NCBI GenBank assembly: GCA_041648155.1
Contig: JBAZPL010000001.1
Span: 1-53,332 of the forward strand
Reading direction: 5' to 3'
DNA from: Candidatus Krumholzibacteriia bacterium
GTDB lineage: Bacteria > Krumholzibacteriota > Krumholzibacteriia > Krumholzibacteriales > Krumholzibacteriaceae
DNA length: 53,332 bases
The position numbers were made by a program, and so were the translations under genes. The notes beneath the pieces are model-generated. The model did not search any database, was not told where the DNA came from, and saw nothing but the letters and a program-made list of their open reading frames with translations. This document shows, piece by piece, positions 1-53,332 of the stretch (its first letter is position 1; each line of letters opens with the position of its first letter).

Positions 1-1415
1 GTCCAGAGCGTGTCCCCCCTTCTGAGGCGGAGACTTTCGTCGTAGTCGTCGCAGGCGTCGGGGTCGATCCTGTCCACCGGGCCCGCCACCGGCGTCTCCC
101 TGCCCCGGATCCCCGTTTGCGGCCGCCTGTCGACGTCATGCCATATGCCGCGATAGACGTACGCCGCCATCGCGGCGTTGTCGAGAAGGCCCGCGAGCCC
201 CTCGCCGCAAGCATAGGCGGCATGAATCTCGATCGCGGCGCCCGGCACGAGCTGGGAGAACGGGCCGAGACTCATCAGCACCTTGTAATCGTTCGGCTCG
301 ACCGTGTTCAAATCCATCGTCGTATCCGAGAGGGAGGAATAGCGCTCGAAGTCGTTCACCGGTTCTCCCCCGCGATCGAAGGGCAGAAGCCCGGTGAAAA
401 TCCTCACGCCGTTGAGCTGCCCCTTCACGGGAGCGAGATCCCAGGCCGTTTGCATCCAGCTCCCGAGAAACACGAGCCCGAAATAGCCCGGCGTCCTGTC
501 GCCGTCCCCGTCGGCGTCGTAGACATACACGACGCTGAATCGCACCGGCACGGATGCGTCGCCGACCCTCGCGCACCAGATCCCCTCCCAGGTGCCGATC
601 ATGTCGTCCCTGAAATAATTACCGAGGTTTCTCGGTCCCGCGTCGAGGTCGGCATATATGCCGGCGTAGATATTCTCCAGAATGTCGTTGCCGGTATTCG
701 TAACGCTGTAATGAACCCCGATGAAATTGTAAAGCTGCTTTTCGCTCCACTGGAAGGTCTCCTGCCGCACCTCGACCCCGAGCGGCGAATGCTCGGGCCA
801 GACTCGCTTCGCTGTCTCTTCGGTGTCGGAGTACCGGCACGAATACATGAGATTGCCGATCGCGGCGTAATCCTCGTCTATGAGTCCGTCGCCATCGTCG
901 TCGCGTCCGTTCAGCCGGTCCTCGTTCACGCGCCTGTCGCCGTCGTCGTCGGCGCGGCCCGGGTAATTCCCGCCCCCCTTCACCCCTTCCGCGCTGCGAT
1001 AGATGACGTCGATCGGACCGTCCGACGGATAGAGCTCGGTTTCGGGATATCCCGTCGAGACGGACGGGACGCCCGTTCGTTCCGCGCCGATCCAGATCCC
1101 CGCCGCGTAGAGATACTCGATCCCGCTCCCTGCGGGCCACTGCGCGGACGGAGAGTCGGACATGGGCATCCTGCTGTTCGGCATCGAGCCGAGGAATCCG
1201 AAATTGGTCACGTTCATCTGGAGATTGCCGGCATACTGGACGCGGCTCCCGTCGATGACAAGCGTCTTCGCGATCGGATCGAGCTTCCCGGGGAGCGCGG
1301 ATGCGCGGTCTTCGGTGCGCGCGGACGGAAAGGCGCCGGCCGCGAATGTGAGCGCCCCACCCGCAAGTGCGAGCGTGAGTATGATCGTCCGGATGTGCGG
1401 GAGAAAAAGCCGCAT
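1..1415 (-). CDS. Secreted hypothetical protein with Asp-rich (thrombospondin-type-3-like) Ca-binding motifs; 3' end runs off the window
   Basis: Not in the supplied ORF track because there is no stop inside the window. My translation from ATG 1415 reads MRLFLPHIRTIILTLALAGGALTFAAGAF (signal peptide) ... GRADDDGDRRVNEDRLNGRDDDGDGLIDEDY ... YDADGDGDRTPGYF. The frame stays open to position 1 (about 471 codons). The listed ORFs 117..1598(+) and 619..1425(-) are Arg/His-rich shadows of it. Confidence 0.6.
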   Translation of the reverse strand, partial: MRLFLPHIRTIILTLALAGGALTFAAGAFPSARTEDRASALPGKLDPIAKTLVIDGSRVQYAGNLQMNVTNFGFLGSMPNSRMPMSDSPSAQWPAGSGIEYLYAAGIWIGAERTGVPSVSTGYPETELYPSDGPIDVIYRSAEGVKGGGNYPGRADDDGDRRVNEDRLNGRDDDGDGLIDEDYAAIGNLMYSCRYSDTEETAKRVWPEHSPLGVEVRQETFQWSEKQLYNFIGVHYSVTNTGNDILENIYAGIYADLDAGPRNLGNYFRDDMIGTWEGIWCARVGDASVPVRFSVVYVYDADGDGDRTPGYFGLVFLGSWMQTAWDLAPVKGQLNGVRIFTGLLPFDRGGEPVNDFERYSSLSDTTMDLNTVEPNDYKVLMSLGPFSQLVPGAAIEIHAAYACGEGLAGLLDNAAMAAYVYRGIWHDVDRRPQTGIRGRETPVAGPVDRIDPDACDDYDESLRLRRGDTLW

Positions 1416-1526
1416 GCCGCGCCATGCCCCCCTATGGCATTGTATGAAGATTTTGGCGAGACCCTTTCGTGCCTGGTCGTATTGTGCTTAAAATATCGCG
1501 GTTTATATGGTGCGCCGCAATTCCAT

Positions 1527-1546
1527 AATGCGGCGGCGGCCGCATT
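1527..1546 (-). terminator. Weak hairpin directly after the methyltransferase stop codon
   Basis: AATGCGGC-cggc-GCCGCATT, an 8-bp stem and 4-nt loop that overlaps stop codon 1546-1548. No good U-tract follows. Confidence 0.3.
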
Positions 1547-2067
1547 CATCCGGGGACGCCATCGGCCTTCCGAAGGATGTAGTAGATCTCATTATTGAGG
1601 AATGTCCCGAGCCACGGTATCGGGCTGGTCTTGGTCCGCAGGATCACGAAATCCCGCTCCAGTCGTTTCCTGAAGGGACGATGATCGAACCCCATGTGCT
1701 GGAAATGCCAGGGCAGGCCCGGCCCCGAGTCGGCGATCGGTCGGTCCCGCACCGGGATGCCGAGAGACGCGCGCAAAACCGTGGAACATCGGGAGTCGTA
1801 AGCTCCGTACCGTCGCGTCATCCGGAACGCTCCCTTGAGGAGAGCCGGGATGAATATCTCGATCGGCACACCGATGACGGCAACGCCGTTTTCACTCAAT
1901 AATCCCTTTATCTGACCGATTGCGTTCTCGATTTCCGCGGGCGGGAAGTGTTCAAACACCTCGTTGCAGTACAGGAGGCCGCACTTCCCCTTCGGCAGCC
2001 GATCCACCGATGAAACGAACGCGATCCGCTTCGTGCCGGCGAGGTTCTCTTCGGCCTCCTTCGTCAT
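1546..2067 (-). CDS. Class I SAM-dependent methyltransferase; the ATG-defined part lacks motif I, and the frame is open upstream to 2319
   Basis: 173-aa ORF. The same frame continues upstream without a stop and encodes ...LSPEIVIDFGGGTGEFCKRLAERFPEADIFCYEPSPW before the ATG (the SAM-binding motif I). There is no ATG, GTG or TTG between 2068 and 2319. Confidence 0.6.
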   Translation of the reverse strand: MTKEAEENLAGTKRIAFVSSVDRLPKGKCGLLYCNEVFEHFPPAEIENAIGQIKGLLSENGVAVIGVPIEIFIPALLKGAFRMTRRYGAYDSRCSTVLRASLGIPVRDRPIADSGPGLPWHFQHMGFDHRPFRKRLERDFVILRTKTSPIPWLGTFLNNEIYYILRKADGVPG

Positions 2068-2358
2068 CCACGGGCTGGGTTCGTAGCAGAATATGTCCGC
2101 CTCCGGAAAACGCTCCGCGAGACGCTTGCAGAACTCGCCGGTGCCTCCTCCAAAGTCGATGACGATCTCGGGCGACAGTCGTTCGTCGAGGCACGCGAGC
2201 GCATCATGGAGGCGGCGGCGCTGCAGCAGCCGCTTGATTGCGTTTCTATCCTTGAGTGTGGCCTCTGCGTAACTCGTGCGACAACCCCCGCCGGAGCTTC
2301 CGCTTCCGGGCTTATCCCATTATTGGATAACGAGGCCCGCTCTTCAAGGGCAATAAGT

Positions 2359-3486
2359 TCAGCCCGCCCGCTTGTGGAACCTCATCGTCGCGAATCCGAA
2401 CACGCAGACGCCGATCACGAGGAGCGAGCGCAGCTCGGGCCAGAGAACGCCGAGCCCTCCACCCTTGAGGAAGATTTCGCGGTTGATCGCGACGAAGTAG
2501 CGGAGCGGGTTGATCGCGGTGATCGTTTGCACGACGCGGGGCATGTTCTCGATGGGGTAGAAGAGCCCGCTGAGCAGAATGAATATCTGAAGGAAGAACC
2601 ACGTGATGAACAGCGCCTGCTGCTGCGTGCCCGCCATGGTCGAGATGAGAACGCCGAGCCCGAGGGTCGCGAGGATGAAGGTGAGTCCGAGGAGCGCGAG
2701 CAGCGCGACGTTCCCGACGATCGGAATGCCGAACCAGAGGACGCCGACCGTCGTCGCGAGCGCCATCTCGGCCATCCCGAGCATGGCGAAGGGGATCGTC
2801 TTCCCGGCGATGATCTGCCACGGCTTGAGCGGCGTGACGAGAAGCTGCTCGAGGGTCCCCGTCTCCCGTTCCTTCACGATGGCGAGGCCCGTGAGCAGCA
2901 TCGTGATGATCGTGAGGAGGATCGCGATGATTCCCGGGATCATGAAATAGACGCTCTTGAGCTCGGGGTTGTACCAGATGCGCGTCTCGGGCTCGATGAA
3001 GCGCGGCGCGCGCGTGACCCTCGGCGAGCGGGATTGCCCGTCGGCCGCCCGGTCGCTCGCGAACCGGTATATGATCCTGTTGCAGTAGCCGAGCGCGATC
3101 CCGGCTGTGTTCGAATTCTGCCCGTCGAGGAGGATCTCCACCTCGGTCGGCTTCCCTGTCTCGAGACTCCGCCCGAAGTGTTTCGGGATGACGACCGCGA
3201 GCACCGCTTCGCCGCGCCGCAGGTATCCCTCGATCCCCTTTCCCGGGTCAGCTATCCGTTTCACGACGAAGTGCTCGTTGTGCGCGAAGCGATCGATAAG
3301 CCCCCTGCTCGCGCTCGTCGCGTCCCGGTCGATCATGAGCAGCGCCACGTTCTTGACGTCGAAGGTCACCGCGTAGCCGAGAACGAAGAGCTGCATGAGC
3401 GGCATCAGGAAGATGATCCGCAGCATGGTCGGATCCCGGAAGATCTGCCGGAGCTCCTTGCGCACGAGATGGAGAACACCCTTCAC
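2359..3486 (-). CDS. ABC-2 type transporter permease (YbhR/YbhS-like)
   Basis: 375 aa. N-terminus MKGVLHLVRKELRQIFRDPTMLRIIF, then a long periplasmic loop and 5 C-terminal TM helices, as is typical for ABC-2 permeases. The GTG start overlaps the upstream stop (GTGA). Confidence 0.85.
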   Translation of the reverse strand: MKGVLHLVRKELRQIFRDPTMLRIIFLMPLMQLFVLGYAVTFDVKNVALLMIDRDATSASRGLIDRFAHNEHFVVKRIADPGKGIEGYLRRGEAVLAVVIPKHFGRSLETGKPTEVEILLDGQNSNTAGIALGYCNRIIYRFASDRAADGQSRSPRVTRAPRFIEPETRIWYNPELKSVYFMIPGIIAILLTIITMLLTGLAIVKERETGTLEQLLVTPLKPWQIIAGKTIPFAMLGMAEMALATTVGVLWFGIPIVGNVALLALLGLTFILATLGLGVLISTMAGTQQQALFITWFFLQIFILLSGLFYPIENMPRVVQTITAINPLRYFVAINREIFLKGGGLGVLWPELRSLLVIGVCVFGFATMRFHKRAG

Positions 3487-4664
3487 GCGCGCCCTCCCTT
3501 CGCTCCGAGCTTCAGACTGAACCGTTTCACCGCGAGAATCATGAGGAGGAGGCCGATGCCGACGAGCGCCGCAACGTGCGGCCAGAGGTCCCCCAGGACG
3601 TTCCCCTTGAGCATGACCCCTCGCACGATGACGAGGAAATGCGTCGCCGGGAGTATGTTCGAAACGAACTGGAGCACCCGCGGCATCGAGGCGATCGGGA
3701 ATATGAAGCCCGAGAGCATGATGCTCGGGAGCAGCGTCACCATGAGCGAGAGCATCATGGCGACCTGCTGCGTCGAGACGAGCGTCGATATGAGGATCCC
3801 GAGCGCGAGAGCCGCGAAGAGATAGAGAAGACAGTAGAGCATGAGGGCAACGACGGAGCCCACGAAGGGAACTTTGAACCAGAAGTGCCCTACGGTCACG
3901 ACAATCATCGCGATGGAGAAGGCGAGCACGAGGTACGGGAGAGTCTTCCCCGCGATCACCTCGAACGGACGAATCGGGCTCACGAGGATCTGCTCCATCG
4001 TCCCCGTTTCCTTCTCGCGCGCGATCGTGACGGACGTGAGGAGCGCCCCGAGCATCATCATGACGATCGCCACGAGCCCCGGCACAATAAAGTTGGTCGA
4101 ATCGAGCGCGCGATTGTAGAAAACGACCGGCCTCGCGGCGATGAGCGGCGCGGCGCTTGCCCCCGACGCGCCGGCGGCCGGCCCAGTCCCCGCATCACCC
4201 CCAGCGGCCGCTCCGCCCCCGCCACCGATCGGACGCGTCGCGATGAACGTCTCGAGATAGTTCTGCACGATCGAGGCGCTGTTCGCGTCGCTGCCGTCGA
4301 TGACGAGCCCGACCGCGGCGCGGCGCTCGCGCTCGAGCGCTCTCGCGAAATCCCGCGGGATGATCACCCCCGCGCGGATGACGCGCCGCTCGAAGAACCC
4401 CCCCGTTTCCCCCGGATTCTCGTAACGGACGACGACGGAGAAGTAGCTCGAGGCGTCGATCGCCTCGACGAGCTCGCGGCTTTGGGGCGTGCGGCTCAGA
4501 TCGCAGACGCCGAGGCGGACGTCCTTCAGATCGAGATCGATCGCGTAGCCGAAGAGAAACATCATCACGATCGGCAGCATGAAGACGATCCAGAGCGATC
4601 GCGGGTCGCGGAGGATATGCTTGAATTCTTTCCGCGCGAGCGGCGGTATACGCGATCCTTTCAT
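3483..4664 (-). CDS. ABC-2 type transporter permease (YbhS/YbhR-like)
   Basis: 393 aa. ARKEFKHILRDPRSLWIVFMLPIVMMFLFGYAI followed by a C-terminal TM bundle. ATGA overlap with the upstream ATPase gene. Confidence 0.85.
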   Translation of the reverse strand: MKGSRIPPLARKEFKHILRDPRSLWIVFMLPIVMMFLFGYAIDLDLKDVRLGVCDLSRTPQSRELVEAIDASSYFSVVVRYENPGETGGFFERRVIRAGVIIPRDFARALERERRAAVGLVIDGSDANSASIVQNYLETFIATRPIGGGGGAAAGGDAGTGPAAGASGASAAPLIAARPVVFYNRALDSTNFIVPGLVAIVMMMLGALLTSVTIAREKETGTMEQILVSPIRPFEVIAGKTLPYLVLAFSIAMIVVTVGHFWFKVPFVGSVVALMLYCLLYLFAALALGILISTLVSTQQVAMMLSLMVTLLPSIMLSGFIFPIASMPRVLQFVSNILPATHFLVIVRGVMLKGNVLGDLWPHVAALVGIGLLLMILAVKRFSLKLGAKGGRA

Positions 4665-5395
4665 GCGCCCCTCACGAGCTGAATGAACACGTCCTCGATC
4701 GAATGCGCGCCGTGGCGCGCTTTGAGCTCGGCCGGCGAGCCGAGGCTCACGATCTTCGCCACGTGCATGACGCAGAGCCGGTTGCAGTACTCCGCCTCGT
4801 CCATGTAATGCGTCGTCACGATGATCGTCACGCCGTCCGCGGCGAGAGCGTTGATGAGCTCCCAGAAACGGCGCCGCGCGATCGGGTCGACCCCGGATGT
4901 CGGCTCGTCGAGGAAAACGATCGACGGCTTATGCAGGATCGCCGCGCCGAGCGCGAGCCGCTGCTTGAACCCGAGGGGGAGCGACGCGGTGCGCCGATCG
5001 AGCCATTCCGCGAGCCCCAGCGCCTCGTCCAGCTCGGCCGTCCGCGCCGCGACCTGCGCCCGCCCGAGCCCGTAGACCCCGCCGAAGAACTTCAGGTTCT
5101 CTTTCACGGTCAGATCGTTGTAGAGGGAGAATCTCTGGGACATGTAGCCGATGCTCTTCTTGATATTTTCAAACTGCGTGTTTATATCCCAGCCGCCGAC
5201 CGAGCCGCCGCCCGAAGAAGGCCGCAGCAGCCCCGCGAGCATCCGGATCGTCGTCGTCTTCCCCGCGCCGTTTGCGCCGAGGAGGCCGAATATCTCCCCC
5301 GCGCGGACCTCGAACGAGACGCGATCGACCGCCAGAAAATCGCCGAAGCTTTTCGCGAGGTCCTTCACGATGACGGAGTGTTCGTTCATGTTCAT
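4661..5395 (-). CDS. ABC transporter ATP-binding protein
   Basis: True start is MNMNEHSVIVKDL at 5395. Walker A GANGAGKTT, signature LPLGFKQR, Walker B IVFLDEPTSGVD. The 662-aa track ORF is an out-of-context N-terminal extension. Confidence 0.9.
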   Translation of the reverse strand: MNMNEHSVIVKDLAKSFGDFLAVDRVSFEVRAGEIFGLLGANGAGKTTTIRMLAGLLRPSSGGGSVGGWDINTQFENIKKSIGYMSQRFSLYNDLTVKENLKFFGGVYGLGRAQVAARTAELDEALGLAEWLDRRTASLPLGFKQRLALGAAILHKPSIVFLDEPTSGVDPIARRRFWELINALAADGVTIIVTTHYMDEAEYCNRLCVMHVAKIVSLGSPAELKARHGAHSIEDVFIQLVRGA

Positions 5396-6312
5396 TCCCG
5401 CATGAGAGAGACGAACGTATCTTCGACGCCGGGCGGTATCTCCCGGCTGTGCGACACGACGCCCTCGCGCCGCATCGTTTCGAGAAGGGCGCCGACCTCT
5501 CCCCGGCGCTCGCCGAGCGCAAGCACCTGAACGGCGTCGCCGAGGATTCTCACGAGCTCGGGCTCGGCCGCATTCCTGAGCCGCGCCGAGATGGCCCGAA
5601 GGTCCGGTCCTTCGACCGCGAACACCGTTCCGCGGAAGAGCCCCGCGATCTCGCCGACAGTTCCCGAAGCGAGGATTGTTCCCTTGTGAATGAACACCAT
5701 GTGCCCGCAGAGCGAGGCCTCGTTCATATACGGCGTCGAGACGACGATCGTCACGCCCTGCGCGCGAAGCCTCTCGAGCATATCCCAGAAATCGCGGCGC
5801 GACATGGGGTCGACTCCCGTCGTCGGCTCGTCGAGAACGAGAACCTTCGGTGTATGAATGAGCGCGCATGCAAGGGCGAGCTTCTGCTTCATCCCGCCCG
5901 AGAGCGCCCCCGCGCGCCGATTCACGAAGGGGCCGAGACGGCTGAATTCGAGGAGCTCTTCGGTCCTCGCGAGGCGCGCCGCCTTCGGAACTCCGAAGAG
6001 ATCCGCGAAGAATCTGATATTCTCGGCGACGGTGAGGTCCCAATAGAGGGAGAAATGCTGCGGCATGTAGCCGATCGTCTCGCGCACCTGCGCCGCCCCG
6101 GAGCGCAACGGAAAGCCGAGCACCCAGGCCTCTCCCTCGTCGGCATCGATGAGGGACGTGAGGATGCGCATGAGCGTCGTCTTGCCCGCGCCGTCGGGCC
6201 CGATGAGCCCGAACATCTCGCCGGGCTCGACGGCGAAGCTCACCGAGGAGAGCGCGACCGTCCCGCCGTGGCTTTTCGTGATGCCTTCGACCCGAATGGC
6301 GGGGTCGCTCAT
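5392..6312 (-). CDS. ABC transporter ATP-binding protein (second ATPase; together equivalent to fused E. coli YbhF)
   Basis: True start is MSDPAIRVEGITK at 6312, with an ATGA overlap onto the HlyD-family stop. Walker A GPDGAGKTT, signature LSGGMKQK, Walker B LVLDEPTTGVD. Confidence 0.9.
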   Translation of the reverse strand: MSDPAIRVEGITKSHGGTVALSSVSFAVEPGEMFGLIGPDGAGKTTLMRILTSLIDADEGEAWVLGFPLRSGAAQVRETIGYMPQHFSLYWDLTVAENIRFFADLFGVPKAARLARTEELLEFSRLGPFVNRRAGALSGGMKQKLALACALIHTPKVLVLDEPTTGVDPMSRRDFWDMLERLRAQGVTIVVSTPYMNEASLCGHMVFIHKGTILASGTVGEIAGLFRGTVFAVEGPDLRAISARLRNAAEPELVRILGDAVQVLALGERRGEVGALLETMRREGVVSHSREIPPGVEDTFVSLMRE

Positions 6313-7226
6313 TTGAGGTGCACCTCGGCGGGCATTCCGATCTTGAGCACGCCGGAGGGATTCTCGATCGAGACTTTGACCGCGTAGACAAGTTCCGCGC
6401 GCGCGTCCTTCGTCTCGACGTTCTTCGGCGTGAATTCCGCTTGGGGGGAGACCCACGAGACTTTCCCCGCGAGAGGCTCCGGATGAGCGTCGACGCGCAC
6501 CTCGGCGGCGCTCCCGACCGCGAAGAGCCCGAGGTCTCTTTCAGACACATATACCTTGATCCAGAACCTCCGCGTATCGGCGATCTTGAAAACGGCGCCC
6601 CCGGCCGGCACGACCTCCCCGGACTCGACGTATTTTTCCGTGACGACACCCGCGAGCGGAGCGATCACGGCGCCGTCCCTGATCTGCCTGTCGAGAAGAG
6701 CGATCGAGGCGCGCACCGTTTCCTCGCGGGCGTCGAGCATTGCGCTCTGCGCCTTCGCCGATTCGAGCTGGCTCTGGGCCACGCGGTATTTCGTGGAGGC
6801 GTCGTCGTTCTGCTGCTGCGTGGCCGTGCCCTGTTCGAAGAGCGCGGTGATCCGCTTGTGGCTTTTCTCTATGTTCTCGAGATTGTCTTTTGCCTGCCGC
6901 ACCGTTTCGGCGACAGGTCTGCGGTTCGCCCGTATCTCATCGACGCTCGCGAGGAGCTGCCGGCGCTGGAGCATGAGCTTCTCGACGTCGATCACCGCGA
7001 GCGTATCGCCGGCCGCGACGGCGTCTCCTTCGTCCTTCGCGAGCCGGAGAATCTGCCCGGCCGTCTGCGCCGCGACCGTGACCTCGGTCGCTTCGAGCGT
7101 CCCCGAGCCGGCGAAGCCGGCTTGCTTCTCCCCGCCGCAGCCGGAGAGCGCCGCGCACACAAGAGCCCCGCACGCGGCAACGAGAAGCACGGCCGCGATG
7201 CGCCGGCCAAAGCTCGTGAGATTCAT
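6309..7226 (-). CDS. HlyD-family membrane fusion / periplasmic adaptor lipoprotein (YbhG-like)
   Basis: 305 aa. Lipobox AALSGC, a coiled-coil middle section and a beta-barrel C-terminus (VYVSERDLGLF...GMPAEV). Confidence 0.85.
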   Translation of the reverse strand: MNLTSFGRRIAAVLLVAACGALVCAALSGCGGEKQAGFAGSGTLEATEVTVAAQTAGQILRLAKDEGDAVAAGDTLAVIDVEKLMLQRRQLLASVDEIRANRRPVAETVRQAKDNLENIEKSHKRITALFEQGTATQQQNDDASTKYRVAQSQLESAKAQSAMLDAREETVRASIALLDRQIRDGAVIAPLAGVVTEKYVESGEVVPAGGAVFKIADTRRFWIKVYVSERDLGLFAVGSAAEVRVDAHPEPLAGKVSWVSPQAEFTPKNVETKDARAELVYAVKVSIENPSGVLKIGMPAEVHLK

Positions 7227-7434
7227 CAGTCCCGCTCCTTGTCGTTTTTCATGTTCCTAACTTTTCACTCGGGCCTCGAGCTGAAGCTCCGATGTTTTCG
7301 CCTTCTGCCGCATGCGCGAATAATAGCGCACTCCCCACGCTGCAAGAAAACAATTCTCTTGGTCCTGCGCCCGCCATTGCCCGCCATTATTGCGGCTTCC
7401 TGCCATACCTCGCCTGTGTTAGAATCGAAGGCGT

Positions 7435-9198
7435 ATGAAGAACAGGGAAATCGCCGACCTCTTCAACGAAATCGCCGACATTCTTGAGCTTCGCGCCGAG
7501 AATGTTTTCCGCGTGAACGCCTACCGGCGCGCCGCGCAGAATATCGACGGGCTCTCGCGCCCGATCGAGGACCTCGCCGGGGATGGAGCGCTCCTTGAGC
7601 TTCCCGGCATCGGCAAGGATCTCGCGGCGAGGATCGCCGAGTACCTCGAGAGCGGCGAGATCGACTATCTGAACGAGCTCCGCAAGGAAACGCCCCAGGT
7701 CCTCCTCGACATGCTCCGCATCCCCGGCATCGGGCCGAAGACCGCCGTGCGCCTGCAGGCCGAGCTCGGGATCAACTCGCTCGAAGAGCTGAAACACGCC
7801 GCGCTCGAGCATCGAATTCAAGAGCTCCCCAAGATGAAGGCCAAGACAGAAGAGAATATTCTCAAAGGGCTCGAGTTCCTGAGCCGCGCCAGCGCGCGCA
7901 CGCCGATCGGCATCGCCCTTCCTCTCGCGCAGCGGATCGTCGCCGCTCTCGAAGAGCTTCCCGAGGTGCGGAAGATTTCCGTCGCCGGGAGCCTTCGCCG
8001 CTTTCGCGAGACGGTGGGCGATATCGACATCCTCGTGACGTCGCGCTCCCCCGAAAGGGTCATCGCGCATTTCACGCATCTCGACGAGGCCGCACGGATT
8101 CTCGCGGAAGGCTCCACGAAGGGCAGCATCGTCACGAAGGACAAGATCCAGGCCGACCTCCGCGTCGTCGAAGAGGCTTCATACGGCTCGGCGCTCAATT
8201 ATTTCACCGGCTCCAAGGAACACAACATCAGGCTCCGCGAGATCGCCATTCAAAAGGGAATGAAGCTGAGCGAGTACGGCGTCTTCAAGACGGCCGGCAG
8301 CGCGAAGAGAAGGCGAAAGGCCGGAGAAGACATGCCGAAAGAGATCCGCGTCGCGGGGAAGACAGAGGAGGGCGTGTATCGGGCGCTCGGCCTCCCCTAT
8401 ATTCCGCCGGAGATCCGCGAGGACTCCGGAGAGATCGAGGCCGCCCGGGCGGGAGCTCTCCCGGCGCTCGTCGAGCTCGAAGACATCAGAGGCGATCTCC
8501 ATTGCCATTCGAACTACAGCGACGGCGTCGCCACACTCCAGGAGGTTGCCGCCGCAGGAAGAAAGAAAGGCTACGCCTACATCCTCGTCACCGATCATTC
8601 GCAAAGTCTCCATATCGCAAACGGGCTTTCGCCGGAGCACCTTCGCAAGCAGCTCGCCGAGATCGATGCGATCAACGCGAGACTTAAGGGCTTCAAGCTT
8701 CTCAAGGGGAGCGAGGTCGATATACTCCCCGACGGCTCGCTCGATATGGACGAGGCTCTGCTCGCGCGCCTCGACGTCGTCTATGTCGCGATTCATTCGA
8801 AATTCAAAATGAGCCGCGACGCCATGACGAAGCGCGTCATCCGCGCGCTGGAGAATCCATACGCAAACGTCCTCGCGCATCCGACGGGGCGCCTCATCGG
8901 CATACGCGACGCATTCGAGATCGACATGCACGAGGTCATCGGCGCCGCCGCGCGAACGGGCACGGCGATAGAGATCAACGCCCATCCCGCGCGCCTCGAT
9001 CTCGATGCGGCGAATTGCCGTGCGGCGGCTGCCGCGGGCGTCATGATCAGCATCGGAACGGATACTCACGTTCTCTCCGAGCTCGACTACATGCTCTACG
9101 GCATCGGCACCGCCCGCCGCGGATGGCTCACAAAGACGAACATCCTCAATACGAGGTCCGCCCGAGAGCTCCTTTCGCTGCTGCGGAAAAAACGCTGA
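7435..9198 (+). CDS. polX: DNA polymerase X family protein with C-terminal PHP phosphoesterase domain
   Basis: 587 aa. N-terminus NREIADLFNEIADILELRAENVFRVNAYRRAA, HhH LPGIGKDLA / IPGIGPKTA, catalytic GSLRRFRETVGDIDILV, PHP motif GDLHCHSNYSDG. Confidence 0.9.
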   Translation: MKNREIADLFNEIADILELRAENVFRVNAYRRAAQNIDGLSRPIEDLAGDGALLELPGIGKDLAARIAEYLESGEIDYLNELRKETPQVLLDMLRIPGIGPKTAVRLQAELGINSLEELKHAALEHRIQELPKMKAKTEENILKGLEFLSRASARTPIGIALPLAQRIVAALEELPEVRKISVAGSLRRFRETVGDIDILVTSRSPERVIAHFTHLDEAARILAEGSTKGSIVTKDKIQADLRVVEEASYGSALNYFTGSKEHNIRLREIAIQKGMKLSEYGVFKTAGSAKRRRKAGEDMPKEIRVAGKTEEGVYRALGLPYIPPEIREDSGEIEAARAGALPALVELEDIRGDLHCHSNYSDGVATLQEVAAAGRKKGYAYILVTDHSQSLHIANGLSPEHLRKQLAEIDAINARLKGFKLLKGSEVDILPDGSLDMDEALLARLDVVYVAIHSKFKMSRDAMTKRVIRALENPYANVLAHPTGRLIGIRDAFEIDMHEVIGAAARTGTAIEINAHPARLDLDAANCRAAAAAGVMISIGTDTHVLSELDYMLYGIGTARRGWLTKTNILNTRSARELLSLLRKKR

Positions 9199-9431
9199 GG
9201 AGCGCCAGCACCCCGTCGCTCACCAAGAGTGCCCCGTCATCGCCCCCCAACCCAGCTGTCATTTCGCCATATATTTTCAGCCAATTCTTGACTGCCATTA
9301 TGACATATGTTACGCCCAATTTTCTCACTGGTGGCGCATTCTGTCAGAGCTTGTGCCCCTTCATCTCGCTCATATTTTCCGTATGCTTTATAACGCATTA
9401 TATAACTGCCGGTTAAGCGCGCGGCTTGTTT

Positions 9432-9446
9432 TGGCATGCGTCCTGC
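9432..9446 (+). promoter_or_regulatory. Candidate sigma54 (-24/-12) promoter upstream of hsp20
   Basis: TGGCATgcgtcCTGC has the GG-N10-GC spacing of the TGGCAC-N5-TTGC consensus. It lies about 70 nt upstream of ATG 9517. Confidence 0.35.
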
Positions 9447-9516
9447 GATATCCCCTTCACAAAAGCCGAGCTGTTCAATAAGGATCGTGAAACAGTCAAA
9501 GCAGGAGGTGTCCGAG

Positions 9517-9963
9517 ATGGCTATCGTAAGATGGAATCCGGTAAGGGGCATGCTGGGACTTCAGGACGAGATGAACATGCTCCTGGGCGATTTCTTCGGC
9601 GTGGACAAGCGCGGAGAGGAAACCGAGTTCATCCGCTGGGCCCCGCGCGTCGACATCCTCGAGCAGGACGGCGGCTACGAGCTCGTCGCGGATCTACCGG
9701 GCCTCAAAAAGGAAGACATCAAGATCGAGATTCAGGACAACGTGCTCACCCTGCGGGGCGAGAAGAAGCTCGAAGAGGAAAAGAAGGACAAGAACTACCG
9801 GCTCTGCGAGCGGTACTACGGCGAGTTCGTCCGGACCTTCGCGCTGCCCGAGAACGTCAACCGGGACGGCATCGTCGCCGAGTTCAAGGACGGGGTGCTC
9901 AAGCTCGAGATCCCGAAGACGGAGAGGACGAAGCCGAAACAGATCGAAGTGACGGTGAAGTAG
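9517..9963 (+). CDS. Hsp20 / alpha-crystallin family small heat-shock protein
   Basis: MAIVRWNPVRGMLGLQDEMN...WAPRVDILEQDGGYELVADLPGLKKEDIKIEI...GVLKLEIPK. AGGAGG sits 8 nt before the ATG. The track ORF starts further upstream (9436) without an RBS. Confidence 0.9.
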   Translation: MAIVRWNPVRGMLGLQDEMNMLLGDFFGVDKRGEETEFIRWAPRVDILEQDGGYELVADLPGLKKEDIKIEIQDNVLTLRGEKKLEEEKKDKNYRLCERYYGEFVRTFALPENVNRDGIVAEFKDGVLKLEIPKTERTKPKQIEVTVK

Positions 9964-10012
9964 ATCTCTGGCCTGCCTCCAGAGTGCCCGGCCGCGCGCA
10001 ACTCGCGGCCAA

Positions 10013-10041
10013 AACGAAAGGCGCCCGCGATCGGGCGCCTT
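10013..10041. terminator. Bidirectional intrinsic terminator between hsp20 and the PmbA-like gene; copy 1 of an identical 29-nt element
   Basis: aacgaaaGGCGCCCGcgatCGGGCGCCtt: an 8-bp GC stem extended by A-T pairs, with T-rich flanks on both strands. Identical to 13763..13791. Confidence 0.6.
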
Positions 10042-10090
10042 CTTCATTACCGCTCTCTGTCATCCATGCTGCCGCGCACTCCCATCCGAG

Positions 10091-11878
10091 CTACCGAGCG
10101 AAGTATGGATGCTGCGCGATGGGCGGCTTCGGCACGTCGCCGCCCGGCTTCTTGAGCGTGATCTCCTCGAAGAGCAGATCCGGCGTCACCACGGTTATAA
10201 GGGGAGGCCCGGCGCTCGCCGCGCCGAATATCGCCGCGAGTCTCTCGGCCATGGCGGACATCCCCCCTCGCGTATAGGGAAAGGTGACCGCCGCCGGCGC
10301 GTCAGAGGCGGCTACAACATCCTTGAAGGATGAAACGCCGACCTCATCGAAGGCGACGTTCCGCACGACTTCCTCCCGGCCATCCGGGTAGATCTTGTAT
10401 GCGGCCAGTGCCCCCTCGATACCCTCGCCCTGTCCGCCCCCTCCCATGATCCGCATCGCGGATGCCATGAGGTCGCCGGACGCGGGGATCAGGTAGGGAT
10501 TCCCCATGCGGCGCACAATGACGCCGTATTCGAGCCCGCGCTCCTTGACGAGGGAGAGGAGCTTTTCGCGGAGCTTCTTCTCCTTCAAACCACCCTGCGC
10601 GGTCAGAATGACGTTCGTCGGCGACGCCCCTTCGCCCCGCCGGTTCCCCGTGCTCTTCAGAGCGCCGCGCGCGGGGTTGCGGGTGCCGAGAAGGGCCTTC
10701 AGGATTCCCCCTTCTACAAGAACCGTTTTGCCGGCCGGCACGCCGTCATCATCGATGGAGTATCCCCCAAGGAGCCGCTCTGACCCGAAACGATCGAGCG
10801 CCGGGCTGTCTTCGAGCTTCATGGAAACGGGAAGAACCCGCGCGCCGATCTTATCGGCGAGACTGCCCCCCTGGCTCCGGAGGAACATTTCCATCTGAGC
10901 ATTATCCGTAACCATCTGCCGGGACGCGACGAGGCGGGGCAGAAAGACCTGGGCGAGGATCTCGGCCGCCGCTCCGTCCTCGAAGAGAACGGGGCCGTTG
11001 TACGTCTCGAGGATCTGCCCGGCGCTCATCTCGTTTATGCGTACGCCGATCGCCCGAATTTCCCCGGCGAGCTTTTCCTTTGGGGGAAGATCTCCCATAG
11101 TGCGGCCGAAAAAGGCGGCGAACTCCCGAAGCGGGAGTCCGTCCGGAGCGTATCCTTCGGCGCGCGCGACGAGGCTCACCTCGGGGCTGCTCCGCTGGAA
11201 CTTCGTCCCCTCGCTATTGACGTAGCGCGTGATCACGGTCGTGCCGCTGATGCTCACATTCGAGGAGGAGACCTGCGGCATCTCCCGGAAGAGAAGCGAT
11301 AGTTCCTTCGCGAGAGCGCTCGCCCGCGCGAGATCCGGCGGCGGACCGGCGTCTGGATCAATGACGGTGGCGGGCTCCGCCGCGGCGAAATCGTTCAGCT
11401 CCTCGCTGCGGGTCTTGTTCTCCAGGGCGGCTCTCTTCTTTGAGAGCTTCTCGAGGGCCTGCTTGTATGCCTCGTCCGTGGCCAACCAGAGTTTGCGCCT
11501 GATCTCCTGGTAGCTGTCGTCGAGGGGAATGCTGTTCGATTCTCCCACGCCGAACAGCGTGCCCTGATCAAATTGGAGAGAGAAGTAATTGGTGTTGTCC
11601 AGCGACGCATCCCCGATCCGCACCTCGACCTTGAGATCGCGCTTTGTGGTCTCGCTGCTCGTGACCAAGCTGCCGAAGGTGGCCTCCGCCCGGATCGCGG
11701 CCGTTTCATCGATGCGGAATGCCATGAAGTACGGCCTCTCGAGATTTTCCACGCGCAGGCTCTGCATCGATCGAGCCATCTCATCTTCCATGGCCTGCAT
11801 GATCATGTCCGGAGCGGCGCCATGCCCGGGGCCCGCGAGGAAGAGCAAGACGAGAAGAATAGTATGAATGCGGAACAT
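10091..11878 (-). CDS. Exported TldD/PmbA-family protein (PmbA/TldE-like; no HExxxH seen)
   Basis: 595 aa. Signal peptide MFRIHTILLVLLFLAGPGHGA. Family-typical stretches GGYSIDDDGVPAGKTVLVEGGILKALL and PDLLFEEITL. Confidence 0.75.
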   Translation of the reverse strand: MFRIHTILLVLLFLAGPGHGAAPDMIMQAMEDEMARSMQSLRVENLERPYFMAFRIDETAAIRAEATFGSLVTSSETTKRDLKVEVRIGDASLDNTNYFSLQFDQGTLFGVGESNSIPLDDSYQEIRRKLWLATDEAYKQALEKLSKKRAALENKTRSEELNDFAAAEPATVIDPDAGPPPDLARASALAKELSLLFREMPQVSSSNVSISGTTVITRYVNSEGTKFQRSSPEVSLVARAEGYAPDGLPLREFAAFFGRTMGDLPPKEKLAGEIRAIGVRINEMSAGQILETYNGPVLFEDGAAAEILAQVFLPRLVASRQMVTDNAQMEMFLRSQGGSLADKIGARVLPVSMKLEDSPALDRFGSERLLGGYSIDDDGVPAGKTVLVEGGILKALLGTRNPARGALKSTGNRRGEGASPTNVILTAQGGLKEKKLREKLLSLVKERGLEYGVIVRRMGNPYLIPASGDLMASAMRIMGGGGQGEGIEGALAAYKIYPDGREEVVRNVAFDEVGVSSFKDVVAASDAPAAVTFPYTRGGMSAMAERLAAIFGAASAGPPLITVVTPDLLFEEITLKKPGGDVPKPPIAQHPYFAR

Positions 11879-11889
11879 ATTCGATCCTC

Positions 11890-13614
11890 CTATCGACCCG
11901 GTGTACCGCGCTCGGGCGCGGGAAGAAGCGGCAGTCTCTCCTGCGATTTCTCTTTCTTCTGCACCTCTATTTGATCTACAAGGATCGCGGGGGAAATGCA
12001 GGAGGTCGGCACCCCGCCCGACTCAGCGCCGCAGGTGCCGTTGAAAACCGCGATCTCGTCGTCGCCCGCCGCAATACGGCTGAACGCGGTAAGCGGCGTG
12101 CCTATGAGATCGACGCCGCGCACGAGCTCCTCGCGGCCATCGGGGAAGATGCGATAAACCAGCGTCGGGACGACGTTGAAGGCGTTCGGTATCGTTCGGC
12201 CGGTCATGGTGAATCCGCCCACGATATCGTCAAAGAAGAGACCGTAAGCCTTGCTGTCCCTTTTTATCCTTTCGATGAGCATTTTCTTGAGCGCGGCATT
12301 CGTCACCGGGCGGTCAACCTGTACGATCAGGTTCGACTGCCGCGAGACAGGAACGAGCCCGGCCTGACAGCGCCCGTGCCCATTGGAGACGGGGAATCCC
12401 TCAATCGGTTTTCTCGACATGAGGAAATTGCGCAGGATCCCCTTCTCGACGACCGTCACGGGGCGGGAGCGCACCCCCTCGTCATCAAAGCGGTAGCTCC
12501 CGGCGAGGTCGGTGCCGGCGAGGCGCGTAATCGTGGGATCGAAGATGACGGAAAAACTCACGGGGAGCACCTCTTTCCCCACCATTTTGCGGAATGTCTG
12601 GCCTTCATCCTCGCTCCGCTGTCGGTGTCCCTCCACGCGGTGACCGAATATCTCGTGGAAGAAAACGGAGCTCGCGCGCCCGGAGAGAATAGCGGGGCCC
12701 GTATATGGATCGACGACCGGCGCGGTGCGCAGGGCAAGGAGATTCCGGATCATCTCGTCAACGCGCGCGAGTACGGTGGCATCGTCGGGCATCCCTTCCG
12801 CGGTGAAGGAAAAGAAGCTCTCGATGAGCGGGAGCTCCATGCCGTCTTCGGCCTTCGTTGCAGCGGATATCGCGAGCTTGCAGGAGATATGCGCCGTCTG
12901 GATCCTCGCGCCCTCGCTGCTCGCGAACCACCTTACCTCTCGCACTGCGGTAAGATTCGCTTCGGCCCGGTAGATCTCGCCGTATTTCGTGAAGGGCTCC
13001 GTGTAGCGGCGCAGCTTCGCCGCCCAAGCGGCGCGGTCGATCGCGAATGAAGGGATCTCCTCCACCGAGGATACCGCTTCGTCACGGGAAAAATCGGGAG
13101 ATCGGTCCTCCTCGGCCACCTTCACCTGCACCTGGGTCTTCACGGTGGCGAGCTTCTGCAGCGCACGTTTGTACGCTCGATCGGATTGAAACCAGAGAAC
13201 TCCGCGCATAGCGTCGGCATCGTCCTCGAGCGGCATTTTCACGTAGCTGAACCGGTCCAACATTCCCGACATGGCATCGCCGCGGATCTCGTGAGAATTA
13301 TCGAGAGCGTAATCTCCCACGCGAAGATCGACCCGGAGCAGACGATCGCGATCGCTCTCGTTCTTCGTCAGGGCTCCGAACTCGGCGGTCACATCGGTCT
13401 TGTCGATTTCGGTGATCATGTAGCTCAGGAAGTAGGGCGGCTGCGGCTGAGCGTTCAGCACCGTCATGGTCCGGTTGAGCTCCGCCTCCATAGCGGTCAG
13501 AACCGCCGACGCGGTCGTGGCGCAACGTGCCGGGGATGTCGCGGCGAGCATCCAGATGCCGACGACAAGGCACCATAGAGCCGGCGCGGCCGCGCGCCAA
13601 GATTTCCGTTTCAT
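11890..13614 (-). CDS. Exported TldD-like metallopeptidase
   Basis: Start MKRKSWRAAAPALWCLVVGIWMLAATSPARCA (signal peptide), with AAGGGGGA upstream. Metal motif HEIFGHRVEGH, plus RFDDEGVRSRPVTVVEKGILRNFL. The track ORF (to 13830) extends through the terminator hairpin. Confidence 0.8.
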   Translation of the reverse strand: MKRKSWRAAAPALWCLVVGIWMLAATSPARCATTASAVLTAMEAELNRTMTVLNAQPQPPYFLSYMITEIDKTDVTAEFGALTKNESDRDRLLRVDLRVGDYALDNSHEIRGDAMSGMLDRFSYVKMPLEDDADAMRGVLWFQSDRAYKRALQKLATVKTQVQVKVAEEDRSPDFSRDEAVSSVEEIPSFAIDRAAWAAKLRRYTEPFTKYGEIYRAEANLTAVREVRWFASSEGARIQTAHISCKLAISAATKAEDGMELPLIESFFSFTAEGMPDDATVLARVDEMIRNLLALRTAPVVDPYTGPAILSGRASSVFFHEIFGHRVEGHRQRSEDEGQTFRKMVGKEVLPVSFSVIFDPTITRLAGTDLAGSYRFDDEGVRSRPVTVVEKGILRNFLMSRKPIEGFPVSNGHGRCQAGLVPVSRQSNLIVQVDRPVTNAALKKMLIERIKRDSKAYGLFFDDIVGGFTMTGRTIPNAFNVVPTLVYRIFPDGREELVRGVDLIGTPLTAFSRIAAGDDEIAVFNGTCGAESGGVPTSCISPAILVDQIEVQKKEKSQERLPLLPAPERGTPGR

Positions 13615-13762
13615 ATGCACGTGTTCCCCCTTTCGATTCGGTATGATTACCCCTAGGACGCTGCAGTGTAACACATGTCGGGAAGAAATAAAACGGCGCT
13701 TTCGGGCGCGCCCGGACGCGCGCTCCGGCGCGCAGGCTCCCGATGAGCGCCGGAAAGTTCTC

Positions 13763-13791
13763 AACGAAAGGCGCCCGCGATCGGGCGCCTT
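13763..13791 (-). terminator. Intrinsic terminator after the bactofilin gene; copy 2 of the identical 29-nt element
   Basis: Same 29 nt as 10013..10041 (aacgaaaggcgcccgcgatcgggcgcctt). Confidence 0.6.
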
Positions 13792-13869
13792 TTCTTTGTC
13801 GCACGCCGGTCCGCCGACCGGACGCGCCATTTCTTAACTATCTAATTCGCTATTGCCGACCGTCGATCG

Positions 13870-14310
13870 TCACCGCGCTCCGACCGGCATCTCGGGCTTC
13901 TTCGCCTGCTGATACTGCGGATTCTGTGCCGGCGACTTCTGCTCGCTTCTTCCGTCGGGGCTCATCTTGCAGTTGCCCTCGAAGAAGACTCCCTCGTCGA
14001 TGACGAGACGGGTCGTCTTGATGTCCCCCTCGACGCGCGACCCGGCCTGGAGCTCGACCTTTTCCTTCGCATCGATGTTGCCGACGATCGTGCCGCCGAC
14101 GACGGCGCTCTTCACCTTAATTTCGGCCTTCACGCGGCCGTCCTTGCCGATGACGAGCGTGTCCGGGACCTGGATCGTTCCCTCGAACTCGCCGTCGATG
14201 CGGAGCGTTCCCTCGCTGACGAGGATCGTTCCGGTGATCTTACAGCCCTTGCCGATGATCGAATTCATCTTGCCCTCCCCTGGGAGCTGTTCGCCCTCTT
14301 TCCCGAACAT
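13870..14310 (-). CDS. Bactofilin (polymer-forming cytoskeletal protein, CcmA family)
   Basis: Beta-helical repeat core IIGKGCKITGTILVSEGTLRIDGEFEGTIQVPDTLVIGKDGRVKAEIKVKSAVVGGTIVGNI...VEGDIKTTRLVIDEGVFFEG. I prefer ATG 14310 (AAGGAGG + 5 nt) over the track start 14349 (SD only 3 nt away). Confidence 0.85.
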   Translation of the reverse strand: MFGKEGEQLPGEGKMNSIIGKGCKITGTILVSEGTLRIDGEFEGTIQVPDTLVIGKDGRVKAEIKVKSAVVGGTIVGNIDAKEKVELQAGSRVEGDIKTTRLVIDEGVFFEGNCKMSPDGRSEQKSPAQNPQYQQAKKPEMPVGAR

Positions 14311-14356
14311 GACGTCCTCCTTCCTGCCCTCTTTCTTTCCTCCTATCATATCCCTC

Positions 14357-15136
14357 CTATTGCAGCAGATATTTCAACGGGTCCACGGGGAAGTTGTTCT
14401 GCGTTACCTGGAAATGCAGATGGGGCGCCGTACTTCTCCCCGTATTTCCCGAATACGCTATCGTCTGCCCCTGCGCCACGCGCTCTCCCTTGGAGACTAC
14501 CAGCATATCGGCGTGCGCGTAAAGCGTTTTTATTCCGTAGCCATGATCTATCTGTACGTAATATCCGTACGAGTCGTTCCACCCCGCCTCGCTCGCGTAG
14601 CCCGATGCAGCCGCGCGCACCGGCGTGCCCCGGTCGACCGCGATGTCTATGCCGCCGTGAAAAATCGTATCTTTCTCCCCTTCCGCCTGGCTGAACCTCT
14701 TCGTGATGAATCCGCGCACGGGCCAGAAGGTCGGAATGGCGCGAAGCATGGTTGCCTGCTCGCTCCGGAGCCCCTCCGGCATGGCCGATTTCCCTCGTTC
14801 GGCCTGAGTAATCGCGACGCTGTCCCCGGGCGTAACGACGAGCCCGAGCATCCGGCGCACCTGAAGGTTCATCGATCGGAGCTCCGCGACGTTTCTCCTG
14901 AGCTCCACGATCTGCTCCTGACGCCTGCCGAGCTCCTCAAGCTGCCGCTTGTACATGCGCCCCTCCTGCACCTTGAGAAGAAGCGCTCCGTAGGTCGCGA
15001 CGAATACGATCATGACCACCACCCCTGCGGCGAGGATCCCGACGATCGCGTAGAAGAGCGTGTACGGTATACGCAGCGTGCGCGTCTTCTTGAGATCGTG
15101 CGGAACGATGATTATCGAGAATTTTCCTTTATCCAT
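14357..15136 (-). CDS. M23/LytM-family peptidase with N-terminal TM helix and coiled coil
   Basis: 259 aa. TM segment YAIVGILAAGVVVMIVFVATY. Catalytic motifs FHGGIDIA (HxxxD) and APHLHFQV (HxH). Confidence 0.85.
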   Translation of the reverse strand: MDKGKFSIIIVPHDLKKTRTLRIPYTLFYAIVGILAAGVVVMIVFVATYGALLLKVQEGRMYKRQLEELGRRQEQIVELRRNVAELRSMNLQVRRMLGLVVTPGDSVAITQAERGKSAMPEGLRSEQATMLRAIPTFWPVRGFITKRFSQAEGEKDTIFHGGIDIAVDRGTPVRAAASGYASEAGWNDSYGYYVQIDHGYGIKTLYAHADMLVVSKGERVAQGQTIAYSGNTGRSTAPHLHFQVTQNNFPVDPLKYLLQ

Positions 15137-15157
15137 GCGTGCGATCGCCGCCGGGCT

Positions 15158-16015
15158 CTAACGCGGAAGTTTGATTCCCATTTTCTCGAGAACGCTCTCG
15201 AGCTCCTCGTCCGAGTAATATTCGATCCAGAGGATTCCGCCCTTGCTTCGCGGCGTGATCTTCGCGCGCGTGCCGAGGTGCGTCTCGATCGCTTCTTCGA
15301 TCGCCTGGATCTGGGGGGATATCTTTCGCAGGCCCCGGCGTTTCCTCGTGCGGGCCTTGCCCGGAGCGGTGCGTTCGATTTCCCGCACGGTGAGGCTCTC
15401 GCTCACGATTTTTCTCGCCCATTCAATCTGCGCCGCTTCCCCTTCGATCGAGAGCAGCGCGCGCGCATGGCCTGCCGTGAGCTTGCCCTCGACGATGAGC
15501 GTCTTCACGATTTCGGGAAGATTGAGGAGCCTCAAACTGTTCGCGACGGTGCTTCTGTTCTTGCCGATCATCGCGGCGATATCGCCGACCGCGAGTCCGA
15601 AACTGTCCTTGAGCGCCTGATACCCGCGCGCTTCTTCCATCGGGTTGAGATCCTCGCGCTGGAGGTTCTCCATGAGGGCATGCCTGAGCGAATCCGCGTC
15701 ATCCACGTTCCGGACGATCGCCGGGATCGTCGCCCTTCCCGCGAGCTTCGCCGCGCGGAGCCTCCGCTCCCCGAGGATGAGCTCGTAGCGGTTCTCGACG
15801 CGCCTGACCACGATCGGCTGAAGAACGCCGTTCTGCCTGATGGATTCGGCGAGCTCCTTAAGGTGCTCACCGTCGAAATGCTCTCTCGGCTGATGGGGAT
15901 TCGGATCGATGCGCTCAATATCGAGATCCTTGACGCGCTCCGTCTCCGAAACGCTTTCCCTGAGATCCTGCGATATCAAAGCCTCGATCCCGCGCCCCAG
16001 CACATTCTTCGTCAT
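15158..16015 (-). CDS. parB: Chromosome partitioning protein ParB (Spo0J)
   Basis: [14 protein letters not shown]..., ParB box GVLQPIVVR...[20 protein letters not shown] region. ATG 16015 overlaps the parA stop (ATGA). The track GTG start at 16027 is an alternative. Confidence 0.9.
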
Positions 16016-16851
16016 TTCGGCTGCCACTTTCCTTCACTCGTCTTCCTGCTCGTCTCGATCAGGGGGGTGAGCTTTTCCCTGGCCTCACCGCGGCTGTCCT
16101 GCCTTTCGATCAGCTCCTTCGCCAATTTGAGATAGCTCTTCGACCCGACGCTCTGAACGTCATACAGAAGAACGGGGCGTCCAAAGGACGGGCACTCGCC
16201 GAGCCTCACGTTTCTCGGTATCGCGGTCTCGTAAACCTTTTCGCCAAAATAAGATATGACTTCCCGGGCGACCTGGTTCGACAGATTGAGCCTCTTGTCG
16301 AACATCGTGAGAAGCACCCCTTCGATCCTGAGATCGGGGTTCAGGTGTTTCTGAACCATACGGATCGTGCTGAGCAGCTGGCTCAATCCCTCGAGGGCGT
16401 AATATTCGCATTGAATGGGAATCAGCACGGAATCCGCGGCCGTCAGCGTATTGAGCGTGAGCAGTCCGAGACTCGGCGGCGAATCGATGAAGATAAAATC
16501 GTAATCGTCCGCGATCTCCGCGAGCGCCTCTTTCAGTTTGTACTCGCGCGCGATCTGCGAGACGAGCTCTATCTCGGCGCCGGTAAGCTTCGGCTGCGAG
16601 GGGATAAGATCGACGAGCTCGACCTTTCTGATCGCTTCCCTCGCGCTGATTCCCCCGAGGATCACTTCGTAGATCGTCAGCTCTCCCACGCCGGCCCGCA
16701 CCCCGAACCCGCTGCTCGCGTTCGCCTGGGGATCGATATCGACGAGGAGAACCTTCTTCTCCGCGGCACCGACGCTCGCCGCGAGGTTCACGGCTGTCGT
16801 CGTTTTCCCGACGCCACCCTTCTGATTCGCTATCGCCACTATCTTGCCCAT
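16012..16851 (-). CDS. parA: Chromosome partitioning ATPase ParA (Soj)
   Basis: [25 protein letters not shown] (deviant Walker A), [22 protein letters not shown]. Start is at 16851; the track extension to 16914 has no support. Confidence 0.9.
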
Positions 16852-18122
16852 GGTCTCTCTTTCGCGCCTCCCGCGGAGTTGGCTTTCAGCGGCTCGGGGC
16901 TCATGTTGAGCCACGGAACGTAGCCCACATACGGCAAGCCGGCTTGATCAATTCCGTCGAATATCACGAGCTCGATTTTTTCTTCCGTCGTATTGCCGGC
17001 GCCCCAGAAATTATGCTCCGCATGCATCGTATCGCTTCCGGTGTAGCCGGCGAGCTTTATCGCATAGCCCGGGCCGGATTCCTCGCCGTTGGCGCTGATC
17101 GAACAGTACCGTATCATGGGGGCTGCCCAGCTCGAGAGCTCGATGCCGTTGGCCCCGTTGTTCGCGATGGTTGTGCTATCGATCGTCGTTACTTTCGTTG
17201 CGGAAAAGGAATACGAGATCTTGATCCCGTTCGCAACGTTGTACCGGACAGAGCTCGATTTGATTTCAACGTGCGCATTTTCGATCTCGATCCCTTTGCC
17301 GTTATCCCAGATATCGCTGGAGAGTATGTGCGCTTGGGACGCTTCGGTCAAAATGCTGATTCCGATATTGCTATTGTCGTACACCGAGCTTCTGTCGAGC
17401 GTGAGCTTCGCCCCGTTCATGACCTGCATTCCGTTCGAGCTGGCGCTGAGCTCCACATTCCTGAAAATGGCCTCGCTGTATGGCCCCGTCAGATAAATTC
17501 CATCCCACAGGCCAGAGCCGGACCCACAGGTATTGCCGCGGAAGCGAATCTTCTTGTCGGGGGTTCCCTCGGCTACGATGCGCCCGAACGCTTCGAATCC
17601 CCCTGCGGGTACGTCGAAAACGATCGTTACGCCGGGCTCGATCGTAAGCGTCGCGGTGGATGGGATCACCAGCGGGTTGGCATTCTTGACAATGTAGACG
17701 AATCCCGTGTTTGTGATCATAATGGTCGTAGCGGCCGGTACCGGGCTCGGAAACCGGGTGCAAACGGTTATGTTATGAGCTTTAGTAACCGTTTCTATAT
17801 CGTCGGTTACCGACATACTGATCGTCACGGGCCCCGCAGTAGAGGGCGCCGTCCATTGCACGCTGGGTCCTGTCGCTGACGCCGGATAGAAGCTTCCTGC
17901 CGTCGCCGTCCATCGAAACGTCAACGGATCGCCGTCATCATCGATGGCGCTTCCGCCGAGCGTCACGGCTCCACCCGTTTCGATAAAGCACTTGCTCACA
18001 GAGAGAGTGATGTTGCCGGGCGGCGTATTGGCGATCTGGGTCTTGCTCTCGCAGCCCGGAAACGAAAGAAGCACGGCCAAAAGGAACGGCATCGCAAGCA
18101 CATAGAACGTGACGGTTTTCAT
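16839..18122 (-). CDS. Lipoprotein with an N-terminal PKD/Ig-like domain and right-handed parallel beta-helix repeats
   Basis: Start [24 protein letters not shown] (lipobox), with GGAGGAGG upstream. [18 protein letters not shown]...SVQWTAP (PKD-like). Repeated N-G-I motifs (SNIGISI, NGKGIEI, ANGIKIS, ANGIELS). The 3' end overlaps the parA start by 13 nt. Confidence 0.75.
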
Positions 18123-18219
18123 TGCCTCCTCCTTGGTAGAGGCGGGGTCACAGGCATTATAGATTCCATCCGGGGGGAAATCAACGGAAAAAGAGCGCCG
18201 CAGGCGTGCGAGTGGGGAT

Positions 18220-18235
18220 TGTTTCACGCGAAACG
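18220..18235. other. Degenerate parS-like site
   Basis: TGTTTCACGCGAAACG, 2 mismatches to TGTTTCACGTGAAACA. Confidence 0.4.
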
Positions 18236-18279
18236 CCTCGTTTCGGGTGCAAAAGAGTCGCGGCCGCCCAAATGCGGGA

Positions 18280-18295
18280 TGTTTCACGTGAAACA
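18280..18295. other. parS centromere-like site (perfect consensus palindrome)
   Basis: TGTTTCACGTGAAACA, an exact match to the Firmicute/Proteobacterial parS consensus. It also generates the artefactual MFHVKH ORF start. Confidence 0.85.
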
Positions 18296-18378
18296 TCCGG
18301 GGCTGGCGGGCGAGGGCTATTTCACGTTAAGCGGTCGCTGCGAGCTGCTTCGTCCGCCTTGCCTCGCTGCGCGACGCA

Positions 18379-18578
18379 AATAGCGCGGGTGGCGCCGATG
18401 GGGCCCCCGCACCGCGCGCTTCCGTGTCTGGGCGGGAATAATTACGCCGCCCCTGTAACGCCCCGAATAGCGGGTGGCGCCGATGGGGCCCCCGCACCGC
18501 GCGCTTCCGTGTCTGGGCGGGAATAATTACGCCGCCCCTGTAACGCCCCGAATAGCGGGTGGCGCCGATGGGGCCCCC
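18379..18578. repeat. Tandem repeat, about 85-87 bp unit, 2 full copies plus a 28-nt partial third
   Basis: Copies start at 18379, 18466 and 18551 (aatagcgggtggcgccgatggggcccccgcac...). Copies 1 and 2 are identical except for a 2-nt indel. Confidence 0.85.
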
Positions 18579-18594
18579 ACACGGGGCGCAGCGT

Positions 18595-18682
18595 CAGCGA
18601 GCACGTGCGGGGTGCAATCCGGCGACAGGGCCCGCGTATCCAGCGAGCACGTGCGGGGTGCAATCCGGCGACAGGGCCCGCG
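18595..18682. repeat. Tandem repeat, 42-nt unit x2 (46-nt period), complementary to the 5' part of the 85-bp unit
   Basis: cagcgagcacgtgcggggtgcaatccggcgacagggcccgcg occurs at 18595..18636 and 18641..18682. GTGCGGGG pairs with CCCCGCAC and GCCCGC pairs with GCGGGT of the upstream units. Confidence 0.85.
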
Positions 18683-18688
18683 GCCATG

Positions 18689-18704
18689 TGTTTCACGTGA
18701 AACA
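18689..18704. other. parS centromere-like site (perfect consensus palindrome)
   Basis: TGTTTCACGTGAAACA, 1 nt downstream of the rsmG stop codon. Confidence 0.85.
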
Positions 18705-18705
18705 C

Positions 18706-19356
18706 TCAGGTGGGCGGGCTCTTGCGGAATACTAACGCCGTGCCGCGCCCTTCGGGGAGCTCGATGACGGATTCCAGGCGCATCCGGGCCTCAAGTCCCT
18801 CCGGCAGCTCGCTCTTCCAGGACCGGCTTTTGACGGTAACGTACGCTCCTCCCGGCACGAGAAGCCTTTCCGCGAGCGGAAGAATGCCCGCGAGCCGCCC
18901 CGCGGCTTTCGATATGACAAGATCGAAGGCCCCGGCTTCTTTGTAATTCGCGGCGTCCTCTCCGAATACCGTTATACCCTCGAGGCCGAGCCGCAGGACG
19001 ACCCTCTCGAGAAAAAGCTGCGGCTTGAGCCTCCGCTCGAAGAGCGCCAGCTCGAGCCGCGGCCGCACGATCTTCCATACGAGTCCCGGAAATCCTGCGC
19101 CGGAGCCTATATCTGCCACTCTGCTCGCCGCGAGCCCGCTCTCGCCCGCCGCGGTCAGCATGGTGAGGGAGTCGAAAACGAGCAGCTCGAGGCTGGTCCC
19201 GAAACGCCCCTTGCCGACGAGATGCATCCTTGCGTTCCAGAAATCGACTTCTTGCAGGTAGAGCGAGAGCTGCCGCAGCGCCTCGGGGGCTTCGTTGCCG
19301 AATCCCGCCCGGCGGAGCGCAGCTTCCGCGATTTCTCCCATCTCCTTATCGGTCAT
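18706..19356 (-). CDS. rsmG: 16S rRNA (guanine527-N7)-methyltransferase RsmG (GidB)
   Basis: 216 aa. NARMHLVG, SAM motif VADIGSGAGFPGLVWKI. The conserved mnmG-rsmG order and a 4-nt overlap with mnmG support the call. Confidence 0.9.
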   Translation of the reverse strand: MTDKEMGEIAEAALRRAGFGNEAPEALRQLSLYLQEVDFWNARMHLVGKGRFGTSLELLVFDSLTMLTAAGESGLAASRVADIGSGAGFPGLVWKIVRPRLELALFERRLKPQLFLERVVLRLGLEGITVFGEDAANYKEAGAFDLVISKAAGRLAGILPLAERLLVPGGAYVTVKSRSWKSELPEGLEARMRLESVIELPEGRGTALVFRKSPPT

Positions 19357-21260
19357 ACAGCTCTGCCTCGCCCGGCGTTCCCGCGCTCGCCCCGCTCCCG
19401 CTTTCCCAGATGGATCATGAGGATCGAGAGATCGGATGACCGCACGCCGGAGAGCCGCGACGCCTGAGCGAGCGTTATGGGCCGGAACTTTTCGAGCTTG
19501 AGTCTCGCTTCGGCGCTCAGGGCCTCGATTTCGTACGAGAAATCTGGGGGGATCCGCACCCGTTCGATCTGCAGCATCCGCTCGGCGAGCTTTTTCTGCC
19601 TGCGGATATACCCGTCATACTTGATTCCTATTTCGAGGGACTCCTTCTCCCGCGGCTCCAGCCCGAGGCTTCCGGCCGGAAGCGAGCTCTCGATATCCTT
19701 GATGGATATGCCTGGCCGCTGGAGGAGCTGGGAAACCTTGAGGGGGAACGACACGCTTCCCTGGCCTTTGGAGGCAAGAATGCGGCTGCATTCATCCGCG
19801 CTCAGGGCGTGCCGCTCGATGAATCTTCGCGCCCCGGCGACGCGCTTGCGTTTCGCGATCATCTCCTCCCAGAGCACGCGCGGCAGAAGGTTGCAGCGAA
19901 CCCCGTGCCTGAAGAGGCGCTCGTCCGCATTATCCTGCCGCAGGACGAGACGGTGCTCGGCCCTTGATGTGAACATGCGGTATGGCTCGTCGATCTCCTT
20001 CGTCACGAGATCGTCGACAAGAACTCCGATATATGCCTCGTGTCTTCCGAGAATGAGCGGGCTTTTGCCTGCGAGGCTCCGTCCGGCGTTGATGCCCGCC
20101 ATGATCCCCTGGGCTGCCGCTTCCTCGTAACCCGACGTGCCGTTTACCTGGCCGGCGAAATAGAGCCCCCCGATCCTCCGCGATTCGAGAGTCGGGAGCA
20201 GCTGGTGCGGAGGATAATAATCGTACTCGATCGCGTAGCCGTATCGAACGATCGCGGCGTCCCCCAGCCCCGCGATCGAATGGATCATCTCCTCCTGCAC
20301 GTCGCGGGGAAGGCTCGTCGAGAGCCCGTTGATATAGATTTCCGCCGACTCGCGCCCCTCGGGCTCAAGAAAGAGCTGATGCCGCTCCCGGTCGGAGAAT
20401 CGGACCACCTTGTCCTCTATTGAGGGACAGTACCTTGGGCCGATGCCCCTGATGCGCCCCGCATAGAGGGGAGATCTGCCCAGATTCCTTCGAATGATCT
20501 CGTGCGTCTTTGCGTTCGTATAGGTTATGTGGCAAGGCACCTGGTCGCCGCTGATCTGCTTTGTTCTGAACGAGAAGGGAGAAGGTTCCTTGTCCCCGGC
20601 CTGCTCCTCGCAGCGCGAGAAATCGACGCTGTCCCTTGCGAGACGCGCCGGCGTGCCCGTCTTGAGCCTGCCGCGATCGATTCCGAGAGAGATCAGCTGA
20701 TCCGCGAGCCTGCACGAAGGGGGCTCGCCCTCCCGTCCACCCGGAAAGCTCTCCTCCCCGATGTGCATGAGCCCGTTGGGAAAGGTGCCAAGGGCCAGAA
20801 TGACCTTCGGCGCATAATACCGCTTCTCTCCGGCCGCCTCGACACCCTCGACCGCTCCGTTCCTTACCAGAACGGCCGTCGCCTCGGCCTCGACGAGAAC
20901 GATATTATCGGCGCTCTCGATCGCCTTGAGCATCCGGCGGTGGTATGCCTTCTTATCCGCCTGCGCCCGGGGAGACCATACGGCGGGGCCCTTTGCCCTG
21001 TTCAGCATACGGAACTGTATGCCGGTCTCGTCGATTGCGAGCCCCATTTCGCCGCCCAGCGCATCCACCTCTCTGGCGAGCTGCCCCTTGGCGAGTCCGC
21101 CTATGGCAGGATTGCACGGCATTCTGGCGATATGCTCCCGACTCATCGTGAGGAGCAGCGTCTCCCGTCCCATCCTGCTCGCCGCGAGCGCCGCCTCGCA
21201 CCCGGCGTGGCCGCCGCCTACGACGATGATATCGAACTCGAGCTTCCCGCCGTTAGTCAT
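19353..21260 (-). CDS. mnmG: tRNA uridine 5-carboxymethylaminomethyl modification enzyme MnmG (GidA)
   Basis: 635 aa. FDIIVVGGGHAGCEAALAASRMG (FAD motif), GPRYCPSIEDKV, FFAGQVNGTSGYEEAAAQG. Confidence 0.95.
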   Translation of the reverse strand: MTNGGKLEFDIIVVGGGHAGCEAALAASRMGRETLLLTMSREHIARMPCNPAIGGLAKGQLAREVDALGGEMGLAIDETGIQFRMLNRAKGPAVWSPRAQADKKAYHRRMLKAIESADNIVLVEAEATAVLVRNGAVEGVEAAGEKRYYAPKVILALGTFPNGLMHIGEESFPGGREGEPPSCRLADQLISLGIDRGRLKTGTPARLARDSVDFSRCEEQAGDKEPSPFSFRTKQISGDQVPCHITYTNAKTHEIIRRNLGRSPLYAGRIRGIGPRYCPSIEDKVVRFSDRERHQLFLEPEGRESAEIYINGLSTSLPRDVQEEMIHSIAGLGDAAIVRYGYAIEYDYYPPHQLLPTLESRRIGGLYFAGQVNGTSGYEEAAAQGIMAGINAGRSLAGKSPLILGRHEAYIGVLVDDLVTKEIDEPYRMFTSRAEHRLVLRQDNADERLFRHGVRCNLLPRVLWEEMIAKRKRVAGARRFIERHALSADECSRILASKGQGSVSFPLKVSQLLQRPGISIKDIESSLPAGSLGLEPREKESLEIGIKYDGYIRRQKKLAERMLQIERVRIPPDFSYEIEALSAEARLKLEKFRPITLAQASRLSGVRSSDLSILMIHLGKRERGERGNAGRGRAV

Positions 21261-21327
21261 AATTATTATTAATAATGCCGTATTTCATTATTTAACAAGC
21301 AAGTTTCTTATAAAAGATTTGGCACCA

Positions 21328-22695
21328 TTATTTTCCTATGCAGAATTTCGCGAATATCGTTTCGAGAAGGGCCTCCGACATCGAACGCCCCGTTATCGCG
21401 CCCAGGGCGTCCAGCGCGCATCTCGTCTCGACACTGAGAATCTCGGCGTGGGCTCCTATCTCGATCGCGGCCGAGAGCCGATCGAGCGCCTCGTCCGCCT
21501 CTCGCAGCGCGGCCGCCTGCCGCGCGTTCACCGCGATTCGCTCGCGGTCGAGATCTCCCGCCGAGCGCTTGACCGTTTTGTCGAATATCCAGGCTCGCAG
21601 ACTCTCGAGCCCTTCCCGCTTGAGGGCCGAGACGGCGATCATGTCCCGTGCGCCGAGCCGCTCGCACGCATCGTCGCGCGAGTATCGCGGCTCGAGGTCG
21701 CTCTTGTTGAGCACGCACAGAAGTTTGTCCGGGTCAATCCGGGAGATTTCGTTTCTCGTTTCATTCGTGATCTCATCGCTCCCGTCGACGACGAACAGAA
21801 CAATGTCCGCCTCGAGTGCGGCCGCTCTCGCAATCTCGATTCCCTTCGCTTCGATCTCGCAGCGCGTCTGGGCGATGCCGGCCGTATCCTCGAGGCGGCA
21901 CGTGAAGCCGCCGACGTGTATCCTCTCGCGAAGAATGTCTCTCGTCGTTCCGGCGATGGGGGAGACGATCGCCCGCTCTTCGCCGAGGAGCGTGTTGTAG
22001 AGGCTGCTCTTCCCGACGTTCGGCCCTCCGAGAATCGTCACGCGAATGCCGCGGCGCAGCCTTTCTCCGGCGATCTCGGATTCGAGGAGCGCCGCGATCG
22101 CCGTGCGGGCCTTCCGCGCGGCCTCGAGCGTGTCGCGCGGGGAATACCCCGGCAGATCCTCTTCGGAGAAATCGATCGACGCTTCGATGAGGGCGAGCTC
22201 CCCGAGGAGCACTTCCTCGAGCGCGCGCACCTTGCGCGAAAGCGCACCCCCGAGCTGTTCGAGCGCGACCTTCCGTTGGAGCTTCGTCTCCGCCGATATG
22301 AGATCGACGACCGCCTCCGCCTGCGCGAGGTCGAGCTTCCCGTTGAGGAAGGCTCTTTTCGTGAATTCACCGGGAGTGGCGAGCCGGGCGCCGAGCCGCA
22401 CGATCTCGCCGATGAGGTCCGAGACGACCTGCATGCTTCCGTGGCACGAGATTTCCACCATGTCTTCGCCCGTATAGCTCGCGGGGGCGCGCATGACGGC
22501 AACGAGCGCCTCGTCGATCGGCTCGCCTGAGCCATCGCTGAGAGTAACGAGGGACAGGGTGCGGGAGGGAGCGAGCTGCGCGCCGGGAGCCATCGCGTCG
22601 AGAATACGCACGGCCGAGCTCCCCGAAATGCGCACGACGGCGATCCCCGACTCGCCCGGCGGGGTGCTGAGCGCGACGATTGCGTCATTCTCCAT
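21328..22695 (-). CDS. mnmE: tRNA modification GTPase MnmE (TrmE)
   Basis: 455 aa. DAIVALSTPPGESGIAVVRISG, G1 motif GGPNVGKSSL, DTAG, C-terminal FCIGK. Confidence 0.95.
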   Translation of the reverse strand: MENDAIVALSTPPGESGIAVVRISGSSAVRILDAMAPGAQLAPSRTLSLVTLSDGSGEPIDEALVAVMRAPASYTGEDMVEISCHGSMQVVSDLIGEIVRLGARLATPGEFTKRAFLNGKLDLAQAEAVVDLISAETKLQRKVALEQLGGALSRKVRALEEVLLGELALIEASIDFSEEDLPGYSPRDTLEAARKARTAIAALLESEIAGERLRRGIRVTILGGPNVGKSSLYNTLLGEERAIVSPIAGTTRDILRERIHVGGFTCRLEDTAGIAQTRCEIEAKGIEIARAAALEADIVLFVVDGSDEITNETRNEISRIDPDKLLCVLNKSDLEPRYSRDDACERLGARDMIAVSALKREGLESLRAWIFDKTVKRSAGDLDRERIAVNARQAAALREADEALDRLSAAIEIGAHAEILSVETRCALDALGAITGRSMSEALLETIFAKFCIGK

Positions 22696-22701
22696 GATTC
22701 G

Positions 22702-23418
22702 TCAGCGGTTGCCCTGCCGCCTGCCGTCGTCCGGTTTCGCGGGCGAGATGCAGACCTTCCGAAGGTCGCCGTTTCCGATCGTGTAGGTCGAGATGCCATC
22801 GAGGCCGGCGAGCGCCATATGCACGACGCGGCGCTCGGAGGCGTACATCGGCTCGAGCGTCACGTCGTGGTTGCTCTTCTTCGCCTTTTCCGCGGCCTTG
22901 ACGGCCTTCTGCTTTAAAATCTCGTGGCGGTTCCTGAGGTAGCCTCCCACGTCCAGCGTGAGCCGCTGATACCCGCCCATTCTTTTCGACACGATGCGGC
23001 CGACGAGGTGCTGGAGGGAGGTCAGCGTGTCCCCTTTGCGCCCGATGAGAAGCCCATCGACCCCCGCGGTCTCGACGTTGACGTAGGTCGTCCCGTCCTG
23101 CTCTTCGGAAAACAGCCGGTAATTCACGTCGAGACATTCCATGATCGCGCGCGTGATATAGTCGACGATCTCCTCGACGCCGCTCCCCGATTTCTTGCGC
23201 GTTACGCAAATCTTCGCGTCGCGCGAACCGAATATGCTGAGAAAGCCCTTCTGCCCGGGGTCTATTATCTTGATCTCGACCTCGTCGATGCGGGCGCGGA
23301 GCGTCTCGAGCCCTTTTTCGAGCGCCTTCTCGACGGTCTTCCCCGTCATTTCGACGCTGTCCGACCGGATCTCTTCCCGGTTCTTGCTTTTTTCTTTATC
23401 GCGTCCGAATATGCCCAT
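22702..23418 (-). CDS. jag: Jag/KhpB RNA-binding protein (Jag_N, KH, R3H domains)
   Basis: 238 aa. VEMTGKTVEKALEKGLETL (Jag_N), IGRKGDTLTSLQHL (KH GxxG), C-terminal R3H-type LEPMYASERRVVHMAL. Sits in the conserved position after yidC. Confidence 0.85.
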   Translation of the reverse strand: MGIFGRDKEKSKNREEIRSDSVEMTGKTVEKALEKGLETLRARIDEVEIKIIDPGQKGFLSIFGSRDAKICVTRKKSGSGVEEIVDYITRAIMECLDVNYRLFSEEQDGTTYVNVETAGVDGLLIGRKGDTLTSLQHLVGRIVSKRMGGYQRLTLDVGGYLRNRHEILKQKAVKAAEKAKKSNHDVTLEPMYASERRVVHMALAGLDGISTYTIGNGDLRKVCISPAKPDDGRRQGNR

Positions 23419-23436
23419 GCAAGTTCCTGCCTTTCC

Positions 23437-25212
23437 TTACGCGGTGAGCCTCGTCGCCTCTTCGGCGTTGAGCTCCTTCTGCACAAAATATTGCTGGACG
23501 ATTGTGGCCACATTGTTCACCAGCCAGTAGAGGACGAGCCCCGACGGCATGGTGTAGAAGAATACGGTCATGATGACCGGCATGAGATAGGTCATCATCT
23601 TCGTCTGCGCCGCGGGCACCGCATCTCCCGTCGGCGAGCCGCCCATCTTCGACTGGTAGAGCATCGCTCCGCCCATGAGAATGGGGAGGAGGTGAAATTC
23701 GCTGCCGATGATCGGGATCGACAACGTCCACCTGAAGAGCGTGTCCGGCATCGAAAGATCGTTGATCCAGCCCACGAACGGGGCGTTCCGGAGCTCGATC
23801 GTATTGCTCAGAACGCTGTAGAGGGCGAAAAATACCGGCATCTGGAACACGAGCGGCAGGCATCCACCGAGCGGATTCACGCCCGCCTCCTTGTAGAGCT
23901 TCATGACCTCCTTGTTCTGCCGGTCCCGGTCCCCCTTGTACTTCTCCTGGATCTCCTTGAGCTTCGGCTGAATGCGCTGCATGTCCTTCATCGCCTTGAA
24001 GCTCTTGTGGGTGAGGCGGTAGAAGAGGAGCTTCGTCAACAGAGAGAGGATGATGATGACGACTCCATAGTTCGGGATGACCCGCCCCATCCAGACCATG
24101 AGCTTCAGAATACCGACGCTCATGAACCGCAGCCGCCCGAGGTCGATCGTTTTCTCGAGCCCCACGCCGAACGCCTTGAGCGATTTCATGTCGAGGGGTC
24201 CGACGTACCACGTGAACGAATCCTCGATCTCTCGCGGGTCCCCCCGGAACGGATACGCGATCGCGTACCCGACGAAGCCCTTGTCCCGCTCGCCGAGGAG
24301 GGCGAGCGTGCCCGATCCCCGGTTTTCCTTCGACGCGATGAGCGCGCTCAGGAAATATTTCGTCCGCGCCCCGGCCCAGACGACCGTGCCGTCGTACGCG
24401 CGCCTCGTCTCCTTCGAGAACTTGCTCAACGGCACCTGATAGTATTCGGCCCCGACCATGCCGAGCGCCGCGAACTTTGTCTGCTCGAGCTTGATATTGG
24501 TCTCGCTCGAGGCGAGCCCGCTCTCCCAACCGATCGAATACGCGCCGCTGCTCTCCATCTCCCCTTCGCGCCTGAACGCGACCTTGACGCCGACGCTGTA
24601 TCCGCCGCGAGAGAACGTGAGCCGCTTTTCAACGTACTCGCCCCCGGGCCCCAAGCGCTTGAAAAGGATCTCCGCCGTCTCGCGCCCCTCGCCGAGCACG
24701 ACCCGGGCGCTGTCGGCGACGGGAGCGCCGTCGACGAACGCTTCGAAGCCGAGCCCGGAGAGCTTCTTCCATTCGCCGTTCTGCAGAAGGCCGATCGCGA
24801 GACCTCCCTCGGCCTCGGCGGGAACGAGCTCGACGGGGCTGCCATCCTTCCTCTTGAAGCTCGCGAAGGCGACGCTCTCAACCTCCCCGCCGACGCTCGA
24901 GAGCACGACCTTCATCTTGTCGGTCACGATCGTTATTCTCGCCGCCACGGTCGTCGCGCCGCCGGGAAGAAGGAATGCGCTCGTGCCCGCCGGCGCCGCA
25001 CCCGGCGTGTCGGGCGAGCCCGATACCGCAAGCGTCTCCTCCTCGGCGACCCCCCGCTCGAGCGCGGCCAGCGAATCGGCGCGCTCTTTCACGCGGACCT
25101 CCGCCGCCCGATCCGCGGCGAGTTTCTTCTGCTGCGGCGCCGCGTAGAACACCTGCCAGCCGATGAGTATGACAAACGTCAGACCGATCGCCATCAACGA
25201 TCTCTTGTCCAT
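23437..25212 (-). CDS. yidC: Membrane protein insertase YidC
   Basis: 591 aa. N-terminal TM, large periplasmic domain, conserved core MQRIQPKLKEIQEKYKGD...GVNPLGGCLPLVFQMPVFFALY. Confidence 0.95.
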   Translation of the reverse strand: MDKRSLMAIGLTFVILIGWQVFYAAPQQKKLAADRAAEVRVKERADSLAALERGVAEEETLAVSGSPDTPGAAPAGTSAFLLPGGATTVAARITIVTDKMKVVLSSVGGEVESVAFASFKRKDGSPVELVPAEAEGGLAIGLLQNGEWKKLSGLGFEAFVDGAPVADSARVVLGEGRETAEILFKRLGPGGEYVEKRLTFSRGGYSVGVKVAFRREGEMESSGAYSIGWESGLASSETNIKLEQTKFAALGMVGAEYYQVPLSKFSKETRRAYDGTVVWAGARTKYFLSALIASKENRGSGTLALLGERDKGFVGYAIAYPFRGDPREIEDSFTWYVGPLDMKSLKAFGVGLEKTIDLGRLRFMSVGILKLMVWMGRVIPNYGVVIIILSLLTKLLFYRLTHKSFKAMKDMQRIQPKLKEIQEKYKGDRDRQNKEVMKLYKEAGVNPLGGCLPLVFQMPVFFALYSVLSNTIELRNAPFVGWINDLSMPDTLFRWTLSIPIIGSEFHLLPILMGGAMLYQSKMGGSPTGDAVPAAQTKMMTYLMPVIMTVFFYTMPSGLVLYWLVNNVATIVQQYFVQKELNAEEATRLTA

Positions 25213-25287
25213 GCCGTCCTTTCGTTCGGAAACCGGGGGGTCTCGAAAAACTATCGATGGTTCGCAGGCCGGAAAAGCCCCGTCGCG

Positions 25288-25512
25288 TCAACGCACGGGA
25301 TCGTAGCCGCCGCTCGAGAAGGGGTGGCACCGCAGGATGCGCCTGATCGCAAGCGCCGTTCCCTTACCGGGACCGTGCAGCCGCAGCGCGTCCTCGGCGT
25401 ACCGCGAACATGAAGGCGTGAATCGGCACACCGGTGGATGATAGGGAGAAACAACCACTCTGTATATGTGCAAAGCCGTAAGGCCGATCCGTGTAAGAAT
25501 TCGCGATATCAT
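25288..25512 (-). CDS. yidD: Membrane protein insertion efficiency factor YidD
   Basis: MISRILTRIGLTALHIYRVVVSPYHPPVCRFTPSCSRYAEDAL...HPFSSGGYDPV. ATGA overlap with the rnpA stop. Confidence 0.85.
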   Translation of the reverse strand: MISRILTRIGLTALHIYRVVVSPYHPPVCRFTPSCSRYAEDALRLHGPGKGTALAIRRILRCHPFSSGGYDPVR

Positions 25513-25853
25513 CCGTTTGGTGAAATGAGTCCAGCCCTTCCCAACGAGCTCTCGACGTCCGCTAAGATCTCGTGGAACGTGCATTCCTTCGGGCGAAACG
25601 AGGCTACAAAAACGATCCAGAGATTCGTGTCGGTGAAACGATCTTCCAATCTCCTGAATATCTCTCTCATGTGCCTCTTCGCCCTGTTTCGCTGACAGGC
25701 CTTTCCTCTTTTCTTGCTTGCTACGAACCCGGGCACGACGCTGTCGCTTTCGTGCTTGAGAAAGTAAATGACGACCTTCGTCCCGGCTTCCCTCTTTCCC
25801 TCATTATAAACAAGACGAAACTGATTATTCTTTTTGAGCCTCCGCGATTGCAT
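25509..25853 (-). CDS. rnpA: Ribonuclease P protein component RnpA
   Basis: MQSRRLKKNNQFRLVYNEGKR...GFVASKKRGKACQRNRAKRHMRE (RNR motif). The track ORF (to 26015) reads through rpmH in another frame. Confidence 0.85.
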   Translation of the reverse strand: MQSRRLKKNNQFRLVYNEGKREAGTKVVIYFLKHESDSVVPGFVASKKRGKACQRNRAKRHMREIFRRLEDRFTDTNLWIVFVASFRPKECTFHEILADVESSLGRAGLISPNG

Positions 25854-25873
25854 GCGGACATCTTCCCTCACGA

Positions 25874-26008
25874 TTAGACGCTCAGGCGTTTTCTTCCCTT
25901 TGCTCTCCTCCTTTTCAGAACCAGGCGGCCGTTCTTCGTGCTCATGCGCTTGCGAAATCCGTGTGTCGTTTTCCTTCTTGTGTTGTGCGGCTGAAACGTT
26001 CGCTTCAT
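25874..26008 (-). CDS. rpmH: 50S ribosomal protein L34
   Basis: Too short for the ORF track. My translation is [44 protein letters not shown] (44 aa) with a TAA stop at 25874-25876. Confidence 0.9.
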
Positions 26009-26072
26009 TTTCCACCTTCTCCGATGATGGGTGTCTCCCGTATTCTTATGCCCTAGTATACAAAAGCAGAAT

Positions 26073-26101
26073 ACGATAGAAAAGACCTAAAACGTTGTCA
26101 A
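26073..26101 (-). promoter_or_regulatory. Sigma70-type promoter for rpmH-rnpA
   Basis: On the minus strand: TTGACA (26101..26096), a 17-nt spacer, then TATCGT (26078..26073), about 65 nt upstream of the rpmH ATG. Confidence 0.5.
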
Positions 26102-26196
26102 GCTAATAATCCCCCAAAATCATATCTCCGCTTGGCATCAAGGGTTTTCTCCCTCCTGCGAAAACCAGTCCAGGCCTCGTTTTCGATGTCAAGCCC

Positions 26197-26228
26197 AAAA
26201 TGTCATTTATAATTTTTTTAATTTGCAT
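26197..26228. other. AT-rich tract, candidate DNA unwinding element
   Basis: aaaatgtcatttataatttttttaatttgcat: 4 G/C in 32 nt, inside an otherwise roughly 60-65% GC window. Confidence 0.35.
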
Positions 26229-26385
26229 CACACTAACGAGTTGTGGCTATTTTCCCCCGGCCAAGAAAATTGTCTTGATAAGCCGCCAGGTGTGTGATAG
26301 ATTTCCCCCCGCGGGATGAGGGGACATTCCCCATGAGCGATACTGGCCACACCGTTTTACATCTTGGCCGACAGCTCTTTCTAAA

Positions 26386-26394
26386 TGTGGATAA
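26386..26394 (-). promoter_or_regulatory. DnaA box (perfect)
   Basis: TGTGGATAA on the plus strand, equal to TTATCCACA on the minus strand. Confidence 0.75.
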
Positions 26395-26453
26395 CGCTCT
26401 GAAAGTGATATTTGAATCCCGCTGATTCTATTACAAAAAATGAAGTTGCGCGG

Positions 26454-26462
26454 TTATCCACA
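26454..26462 (+). promoter_or_regulatory. DnaA box (perfect)
   Basis: TTATCCACA, followed 2 nt later by the degenerate box TGTGGGCAA in inverted orientation. Confidence 0.75.
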
Positions 26463-26578
26463 TTTGTGGGCAACCTCTGCAATTCAAAGAGATTCATACT
26501 GGTCTCCTGGGGGATTTTGCTTTCCTTCCGGGGGGCCATAATCGGGGATTCAAGGGCTCTTTTTCTCTCATATCGACG

Positions 26579-27928
26579 ATGAAAGACCGGCTCAAACACC
26601 TCTGGGATTCCATTCTCGAACGCGTGAGCTCGCACGTCAACGCGCAAAGCTTCCAGACCTGGTTCAAGCCGACGCGGCTCGTGAGTTGCGAGGACGGACA
26701 TCTTGTGATCGAGGGCCCGAATCCCTTCTTCGTCGATTGGCTCGCGGAGCACCACCGGGCCAAGATCGAGCAGGCGGCGCGCGAAACGCTCGGCGAGCCC
26801 GTCTCGGTCGAGTTCGTTTCTTCTGCGAACCCGCCGCGCGTTTCCCCGCCCGAGGCGAGCGCGACGCGCTCGATGATCGTGAACGAGCCCGTCATTGTCC
26901 CCGAAAACGCCCAGCTCAACGCCCGCTACGTATTCGACGAGTTCGTCGTCGGAAGCAGCAACCGTTTCGCCCACGCGGCGGCGCTCGCCGTCGCCGACAA
27001 CCCCGCGCGCGCCTACAATCCGCTTTTTATCTACGGCGGCGCGGGGCTCGGGAAGACCCACCTCATCCAGGCGATCGGACACCGCGTCATCGAGAAACAC
27101 CCGAAGATGCGCATCTCGTACGTTTCCGCGGAAGGTTTCATGAACGACCTGATCCTCGCGATTCGCTCCGGCATCACGCACGAGTTCAAGGACCGGTACC
27201 GCAACATCGACATTCTCCTCATCGACGACGTCCACTTTCTCGCGGGAAAGGAAAGCACGCAGGAGGAGTTCTTTTTCACCTTCAACGCTCTCCACAACGC
27301 GAACAAGCAGATCGTCGTCACGAGCGACCGGCCGCCGAAGGAGATCCCCACGCTCCAGGAACGCCTCACGTCGCGCTTCGAGTGGGGGCTGATCGCGGAC
27401 ATACAACCCCCCGACACAGAGACGAGGATCGCGATCCTCCGGAAAAAAGTCGAAAAGGAGCATATCCCGATCCCCGACGACGTCATCCAGCTCATCGCGG
27501 AAAACGCGAAGTCCAATATCCGGGAGCTCGAAGGATCCCTCATCAAGCTGCTGGCCTACTCGAGCCTCGCCAGCCGCGAGATCACCGCGGATATGGCGCG
27601 CGACGTCCTGGCCGACATGGTGAAAAACAGCGCCCCGAAAAAAATCGCGGTCCAGGCCATTCAGAAAGCGGTCGCCCAGCACTTCGACATCCCGATTGAC
27701 AGCCTCCGCGCGAAAACGAGAATCGCCCGCGTCGTCATCGCCCGCCAGGTCGGCATATATCTGTCGCGAGAGCTGACCGAGTTGTCTCTCGTCGAAATAG
27801 GGAAGCGTTTCGGCGGCCGCGATCACAGCACGGTTCTCCACGCGATCGCCAGGGTGAAGCAGGAGCTCGACCGGGATGCCTCGCTGAGGAGAAAGGTTCA
27901 GGCGCTTCTCGAAGAACTTTCGGCCTGA
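26579..27928 (+). CDS. dnaA: Chromosomal replication initiator protein DnaA
   Basis: 449 aa. LWDSILERVSSHVNAQSFQTWFKPTRLV, Walker A GGAGLGKTHL, Walker B LLIDDVHFL, SNIRELEG, C-terminal DNA-binding helix GGRDHSTVLHA. Confidence 0.97.
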   Translation: MKDRLKHLWDSILERVSSHVNAQSFQTWFKPTRLVSCEDGHLVIEGPNPFFVDWLAEHHRAKIEQAARETLGEPVSVEFVSSANPPRVSPPEASATRSMIVNEPVIVPENAQLNARYVFDEFVVGSSNRFAHAAALAVADNPARAYNPLFIYGGAGLGKTHLIQAIGHRVIEKHPKMRISYVSAEGFMNDLILAIRSGITHEFKDRYRNIDILLIDDVHFLAGKESTQEEFFFTFNALHNANKQIVVTSDRPPKEIPTLQERLTSRFEWGLIADIQPPDTETRIAILRKKVEKEHIPIPDDVIQLIAENAKSNIRELEGSLIKLLAYSSLASREITADMARDVLADMVKNSAPKKIAVQAIQKAVAQHFDIPIDSLRAKTRIARVVIARQVGIYLSRELTELSLVEIGKRFGGRDHSTVLHAIARVKQELDRDASLRRKVQALLEELSA

Positions 27929-28118
27929 TCCGGCGCCCGGCTTCGGGGGCTTTCCCACACTATCAACAGAACGGTTGTTGATACCTATAGATTGGGCTTC
28001 CTGATTGAGTGCTTTGTTGAAAACTTCGGGATTCCCACAGAGCACTCAACAAGGCCCCGTGTGGAAATATCGATATGGGGTTTCGGGATTTTGATGGTTT
28101 CAACAAATACACAGGGCC

Positions 28119-28160
28119 TACTCCTACTACAGAATCTTTCTATAATAAGGAGTAGGAGTA
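28119..28160. repeat. 10-bp inverted repeat around an AT-rich 22-nt loop in the dnaA-dnaN spacer
   Basis: TACTCCTACT (28119..28128) and AGTAGGAGTA (28151..28160) are exact reverse complements. The loop is acagaatctttctataataagg. Confidence 0.5.
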
Positions 28161-28308
28161 AAGAAGGGGATTATAGGGGAGTGGGTTTTTTGAGCCTTGG
28201 ACTGTTTTTCCTTGAAGCCGTACAGAGTATGCCGTATTATGGCCTTTCCATTTTGGAACCGGCAAGTATAAGAGTAATTTGATCCACTCCACATCAGGAG
28301 GTGGCGGC

Positions 28309-29418
28309 GTGAAGGTCAGTGTCCCTCTCAGTGAGCTCAACCATAAAATGAACGCCATATCAGGCGTTGTCCCGGGTAAAACGACGATGCCGATTCTATC
28401 GACCGTTCTTATGAGCGCGGAGAATGGAATATTCAGTATATCCGCCACCGATCTTGATATATCGGTAACATCGAGAGTCAACGGGACGGTCGTGGAAGAG
28501 GGAAAAATCGCGGCGCCGGCAAAGAAGCTTGCGGAGATCGTAAAATCGCTTGCGGGGGACGAAGTGGCGCTCGACGCAGAGGGAGACAAGCTGACGCTCT
28601 CGTGCGGAAAGAGCAGGTTCGTCATGAACGCGCGGAGCGCGGACGATTTCCCGAAGCTTCCGAAACAGGAAGGCAAAACGTCATTCGCGATAGATCCCGA
28701 GATCGTCGGTGCTCTCGTTCAGAAAACGACGTATGCGGTGTCGACCGATCTCACGAGACCCGCCCTGTGCGGCGTGCTGTGGGAAGTCGACCGTAAGGGA
28801 ATCTCGATGGTGGCGACCGACGGGCACCGGCTCGCGAAGGTCGAGATCGCGCTGGACCTGGGGAGCGTCCAGAAGATGGACGTCATCGTTCCGCCGAAGG
28901 CGCTCGGGACGATGCGGATCTACGCCGAGGGAGAAAAAGAAGTGCGGATCTCGATCGGCGAGAACAGCATCAGCTTCGACATGAAGGAAACGACGATATA
29001 TTCGCGGCTCCTCGAAGGGCCGTTCCCCAATTACCAGAGGGTCATTCCGGCGAAGAACGAAAAAGAGCTCGTTGTATCGCGCTCGGCCCTGGCCGAGGCG
29101 ACGAAGCGCGTATCCATCCTTTCCGACACGCTCACGAAGCAGGTCGTCTTCTCGATTGGCAAGACCAAGCTCATGCTCAACGTCAGCACGCAGGAGCTCG
29201 GCGAGGCGCGCGAGGAAATCGAGGCCTCCTTCTCGGGAGAAGCCATGGACATCGGCTACAACGCCAACTACGTTCTCGACATTCTCCGGACGATGGGCGA
29301 CGCCGAGGAGATCGTTTTCCTCCTCGATCGGCCCGACAATGCGGCCGTCGTGAAGCCCGCGAGCGAGGGCGGAAACCTGAAGCAGGTCTGCATCATCATG
29401 CCTTTGAGGATAGGGTGA
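28309..29418 (+). CDS. dnaN: DNA polymerase III beta sliding clamp DnaN
   Basis: VKVSVPLSELNHKMNAISGVVPGKTTMPILSTVLM... A GTG at 28309 sits 7 nt after AGGAGG; the track TTG start at 28279 is the alternative. C-terminus CIIMPLRI. Confidence 0.93.
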   Translation: MKVSVPLSELNHKMNAISGVVPGKTTMPILSTVLMSAENGIFSISATDLDISVTSRVNGTVVEEGKIAAPAKKLAEIVKSLAGDEVALDAEGDKLTLSCGKSRFVMNARSADDFPKLPKQEGKTSFAIDPEIVGALVQKTTYAVSTDLTRPALCGVLWEVDRKGISMVATDGHRLAKVEIALDLGSVQKMDVIVPPKALGTMRIYAEGEKEVRISIGENSISFDMKETTIYSRLLEGPFPNYQRVIPAKNEKELVVSRSALAEATKRVSILSDTLTKQVVFSIGKTKLMLNVSTQELGEAREEIEASFSGEAMDIGYNANYVLDILRTMGDAEEIVFLLDRPDNAAVVKPASEGGNLKQVCIIMPLRIG

Positions 29419-29449
29419 CCATCGGGTGAAGGGGGCGGGGTGACGGCGG

Positions 29450-30556
29450 GTGATCGTTCGCGGCGTCGACATTGTTAATTTCCGCAACATCGCGAAAGCG
29501 GAGCTTTCCTTCTCGCCCACATTCAATCTGATCACGGGGCGGAACGCGCAGGGCAAGACAAATCTTCTCGAGGCGATCTATCTCTTTTCTCTCGGACGCT
29601 CCTTCAGGACGCGAAGTCTCGATGAGGTAATCCGGTTCGGCGAGGAATACTTCTACGCCGGGCTCAGGGGGAGGAGCGATGCGGGAGTCGATTTCACGAT
29701 CGAGGCGGGGGCCGAGCGGGGGGGAAGGACGAAGGTGTCGAGTAACGGGAAAAAGGCCTCGGGGCTCGCGGAGATAGTCGGGATCATACCGGGGGTCATT
29801 TTCGTCGCGGAGGATATCCTTCTCGCGGCGGGTCCGCCCGCGGAGAGACGAGCGTACCTCGATTATACGGCGGCACAGATATCCCCCTTGTACCTCCGCG
29901 GGATCAAAGAGTACCGCGGGGCGCTCAGGCAGCGAAACGCCCTTCTCGAGCGCGCCGCGCGGGAAGGCGGCGCGCCTCTCGGAATCGAGCCGTGGGACGC
30001 CGCGCTCGCCGAAAAAGGGGCGGCGATCGTACGGATGCGCCTCGAGACGATGCGGGAGGTAGAGGCGCGGGCCCGCACGCTCCTCGGCGAGATCCTGGGG
30101 GACGCGGCCGGCTTCAGCATGCGGTACGTCTGCTCCTTCAATCCTTCGGGCAAGGAGCCCGGGGAGGCGCTTCGGGAAGCGCTCGCGAGGGTCCGGGAGG
30201 CGGAACGGAGGAGAGGCTACACGATGGCGGGACCGCATTTCGACGACGTGCAGATATTCCTCGAGGAGTCCGAGATCAGGCGCTTCGGGTCGCAGGGGCG
30301 AAAGCGCCTCGCCGCCCTGGTGCTCAAGCTCTCCCAGGCGCTCACCATCCTCGAAAAGCGCGGGGAGAAGCCGGTCGTTCTTCTCGACGACATCTTTTCG
30401 GAGCTCGACCGCGAAACGGCGGAGCGCGTGAGGGGGCACCTCGCGGACAGCTACCAGAGCTTCATCACAACTCCGCGGCCGGACGAGTTCGGCGCCACGG
30501 GCCCGGGGGCCGCGCGCTTCTCCGTGGATGCGGGAATGATAACGCCTCTCGGCTAG
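29450..30556 (+). CDS. recF: DNA replication and repair protein RecF
   Basis: 368 aa, GTG start. Walker A GRNAQGKTNLLEAI, signature GSQGRKRLAALVLKL, Walker B VVLLDDIFSELD. Confidence 0.93.
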   Translation: MIVRGVDIVNFRNIAKAELSFSPTFNLITGRNAQGKTNLLEAIYLFSLGRSFRTRSLDEVIRFGEEYFYAGLRGRSDAGVDFTIEAGAERGGRTKVSSNGKKASGLAEIVGIIPGVIFVAEDILLAAGPPAERRAYLDYTAAQISPLYLRGIKEYRGALRQRNALLERAAREGGAPLGIEPWDAALAEKGAAIVRMRLETMREVEARARTLLGEILGDAAGFSMRYVCSFNPSGKEPGEALREALARVREAERRRGYTMAGPHFDDVQIFLEESEIRRFGSQGRKRLAALVLKLSQALTILEKRGEKPVVLLDDIFSELDRETAERVRGHLADSYQSFITTPRPDEFGATGPGAARFSVDAGMITPLG

Positions 30557-30736
30557 CGGGTGGGGATGGCGCCGGACATTCCCGCTCCGAGCCCAGTCGC
30601 AGAGCTCCAATGGGCTCATTCGCGGGAATGTCCGCGCCGGCACCGTTAGCGGGTGGCGCCCATGGGGCCCCCGCACGCAGCGCAGCGAGCTTTGCGAGCG
30701 AGCACGTGCGGGGTGCAATGGGCGACAGGACCCGCG
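30554..30736. repeat. Two consecutive long imperfect hairpins, REP-like and related to the 18.4-18.7 kb repeats
   Basis: Both begin with tagcgggtgg (30554 and 30647). Hairpin 1 pairs CGGACATTCCCGC (30573..30585) with GCGGGAATGTCCG (30622..30634), with an inner GAGCCCA/TGGGCTC stem. Hairpin 2 runs 30647..30736 with stems GCGGGT/ACCCGC, CGCCCAT/ATGGGCG and CCCCGCACG/CGTGCGGGG. Confidence 0.7.
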
Positions 30737-30835
30737 TAGCAAGCGAAAAAATGAGCCCGGCGCGGTCTAAATTCTTGTGTCTTTTTTCAGGGTTTGCTAA
30801 TAAAATTCCACATCCGCAGGGAGGTACGCTTCGCC

Positions 30836-31144
30836 GTGGATACGAAATCATCCGCGAGGGTCGGGGAGATCCTCCCCCGCGTGCTCGAGCTCTTGGGGCT
30901 CGACAACAAGTTCGAAGAGGTGAAGCTCATGCGGGGATGGGCGGAGGTGGTGGGGCCCGTGATCGCGCAAAGAAGCCGCCCGCGGATGCTGAAGGACGGC
31001 ATCCTCTTTATAGAAGTCGAGAACAGCGTTTGGATGCAGGAACTGTGGTTCCATCAGAAACAGATCGTCGATCGCATCAAGAAGGAATATCCGAAGATCG
31101 AGGTCAAGGGCATTCGCCTCGAGATTGAAAGGGAGAACAGATAA
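30836..31144 (+). CDS. DUF721 domain protein (DciA-like), in the conserved slot between recF and gyrB
   Basis: VDTKSSARVGEILPRVLELLGLDNKFEEVKLMRGWAEVVGPVIAQRSRPRMLKDGILFIEVENSVWMQELWFHQKQIVDRI. A GTG at 30836 sits 10 nt after GGGAGG; the track TTG start is at 30794. Confidence 0.75.
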   Translation: MDTKSSARVGEILPRVLELLGLDNKFEEVKLMRGWAEVVGPVIAQRSRPRMLKDGILFIEVENSVWMQELWFHQKQIVDRIKKEYPKIEVKGIRLEIERENR

Positions 31145-33058
<1,914 letters not shown>

Positions 33059-33075
33059 CACAAGAGGAGCAGGGA

Positions 33076-35631
33076 ATGGACATCAGCCGCCAGCGGATCA
33101 TACCGGTCTATATAGAAGACGAAATGCAGACCAGCTACCTCGATTACTCGATGAGCGTCATCGTCTCCCGCGCGCTCCCCGACGTTCGGGACGGCCTCAA
33201 GCCGGTCCACCGGCGGATCCTGCTCGCGATGAACGACCTCGGCGTCATGCACAACAAGCCGTACCGCAAGTCCGCGAAACTCACCGGAGACGTAACCGGC
33301 AACTACCACCCCCACGGCACGTCCAGCGTATACGACGCGGTCGCCCGCATGGCGCAGGATTTCTCGATGCGCTATCCCCTCGTCGACGGGCAGGGGAACT
33401 TCGGTTCGGTCGACGGCGACCCTCCCGCGGCGGAACGGTATACCGAGGTGCGGATGACGGAGATCGCCGAGGAGCTCCTCGCCGATCTCGAAAAGGAGAC
33501 GGTCGAGCTCGGACCCAACTACGACGAGACGCGCCAGATGGCGCTCGTGCTGCCGGGTAAGGTACCGAACCTCCTCATCAACGGGGCGGCAGGCATCGCC
33601 GTCGGCATGGCGACGAACATCCCGCCGCACAACTTCTGCGAGATCATCGCCGGGCTCAAGATGCTCCTCGACAAACCCGCCGCGACCGTCGAGGAGATCT
33701 CGAAGGTCGTCACGGGCCCCGACTTCCCGACGGGGGGTATCATTTACGGAAGGGCCGGCATCCGCGAGGCCTACGCGACCGGCAGGGGGAAGGTCATACT
33801 TCGCGCCCGCGCGACGATCGAAACGCAGAAGAGTGGCAAGATGAGCGTCATTGTGAACGAGATCCCCTATCAGGCCAACAAGGCCTCCATCATAGAGAAG
33901 ATCGCCCACCTCGTGCGCGACGGGAAGCTCGAGGGCATCTCCGACATCCGCGACGAATCGGACAAGGAAGGGATGCGCATCGCCATCGAGCTCAAGAAAG
34001 ACGCCTACCCGAAGGTCGTCCTCAACCAGCTCTTCGCCCACACGCAGCTCCAGGTGACGTTCGGGATCATCATGCTCGCGCTCGACAAGATGCGCCCCGT
34101 CGTCATGAACCTCAAGGAGCTCATGGAGTGCTTCCTCGCGCATCGCGAGGAGGTCATCACCCGGCGCACGAAGTACGACCTTGCCCGGGCCGAGGAGCGG
34201 GCCCACATCCTCGAGGGGTACAAGATCGCGCTCGACCATATCGACGAGATCGTACAGCTCATCAAGAAGAGCGCCTCCCCCGACGAGGCCCGCAAGGGGC
34301 TCGTGAAGACGTTCAAGCTCTCGGAAATCCAGGCTCAGGCGATCCTCGACCTGCGGCTCCAGCGCCTCACCGGTCTCGAACGCAAGAAAATCGAGGACGA
34401 ATACCTCGAGCTCATCAAGAAGATCGAATATTTCCGCTCGATCCTCGAGAGCCGCACGCGGCTCCTCGGAATCATCCGCGACGAGCTCGACGACCTCAAC
34501 ACCCGCTTCGGCGACGAGCGCCGGACCGACATCGTCGACCAGGAAGGCGAGTTCCAGATCGAGGATCTGATCGCCGAAGAGAACATGATCATCACGATCA
34601 CCCATACCGGCTACATCAAGCGCATCCCGACCGGGACCTACCGGCGCCAGCGCCGCGGCGGGAAAGGGATCTCCGGGATGGGCATGAAGGACGAGGATTT
34701 CATCGAGCATCTCTTCATCGCCTCGACGCACAGCTACCTGCTCTTCTTCACCGACAAGGGGCGGTGCTTCTGGGTGAAGGTGCACGAGCTCCCGCAGGGC
34801 GGGCGTCTCGCCCGCGGCAAGGCGATCGTGAACCTCCTCGAGATGTCGCGCGACGAGAAGATCACCGCCTTCGTCCCCGTGGGCGATTTCAAACAGGACG
34901 CCTATCTCATGCTCGCGACGAAGGACGGCTTCATCAAGAAGACGCACATCTCCGCCTACGCGAACCCGCGGCGCGGCGGCATCATCGCGGTGATCCTCCG
35001 CGAGGGGGACAGCCTCATCGCGGCGAAGCTCACCTCGGGGAGCGACGACATCATCCTCGCGAAGCGCAAGGGGAAGGCTATCCGGTTCGGCGAGAAGGAC
35101 GTCCGCGACATGGGGCGCTCGACCCAGGGCGTGACGGGAGTCAAGCTCGACAAGGACGACAACGTCGTGTCGATGGTCGTCGTGAAGCGCGGGGGGGAGC
35201 TTGTCGCCGTGACCGAGCACGGCTACGGCAAACGCACGAGAATTGGCGATTTCAGAAATATCAAGCGTGGCGGCAAGGGCGTCGTCGCCATCTCCACCGA
35301 CGCGAGGAACGGCGATCTCGTCGCCGTCAAGGAAGTGATCGAGGAGGACGAAGTGATGATCATCACGCGCAACGGGATCATCATACGCTCCCCGGTCAAC
35401 AGCATCTCCATTCTCGGGAGACCTGCGAAGGGCGTGAAGCTCATCAGCCTCGCCGAGGGAGACGCCGTCGTCGATGTCACGCTCATGGCCGGCGAAAAGA
35501 TTCCGGAAGGCGAAATCGCGGAAGGGGATGAAGGGGAAGAGGTGGACGGGGAAGATATCGGCGACGAGGCCGGTGACGAAGAGGCCGAGGCGGCCGAAGA
35601 GGAAACTGGCGGAGAGCCGGAAGAGAAGTAG
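33076..35631 (+). CDS. gyrA: DNA gyrase subunit A
   Basis: [49 protein letters not shown], active-site region AERYTEVRM, GyrA-box-like [13 protein letters not shown] 33076 follows GAGGAG; the track TTG start is at 33055. Has a 40-aa acidic C-terminal tail. Confidence 0.97.
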
Positions 35632-36963
35632 ATGCGCTCAACCCGGATCACGCCATCGACAGCCCCGCTCGAGCGAGCCTACCTGGTCGGCATAACGCTG
35701 CCCCGCGCCAGGCGCGAAGACGAGATCCAAAACCTCGCCGAGCTCGATCTCCTCGCCCGCAGCGCGGGCGCCGAGGTCGTCGGGCGGATACTGCAGTCCC
35801 GCACGCGCGTCGACGGCACGACCTTCATCGGCAAGGGCAAGATCGAGGAGCTTGCCCGGGAGATCCACGACCACGGCGCGAACATCGTTATATTCGACGA
35901 CGATCTTACTCCCGCCCAGGCGCGCAACATCGAGAAGATTCTCGAAGTCAACGTCATCGATCGCACGGAGCTCATCCTCGACATATTCGCTCGGCGCGCG
36001 CGCACGCGGCAGGCGCGGATCCAGGTGGAGATCGCGCAGCTCAACTACGCGCTGCCGCGGCTCAGGCGCCTCTGGGAGCACCTCTCCCGCCAGGCGGGGG
36101 GCATCGGTACGAGGGGCCCGGGCGAGACGCAGATCGAGGTCGATCGCCGCAGGGCCCGCGACCGGATTGCCGGCCTCGAGAGGGAGCTCGAGAAGATTCA
36201 TCGCGGCGCCGGGGAGCGCCGCAAGCGGCGCGAGGGGATCTTCACCGTCACGATCGTCGGGTATACGAACGCGGGCAAGTCGACGCTCCTCAACCGGATC
36301 GCGGGGAGCGGCGTCCTCGAGAGCGACCGCCTGTTCTCCACCCTCGACTCGACGACGCGCCGCGTCACAAGCCCGGGAGGCGAGGCGTTTCTCCTGACCG
36401 ATACGATCGGATTCATCAGGAAGCTCCCGACCCACCTCGTCGACAGCTTCAAGGTGACGCTCCTCGACGTGCGGGAAGCGGATCTGCTTCTCCACGTCGC
36501 CGACGCCTCGATCGACCGCTGCGATGAGCACATCGACGTCGTCAACGCCGTTCTCGATGACGTTCTGGCAAAGGGCAGTCGCGGGGATGCGGGCGCCGCC
36601 GCCTCGCGCGTTCCGACCGTTCTCGTCCTCAACAAGATCGATCTCATCGAAGACGCCGGCCGTAGGAACGCGCTCCGCGTCAAGCACCCGGATGCCGTCC
36701 TGACGAGCGCCGCGACGGGCGAAGGGGCGGACGCGCTTCTCGAGATCGTCGAGTCCCACCTCGGCAAAGAGCTCGTCGAAGCGGAGGTCCTGGTCTCCCC
36801 CGAGGAGGGCCGGGCCATCGCCCTGATCGAACGATCCGCGAAGGTTCTCTCGCGAAAGCTCGCGGGGGGCCGCATGGTTTTCAGGGTGCGGGTGCGGAAG
36901 CGGGAGCTCGCGATTCTCGAGAGGGAGCGCGCCGTTCGTCTGCGAGTCACGCCGTCATCGTGA
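35632..36963 (+). CDS. hflX: GTPase HflX
   Basis: 443 aa. HflX N-domain GKGKIEELAREI...IFDDDLTPAQARNIE, LPRLRRLWEHLSRQAGGIGTRGPGETQIE, G1 motif GYTNAGKSTLLN, DTIGF, NKID. The ATG abuts the gyrA TAG. Confidence 0.9.
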   Translation: MRSTRITPSTAPLERAYLVGITLPRARREDEIQNLAELDLLARSAGAEVVGRILQSRTRVDGTTFIGKGKIEELAREIHDHGANIVIFDDDLTPAQARNIEKILEVNVIDRTELILDIFARRARTRQARIQVEIAQLNYALPRLRRLWEHLSRQAGGIGTRGPGETQIEVDRRRARDRIAGLERELEKIHRGAGERRKRREGIFTVTIVGYTNAGKSTLLNRIAGSGVLESDRLFSTLDSTTRRVTSPGGEAFLLTDTIGFIRKLPTHLVDSFKVTLLDVREADLLLHVADASIDRCDEHIDVVNAVLDDVLAKGSRGDAGAAASRVPTVLVLNKIDLIEDAGRRNALRVKHPDAVLTSAATGEGADALLEIVESHLGKELVEAEVLVSPEEGRAIALIERSAKVLSRKLAGGRMVFRVRVRKRELAILERERAVRLRVTPSS

Positions 36964-38262
36964 GCCGGGCGGCATGTCCCGCCTGAACCGCAGCCTGTCT
37001 CCGTCGATCGTGACCAACGGATATCTCCGGACGATCTCCGAGCGCTGCGAGGACAGGGCCGGACTGGCCGCCTTGATGGCGTAGTTGTGGTCGAGCTGCA
37101 AGGCTATGAAGCGCGCAAGGATCACGAAGAACAGCGGCACCACGAAAGGCACGAGCCGCCGCCACCCCCGGTGCGCGATGAGCCGCGAGCAGTAGACCGC
37201 GCCCGCCGAGAGCACGAGGACGAATCCGATCGATACGAGATAGAGGTGCCGGATGTTGAGCCAGTCCGCCGGGAACTGGAAGAAGGCGAACGGGAGCAGC
37301 ATGATGTAGGTCCACGCGATAAAGAAACGGATCGTGTGGTTGCCGAAGATGAAGCCGAAAAACGAATAGGAGACAACCGTGAGCGCGATGGCGATTCGGA
37401 TCTCCGTGGCCAGGCCGTACACGAGCCGCACGACCGGGCCCGCCTGCGCGACGAGATGCGACGTGTGGATCGGAAAGATCATTCGCACGAGATAGCTGAT
37501 GACGTTCTTCGCGGCGTAGAGGACGTACTTGATCGGTCCCGGATTCTCCGTGTAGAAGGACGGAGAATAGTGGAAGATCTGTGTTTTCAGTATGAGCGCC
37601 GCGGCCGCGATCACGAGAAGCAGAATGAAATTCGGGCTGATGACCCGGCGCCCCCGTTCTTTCCGGAAGAAATAATTGAACGCGAGAAAGGCGCCGAGGA
37701 TCGAGAGGCTCGTGCTCCTCGTGAACATCGAGCCGATGAAAAAGATTAGCGAGAGCAGATACCACGGCGACCGCATCTTGCCCCCGCCGACGAGCTCGGT
37801 CCTGAAATAGAAAACCATCGTGAAAAGAGTGAGTGTCGTGATGAGGAGGTCTTCGAGCCCCGACATGATCATGATCGATTTGCCGAAATTGCCGACCGTG
37901 AAGACGAAGAGAAGCCCCGAAAGCACCGCGACCGTGCGGTCGCGGTGCAGCGTCTGCACGAGGAGATATACGAGAAACGCATTGAGGCCGTGGAGCAACA
38001 GGTTGAAAAGGAAGTAGCCCCGGGGCTCGAACCCGAAACGGTCGAACAGGAAATAGGACACTCCGTAGACGAGCGGCTGGAACTTGTACGGCTGCGCGTT
38101 GTCGAAGAGGGCGGCCTTGGTCTCCGTCATGTGGAGGTTGTGCGCGAGGTAGCCGAAATCGTCGCCGTGCCAGAAGCCGTTGTCGAGGGCGATCTGGAAA
38201 TAGAGGAAGCTGAGCGCGAGAAACAAGGCGCACAGCAGGGCATTCAGCAGAAACGGCTTCAA
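36955..38262 (-). CDS. Polytopic membrane protein, probably a GT-C fold glycosyltransferase (PMT_2/ArnT-like)
   Basis: 435 aa with about 11 hydrophobic segments. YFLFNLLLHGLNAFLVYLLVQTL resembles the conserved first-loop/TM2 region of ArnT/PMT-type enzymes. TTG start 4 nt after GGAGGG. The 3' end overlaps hflX by 9 nt (convergent). Confidence 0.6.
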   Translation of the reverse strand: MKPFLLNALLCALFLALSFLYFQIALDNGFWHGDDFGYLAHNLHMTETKAALFDNAQPYKFQPLVYGVSYFLFDRFGFEPRGYFLFNLLLHGLNAFLVYLLVQTLHRDRTVAVLSGLLFVFTVGNFGKSIMIMSGLEDLLITTLTLFTMVFYFRTELVGGGKMRSPWYLLSLIFFIGSMFTRSTSLSILGAFLAFNYFFRKERGRRVISPNFILLLVIAAAALILKTQIFHYSPSFYTENPGPIKYVLYAAKNVISYLVRMIFPIHTSHLVAQAGPVVRLVYGLATEIRIAIALTVVSYSFFGFIFGNHTIRFFIAWTYIMLLPFAFFQFPADWLNIRHLYLVSIGFVLVLSAGAVYCSRLIAHRGWRRLVPFVVPLFFVILARFIALQLDHNYAIKAASPALSSQRSEIVRRYPLVTIDGDRLRFRRDMPPGSR

Positions 38263-38333
38263 AGGTCCCTCCGGCTTATGGGGCGGCGCACACTGAATGG
38301 GGCGAAGCGTACCATGCGCCCCCGCCGCCAGTC

Positions 38334-38364
38334 AATAAAAGAGGGCTCCGATGCCGGAGCCCTC
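38334..38364 (-). terminator. Intrinsic terminator after the M20 peptidase gene
   Basis: GAGGGCTCCG-atgc-CGGAGCCCTC (10-bp stem), followed on the minus strand by TTTTATT. Confidence 0.6.
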
Positions 38365-38400
38365 ACCCTGCGGGATCCCGGGGGATGCCGGCGAGCGCCG

Positions 38401-39642
38401 CTACTCCTGGAGGAACAGGTGCGCGAATACCTTCGCGTCTCCCACCATGTTCTCGATGATCGTGTACTCGTTCGGCTGGTGCGCGACCTCGTCGATCTTC
38501 GACCAGACGACCGCGCCGAAGCCGTGGCGCCTGAAGAACGCCGCCACCGTGCCGCCTCCGATGCCCTTCGGCTTCGCCTTCACGCGATAGACCGCCTTGA
38601 TCGCGGCCGAAAGGGCTATGACGACCGGTGCATCGGGCGGCGTGGCCGGAGCCGCGTCCTCGCGCTGCGCCGCGTCGGTCGTGATCTTCACGCCGAACTT
38701 CTCCTCGATCTCCTTGATCATCCCCTTGATCGCGGTGTACACGGCCTCGACCTTGATCTCGGGGAGGATCCGCATGTCGATGTAGATGACGTCGTCCCCG
38801 GGGATCGTGTTGATGTTGGGGACGTTCGCCTCTTTCTTCGTCGGCTCGAAAGTGCTGATCGGCGGATCGAAAACCTTGTTCTTCTGCGGGAAGAGCTTGT
38901 AGAGCTTGTCGATCTTCGTGATGAGGTGCGCGGCCGCCCGGTGCGCGTTGATCCCCTGCTTCGGGGTCGAGGCGTGGCACTGCTTGCCCTTCGTCTCGAT
39001 CTTGAGCCAGAAGATCGACTTCTCGGCGACCTCGATCATCGTGCCGTCCGGCGCTCCGGCGTCGGGAACGACGATGAAGTCGTTCTTCTGGAAGAGGTTG
39101 CCGTGCTTTTCGAGGAGGAACTGAATGCCGTGCTTGCTCCCCGTCTCCTCGTCGGCGACGAGGATGAGGCCGACGTCATACGTGGGAACGATGCCGAGCT
39201 GGCGGAGCGCCTTCGCCGCGAAGAGCGGCGTGACGATCCCGTGCTGATTGTCCTCCACGCCGCGGCCGTATATCTTGCCCCCCTCGATTCTGACCTTGTA
39301 CGGATCGCCAGTCCACTTGTTCAGATCCCCGGGCGGGACGATGTCGAGGTGCCCCATGGCCCAGACGCGCCGGGCCGACGATTTTCCCTTCATCAGGGCG
39401 ACGAGGTTCGGCCTGACACCGGAAGGAACGGTCGGGTCGGGCGAGTCGTACTGGTCGATCTTGTCGAAAATCTTCTCGTTCTCGAGCCAGCCCTTGAAGA
39501 ACGCGGCCTTTTTCGTCTCCCCCTCGCCGTCGTTGACGGGCGCGAGCGCCGGTATGGCGGTGAGCTGCGTCTGGAGAGCGATCATCTCGTCGCGATAGGT
39601 TTCGACCTTCGCGTACACCTTCTTGAGCACCTTCGAATCCAT
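38401..39642 (-). CDS. M20-family metallopeptidase (ArgE/DapE/ACY1 type)
   Basis: 413 aa. MGHLDIVPPG (His-Asp metal ligands), GRGVEDNQHG, ADEETGS, and a dimerisation-domain insert. Confidence 0.85.
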   Translation of the reverse strand: MDSKVLKKVYAKVETYRDEMIALQTQLTAIPALAPVNDGEGETKKAAFFKGWLENEKIFDKIDQYDSPDPTVPSGVRPNLVALMKGKSSARRVWAMGHLDIVPPGDLNKWTGDPYKVRIEGGKIYGRGVEDNQHGIVTPLFAAKALRQLGIVPTYDVGLILVADEETGSKHGIQFLLEKHGNLFQKNDFIVVPDAGAPDGTMIEVAEKSIFWLKIETKGKQCHASTPKQGINAHRAAAHLITKIDKLYKLFPQKNKVFDPPISTFEPTKKEANVPNINTIPGDDVIYIDMRILPEIKVEAVYTAIKGMIKEIEEKFGVKITTDAAQREDAAPATPPDAPVVIALSAAIKAVYRVKAKPKGIGGGTVAAFFRRHGFGAVVWSKIDEVAHQPNEYTIIENMVGDAKVFAHLFLQE

Positions 39643-39861
39643 CAGTCATCCCCCTCTTCCGTAACCGGAAAACCCTTGTGGGCGCGCTCCCGAAGGGCCT
39701 TTTGGCTGGCGCGCCGCTCGTGAGGAACGACGCTAGCACCCTGCCGGGGCTCCGTCAAGGCCCAATTCGGGTTGAATCGGGTTGAATGCGGGGGCGGATC
39801 CGTCGTACCCTTGGGCGCGAGACAGTTTGGAGAAAGGGTGCTCGAAAGGAGGAGACTCGTT

Positions 39862-41547
39862 ATGACACGAGGACTGATGTTCGTCGGACTAGCGCTCCTC
39901 GCCTTCGCGGCGTGGAGCGGCTGCGCGAAAAAGGAGAAAATTATGATCGAGCCGGCGGCGGATGCGGGGAAGCGGCTCGAAGCGTATGCGACATACGACA
40001 TCGAGGTGCCATGGGAAGTCATCGGGGAGCGGAACAGGCCCGCCCTCCAGAAGCTCTACGAGGCGTCGCGGATCATGGACGAGCTGTTCGTTCGCCAGGT
40101 CTGGGCGCGGAACGTCGAGCTCCGCGACGAGATCGGCCGCCGAGGGAACCCGGAGCTCTCCCGGTTCTTCTGGCGCAACTTCGGGCCGTGGGACCGCCTC
40201 GACGACAACGCCCCCGTCCTCGTCAAGGACGCGAAGCCCGCGGGCGCGAACTTCTATCCTCCCGATATGACGAAGGAGGAGTTCGAGAACTGGGTCAAGA
40301 ATCACCCGGCGGACAAGGCGGCCTTCGAGAGCAATTTCACCGTGATCAAGCGGACGAAGGACAAAGGGCTCGAGGCCGTTCCCTATTCGAAGGAATACAC
40401 AGAGCTGCTCACGGAGGCCGCGCGCCTTCTCGACGAAGCAGCGGCGCTCGTCGACAACGAGTCGCTCGCCAACTTCCTCAAGCTCCGCGCCAAGGCGTTC
40501 CTCTCGGACGACTATTTCGAGAGCGACATGGCCTGGATGGACGTGAAGGACAACGTGATCGACATCACGATCGGTCCCTACGAGGTCTATGAGGACAACC
40601 TCTTCAATTATAAGGCCGCCTTCGAGGCATTCCTCTGCGTGCGCGATCCCGAAGAGACGAAGAAGCTCGATGGGCTCAAGGCGTACGTCTCGAAGATGGA
40701 GGCGAATCTGCCCATCCCCGATCAGTACAAGAACACGACTCGCGGGATGGAGTCGCCGCTCTCCGTCGGGGACGAGATCTTCTCCGCCGGCGACACGAAG
40801 GCGGGCGTGCAGACGATCGCCTTCAACCTGCCGAACGACGAGCGCGTGCGCGAGGCCAAGGGGAGCAAAAAGGTGATGCTCCGCAACATCTGCAAGGCCA
40901 AATTCGAGAAGATACTCATGCCGATCGCGCAGCAGGTGATTGCGCCGGAGCTTCTCCCGTACGTCACCTTCGACACCTATTTCAACGAGATCCTGCTGCA
41001 CGAGATCTCGCACGGCCTCGGCCCCGGCACGATCAAGCTCCCCGACGGCTCGACGACCACCGTCAACAAGGCGCTCCGCGAGACCTATTCGGGGATCGAA
41101 GAGGCCAAAGCCGATGTTGTGGGGGAGTACAATTTTTATTATCTTGTAAATGAAGGGTTTTTCCCCGAAGCGCTCGCGAAGGAGACGGCGGTGACCTATC
41201 TGGCCGGCTTCTTCCGGTCCGTGAGGTTCGGCGTCGGTGAGGCACACGGGAAGGCCGTGATGGCGATCTTCAACTACTTGAGGGAACGCGGCGCTTACGT
41301 CAGGGATCCGGCCACGGGGTACTGGTCGGTCGATTTCACCAAAATTCAGGATGCGGTCAAGGCGTGCGCGAGCGAGCTCCTCACGCTCGAGGCGCGCGGC
41401 GATTACGACGGGGCGAAGGCCTTTATGGAGAAATACGCCCAGATGGACCCGGAGCTCAAGGCCCAGCTCGACAATCTCAAGGGGATCCCGGTCGATATCG
41501 AGCCGAGATTCGCCATCGAAGGAGCGTTTGGCGGGACACTGAAGTAG
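39862..41547 (+). CDS. Lipoprotein zinc peptidase related to family M49 (dipeptidyl-peptidase III-like)
   Basis: Start MTRGLMFVGLALLAFAAWSGC (lipobox), with AAGGAGGAG upstream. HEISHGLG (HExxH) and a second motif EEAKADV comparable to the M49 EExxAE. The track TTG start at 39772 is unsupported. Confidence 0.7.
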   Translation: MTRGLMFVGLALLAFAAWSGCAKKEKIMIEPAADAGKRLEAYATYDIEVPWEVIGERNRPALQKLYEASRIMDELFVRQVWARNVELRDEIGRRGNPELSRFFWRNFGPWDRLDDNAPVLVKDAKPAGANFYPPDMTKEEFENWVKNHPADKAAFESNFTVIKRTKDKGLEAVPYSKEYTELLTEAARLLDEAAALVDNESLANFLKLRAKAFLSDDYFESDMAWMDVKDNVIDITIGPYEVYEDNLFNYKAAFEAFLCVRDPEETKKLDGLKAYVSKMEANLPIPDQYKNTTRGMESPLSVGDEIFSAGDTKAGVQTIAFNLPNDERVREAKGSKKVMLRNICKAKFEKILMPIAQQVIAPELLPYVTFDTYFNEILLHEISHGLGPGTIKLPDGSTTTVNKALRETYSGIEEAKADVVGEYNFYYLVNEGFFPEALAKETAVTYLAGFFRSVRFGVGEAHGKAVMAIFNYLRERGAYVRDPATGYWSVDFTKIQDAVKACASELLTLEARGDYDGAKAFMEKYAQMDPELKAQLDNLKGIPVDIEPRFAIEGAFGGTLK

Positions 41548-41783
41548 AACTTTGATGTTCCATTAGATAGCAAATGGAAACGTAGAACCCCCGGCCCCTG
41601 TATTAAGGCCGGGTGACCACCTCCGATTAAGGTCGACCTTCGTGGGGGTATGTTGACCTTTCGGTGTTGGAGGTACCCTGGGCACCCGGCCTTTATCATG
41701 CCCGCCGCGCGCTCACTTGGCGCTTGATTTCGGGGCCAAAGACCGCTAATCTATTACTCTACCATAGCGTAAGGAGGATATTG
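41548..41783 (+). promoter_or_regulatory. Structured 5' leader with mutually exclusive helices upstream of the corrinoid operon; class not recognised
   Basis: GGCCGGG(TG) at 41607..41615 can pair with CCCGGCC (41590..41596) or with CACCCGGCC (41683..41691, followed by TTTAT). Nested stems ACCTCC/GGAGGT (41619/41669) and AAGGTC/GACCTT (41629/41655). Confidence 0.3.
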
Positions 41784-42434
41784 ATGCAGGCATTCCTCGA
41801 TGGTTGCGCAAAATCGGTGCTCGAAGGGGACGCGGATGCGGCCGAGAAGCTTGCCCGCGAGGCGCTCGACAAGAAATATCCGCCGTTCGAGGTCATCGAG
41901 ATGGGTTTCGTGAAGGGAATCAAGGAGGTGGGCCGCCTCTGGGAGGATGGCACGCTTTTTCTTCCCGAGCTCGTCATGGGCGCGGAAGCGATGAAGCGCG
42001 CGATGGCCGTTCTTCATCCGGCCCTCGCGAAGAGCGGGGCGCGGCCGAAATCCCTCGGCCACGTCGTCATCGGAACGATCGAGGGGGACATTCACGATAT
42101 CGGGAAGACGCTCGTCGCGACGATGCTCTCGGCGAACGGTTTCGAGATCACCGACCTCGGCGCCGACGTCCCGGTTGTGAAATTCGTGGACGAGGTCGAG
42201 GCGCGCGGCGCGGGCTGCATCGCCGTATCGGCGCTCCTCACGACGACGATGTCGGGGCAGAGGCGCGTCGTCGATGAGCTCAAGAAACGCTCGCTCAAGG
42301 GCAAGGTGAAGGTTATGGTCGGCGGCGCTCCGTGCAGCGACGAGTGGGCGCGCGAGATCGGCGCCGACGGCTACGCCGGAGACGCGGTTGCGGCCGTTTC
42401 CCTCGCGCAGAGCCTCATGGGCTCGCGCGACTAA
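41784..42434 (+). CDS. Corrinoid (cobalamin)-binding protein, methyltransferase cognate type (B12 cap + Rossmann domains)
   Basis: MQAFLDGCAKSVLEGD..., with AAGGAGGA upstream. B12 motifs GDIHDIGK (DxHxxG), SALLTT (SxL), MVGGA (GG). Confidence 0.85.
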   Translation: MQAFLDGCAKSVLEGDADAAEKLAREALDKKYPPFEVIEMGFVKGIKEVGRLWEDGTLFLPELVMGAEAMKRAMAVLHPALAKSGARPKSLGHVVIGTIEGDIHDIGKTLVATMLSANGFEITDLGADVPVVKFVDEVEARGAGCIAVSALLTTTMSGQRRVVDELKKRSLKGKVKVMVGGAPCSDEWAREIGADGYAGDAVAAVSLAQSLMGSRD

Positions 42435-42470
42435 TATCGAACAGGCGGCACGGGAGATCCGGGGGGCGCG

Positions 42471-43376
42471 ATGCAGAAACACGATTTCCTCGAAACGATA
42501 AAGCGCAGGGTCGTCCTTTTCGACGGCGGCATGGGGAGCATGCTCATCGCCGCGGGGCTCACCCAGCGCGAGATTCCCGAGGCGTGGGTTCTCTCGAAGA
42601 GCGAGAAGATCGGCGAGGTGCACGCCGCGTATCTCGAGGCGGGCGCCGAGATCATCACGACGGCGACCTTCGGGGCGAGCCGTCTCAAGCTCGGCGCCTC
42701 CGAGGCCGGGAAGTCGCTCGACGCGGCGCGAGTGAACGAGAAGGGCGTCGAGGTCGCGCGGAAGGCGCTCGAGCGTTCGGGAAAGCGCGAGAGATTCGTC
42801 GCGGGGGACATCGGCCCGACGGGCCTCTTCTTTCCGCCCGTCGGCGCCCTCAAGGCCGACGAGGCCCGCGCGGCCTTCCGCGAGCAGGCGAAGGCGCTCG
42901 CCGCGGGCGGCGTGGATCTATTCATTATTGAGACGATGTACGATCTCCGCGAGGCCGTCGAGGCGCTGCGCGCCGTGAAGGAAGTGTCGAATCTCCCCGC
43001 CGTCGTCACGCTCACCTTCGACCGCAAGCCCCGGGGCTTTTTCACGATGATGGGGGACACGACGGACAAGGCCGTCGAAACGCTGCTCAAAGAAGGAGCG
43101 AGTGTCATAGGCGCGAACTGCACGCTCCAGAGCGGCGACATGATCGATCTTGCGGAGGAGTTCAGGTTTCTCACCGATGCGCCGCTCGCGTTTCAGCCGA
43201 ACGCGGGGCGCCCCGTTATGGAGCACGGCGTCGCCGTGTATAAGCAGCGCCCCCGGGAATTCGCTGCTGACGCGGTGAAGATCGTGGCCGCGGGGGCCAA
43301 CGCCGTGGGCGGGTGCTGCGGCACGACGCCCGAGTTCATCCGAGAGGTCCACGCGACACTCATACATGGAAAATGA
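42471..43376 (+). CDS. Homocysteine S-methyltransferase domain protein (MetH Hcy-module / BHMT family)
   Basis: 301 aa. LFDGGMGSML, IITTATFGA, FIIETM, and zinc ligands GANC and VGGCCGTTPEF. Confidence 0.85.
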   Translation: MQKHDFLETIKRRVVLFDGGMGSMLIAAGLTQREIPEAWVLSKSEKIGEVHAAYLEAGAEIITTATFGASRLKLGASEAGKSLDAARVNEKGVEVARKALERSGKRERFVAGDIGPTGLFFPPVGALKADEARAAFREQAKALAAGGVDLFIIETMYDLREAVEALRAVKEVSNLPAVVTLTFDRKPRGFFTMMGDTTDKAVETLLKEGASVIGANCTLQSGDMIDLAEEFRFLTDAPLAFQPNAGRPVMEHGVAVYKQRPREFAADAVKIVAAGANAVGGCCGTTPEFIREVHATLIHGK

Positions 43377-44017
43377 TGGAGCCTGTCGTTCTCGAAAAAT
43401 TCGACGTCGCGATAGATCCCGCGGAGGTGCGGCGCTTCCTGGGCTCCAAGGACGCGGGGAGGCCCGCTCCCGCAGGGCGCTACGACGGGATTCTGGGCGA
43501 GGCAACGGGGGCGGCGAAGCGCCTCATCGTTCCGAAAGGGATATATACATACGCCGCCGGGCGCGAGCTCCCCGGCTCGACGATTTTCGCGCACCTCGAC
43601 CGGATGGCGTTCTGCGTCTGCACAATAGGCCCCGCGCTCGAGGCCGAGGTGACGAGACTCTCGACGAGCGGCGAGCTGCTCAAGGCGGTCGTGCTCGACG
43701 CGATCGGATCGGTCGCGGCGGAATCGGCCGCGGCGCACATCGACGCGACGATCGCCGCGGAGGCGGCGCGGGAGGGGCTCAAGACGTCGTGCCGTGCGAG
43801 CCCGGGCTACGGCGACTGGGACGTGCGAGAGCAGGCGTCCATTTTCAAGCTGCTCCCCGCTGAGCGGATCGGCGTGCACCTGAGCGATACGTTCATGATG
43901 TCGCCGCGGAAGTCGGTCTCGTTCGCGATGCACGTCGCGGCGGAGCCCGGGAGGCTTCGCAGCGAGAACTCGTGCGAGAATTGCGGTCGGAAGGATTGTC
44001 GGTACCGGTTGGATTAG
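43373..44017 (+). CDS. MetH activation (reactivation, AdoMet-binding) domain-like protein with a C-terminal Cys cluster
   Basis: MMEPVVLEKFD... ATGA overlap with the upstream stop. CRASPGYGDWDV and LSDTFMMSPRKSVSFAM resemble the RxxPGY and xMxPxxSVS motifs of the MetH C-terminal domain. C-terminus CENCGRKDC. Confidence 0.7.
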   Translation: MMEPVVLEKFDVAIDPAEVRRFLGSKDAGRPAPAGRYDGILGEATGAAKRLIVPKGIYTYAAGRELPGSTIFAHLDRMAFCVCTIGPALEAEVTRLSTSGELLKAVVLDAIGSVAAESAAAHIDATIAAEAAREGLKTSCRASPGYGDWDVREQASIFKLLPAERIGVHLSDTFMMSPRKSVSFAMHVAAEPGRLRSENSCENCGRKDCRYRLD

Positions 44018-44030
44018 AGGGAGGACCGAA

Positions 44031-45503
44031 TTGGAGAAAAACATGAATCCCCGAATAACCTGGTGGACGGAGAAGGCGAGAAGAAAGATCGTCGACGAGG
44101 CGAAGCGGATCCTCGAGGAGATCGGCGTTTTCGTCGAGAACGACGAGGCGCTGCGGCTTCTCGACGGCGCGGGCGCCCGCATCGACCAAAAGAGCCGCCA
44201 GGTGCGCATCCCGGCCGGGCTCGTCGAGAAGGCCGTGGAGAGCGCGCCTTCCAGGGTATCGCTCTATAACCGCAGCGGCGAGCAGGTCATGGATCTCGGT
44301 GGGGACCGCGTGCATTTCAATCCTGGCTCGGCGGCGCTGCGCATCTACGATCCGAAGGAGAAGCGGGCGCGAACACCCATCACGGCCGACCTCGTGAAGT
44401 TCGCCACGCTCATCGACGCGCTCCCGGGCTACGCCGCGCAGAGCACGGGGCTCATCGCGGGGGACGTGCCGCAGGAGATCCAGGACCGCTACCGGCTCTT
44501 CATCGCGCTCCAGTATTCGGTGAAGCCGGTCGTGACCGGCACCTTCCTCGTCGACGCATTCAAGGTGATGCACGAGATGCTCTCGACGGTCGCCGGGGAC
44601 GCCGAGAAGCTTCGCGAGAAGCCGATGGCGATCTTCGACTGCTGCCCTTCACCCCCGCTCAAGTGGAGCGACCTCACCGCGCAGGCCCTCATCGATTGCG
44701 CGCGGACGGGAATCGTCGCCGAGCTCATTTCGATGCCGCTCACCGGTGCCACCTCGCCGGTCACCCTCGCCGGCGCTGTCGTGCAGCACTGCGCCGAATC
44801 GCTCAGCGGCGTCGTCATTCACCAGCTCGCGACGCCGGGCGCCCCGATAATCTACGGCGGATCCCCCGCGTGCTTCGACATGCGCAAGGGCACGACGCCG
44901 ATGGGCGCCATCGAGACGATGATGATCGACGGCGCCTATGCCGAGATCGGAAAGCACCTCGGGCTTCCCGTGCAGGCGTACATGGCGCTGAGCGATTCGA
45001 AGACGGTCGACTATCAGGCGGGGATGGAAAGCGCGATGGGCGCCGTGATCGCGGCGCTCTCCGGCATCAACAATATCTCCGGACCCGGCATGCTGGACTT
45101 CGAGTCGTGTCAGAGCCTCGAGAAGCTCGTTCTCGACAACGAAACCTGCGGCATGGCGCTCAGGCTCGTTGAGGGGATCGAGCTTCGCGACGACCCCATA
45201 GTTTCCCTCGACCTCATGCGCGAAGGGATCGAGCGCAAGAGCTTCCTCTCGCTCGCCCACACGATGAAATGGTTCCGCAAGGAAGTCTATTATCCCGACG
45301 AGGTGATCGATCGCAACGCCCTCGACGAGTGGCAGAAGCAGGGATCGAAGGATGCCGCGATGCGCGCCACCGAGCGCGTCGAGAAGATTCTCGCGGCGCA
45401 CAAGAGCGAGCCGCTCGATCCGGAAATCCACGCGCATCTCAAAGAGCTCATGTCGGCGGAGGCGAAGCGGTTCGGGATGAAGGATCTGCCGATTGTATCT
45501 TGA
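44031..45503 (+). CDS. MttB-family (trimethylamine methyltransferase superfamily) protein, non-pyrrolysine type
   Basis: 490 aa, uninterrupted (no in-frame TAG). My recognition of MttB-family similarity over the whole length is unverified. TTG start 7 nt after GGAGG; ATG 44043 is the alternative. Confidence 0.8.
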   Translation: MEKNMNPRITWWTEKARRKIVDEAKRILEEIGVFVENDEALRLLDGAGARIDQKSRQVRIPAGLVEKAVESAPSRVSLYNRSGEQVMDLGGDRVHFNPGSAALRIYDPKEKRARTPITADLVKFATLIDALPGYAAQSTGLIAGDVPQEIQDRYRLFIALQYSVKPVVTGTFLVDAFKVMHEMLSTVAGDAEKLREKPMAIFDCCPSPPLKWSDLTAQALIDCARTGIVAELISMPLTGATSPVTLAGAVVQHCAESLSGVVIHQLATPGAPIIYGGSPACFDMRKGTTPMGAIETMMIDGAYAEIGKHLGLPVQAYMALSDSKTVDYQAGMESAMGAVIAALSGINNISGPGMLDFESCQSLEKLVLDNETCGMALRLVEGIELRDDPIVSLDLMREGIERKSFLSLAHTMKWFRKEVYYPDEVIDRNALDEWQKQGSKDAAMRATERVEKILAAHKSEPLDPEIHAHLKELMSAEAKRFGMKDLPIVS

Positions 45504-45590
45504 CAAGCTACGCGCAGCCTGCGAATCTCGCGACAAGCGGTTGTGGGGATAGAGAAAAGGATTGGGCCGTCAAATTCGAGGAGGTGCGGC

Positions 45591-46283
45591 ATGCGTTGCC
45601 GGGATGTACTGGTCGTTGCCTTTTCTGTCGTGGCCATTGTCCTGACGTACTCGTCCCAGGGCGAGGCAATCGAAAAAAAGAAGGGGGGCTATCTCGGGAT
45701 ATATACCTATGAGAATATCGAAGGCTACCACACGGTATCGGGGGCGGCGGGCACCGAAATGACGAACGCCTTCATGCCATTTTTCGAAAAAGTCGTCGCA
45801 TTCGACAAGGTGCCGCTCACCTCGAATGAAACGGTGCGGATTCTTGAGGAAATGACGAAGGACCGAAAGATAATAGTGACTGCCATCAATTCCTGGCTTG
45901 CGGGAGGCGTTGTCTCCGCGCCGACCGTCACCATCGCTGATGACGCGATAAAGTTCAAAGATTTAACCTGGCACATTAATCAGGACTCGGTGCTGGCCGA
46001 AGCCAAGAAAAAAGGCATGACCCACGTGATCGTCGGGACGTTCACCGGCATAGAGAATCCCGTCCAAAGCGACGCCGAGGGAGCCCGCAAGCGGCTGCGT
46101 TCGGTGAACGTTCTGGGCAACCTTCGGCTCATGGACGTGGCGCGCGGGTCCGTGATCTGGGCAAAGACGTACAGGCAGGCGAAAGCCGATTTCGATTCCC
46201 GGCTTGCGTTCAATGCCGCCGTTTTGACGGTGGCGGAAACCGCGGCCAAAGAAGCAAAAGAGATTTCCGACAGGTTGAATTGA
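45591..46283 (+). CDS. Exported protein of unknown function; the C-terminal half resembles the LpoB/CsgG-type fold
   Basis: MRCRDVLVVAFSVVAIVLTYSSQGEA (signal peptide), with GAGGAGG upstream. THVIVGTFTGIE...NVLGNLRLMDVARGSVIWAK parallels KLLMAGELTSIR...KLSLKLVDTERNTITWIA in the next gene. Confidence 0.55.
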   Translation: MRCRDVLVVAFSVVAIVLTYSSQGEAIEKKKGGYLGIYTYENIEGYHTVSGAAGTEMTNAFMPFFEKVVAFDKVPLTSNETVRILEEMTKDRKIIVTAINSWLAGGVVSAPTVTIADDAIKFKDLTWHINQDSVLAEAKKKGMTHVIVGTFTGIENPVQSDAEGARKRLRSVNVLGNLRLMDVARGSVIWAKTYRQAKADFDSRLAFNAAVLTVAETAAKEAKEISDRLN

Positions 46284-46307
46284 GACCCGAGGATTGGGAG
46301 GTGCCAC

Positions 46308-46910
46308 ATGAGACTATGCGCGAGCAAGGGATCCGTACTGGGGCTCGTTATCGCGTTTCTTGTCTTGAATGGATGCGCGGGCACGTCGAAGTATCAGAGC
46401 ACGGACCAGATTGACGACTTGACGGCGGGAGTGAGCGATACGGACGTCAAGCTCCTCGCGAACAAGATTATTGCGAATCTGCTGGCCGCCGAATTTATAG
46501 GAAGATACCAGAAGCCAATCACCATTTCTCTGCTGCCGATCGTAAACAGCACATCGGAGTTCATCAACACCGACGCGCTCTTCGGCGACAAGATCACCGA
46601 AGCTATAATCAATAGCGGCGCGGGCGTGTTCGAATTCGTTGATCGGAAACTCCTTGACGAAAGCATCAAAGAGGCCGAGCTCGCGGCAGACGGGCTCATA
46701 TCTGATGCTGAAGCCACGAAGCTCGGCAGAGCCGCGGGGGTCAAGCTCCTCATGGCGGGCGAACTCACCTCGATCAGGACAAATACGCGCAGTAAGGATC
46801 AGCGCTATTACAAATTGTCCTTGAAGCTCGTGGATACCGAGCGAAATACCATCACCTGGATCGCGAACGAGGAAATCCGCAAGCTCACCACCAAAGGGTG
46901 GATGCAATAA
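46308..46910 (+). CDS. LpoB-like lipoprotein (penicillin-binding protein activator family, COG3417-like)
   Basis: Lipobox LVLNGC. LLPIVNSTSEFINTDALFGDKITEAIINSG...ATKLGRAAGVKLLMAGEL matches the E. coli LpoB pattern (VDSVNNRTNGSLN...IARNVGAHYVLY) as I recall it. Confidence 0.7.
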   Translation: MRLCASKGSVLGLVIAFLVLNGCAGTSKYQSTDQIDDLTAGVSDTDVKLLANKIIANLLAAEFIGRYQKPITISLLPIVNSTSEFINTDALFGDKITEAIINSGAGVFEFVDRKLLDESIKEAELAADGLISDAEATKLGRAAGVKLLMAGELTSIRTNTRSKDQRYYKLSLKLVDTERNTITWIANEEIRKLTTKGWMQ

Positions 46911-46921
46911 CCCGGAGGAAG

Positions 46922-48154
46922 ATGAATATGATCAGGCGAGTATCGTTGGCGGCGCTCCTGGGCGCTGCTTTGCTCTGGACGGGTTGCGCAACGCCGTACA
47001 TGAAGGCACAGCAGGCCTATTTCAAAGGCGATCCGGCCACCGCGGAGATAGTGCTCGCGCCGGTAGCCCAGAAGGAAACAGAGAAGAACGGAAAATTGAA
47101 GAACCTCTATCTCTGGGATATGGGCATTTATCGGTTTTCGCAGGGCGATTACGACGGGGCTATTGAAGTATTCATGCAAAGCGTAAAGGATGCCGAGCGG
47201 ATCCACGATGCCGGCGAAACGATGGGAGCCGCTGTGACGAGCGCGGCAAGCCAGCAATATGTCGGGGATCCGGTAGAAATCAGCATGGCATACCTCTACC
47301 TCGGGACGTCTTACTTCATGAAGGGCGATTATCAGAATGCGCTGATTGGATTCAGACGCAGCATCGAAGAGGATCTCAGCAAGGATGAAGCGAGAAGAGG
47401 GGACATGGGAATCACGAACTTCTTGCTGGGAGAATGCTACTCTCGTACGGGCAACTTCGATGACGCAGTCGTGGCGTATCGGCGCGCAATCCAGCACGAA
47501 GAGAATCTGGTGCCCGCCTACGCATCCCTCTATTGGGCGCTCAAGAAACAAGGCAACGGATCGGACGTCGCCCGGATTCAGGAAGAGATCGAGAAACGAG
47601 CGGGCAAGGGATACCTCGAATCGATCGACGGCACCGCGGGGCAGGGGATCATCGTGGCGATGTTTGCCGGGCAGGCTTCCCGGGTGAAGGGGGACATGTT
47701 CCTGGGCGCATTCAGACAACGGGACGAATTCGGGTTTAAAGTCGCGAGTTGGGAGGCATCGATCAATCCGGCGGACCCGCATTTGGCCTTGTTCCCGACG
47801 GATAATATGCACGAGCATTTCAAGGATCAGGGGGGCATGGGGGATGAAGCGAAGAAGCAGGCTACGCGATTGGTGGCGTCAAAGGCAATGAGCGCCATAC
47901 CGATTCTCGGGCTTTTTGCGCCGAGCACAAAGGCGGATCTCCGCTTCTGGCCGACGCTCCCCGGAACCGTTCACGTCGGCTACCTTCCCACGCAACCAGG
48001 GAGCTATAATATCAGCGTGAAAGCATACGACAAGAATCAGAAGCCATTGAGCGGGTATTTTCAGACATGGGCGGGCGTTATCGTTCCCGAAAACAGGCGG
48101 GCGCTCGTGGTTTTGACTTCGTGGCGTTCCGCGAGTTACGAAAAAGCCCGATGA
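46922..48154 (+). CDS. TPR-containing lipoprotein of unknown function
   Basis: MNMIRRVSLAALLGAALLWTGC (lipobox), with GGAGGA upstream. TPR-like GDYDGAIEVF, GDYQNALIGFRRSI, GNFDDAVVAYRRAI. Confidence 0.7.
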   Translation: MNMIRRVSLAALLGAALLWTGCATPYMKAQQAYFKGDPATAEIVLAPVAQKETEKNGKLKNLYLWDMGIYRFSQGDYDGAIEVFMQSVKDAERIHDAGETMGAAVTSAASQQYVGDPVEISMAYLYLGTSYFMKGDYQNALIGFRRSIEEDLSKDEARRGDMGITNFLLGECYSRTGNFDDAVVAYRRAIQHEENLVPAYASLYWALKKQGNGSDVARIQEEIEKRAGKGYLESIDGTAGQGIIVAMFAGQASRVKGDMFLGAFRQRDEFGFKVASWEASINPADPHLALFPTDNMHEHFKDQGGMGDEAKKQATRLVASKAMSAIPILGLFAPSTKADLRFWPTLPGTVHVGYLPTQPGSYNISVKAYDKNQKPLSGYFQTWAGVIVPENRRALVVLTSWRSASYEKAR

Positions 48155-48196
48155 TTTCCTGAATGGATGAAGAGCTCACCGAAAGGAGATCGCCGT

Positions 48197-48646
48197 ATGG
48201 AGAAAAATGAAGGAGCACGGAGAACCTGCCGTTTCATTCTGTGGAGCGCGCTGATCTTCTCTTGCCTTGCGTTTCTTTCCTCCGGATGTGGTCCTTCGAG
48301 GCCGAGGGTCAGAGATACCAACACCGTGCTGGACAATGAAACGGTAGTTATGCTCGACACGTGGGCCGCTACGCAACTTGCCGGGCAGAAAGAATGGGTC
48401 GAGACGAAAAACGGGTTCATGGAACCGCATGTCATTCTCAGAAATAAGGGAGGAAAAACCCTCCACCTGGAAATACGGACCTATTTCAAGGATGCAAACG
48501 GCGGAACGATCGATACGCCGACGGACGTATGGGACCCGGTAACGGTCAATCCGCATGAGGATTATCACTATTGGAGACTGTGTCCGAACAAGAACGGCGC
48601 GAGCTACCAGTTTCATATCCGCCTCGGGAAAGAAGTGCACGAATAG
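48197..48646 (+). CDS. Small lipoprotein, tentatively YcfL-like (DUF1425)
   Basis: Lipobox LSSGC, with AAAGGAGA upstream. The all-beta C-terminus HLEIRTYFKDANGGTI...VTVNPHEDYHY...YQFHI resembles E. coli YcfL (HYRFYWYDARG...) as I recall it. Confidence 0.55.
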   Translation: MEKNEGARRTCRFILWSALIFSCLAFLSSGCGPSRPRVRDTNTVLDNETVVMLDTWAATQLAGQKEWVETKNGFMEPHVILRNKGGKTLHLEIRTYFKDANGGTIDTPTDVWDPVTVNPHEDYHYWRLCPNKNGASYQFHIRLGKEVHE

Positions 48647-48661
48647 TCGGGAGGCCATGCG

Positions 48662-49192
48662 ATGAAAAAAGCTCTAGTGAGAATGGTATGGGGCTGTGCG
48701 GCCGTCATGATCCTTGGCGGGCACGTCGCCGCCGAGAAGAGATTCGAGTTGGGCGCGGGGATCGCGAGTCCGGTGGGGAATTTCCAGGATAGCTGGAACA
48801 CGGGGCTGGGGCTGAACGGCGCCTTTCTGATGGAAATCACGCCATTCGTAAGCGGCGGATTCAGCGCAAGCTATAGCGCGCTGGGGTTTGATATCGATGC
48901 ATTGAAGGCGACAGCGAAAAACCCCGCGACGTACACTGCATTCGGGGGGGACGCTTCGATCATATCCTTGTGCGGAGAGCTACGTGCGCAGACCGGGGTG
49001 ATGGACAAAGCGGTTTTCTACGGGGGCGCCGGGATGGGGCTCTATGTGGTGAGCATTTCCGATATCACCTCAGGGGACCCCGGCGCTTTGAAAACGGAGA
49101 CATTCAAAACAAAGAACAGATTCGGCGGCTTTGCGAATGCGGGGTTTGCAATACCGGTCGCATCGATGATAAGGCTTGGCGCTCGAGCGTAG
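48662..49192 (+). CDS. Small outer-membrane beta-barrel protein (OmpX/OmpA-TM-like), ended prematurely by an in-frame TAG
   Basis: Signal peptide MKKALVRMVWGCAAVMILGGHVAA. Amphipathic strands RFELGAGIASP, GLNGAFLMEI, VSGGFSASYSAL, ASIISLCGELRAQ, VFYGGAGMGLYVV, FGGFANAGFAIPV. The frame stays open for 35 codons after the TAG (to TAA at 49298-49300). Confidence 0.7.
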   Translation: MKKALVRMVWGCAAVMILGGHVAAEKRFELGAGIASPVGNFQDSWNTGLGLNGAFLMEITPFVSGGFSASYSALGFDIDALKATAKNPATYTAFGGDASIISLCGELRAQTGVMDKAVFYGGAGMGLYVVSISDITSGDPGALKTETFKTKNRFGGFANAGFAIPVASMIRLGARA

Positions 49193-49343
49193 TACAATAT
49201 CTATTGGGCTCACGAAGGCGGCCAATCCGTCATCGGGAGCAGCGCAACAAGTTCGTTTCTTGCGGTTCAAGCGATGGTGATGATTTCCCTGGGCGGATAA
49301 ACGACAGAGAAGCCTCGACGAGACGGGAAGGCCTTATTGAGTG

Positions 49344-49377
49344 AAGCAGCCCCCGGGATATTCCCCGGGGGCTGCTT
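49344..49377. terminator. Bidirectional intrinsic terminator between convergent OMP genes
   Basis: AAGCAGCCCCCGGG-atattc-CCCGGGGGCTGCTT, a 14-bp perfect stem followed by TTCGGTTT. Confidence 0.75.
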
Positions 49378-49443
49378 TCGGTTTCGGAGGCCTTTCGCTT
49401 CTCGTGCCGGGTGCTCTCTCCGTCGGCCTGAGCGCGAGCGGCA

Positions 49444-50673
49444 TCACCGTATGGCCGCTTTGAGCGCGAATTGGATGCGCGTATCGTCGAAGGCCGTATC
49501 CGTTGACCTGAGCTCGTCGCCGCCGGCGATCCACCGATACGCGTACGTCGTCTTGAGCCGCGAGAGCTCGACCATCGCGGTGACGGTGCTCGTGAGATCG
49601 TACATGACGCTTGCGAACAAGTTCGAGTTCCTGCCGATGAAGCTCCTTACGTTGGGTTCGTTGGCGGGGATGACGAAGTCGTCGTCGTCGGGATTGTCGA
49701 CGCCGTAGCCGGCGTTGAGCCAGAGCCCATCGACGGGCCGGAAGGAAAGCTCCGCCCAGCCGCCGCGCGACCCGATCTCCTTCCACAACGGATTCACCGT
49801 CTGCCCGACGCCGCCGTAATAGGCGCCGAGGTTATCGCCGACGAAAAGCTCGCACGTGAGCTCCGTGCGATCGCAGGGCGCGAATCTGAGGTCGACGTTT
49901 CCGGACCACGACTCGACGCTCTTGGAGCTCCTCCCGGGCAGGTACTCTTCCGTGCCGTAGTGCCCCGAGACGCCGAGCTCCATGGTGCCCTTCTCGCGGA
50001 CCTTCGCCGACATCGCGAGCCTGCCCTGGAAGGTCGGAGCGCCCGAGTCGGCGCCGTCGTCGATCTTGTCGCCGTCGAGGTCGCCGCCGAGCGTGCGGAA
50101 GATGCCGCCCGTCAACGTAACCTTCCCATGATCGGACAGGTCCGCCCAGGTCGAGACCCGGAGCTGCGGCCTGCGGTAGCCGATGTTGCCCTGATCCCAG
50201 AGAACGGTGTAGTTCGCCGTTTTGGGAACGAGAGGCGAAATGATGTCGCTCGTCTGTCCGGCGAGCAGCGACCAGTGCCCTTTCGTGAGCTTCACGTACG
50301 CATGCCGGAGCATCGGCGCGGCCTTGTTTTCCATCGAGTTGAGGCTCGCCGGCGAAACGCCGAGCCCGTAGAAGTCGACTTCGAGCCGCGCGTCGGTCCG
50401 GATATCCTTCTCATTCCACATAAAATCGAGCCCGAAGCGGCTCTCTCGTGCCGTGATGCTCATGATGTCGTTATCGGACGCGTTGAGTGGGCTACGCTCC
50501 GAAACGTAGAGCGCGTAGTTGCCCGAGTTGACGCGGGTCTGGTCGTAGACGAAGTCAGCTTTGAAATAACCGCTGAACTTGAACGTGTACGCGGGCCCCG
50601 CATTCTCAGCCGCGGCCGATGCCGCGAAACAGCCGAGGGCGAGGAGTGCGAGCACAAGTGCCGTGCGTTTCAT
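49444..50673 (-). CDS. Porin-like outer-membrane beta-barrel protein
   Basis: Start MKRTALVLALLALGCFAASAAA, with GGAGG upstream. Alternating-strand pattern throughout, e.g. YTFKFSGYFKADFVY, LEVDFYG, WAELSFRP, RIQFALKAAI. The track start at 50757 is unsupported. Confidence 0.7.
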   Translation of the reverse strand: MKRTALVLALLALGCFAASAAAENAGPAYTFKFSGYFKADFVYDQTRVNSGNYALYVSERSPLNASDNDIMSITARESRFGLDFMWNEKDIRTDARLEVDFYGLGVSPASLNSMENKAAPMLRHAYVKLTKGHWSLLAGQTSDIISPLVPKTANYTVLWDQGNIGYRRPQLRVSTWADLSDHGKVTLTGGIFRTLGGDLDGDKIDDGADSGAPTFQGRLAMSAKVREKGTMELGVSGHYGTEEYLPGRSSKSVESWSGNVDLRFAPCDRTELTCELFVGDNLGAYYGGVGQTVNPLWKEIGSRGGWAELSFRPVDGLWLNAGYGVDNPDDDDFVIPANEPNVRSFIGRNSNLFASVMYDLTSTVTAMVELSRLKTTYAYRWIAGGDELRSTDTAFDDTRIQFALKAAIR

Positions 50674-50842
50674 GGGCGCCTCCTTGCGAGAGTTATTCGT
50701 GACGTCGGGGAGCCATAAATACACAGCCTGTTTAGGCGAACCGCGCGGGGATGTCAATTGTTTTCGTGAGTGCGCACGGCGGAACCGCGCGGGGCGCGCT
50801 TCCCCTTATGGAGCGGGCGCGTTCTGCGGGGTGCGCTTCCCC

Positions 50843-52390
50843 CTATGGAAAGGGAGCGGTTCTCCCGTAGAGCGACCATTTGCCGGCGGCCCTCTCGAGC
50901 GCGAATCCCTCGGGGGCGCTCCCGCCCCTGATCAGAAGGTAATCCATGTCGCGGTACCTGCCGTCGTAGGCGTTCCCTTTTCCGACCCACTCGAGATACC
51001 AGGGGATTGCGCGGCCGCCGGCGGTCTTTCGTATCGCGCTAAAACGGTACTCGGCGACCCTGGATGTTGCGATGCCTTTCTCCCATACGATGTAGTAGCT
51101 GGGGAAATGGATGAAGACCGTCCGTCCCCGGTATGCATAATCATAGACGAGCCCCGCGAGCTTCCCGTCGTTTCCGGAGGGGCGCAGAAAGGCTCTGTCG
51201 AAACCGGCATTCTCCTTGTTGAAATCGATAAAATAATCGGTCCAAAGGGCATAATGGAGGAGACTGATCGCGACGATGCCGGCGACGGCGGCTCGATGGA
51301 GTTTCTCCGGCGCGCGCATGCCCGCGTAGATGACGAGCGCGATGAGCAGGAGCGAGGAGAATCGTTCGTAGAGCACCGATTGGCGCGGGATTTCATTGGG
51401 CAGAAGCAGGCAGCAGAGAAACGCTCCGAGAATGAGCGGGGGCGGGAAGCCGAAACGCGTTCTTCCTGCCCGGATGCGGTCGCGAAAGAAAAGAACGACC
51501 GCGGGAACGACGATGCTCAGCGAAAACACCACGGCGATGAAATACCCTCTCGCCCCCACGGAGAGATGGTAGTTGTCGAAGAGAAAGATCGATTTCCGAT
51601 GAATGACCGACTCGAGATAGGAATTCCTATAATATTCTGAAAGAAACTGCAGGATTCCGGGACCGGGATAGCCCCTCATTTCTCCCCGCCACCATCCGGC
51701 AAGCAGGACGACGAGCGGCAGCGAGGCAAGAAGGCGCCCGGGCAGTGCGCGAAAAATCCGTCTGCTGTCGGGCGCCGGGGCCAGAAACGGGAGGAGGAGA
51801 CAAAAGAGCGCCGCGAGCAGGTGGACGAAGTATATGAAGACGAGGAAAGCGGCGGCCCAGAGAATTCGAGAGGCGCCCGCGAGCCCGCGCGCATCGAAGA
51901 TGAAAAAATAGCAAAAGAACAGCACGAGTGGAATCGCAAAGAAGAAGCCGACGAATCCCCAGCTCACGTTAAAGTTGTACAGGAGGAGAAAGGACAAAAG
52001 CGAGAACCAGGGATTGCCGCCGAGTTTCCTGATGATGAGATACACGGACACGGGGAGCAGGATTGCATAGAGCGCAAGGTATACCCTGTTGGCGAACTCC
52101 GGCGAGGGAAACAAAGCGAGGCTGCAAAAGATCGGGTGAAACGAGTTCGGCTTCAGAAAGACGTCGACGCTGTAATAGTCGGCAAAGCTGTTCGAAGGCT
52201 CTCCGATGTAGCGGACGATCGTCGCCGCGGCGAGATGATTGGGGATATCGGTGAATGGATAGAGACGGGTGGATAGGATGAGTATGAGGTGGAGGGCGAT
52301 GACTCCCATGAAGATCGCGCAGAAAAGACGCTTTTCGCGGGGAGTCGAAACCATCTTCACCTGTTTGTCCGCTCCCTGCTCACGAAACAT
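50843..52390 (-). CDS. Polytopic integral membrane protein of unknown function
   Basis: 515 aa with at least 10 hydrophobic segments and a soluble C-terminal domain of about 120 aa. The start is uncertain (ATG 52390 overlaps the nadA end; GTG/ATG near 52354-52360 are alternatives). Confidence 0.6.
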   Translation of the reverse strand: MFREQGADKQVKMVSTPREKRLFCAIFMGVIALHLILILSTRLYPFTDIPNHLAAATIVRYIGEPSNSFADYYSVDVFLKPNSFHPIFCSLALFPSPEFANRVYLALYAILLPVSVYLIIRKLGGNPWFSLLSFLLLYNFNVSWGFVGFFFAIPLVLFFCYFFIFDARGLAGASRILWAAAFLVFIYFVHLLAALFCLLLPFLAPAPDSRRIFRALPGRLLASLPLVVLLAGWWRGEMRGYPGPGILQFLSEYYRNSYLESVIHRKSIFLFDNYHLSVGARGYFIAVVFSLSIVVPAVVLFFRDRIRAGRTRFGFPPPLILGAFLCCLLLPNEIPRQSVLYERFSSLLLIALVIYAGMRAPEKLHRAAVAGIVAISLLHYALWTDYFIDFNKENAGFDRAFLRPSGNDGKLAGLVYDYAYRGRTVFIHFPSYYIVWEKGIATSRVAEYRFSAIRKTAGGRAIPWYLEWVGKGNAYDGRYRDMDYLLIRGGSAPEGFALERAAGKWSLYGRTAPFP

Positions 52391-53291
52391 CGAGCATCGC
52401 GAGGATCGCCCGGCGGGCGCGGTCGGCGACCGCCGGCGCGACGGCGATCACGGGCCCGAGCGACTCGAGCGACTGCGCGACCTTCTCGAGCGTGATCTTC
52501 TTCATGTTCGGACAGAGCGCGTGCTTCGTGGCCGCGAAGAACACCCGATCGGGGAATTTCTTCTGAAGGCGATGGACCATTCCCGTCTCGGTGCCGACGA
52601 CGAATTCGCGCGCGAGGCTCCTCTCGACGTAGGCGAGCATTCCCCCCGTGCCGAGCACGGCGTCGGCGATGGATGCGACCGCCGGATTGACCTCGGGATG
52701 CACCATGACGACGGCGCCGGGATGAATCCTGCGCTGCTCCTGAATATGCTCGGGATGTATCTTCTGGTGCGTGGGGCAGTAGCCCTGCCAGAGGATCAGC
52801 TTTCTTCCGGTCTGCTCGGCCACCCAGCCCCCGAGATATTTGTCGGGGCCGAAGATGATCGGCTTTCCCTCCGGCACCGCCTGAACGACGCGCATCGCGT
52901 TCGCCGAGGTGCAGCAGATGTCCGTTTCCGCCTTGACCTCCGCGGTGGAGTTCACGTACGTGACGACGACCGAGCCGGGATGCTTCTTCTTGAGCGCGAC
53001 GAGGTCCTCCGCGCGCATCATGTCGGCCATCGGGCAGCCCGCCTTCGGCTCGGGGAGAACGATCGTTTTCTCGGGAGAAAGGATGGCCGCGGTCTCGGCC
53101 ATGAAGTGCACGCCGCAGAAGATTATCACCTTCTCGCTCGCCGAGGCGGCGAAGCGGCTCAGATCGAGCGAGTCCCCGAGCCTGTCCGCGACGTCCTGGA
53201 TCTCGGGCGGCTGGTAATTGTGCGCGAGGATGATCGCGTCCCGCTCGGCCTTGAGCGCCAGTATCTTTTCGACGAGCTGTCGTCTCGGCAT
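52380..53291 (-). CDS. nadA: Quinolinate synthase NadA
   Basis: 303 aa. ILAHNYQ, GDSL, FCGVHFMAETA, CPMA, SANA, GYCPTHQ, HPE, GTE and ALCPNMK motifs, including the three Fe-S cysteines. Confidence 0.93.
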   Translation of the reverse strand: MPRRQLVEKILALKAERDAIILAHNYQPPEIQDVADRLGDSLDLSRFAASASEKVIIFCGVHFMAETAAILSPEKTIVLPEPKAGCPMADMMRAEDLVALKKKHPGSVVVTYVNSTAEVKAETDICCTSANAMRVVQAVPEGKPIIFGPDKYLGGWVAEQTGRKLILWQGYCPTHQKIHPEHIQEQRRIHPGAVVMVHPEVNPAVASIADAVLGTGGMLAYVERSLAREFVVGTETGMVHRLQKKFPDRVFFAATKHALCPNMKKITLEKVAQSLESLGPVIAVAPAVADRARRAILAMLDVS

Positions 53292-53332
53292 GAAGCTCCG
53301 TGGGCGTCCCGGGCGTCAGGACGAAGGCCCGG

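Follow-up and report, generated by a model that had tools for sequence, protein, structure and literature searches.

The operon at positions 41784-45503 of the window (the whole stretch of DNA analysed, 53,332 nt, contig JBAZPL010000001.1 positions 1-53,332, from Candidatus Krumholzibacteriia bacterium) probably encodes a four-component, cobalamin-dependent and folate-independent methyltransferase system, predicted to form methionine with a methyl group from a small-molecule donor. Four tightly packed genes were located here as the initial annotation had described, all on the + strand, together with two upstream elements:

41724..41752, + strand: possible promoter block (TTGATT, 17 nt, TAATCT), kept in close relatives
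41772-41777, + strand: Shine-Dalgarno AGGAGG in front of the operon
41784..42434, + strand: stand-alone corrinoid (B12-binding) protein gene, 216 aa, PF02607 and PF02310
42471..43376, + strand: homocysteine S-methyltransferase domain gene, predicted MT2, 301 aa, PF02574
43373..44017, + strand: TM0269-like MetH activation (AdoMet-binding) domain gene, 214 aa, PF02965
44031..45503, + strand: pyrrolysine-free MttB-superfamily gene, predicted MT1, 490 aa, PF06253

The corrinoid gene is followed after 36 nt by the homocysteine methyltransferase gene, the stop of which overlaps the start of the activation gene in a 4-nt ATGA. A 13-nt gap holding the Shine-Dalgarno GAGGGAGG then leads to mttB, with a TTG start at 44031, 6 nt past that element, and an alternative ATG at 44043. 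This spacing of four co-directional genes fits a single operon. The block at 41724..41752, retained in five close-relative loci (L001, L005, L006, L008 and L009), may be the operon promoter, although confidence in it is low because its -10 hexamer is weak and a consensus promoter scan of the leader did not call it. No riboswitch was found in the leader; upstream in the window, and at 22 related loci, neither a SAM or cobalamin riboswitch nor any other methionine-linked regulatory signal was detected. When virtually every plausible ORF was scanned against Pfam, the window showed no pterin-binding or MtrH gene, in agreement with the initial annotation, and likewise no RACo, MetH, MetE or MetF. 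The surroundings of the operon in the source genome are housekeeping genes near the replication origin, with no transporter or donor-producing gene linked to it.

Identity of the four proteins

Profile searches recovered every domain that had been assigned from the letters (PF06253, PF02607/PF02310, PF02574 and PF02965) above its cut-off, and the motifs named with them (GDIHDIGK, GANC, GGCCG, SPGYGDW and MMSPRKSVSF) were all present and invariant or nearly so across 45-57 orthologues. The MttB-family protein scored 307.5 bits against PF06253 (E 1.4e-91, cut-off 25, profile positions 28-493 of 500), has 7xcl, 9yce/2qne and 4yyc as solved relatives, and shows 32% identity with the MttB of M. barkeri and 31% with the MtgB of D. 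hafniense; its orthologues, 54-95% identical, are spread over many phyla. Its 490-aa reading frame is uninterrupted, as claimed, without an in-frame stop (no UAG), and L320 occupies the Pyl334 position, where 79 orthologues carry Leu (76), Met (2) or Val (1). With 416.2 bits against TIGR02369 (below the 525 cut-off), no UAG and Leu at the Pyl position, it was rejected as trimethylamine methyltransferase MttB proper. We predict that it acts as a methyl-donor:corrinoid methyltransferase (MT1).

A betaine-like donor, as initially suggested, did not hold up against the alignment. Glycine betaine is bound in MtgB by Y97, R312, H348 and F356, and R312 is conserved in all characterised acidic quaternary-amine (betaine-type) members (2026 study, PMC13080624). 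These residues align to S100, Q315, S350 and E358 in the present protein, and the same four positions are essentially fixed across 79 orthologues (S in 79; H in 68 and Q in 11; S in 78; E in 78), so an identity as MtgB, the glycine betaine:corrinoid methyltransferase, was likewise rejected. Because all four binding residues are replaced by clade-conserved ones, a betaine-like donor is improbable: the donor is probably not glycine betaine or another acidic betaine, and the residues favour some other methyl compound, probably cationic and non-carboxylated.

The corrinoid protein matched PF02607 (80.3 bits) and PF02310 (93.1 bits) and carries the elements expected of a MetH B12 domain, with DxHxxG (D102, H104, G107), S149xL151 and G180G181 invariant among 57 sequences; it is predicted to be His-on. 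Its scores were nevertheless higher against TIGR02370 'methyltransferase cognate corrinoid protein' (219.7 bits, cut-off 215.3) and an MtgC model (212 bits) than against the MetH B12 domain (only 150.6 bits), placing it by profile nearer the MttC/MtgC type. The operon therefore reads as a chimera of two lineages, and the earlier description of three of the four MetH modules needs amending for the corrinoid component.

The homocysteine-type character proposed for the acceptor-side enzyme was borne out: the protein scored 225.4 bits against PF02574 (E 1.7e-66), and among solved structures the Hcy domain of T. maritima MetH came first (149.6 bits), compared with 60.9 bits to a stand-alone homocysteine S-methyltransferase (5dml) and 58.6 bits to BHMT. 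By these scores it is of the MetH-Hcy-domain type and far less like enzymes that take methyl directly from a small-molecule donor. Against the BHMT/MtgE-like model PRK07534 it reached 183 bits, below the cut-off of 338. The three zinc-ligand cysteines of MetH are represented by C217, C282 and C283, all invariant (n = 45), and E154 of the ETM motif occurs in 44 of 44 sequences. A role as methyl-corrinoid:homocysteine methyltransferase (MT2) is predicted.

The activation protein exceeded the PF02965 cut-off of 25 with 34 bits and matched 1J6R both by phmmer (E 2.9e-7) and as the top Foldseek match of its AF2 model (pLDDT 87.4; E 5.6e-11, TM 0.72/0.78, 202 columns), followed by the MetH reactivation domains 1MSK and 6BM5. 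RxSPGYGxW and MMxPRKSxSF are conserved among orthologues, and R141 and G145-Y146 of RxxxGY are kept; at about 214 aa with a MetH activation-domain fold, the protein corresponds to a stand-alone TM0269-type protein. Profile and model thus support a MetH/TM0269-type rather than a RamA-type reactivation component, as had been proposed, and AdoMet binding is predicted. A C-terminal CX2CX4C tail (C201, C204, C209) is an additional feature, its Cys triad being found in 40 of 51 homologues.

Taken by family, MT1 would bind the methylated donor and pass a single methyl group on to the stand-alone corrinoid protein in its Co(I) state. Family and conserved synteny suggest that homocysteine would then be activated on the Cys3-Zn site of MT2, which would take the methyl group from methyl-Co(III), yielding methionine and Co(I) again. 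The activation protein, judged by its homology with TM0269 and with the reactivation domain of MetH, would reductively remethylate Co(II) with S-adenosylmethionine, the electron coming from flavodoxin or ferredoxin, possibly through the Cys-rich tail. Transfer from donor to corrinoid to homocysteine with MetH-type reactivation, the core of the initial proposal, thus stands as the best-supported reading, apart from its betaine-like donor.

Orthologous loci and closest known systems

Gene neighbourhoods were surveyed at 80 GTDB species-representative loci with an mttB orthologue, with flanks of ~8 kb. All four genes, nearly always in the same order, were present in ~36 of these, with additional copies cut by contig ends, under organism labels that included Krumholzibacteriota, Acidobacteriota, Ignavibacteria, Zixibacteria, Planctomycetota, Myxococcota, Gemmatimonadota, Eiseniibacteriota and others. 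Since the order recurs so often, the arrangement is not a matter of chance, and together with the tight spacing this agrees with the view that the genes act as one conserved operon. A neighbour-joining tree placed the four-gene arrangement in many deep branches of one MttB clade, so that it is probably ancestral within that clade. No homocysteine gene was found within ~8 kb of the mttB orthologue at 31 of the 80 loci (corrinoid and activation genes, 12; corrinoid only, 5; activation only, 1; mttB alone, 13, a few of them with short flanks), and the MT1/corrinoid pair therefore evidently can serve other acceptors. A corrinoid-protein gene lay beside mttB in 59 of 82 loci analysed.

The homocysteine methyltransferase was the only methyl-acceptor-type enzyme recurring beside mttB orthologues; no pterin-binding, MtrH or URO-D family gene recurred within ~8 kb at the 80 loci, in line with the expectation that a pterin methyltransferase had not simply been lost from the present cluster. 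A RACo/RamA-type activase precedes the corrinoid gene in a sub-clade without the activation gene (4 of the 5 corrinoid-only loci). RACo thus apparently replaces the activation protein in some lineages, a substitution that fits a reactivation role for that protein.

The initial annotation could name no earlier system that combines these modules, but Williams and colleagues (2022, Environ Microbiol, PMC9324843) report such a cluster from Ca. Electryoneota as well as "diverse bacteria" and propose, in one purely bioinformatic paragraph, corrinoid-dependent methionine synthesis with the methyl donor unspecified. It comprises the same four components, and the present contiguous genes fit the published description; the phylum differs, and the match was made by description. 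Its MttB homologue is likewise pyrrolysine-free and outside the MtgB and MttB clades, a placement with which our alignment and neighbour-joining tree agree.

A related system that has been tested is MtgBCDE of Ruegeria pomeroyi and Phaeobacter inhibens (Mausz et al. 2025, PMC12478193; bioRxiv 10.64898/2025.12.19.695462), in which a PF06253 enzyme and stand-alone corrinoid and homocysteine modules tie methyl-donor demethylation to methionine synthesis through one carrier; genetic evidence from Ruegeria shows the corrinoid protein to be common to MtgB and the homocysteine module. In MtgBCDE both functions depend on MtgD, a pterin-binding protein, whereas the present window contains no PF00809; MtgBCDE reactivation is of the RamA/DUF1638 type, in contrast to the PF02965-type component found here in a window without RACo. 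Its genes are mostly dispersed, with mtgE usually not beside mtgBCD, whereas the present genes are adjacent, and its MtgB acts on glycine betaine, the binding residues for which are missing from the present protein. Desulfitobacterium hafniense MtgB/MtgC/MtgA and Eubacterium limosum MtcB, MtpB, MtyB and MthB also pair a non-Pyl MttB-family MT1 with a cognate corrinoid protein, and MtgB shares Leu at the Pyl position. These systems, however, deliver methyl to tetrahydrofolate, rely on RamA-type ATP-dependent activases and take acidic quaternary amines via the conserved Arg312 (PMC13080624); the present clade has Gln or His at that position.

MetH shares the Cys3-Zn Hcy domain, the DxHxxG of the B12 domain and the RxxxGY of the activation domain. 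The present set differs from it in having no pterin-binding (CH3-H4folate) module, in placing every module on its own polypeptide, in its methylamine-methyltransferase-type corrinoid protein and in the CX2CX4C tail. T. maritima provides a precedent for a stand-alone activation protein, TM0269 being needed to reactivate TM0268 according to the title of Huang et al. 2007 (cited in PMC7857596). Folate-independent homocysteine methylation is also carried out by BHMT and MesA-D, although BHMT, which binds betaine directly, does not require a corrinoid. MesA-D are reportedly distant MetE relatives, not PF02574 proteins. In vivo these core methionine synthases probably draw on corrinoid proteins for methyl (Price et al. 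2021, PMC7857596); that paper contains no mention of MttB and reports no MttB partners for them.

Alternative readings and significance

The methionine-forming reading is supported by domain scores above curated thresholds, invariant motifs (45-57 orthologues) and tight spacing; counting against it are the 31 of 80 loci without a homocysteine gene and the lack of methionine-linked regulation and of a linked donor gene, and a pterin-binding subunit might be encoded outside the window. The MttB-family and corrinoid proteins could instead be mainly a catabolic demethylase within a shared-corrinoid network like MtgBCDE, passing methyl to tetrahydrofolate via a pterin-binding methyltransferase encoded elsewhere, with the homocysteine module a split methionine synthase subunit borrowing the corrinoid protein and donor-to-methionine transfer a side reaction. 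Such wiring is established genetically in Ruegeria pomeroyi (PMC12478193), and many orthologous MttB-corrinoid pairs have no adjoining homocysteine gene. We nonetheless consider this network unlikely, as the homocysteine gene lies within the operon and shows translational coupling, the four-gene order is kept across phyla, and no pterin-binding/MtrH gene occurs in the 53-kb window or recurs within ~8 kb at 80 loci.

It is quite improbable that the MttB-clade protein uses an endogenous universal methyl carrier (a methylated folate or pterin, for example) in place of an environmental methylamine, which would make the operon a complete non-canonical housekeeping methionine synthase. Its unusually high conservation over many phyla, the lost betaine-binding residues, the housekeeping surroundings near the origin and the lack of a linked transporter or substrate-specific regulator would suit such a carrier, but the sequence has no specific pointer to a folate site, and we know of no MttB-family member that binds pterin. 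Canonical MetH is also carried by Electryoneota genomes with this cluster (PMC9324843), so that the four-gene system need not be the principal methionine synthase. We give very little credence to the idea that the PF02574 protein methylates another thiol or a selenol, as a methyl-donor:thiol methyltransferase comparable in function to the methanogen MtaA/MtbA step. PF02574 enzymes share a generic Zn-thiolate activation chemistry, and methionine-specific regulation was not found in the window or 22 related loci, but MetH Hcy domains are the closest solved relatives, the invariant ETM glutamate presumably touches the homocysteine amino group as in MetH and BHMT structures, and to our knowledge characterised family members always act on homocysteine or close analogues. 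Methylation of non-native thiols has been demonstrated in mixed corrinoid systems (PMC13618148).

The four-gene cluster and its proposed function were already known (Williams et al. 2022, PMC9324843); new here are the phylogenetic survey, the apparent replacement of the activation protein by RACo and the conserved CX2CX4C tail. More speculatively, the methionine-forming system may be an ancient and widespread cobalamin-dependent, folate-independent methionine synthase, the donor of which would be new to the superfamily (no acidic betaine, possibly an endogenous metabolite) and the reactivase of which might hold a metal or Fe-S centre of its own in the CX2CX4C tail and so be flavodoxin-independent.

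Gene content and setting of the operon

The initial annotation had described a tightly packed, same-strand operon for a corrinoid protein, a homocysteine S-methyltransferase (Hcy) domain, a MetH activation-domain-like protein and an MttB-superfamily protein, and this description was confirmed, with all quoted motifs found and each Pfam domain matched by profile search. The operon occupies 41784-45503, a stretch of high third-position GC with no other credible ORFs besides the four genes.

Features of the window
25509-35631, replication-origin region, from gene content and GC skew
26579-27928, dnaA, from Pfam scan
41607-41702, + strand, conserved structured element of ~95 nt between the M49 peptidase stop and the operon
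41784-42434, + strand, gene 1, corrinoid protein, 216 aa (PF02607 80.3 bits, PF02310 93.1 bits)
42471-43376, + strand, gene 2, homocysteine S-methyltransferase domain, 301 aa (PF02574 225.4 bits)
43373-44017, + strand, gene 3, MetH activation domain, 214 aa (PF02965 34 bits, cut-off 25)
43973-44014, CX2CX4C tail (C201, C204, C209) at the C-terminus of the activation protein
44031-45503, + strand, gene 4, MttB-family protein, 490 aa, internal stop absent (PF06253 307.5 bits)

Genes 1 and 2 are separated by 36 nt, genes 2 and 3 share a 4-nt ATGA overlap, and 13 nt with GAGGGAGG ahead separate genes 3 and 4. Pfam scans of the remaining ORFs identified the window as the chromosomal replication-origin region (rnpA, yidC, jag, mnmE, mnmG, rsmG, parA, parB, dnaA, dnaN, recF, a DciA-like gene, gyrB and gyrA), with the cumulative GC skew minimum near 28 kb (28000) and the skew sign flipping beside dnaA. 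The window also carries hflX; next come the M20 and M49 peptidases, then the operon, with envelope proteins and nadA after it. No pterin-binding, MtrH, RACo/RamA, MetH, MetE or MetF genes were found by Pfam scans of the window ORFs, so that the earlier claim that pterin-binding and MtrH genes are missing from the window holds. An exact-sequence look-up of the MttB protein returned no identical record; its nearest relatives (up to 93% identity) are labelled Krumholzibacteriota and have the flanking M49 peptidase and nadA in common.

Neither SAM, cobalamin nor other relevant Rfam riboswitches were detected in the window at gathering threshold, and a search of the leader (41300-41900) with E values of up to 5 allowed likewise gave nothing relevant. 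A consensus promoter scan found no sigma-70 site ahead of the operon, where a conserved TTGATT-N17-TAATCT block is a weak promoter candidate. The ~95-nt element (GGCCGGG...CCUCC...GGUCGACCUUCGUGGGGG...GGAGG...CCCGGCC), for which there was no Rfam match, immediately follows the M49 peptidase gene in 12 related loci, also in ones where the operon lies elsewhere; it was therefore rejected as an operon leader and left out of the finding. RNAalifold predicted a long closing stem for this element, with compensatory changes in 6 of 21 pairs, five of them in that stem. A structured 3' UTR, a small RNA and an unusual type of terminator are all candidate identities.

Four orthologous loci (L015, L016, L023 and L025) have a longer leader with a CCCGG-N-CCGGG hairpin ~40-75 nt upstream of the corrinoid start, in which pairing is kept despite sequence changes and which is followed by GAAGAAAAC and a Shine-Dalgarno sequence. 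This hairpin, absent from the window, is a candidate attenuator or regulatory hairpin. Across 22 orthologous loci, an Rfam search returned no riboswitches, its only output being tRNAs and two marginal PYLIS_3 matches (L071 8940-9039, 38.8 bits; L062 4820-4919, 38.2 bits; gathering score 38). Since both sit within the coding sequence of an mttB gene free of pyrrolysine (Pyl), the likeliest reading is that they result from homology of the coding sequence to Pyl-type mttB, not from a functional element.

Distribution and neighbourhoods of the module

A scan of one genome per GTDB species, using peptide patterns from the orthologue alignment, recovered at least 594 species representatives (genome stretches) encoding an MttB relative that matches these clade-derived patterns. 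The best 80 of these were kept (54-95% identity), and their loci plus some further ones were analyzed by tblastn with the window proteins and all-against-all ORF clustering. Of the 82 loci analyzed, 59 have a corrinoid gene accompanying mttB, 57 have an activation-domain gene and 47 have an Hcy-methyltransferase gene. All four genes were present in 36 of the best 80 loci, and in all of these four-gene loci except L080 the order was corrinoid, Hcy, activation, mttB. Their labels include Krumholzibacteriota, Acidobacteriota, Ignavibacteria, Zixibacteria, Phycisphaerales, Myxococcales, Gemmatimonadota, Eiseniibacteriota and others, the organism labels of some binned genomes being doubtful.

Partial arrangements among the best 80 comprised Hcy, activation and mttB genes with the corrinoid gene undetected (n = 3, two of them cut by contig ends) and corrinoid and Hcy genes alone beside mttB (n = 3); in L031, 5 kb of upstream sequence is available and the corrinoid gene was still not detected. 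Corrinoid, activation and mttB genes occurred together without Hcy in 12 loci of a sub-clade labelled Aminicenantes and 'Eubacteriales', which also contributed five loci with corrinoid and mttB genes only. A further 13 loci had mttB by itself, ~10 of them with at least 4 kb on the usual partner-gene side.

In a neighbor-joining tree whose references were MttB (7xcl) and MtgB (9yce) only, rebuilt from printed alignments, the 80 orthologues formed one clade on a long stem apart from both. The four-gene arrangement was found in many deep branches of this tree, so the module is probably ancestral.

No further neighbor family recurred widely by ORF clustering of the 82 loci, the next most frequent being lineage-specific. 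In a Pfam scan of 92 pooled neighbor ORFs from Hcy-less loci, pterin-binding, MtrH and URO-D families each matched one ORF at most, and orthologous clusters thus do not regularly carry a pterin-binding methyltransferase. Transporters, choline/betaine genes and alternative methyl-corrinoid methyltransferases, sought as clues to the donor, did not recur across the neighborhoods; an amino-acid permease lay downstream in a single locus (L042). In 13-14 loci of a Krumholzibacteriota-like sub-clade, mttB is directly followed by three overlapping co-directional genes (L003 11499-13976; L004 11482-14000; L085 12313-14858; ~10 more loci) for an isochorismatase-family hydrolase, a thioredoxin-reductase-like flavoprotein (Pyr_redox_2) and a weak radical-SAM-like protein. 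The window is without this extension, which may be an operon enlargement, for example for electron supply.

Component proteins and the donor site

The corrinoid protein reached 219.7 bits with TIGR02370 ('methyltransferase cognate corrinoid protein'), above the curated cut-off of 215.3, and scored 212 bits with an MtgC model versus 150.6 bits with MetH. Its motifs D102xH104xxG107, S149xL151 and G180G181 are invariant (n = 57 sequences), as are the Zn cysteines C217, C282 and C283 of the Hcy protein (n = 45 sequences), whose ETM glutamate E154 is kept in 44 of 44. The best solved relatives of the Hcy protein are MetH Hcy domains (T. maritima, 149.6 bits; Thermus, 128 bits), compared with 60.9 bits to a stand-alone homocysteine S-methyltransferase (5dml) and 58.6 bits to BHMT, a closeness that fits an enzyme drawing its methyl group from a corrinoid.

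For the activation protein, the best PDB sequence match was TM0269 (1J6R, E 2.9e-7). Its AlphaFold model (pLDDT 87.4) superposes on 1J6R (Foldseek E 5.6e-11, TM 0.72/0.78), followed by MetH reactivation domains (Thermus, E. coli and human), and the R141-x-S-P-G-Y-G-x-W and MMxPRKSxSF motifs are conserved. The title of Huang et al. 2007, as cited in PMC7857596, presents TM0269 as needed to reactivate the T. maritima enzyme. A RACo/RamA-type activase gene (PF14574) lies upstream of the corrinoid gene in L054, L057, L065, L070, L072 and L084, mostly where the PF02965 gene is missing: in four of the five loci with corrinoid and mttB genes only, and in two of the 12 with corrinoid, activation and mttB genes. 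RACo thus appears to be a non-orthologous replacement of the activation gene in the Aminicenantes/'Eubacteriales'-labelled sub-clade, which supports a reactivation role for gene 3.

The CX2CX4C tail of the activation protein was present in 40 of 51 homologues, almost exclusively where an Hcy gene is adjacent (37 of 38, versus 3 of 13 from Hcy-less loci), and may be a metal or Fe-S site. Cys83 was considered as a fourth ligand and rejected, because its presence does not track that of the triad. We know of no such tail in MetH activation domains, and no mention of it was found in the initial annotation or the literature text examined.

The MttB homologue is 32% identical to M. barkeri MttB and 31% identical to D. 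hafniense MtgB, and Leu320 replaces the pyrrolysine at position 334 of the former, as Leu likewise does in MtgB. Picking et al. 2026 (PMC13080624) combined mutagenesis with a ligand-bound structure to define the glycine-betaine site of MtgB: Y97 and F356 bind the quaternary nitrogen and R312 and H348 the carboxylate, with R312 kept in all functionally characterized members, all of which act on acidic quaternary amines. The equivalents of Y97, R312, H348 and F356 in the window protein are S100, Q315, S350 and E358, at positions where the alignment is ungapped or has a single gap. Across 79 orthologues, the same positions hold Ser (79/79), His (68) or Gln (11), Ser (78/79) and Glu (78/79), indicating a pocket that is unlike that of betaine enzymes and is itself conserved. 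Carboxylated betaines, glycine betaine included, are thus improbable donors, and the betaine-like donor first proposed was not borne out. Together with Asp356, at least 90% conserved in 15 close orthologues, the conserved Glu hints at a cationic, non-acidic methyl compound.

Proposed pathway, alternatives and significance

This module combination, initially thought undescribed, has been noticed before. Williams et al. 2022 (PMC9324843) report that Ca. Electryonea and Ca. Hatepunaea MAGs encode a non-pyrrolysine MttB/MtgB homologue clustered with homologues of three MetH modules (homocysteine-binding, cobalamin-binding and activation), in genomes that also encode canonical MetH. Full-text literature searches found no paper characterizing this cluster type. 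The window holds a Krumholzibacteriota member of a conserved and already noticed group of putative split methionine synthases linked to MttB.

A three-step pathway is the best supported reading, and one we consider reasonably probable given the protein families involved and the conservation of both catalytic residues and synteny. The MttB homologue would move the donor methyl group onto the Co(I) corrinoid protein, the Hcy protein would pass it to Zn-activated homocysteine to form methionine, and the TM0269-like protein would rescue oxidized Co(II) by reductive methylation with SAM. The outline of the initial interpretation, transfer from donor through corrinoid to homocysteine, is thereby retained, without its betaine-like donor and its novelty.

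The main alternative is a network like the Ruegeria MtgBCDE system, in which a distant pterin-binding subunit would take most of the methyl flux. Ruegeria genetics provides a precedent (Mausz et al. 2025, PMC12478193), in which a split methionine synthase shares one corrinoid protein with a PF06253 glycine-betaine methyltransferase, and the Hcy-less loci show that the MttB-corrinoid pair can serve other acceptors. That system, however, requires pterin-binding MtgD and RamA-type reactivation, neither gene type being present in the window, and we regard such a network as unlikely here. A donor of endogenous origin, for example a methylated pterin, would fit a pocket unlike that of betaine enzymes; we regard it as very unlikely. 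Lowest in probability ranks a thiol acceptor other than homocysteine, against which the resemblance of gene 2 to MetH Hcy domains speaks.

What this work adds is a survey in which the four-gene module spans many phyla and is probably ancestral, the lack of any pterin-type partner that recurs, evidence from the active site against betaine donors, and the Cys-rich tail of the reactivation protein. As the idea is already published, its value lies in testing rather than discovery. The proposed function is plausible, has ecological relevance and lends itself readily to testing: with only four soluble proteins, reconstitution should be easy, making the identity of the donor directly testable. If true, many uncultured sediment, soil and groundwater bacteria would form methionine from a methylated compound and B12 while sparing methyl-tetrahydrofolate, a new link between methylamine/osmolyte turnover, cobalamin demand and sulfur amino-acid synthesis. 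The substrates of the MttB superfamily would also be widened past the acidic quaternary amines, the class used by all characterized non-Pyl members.
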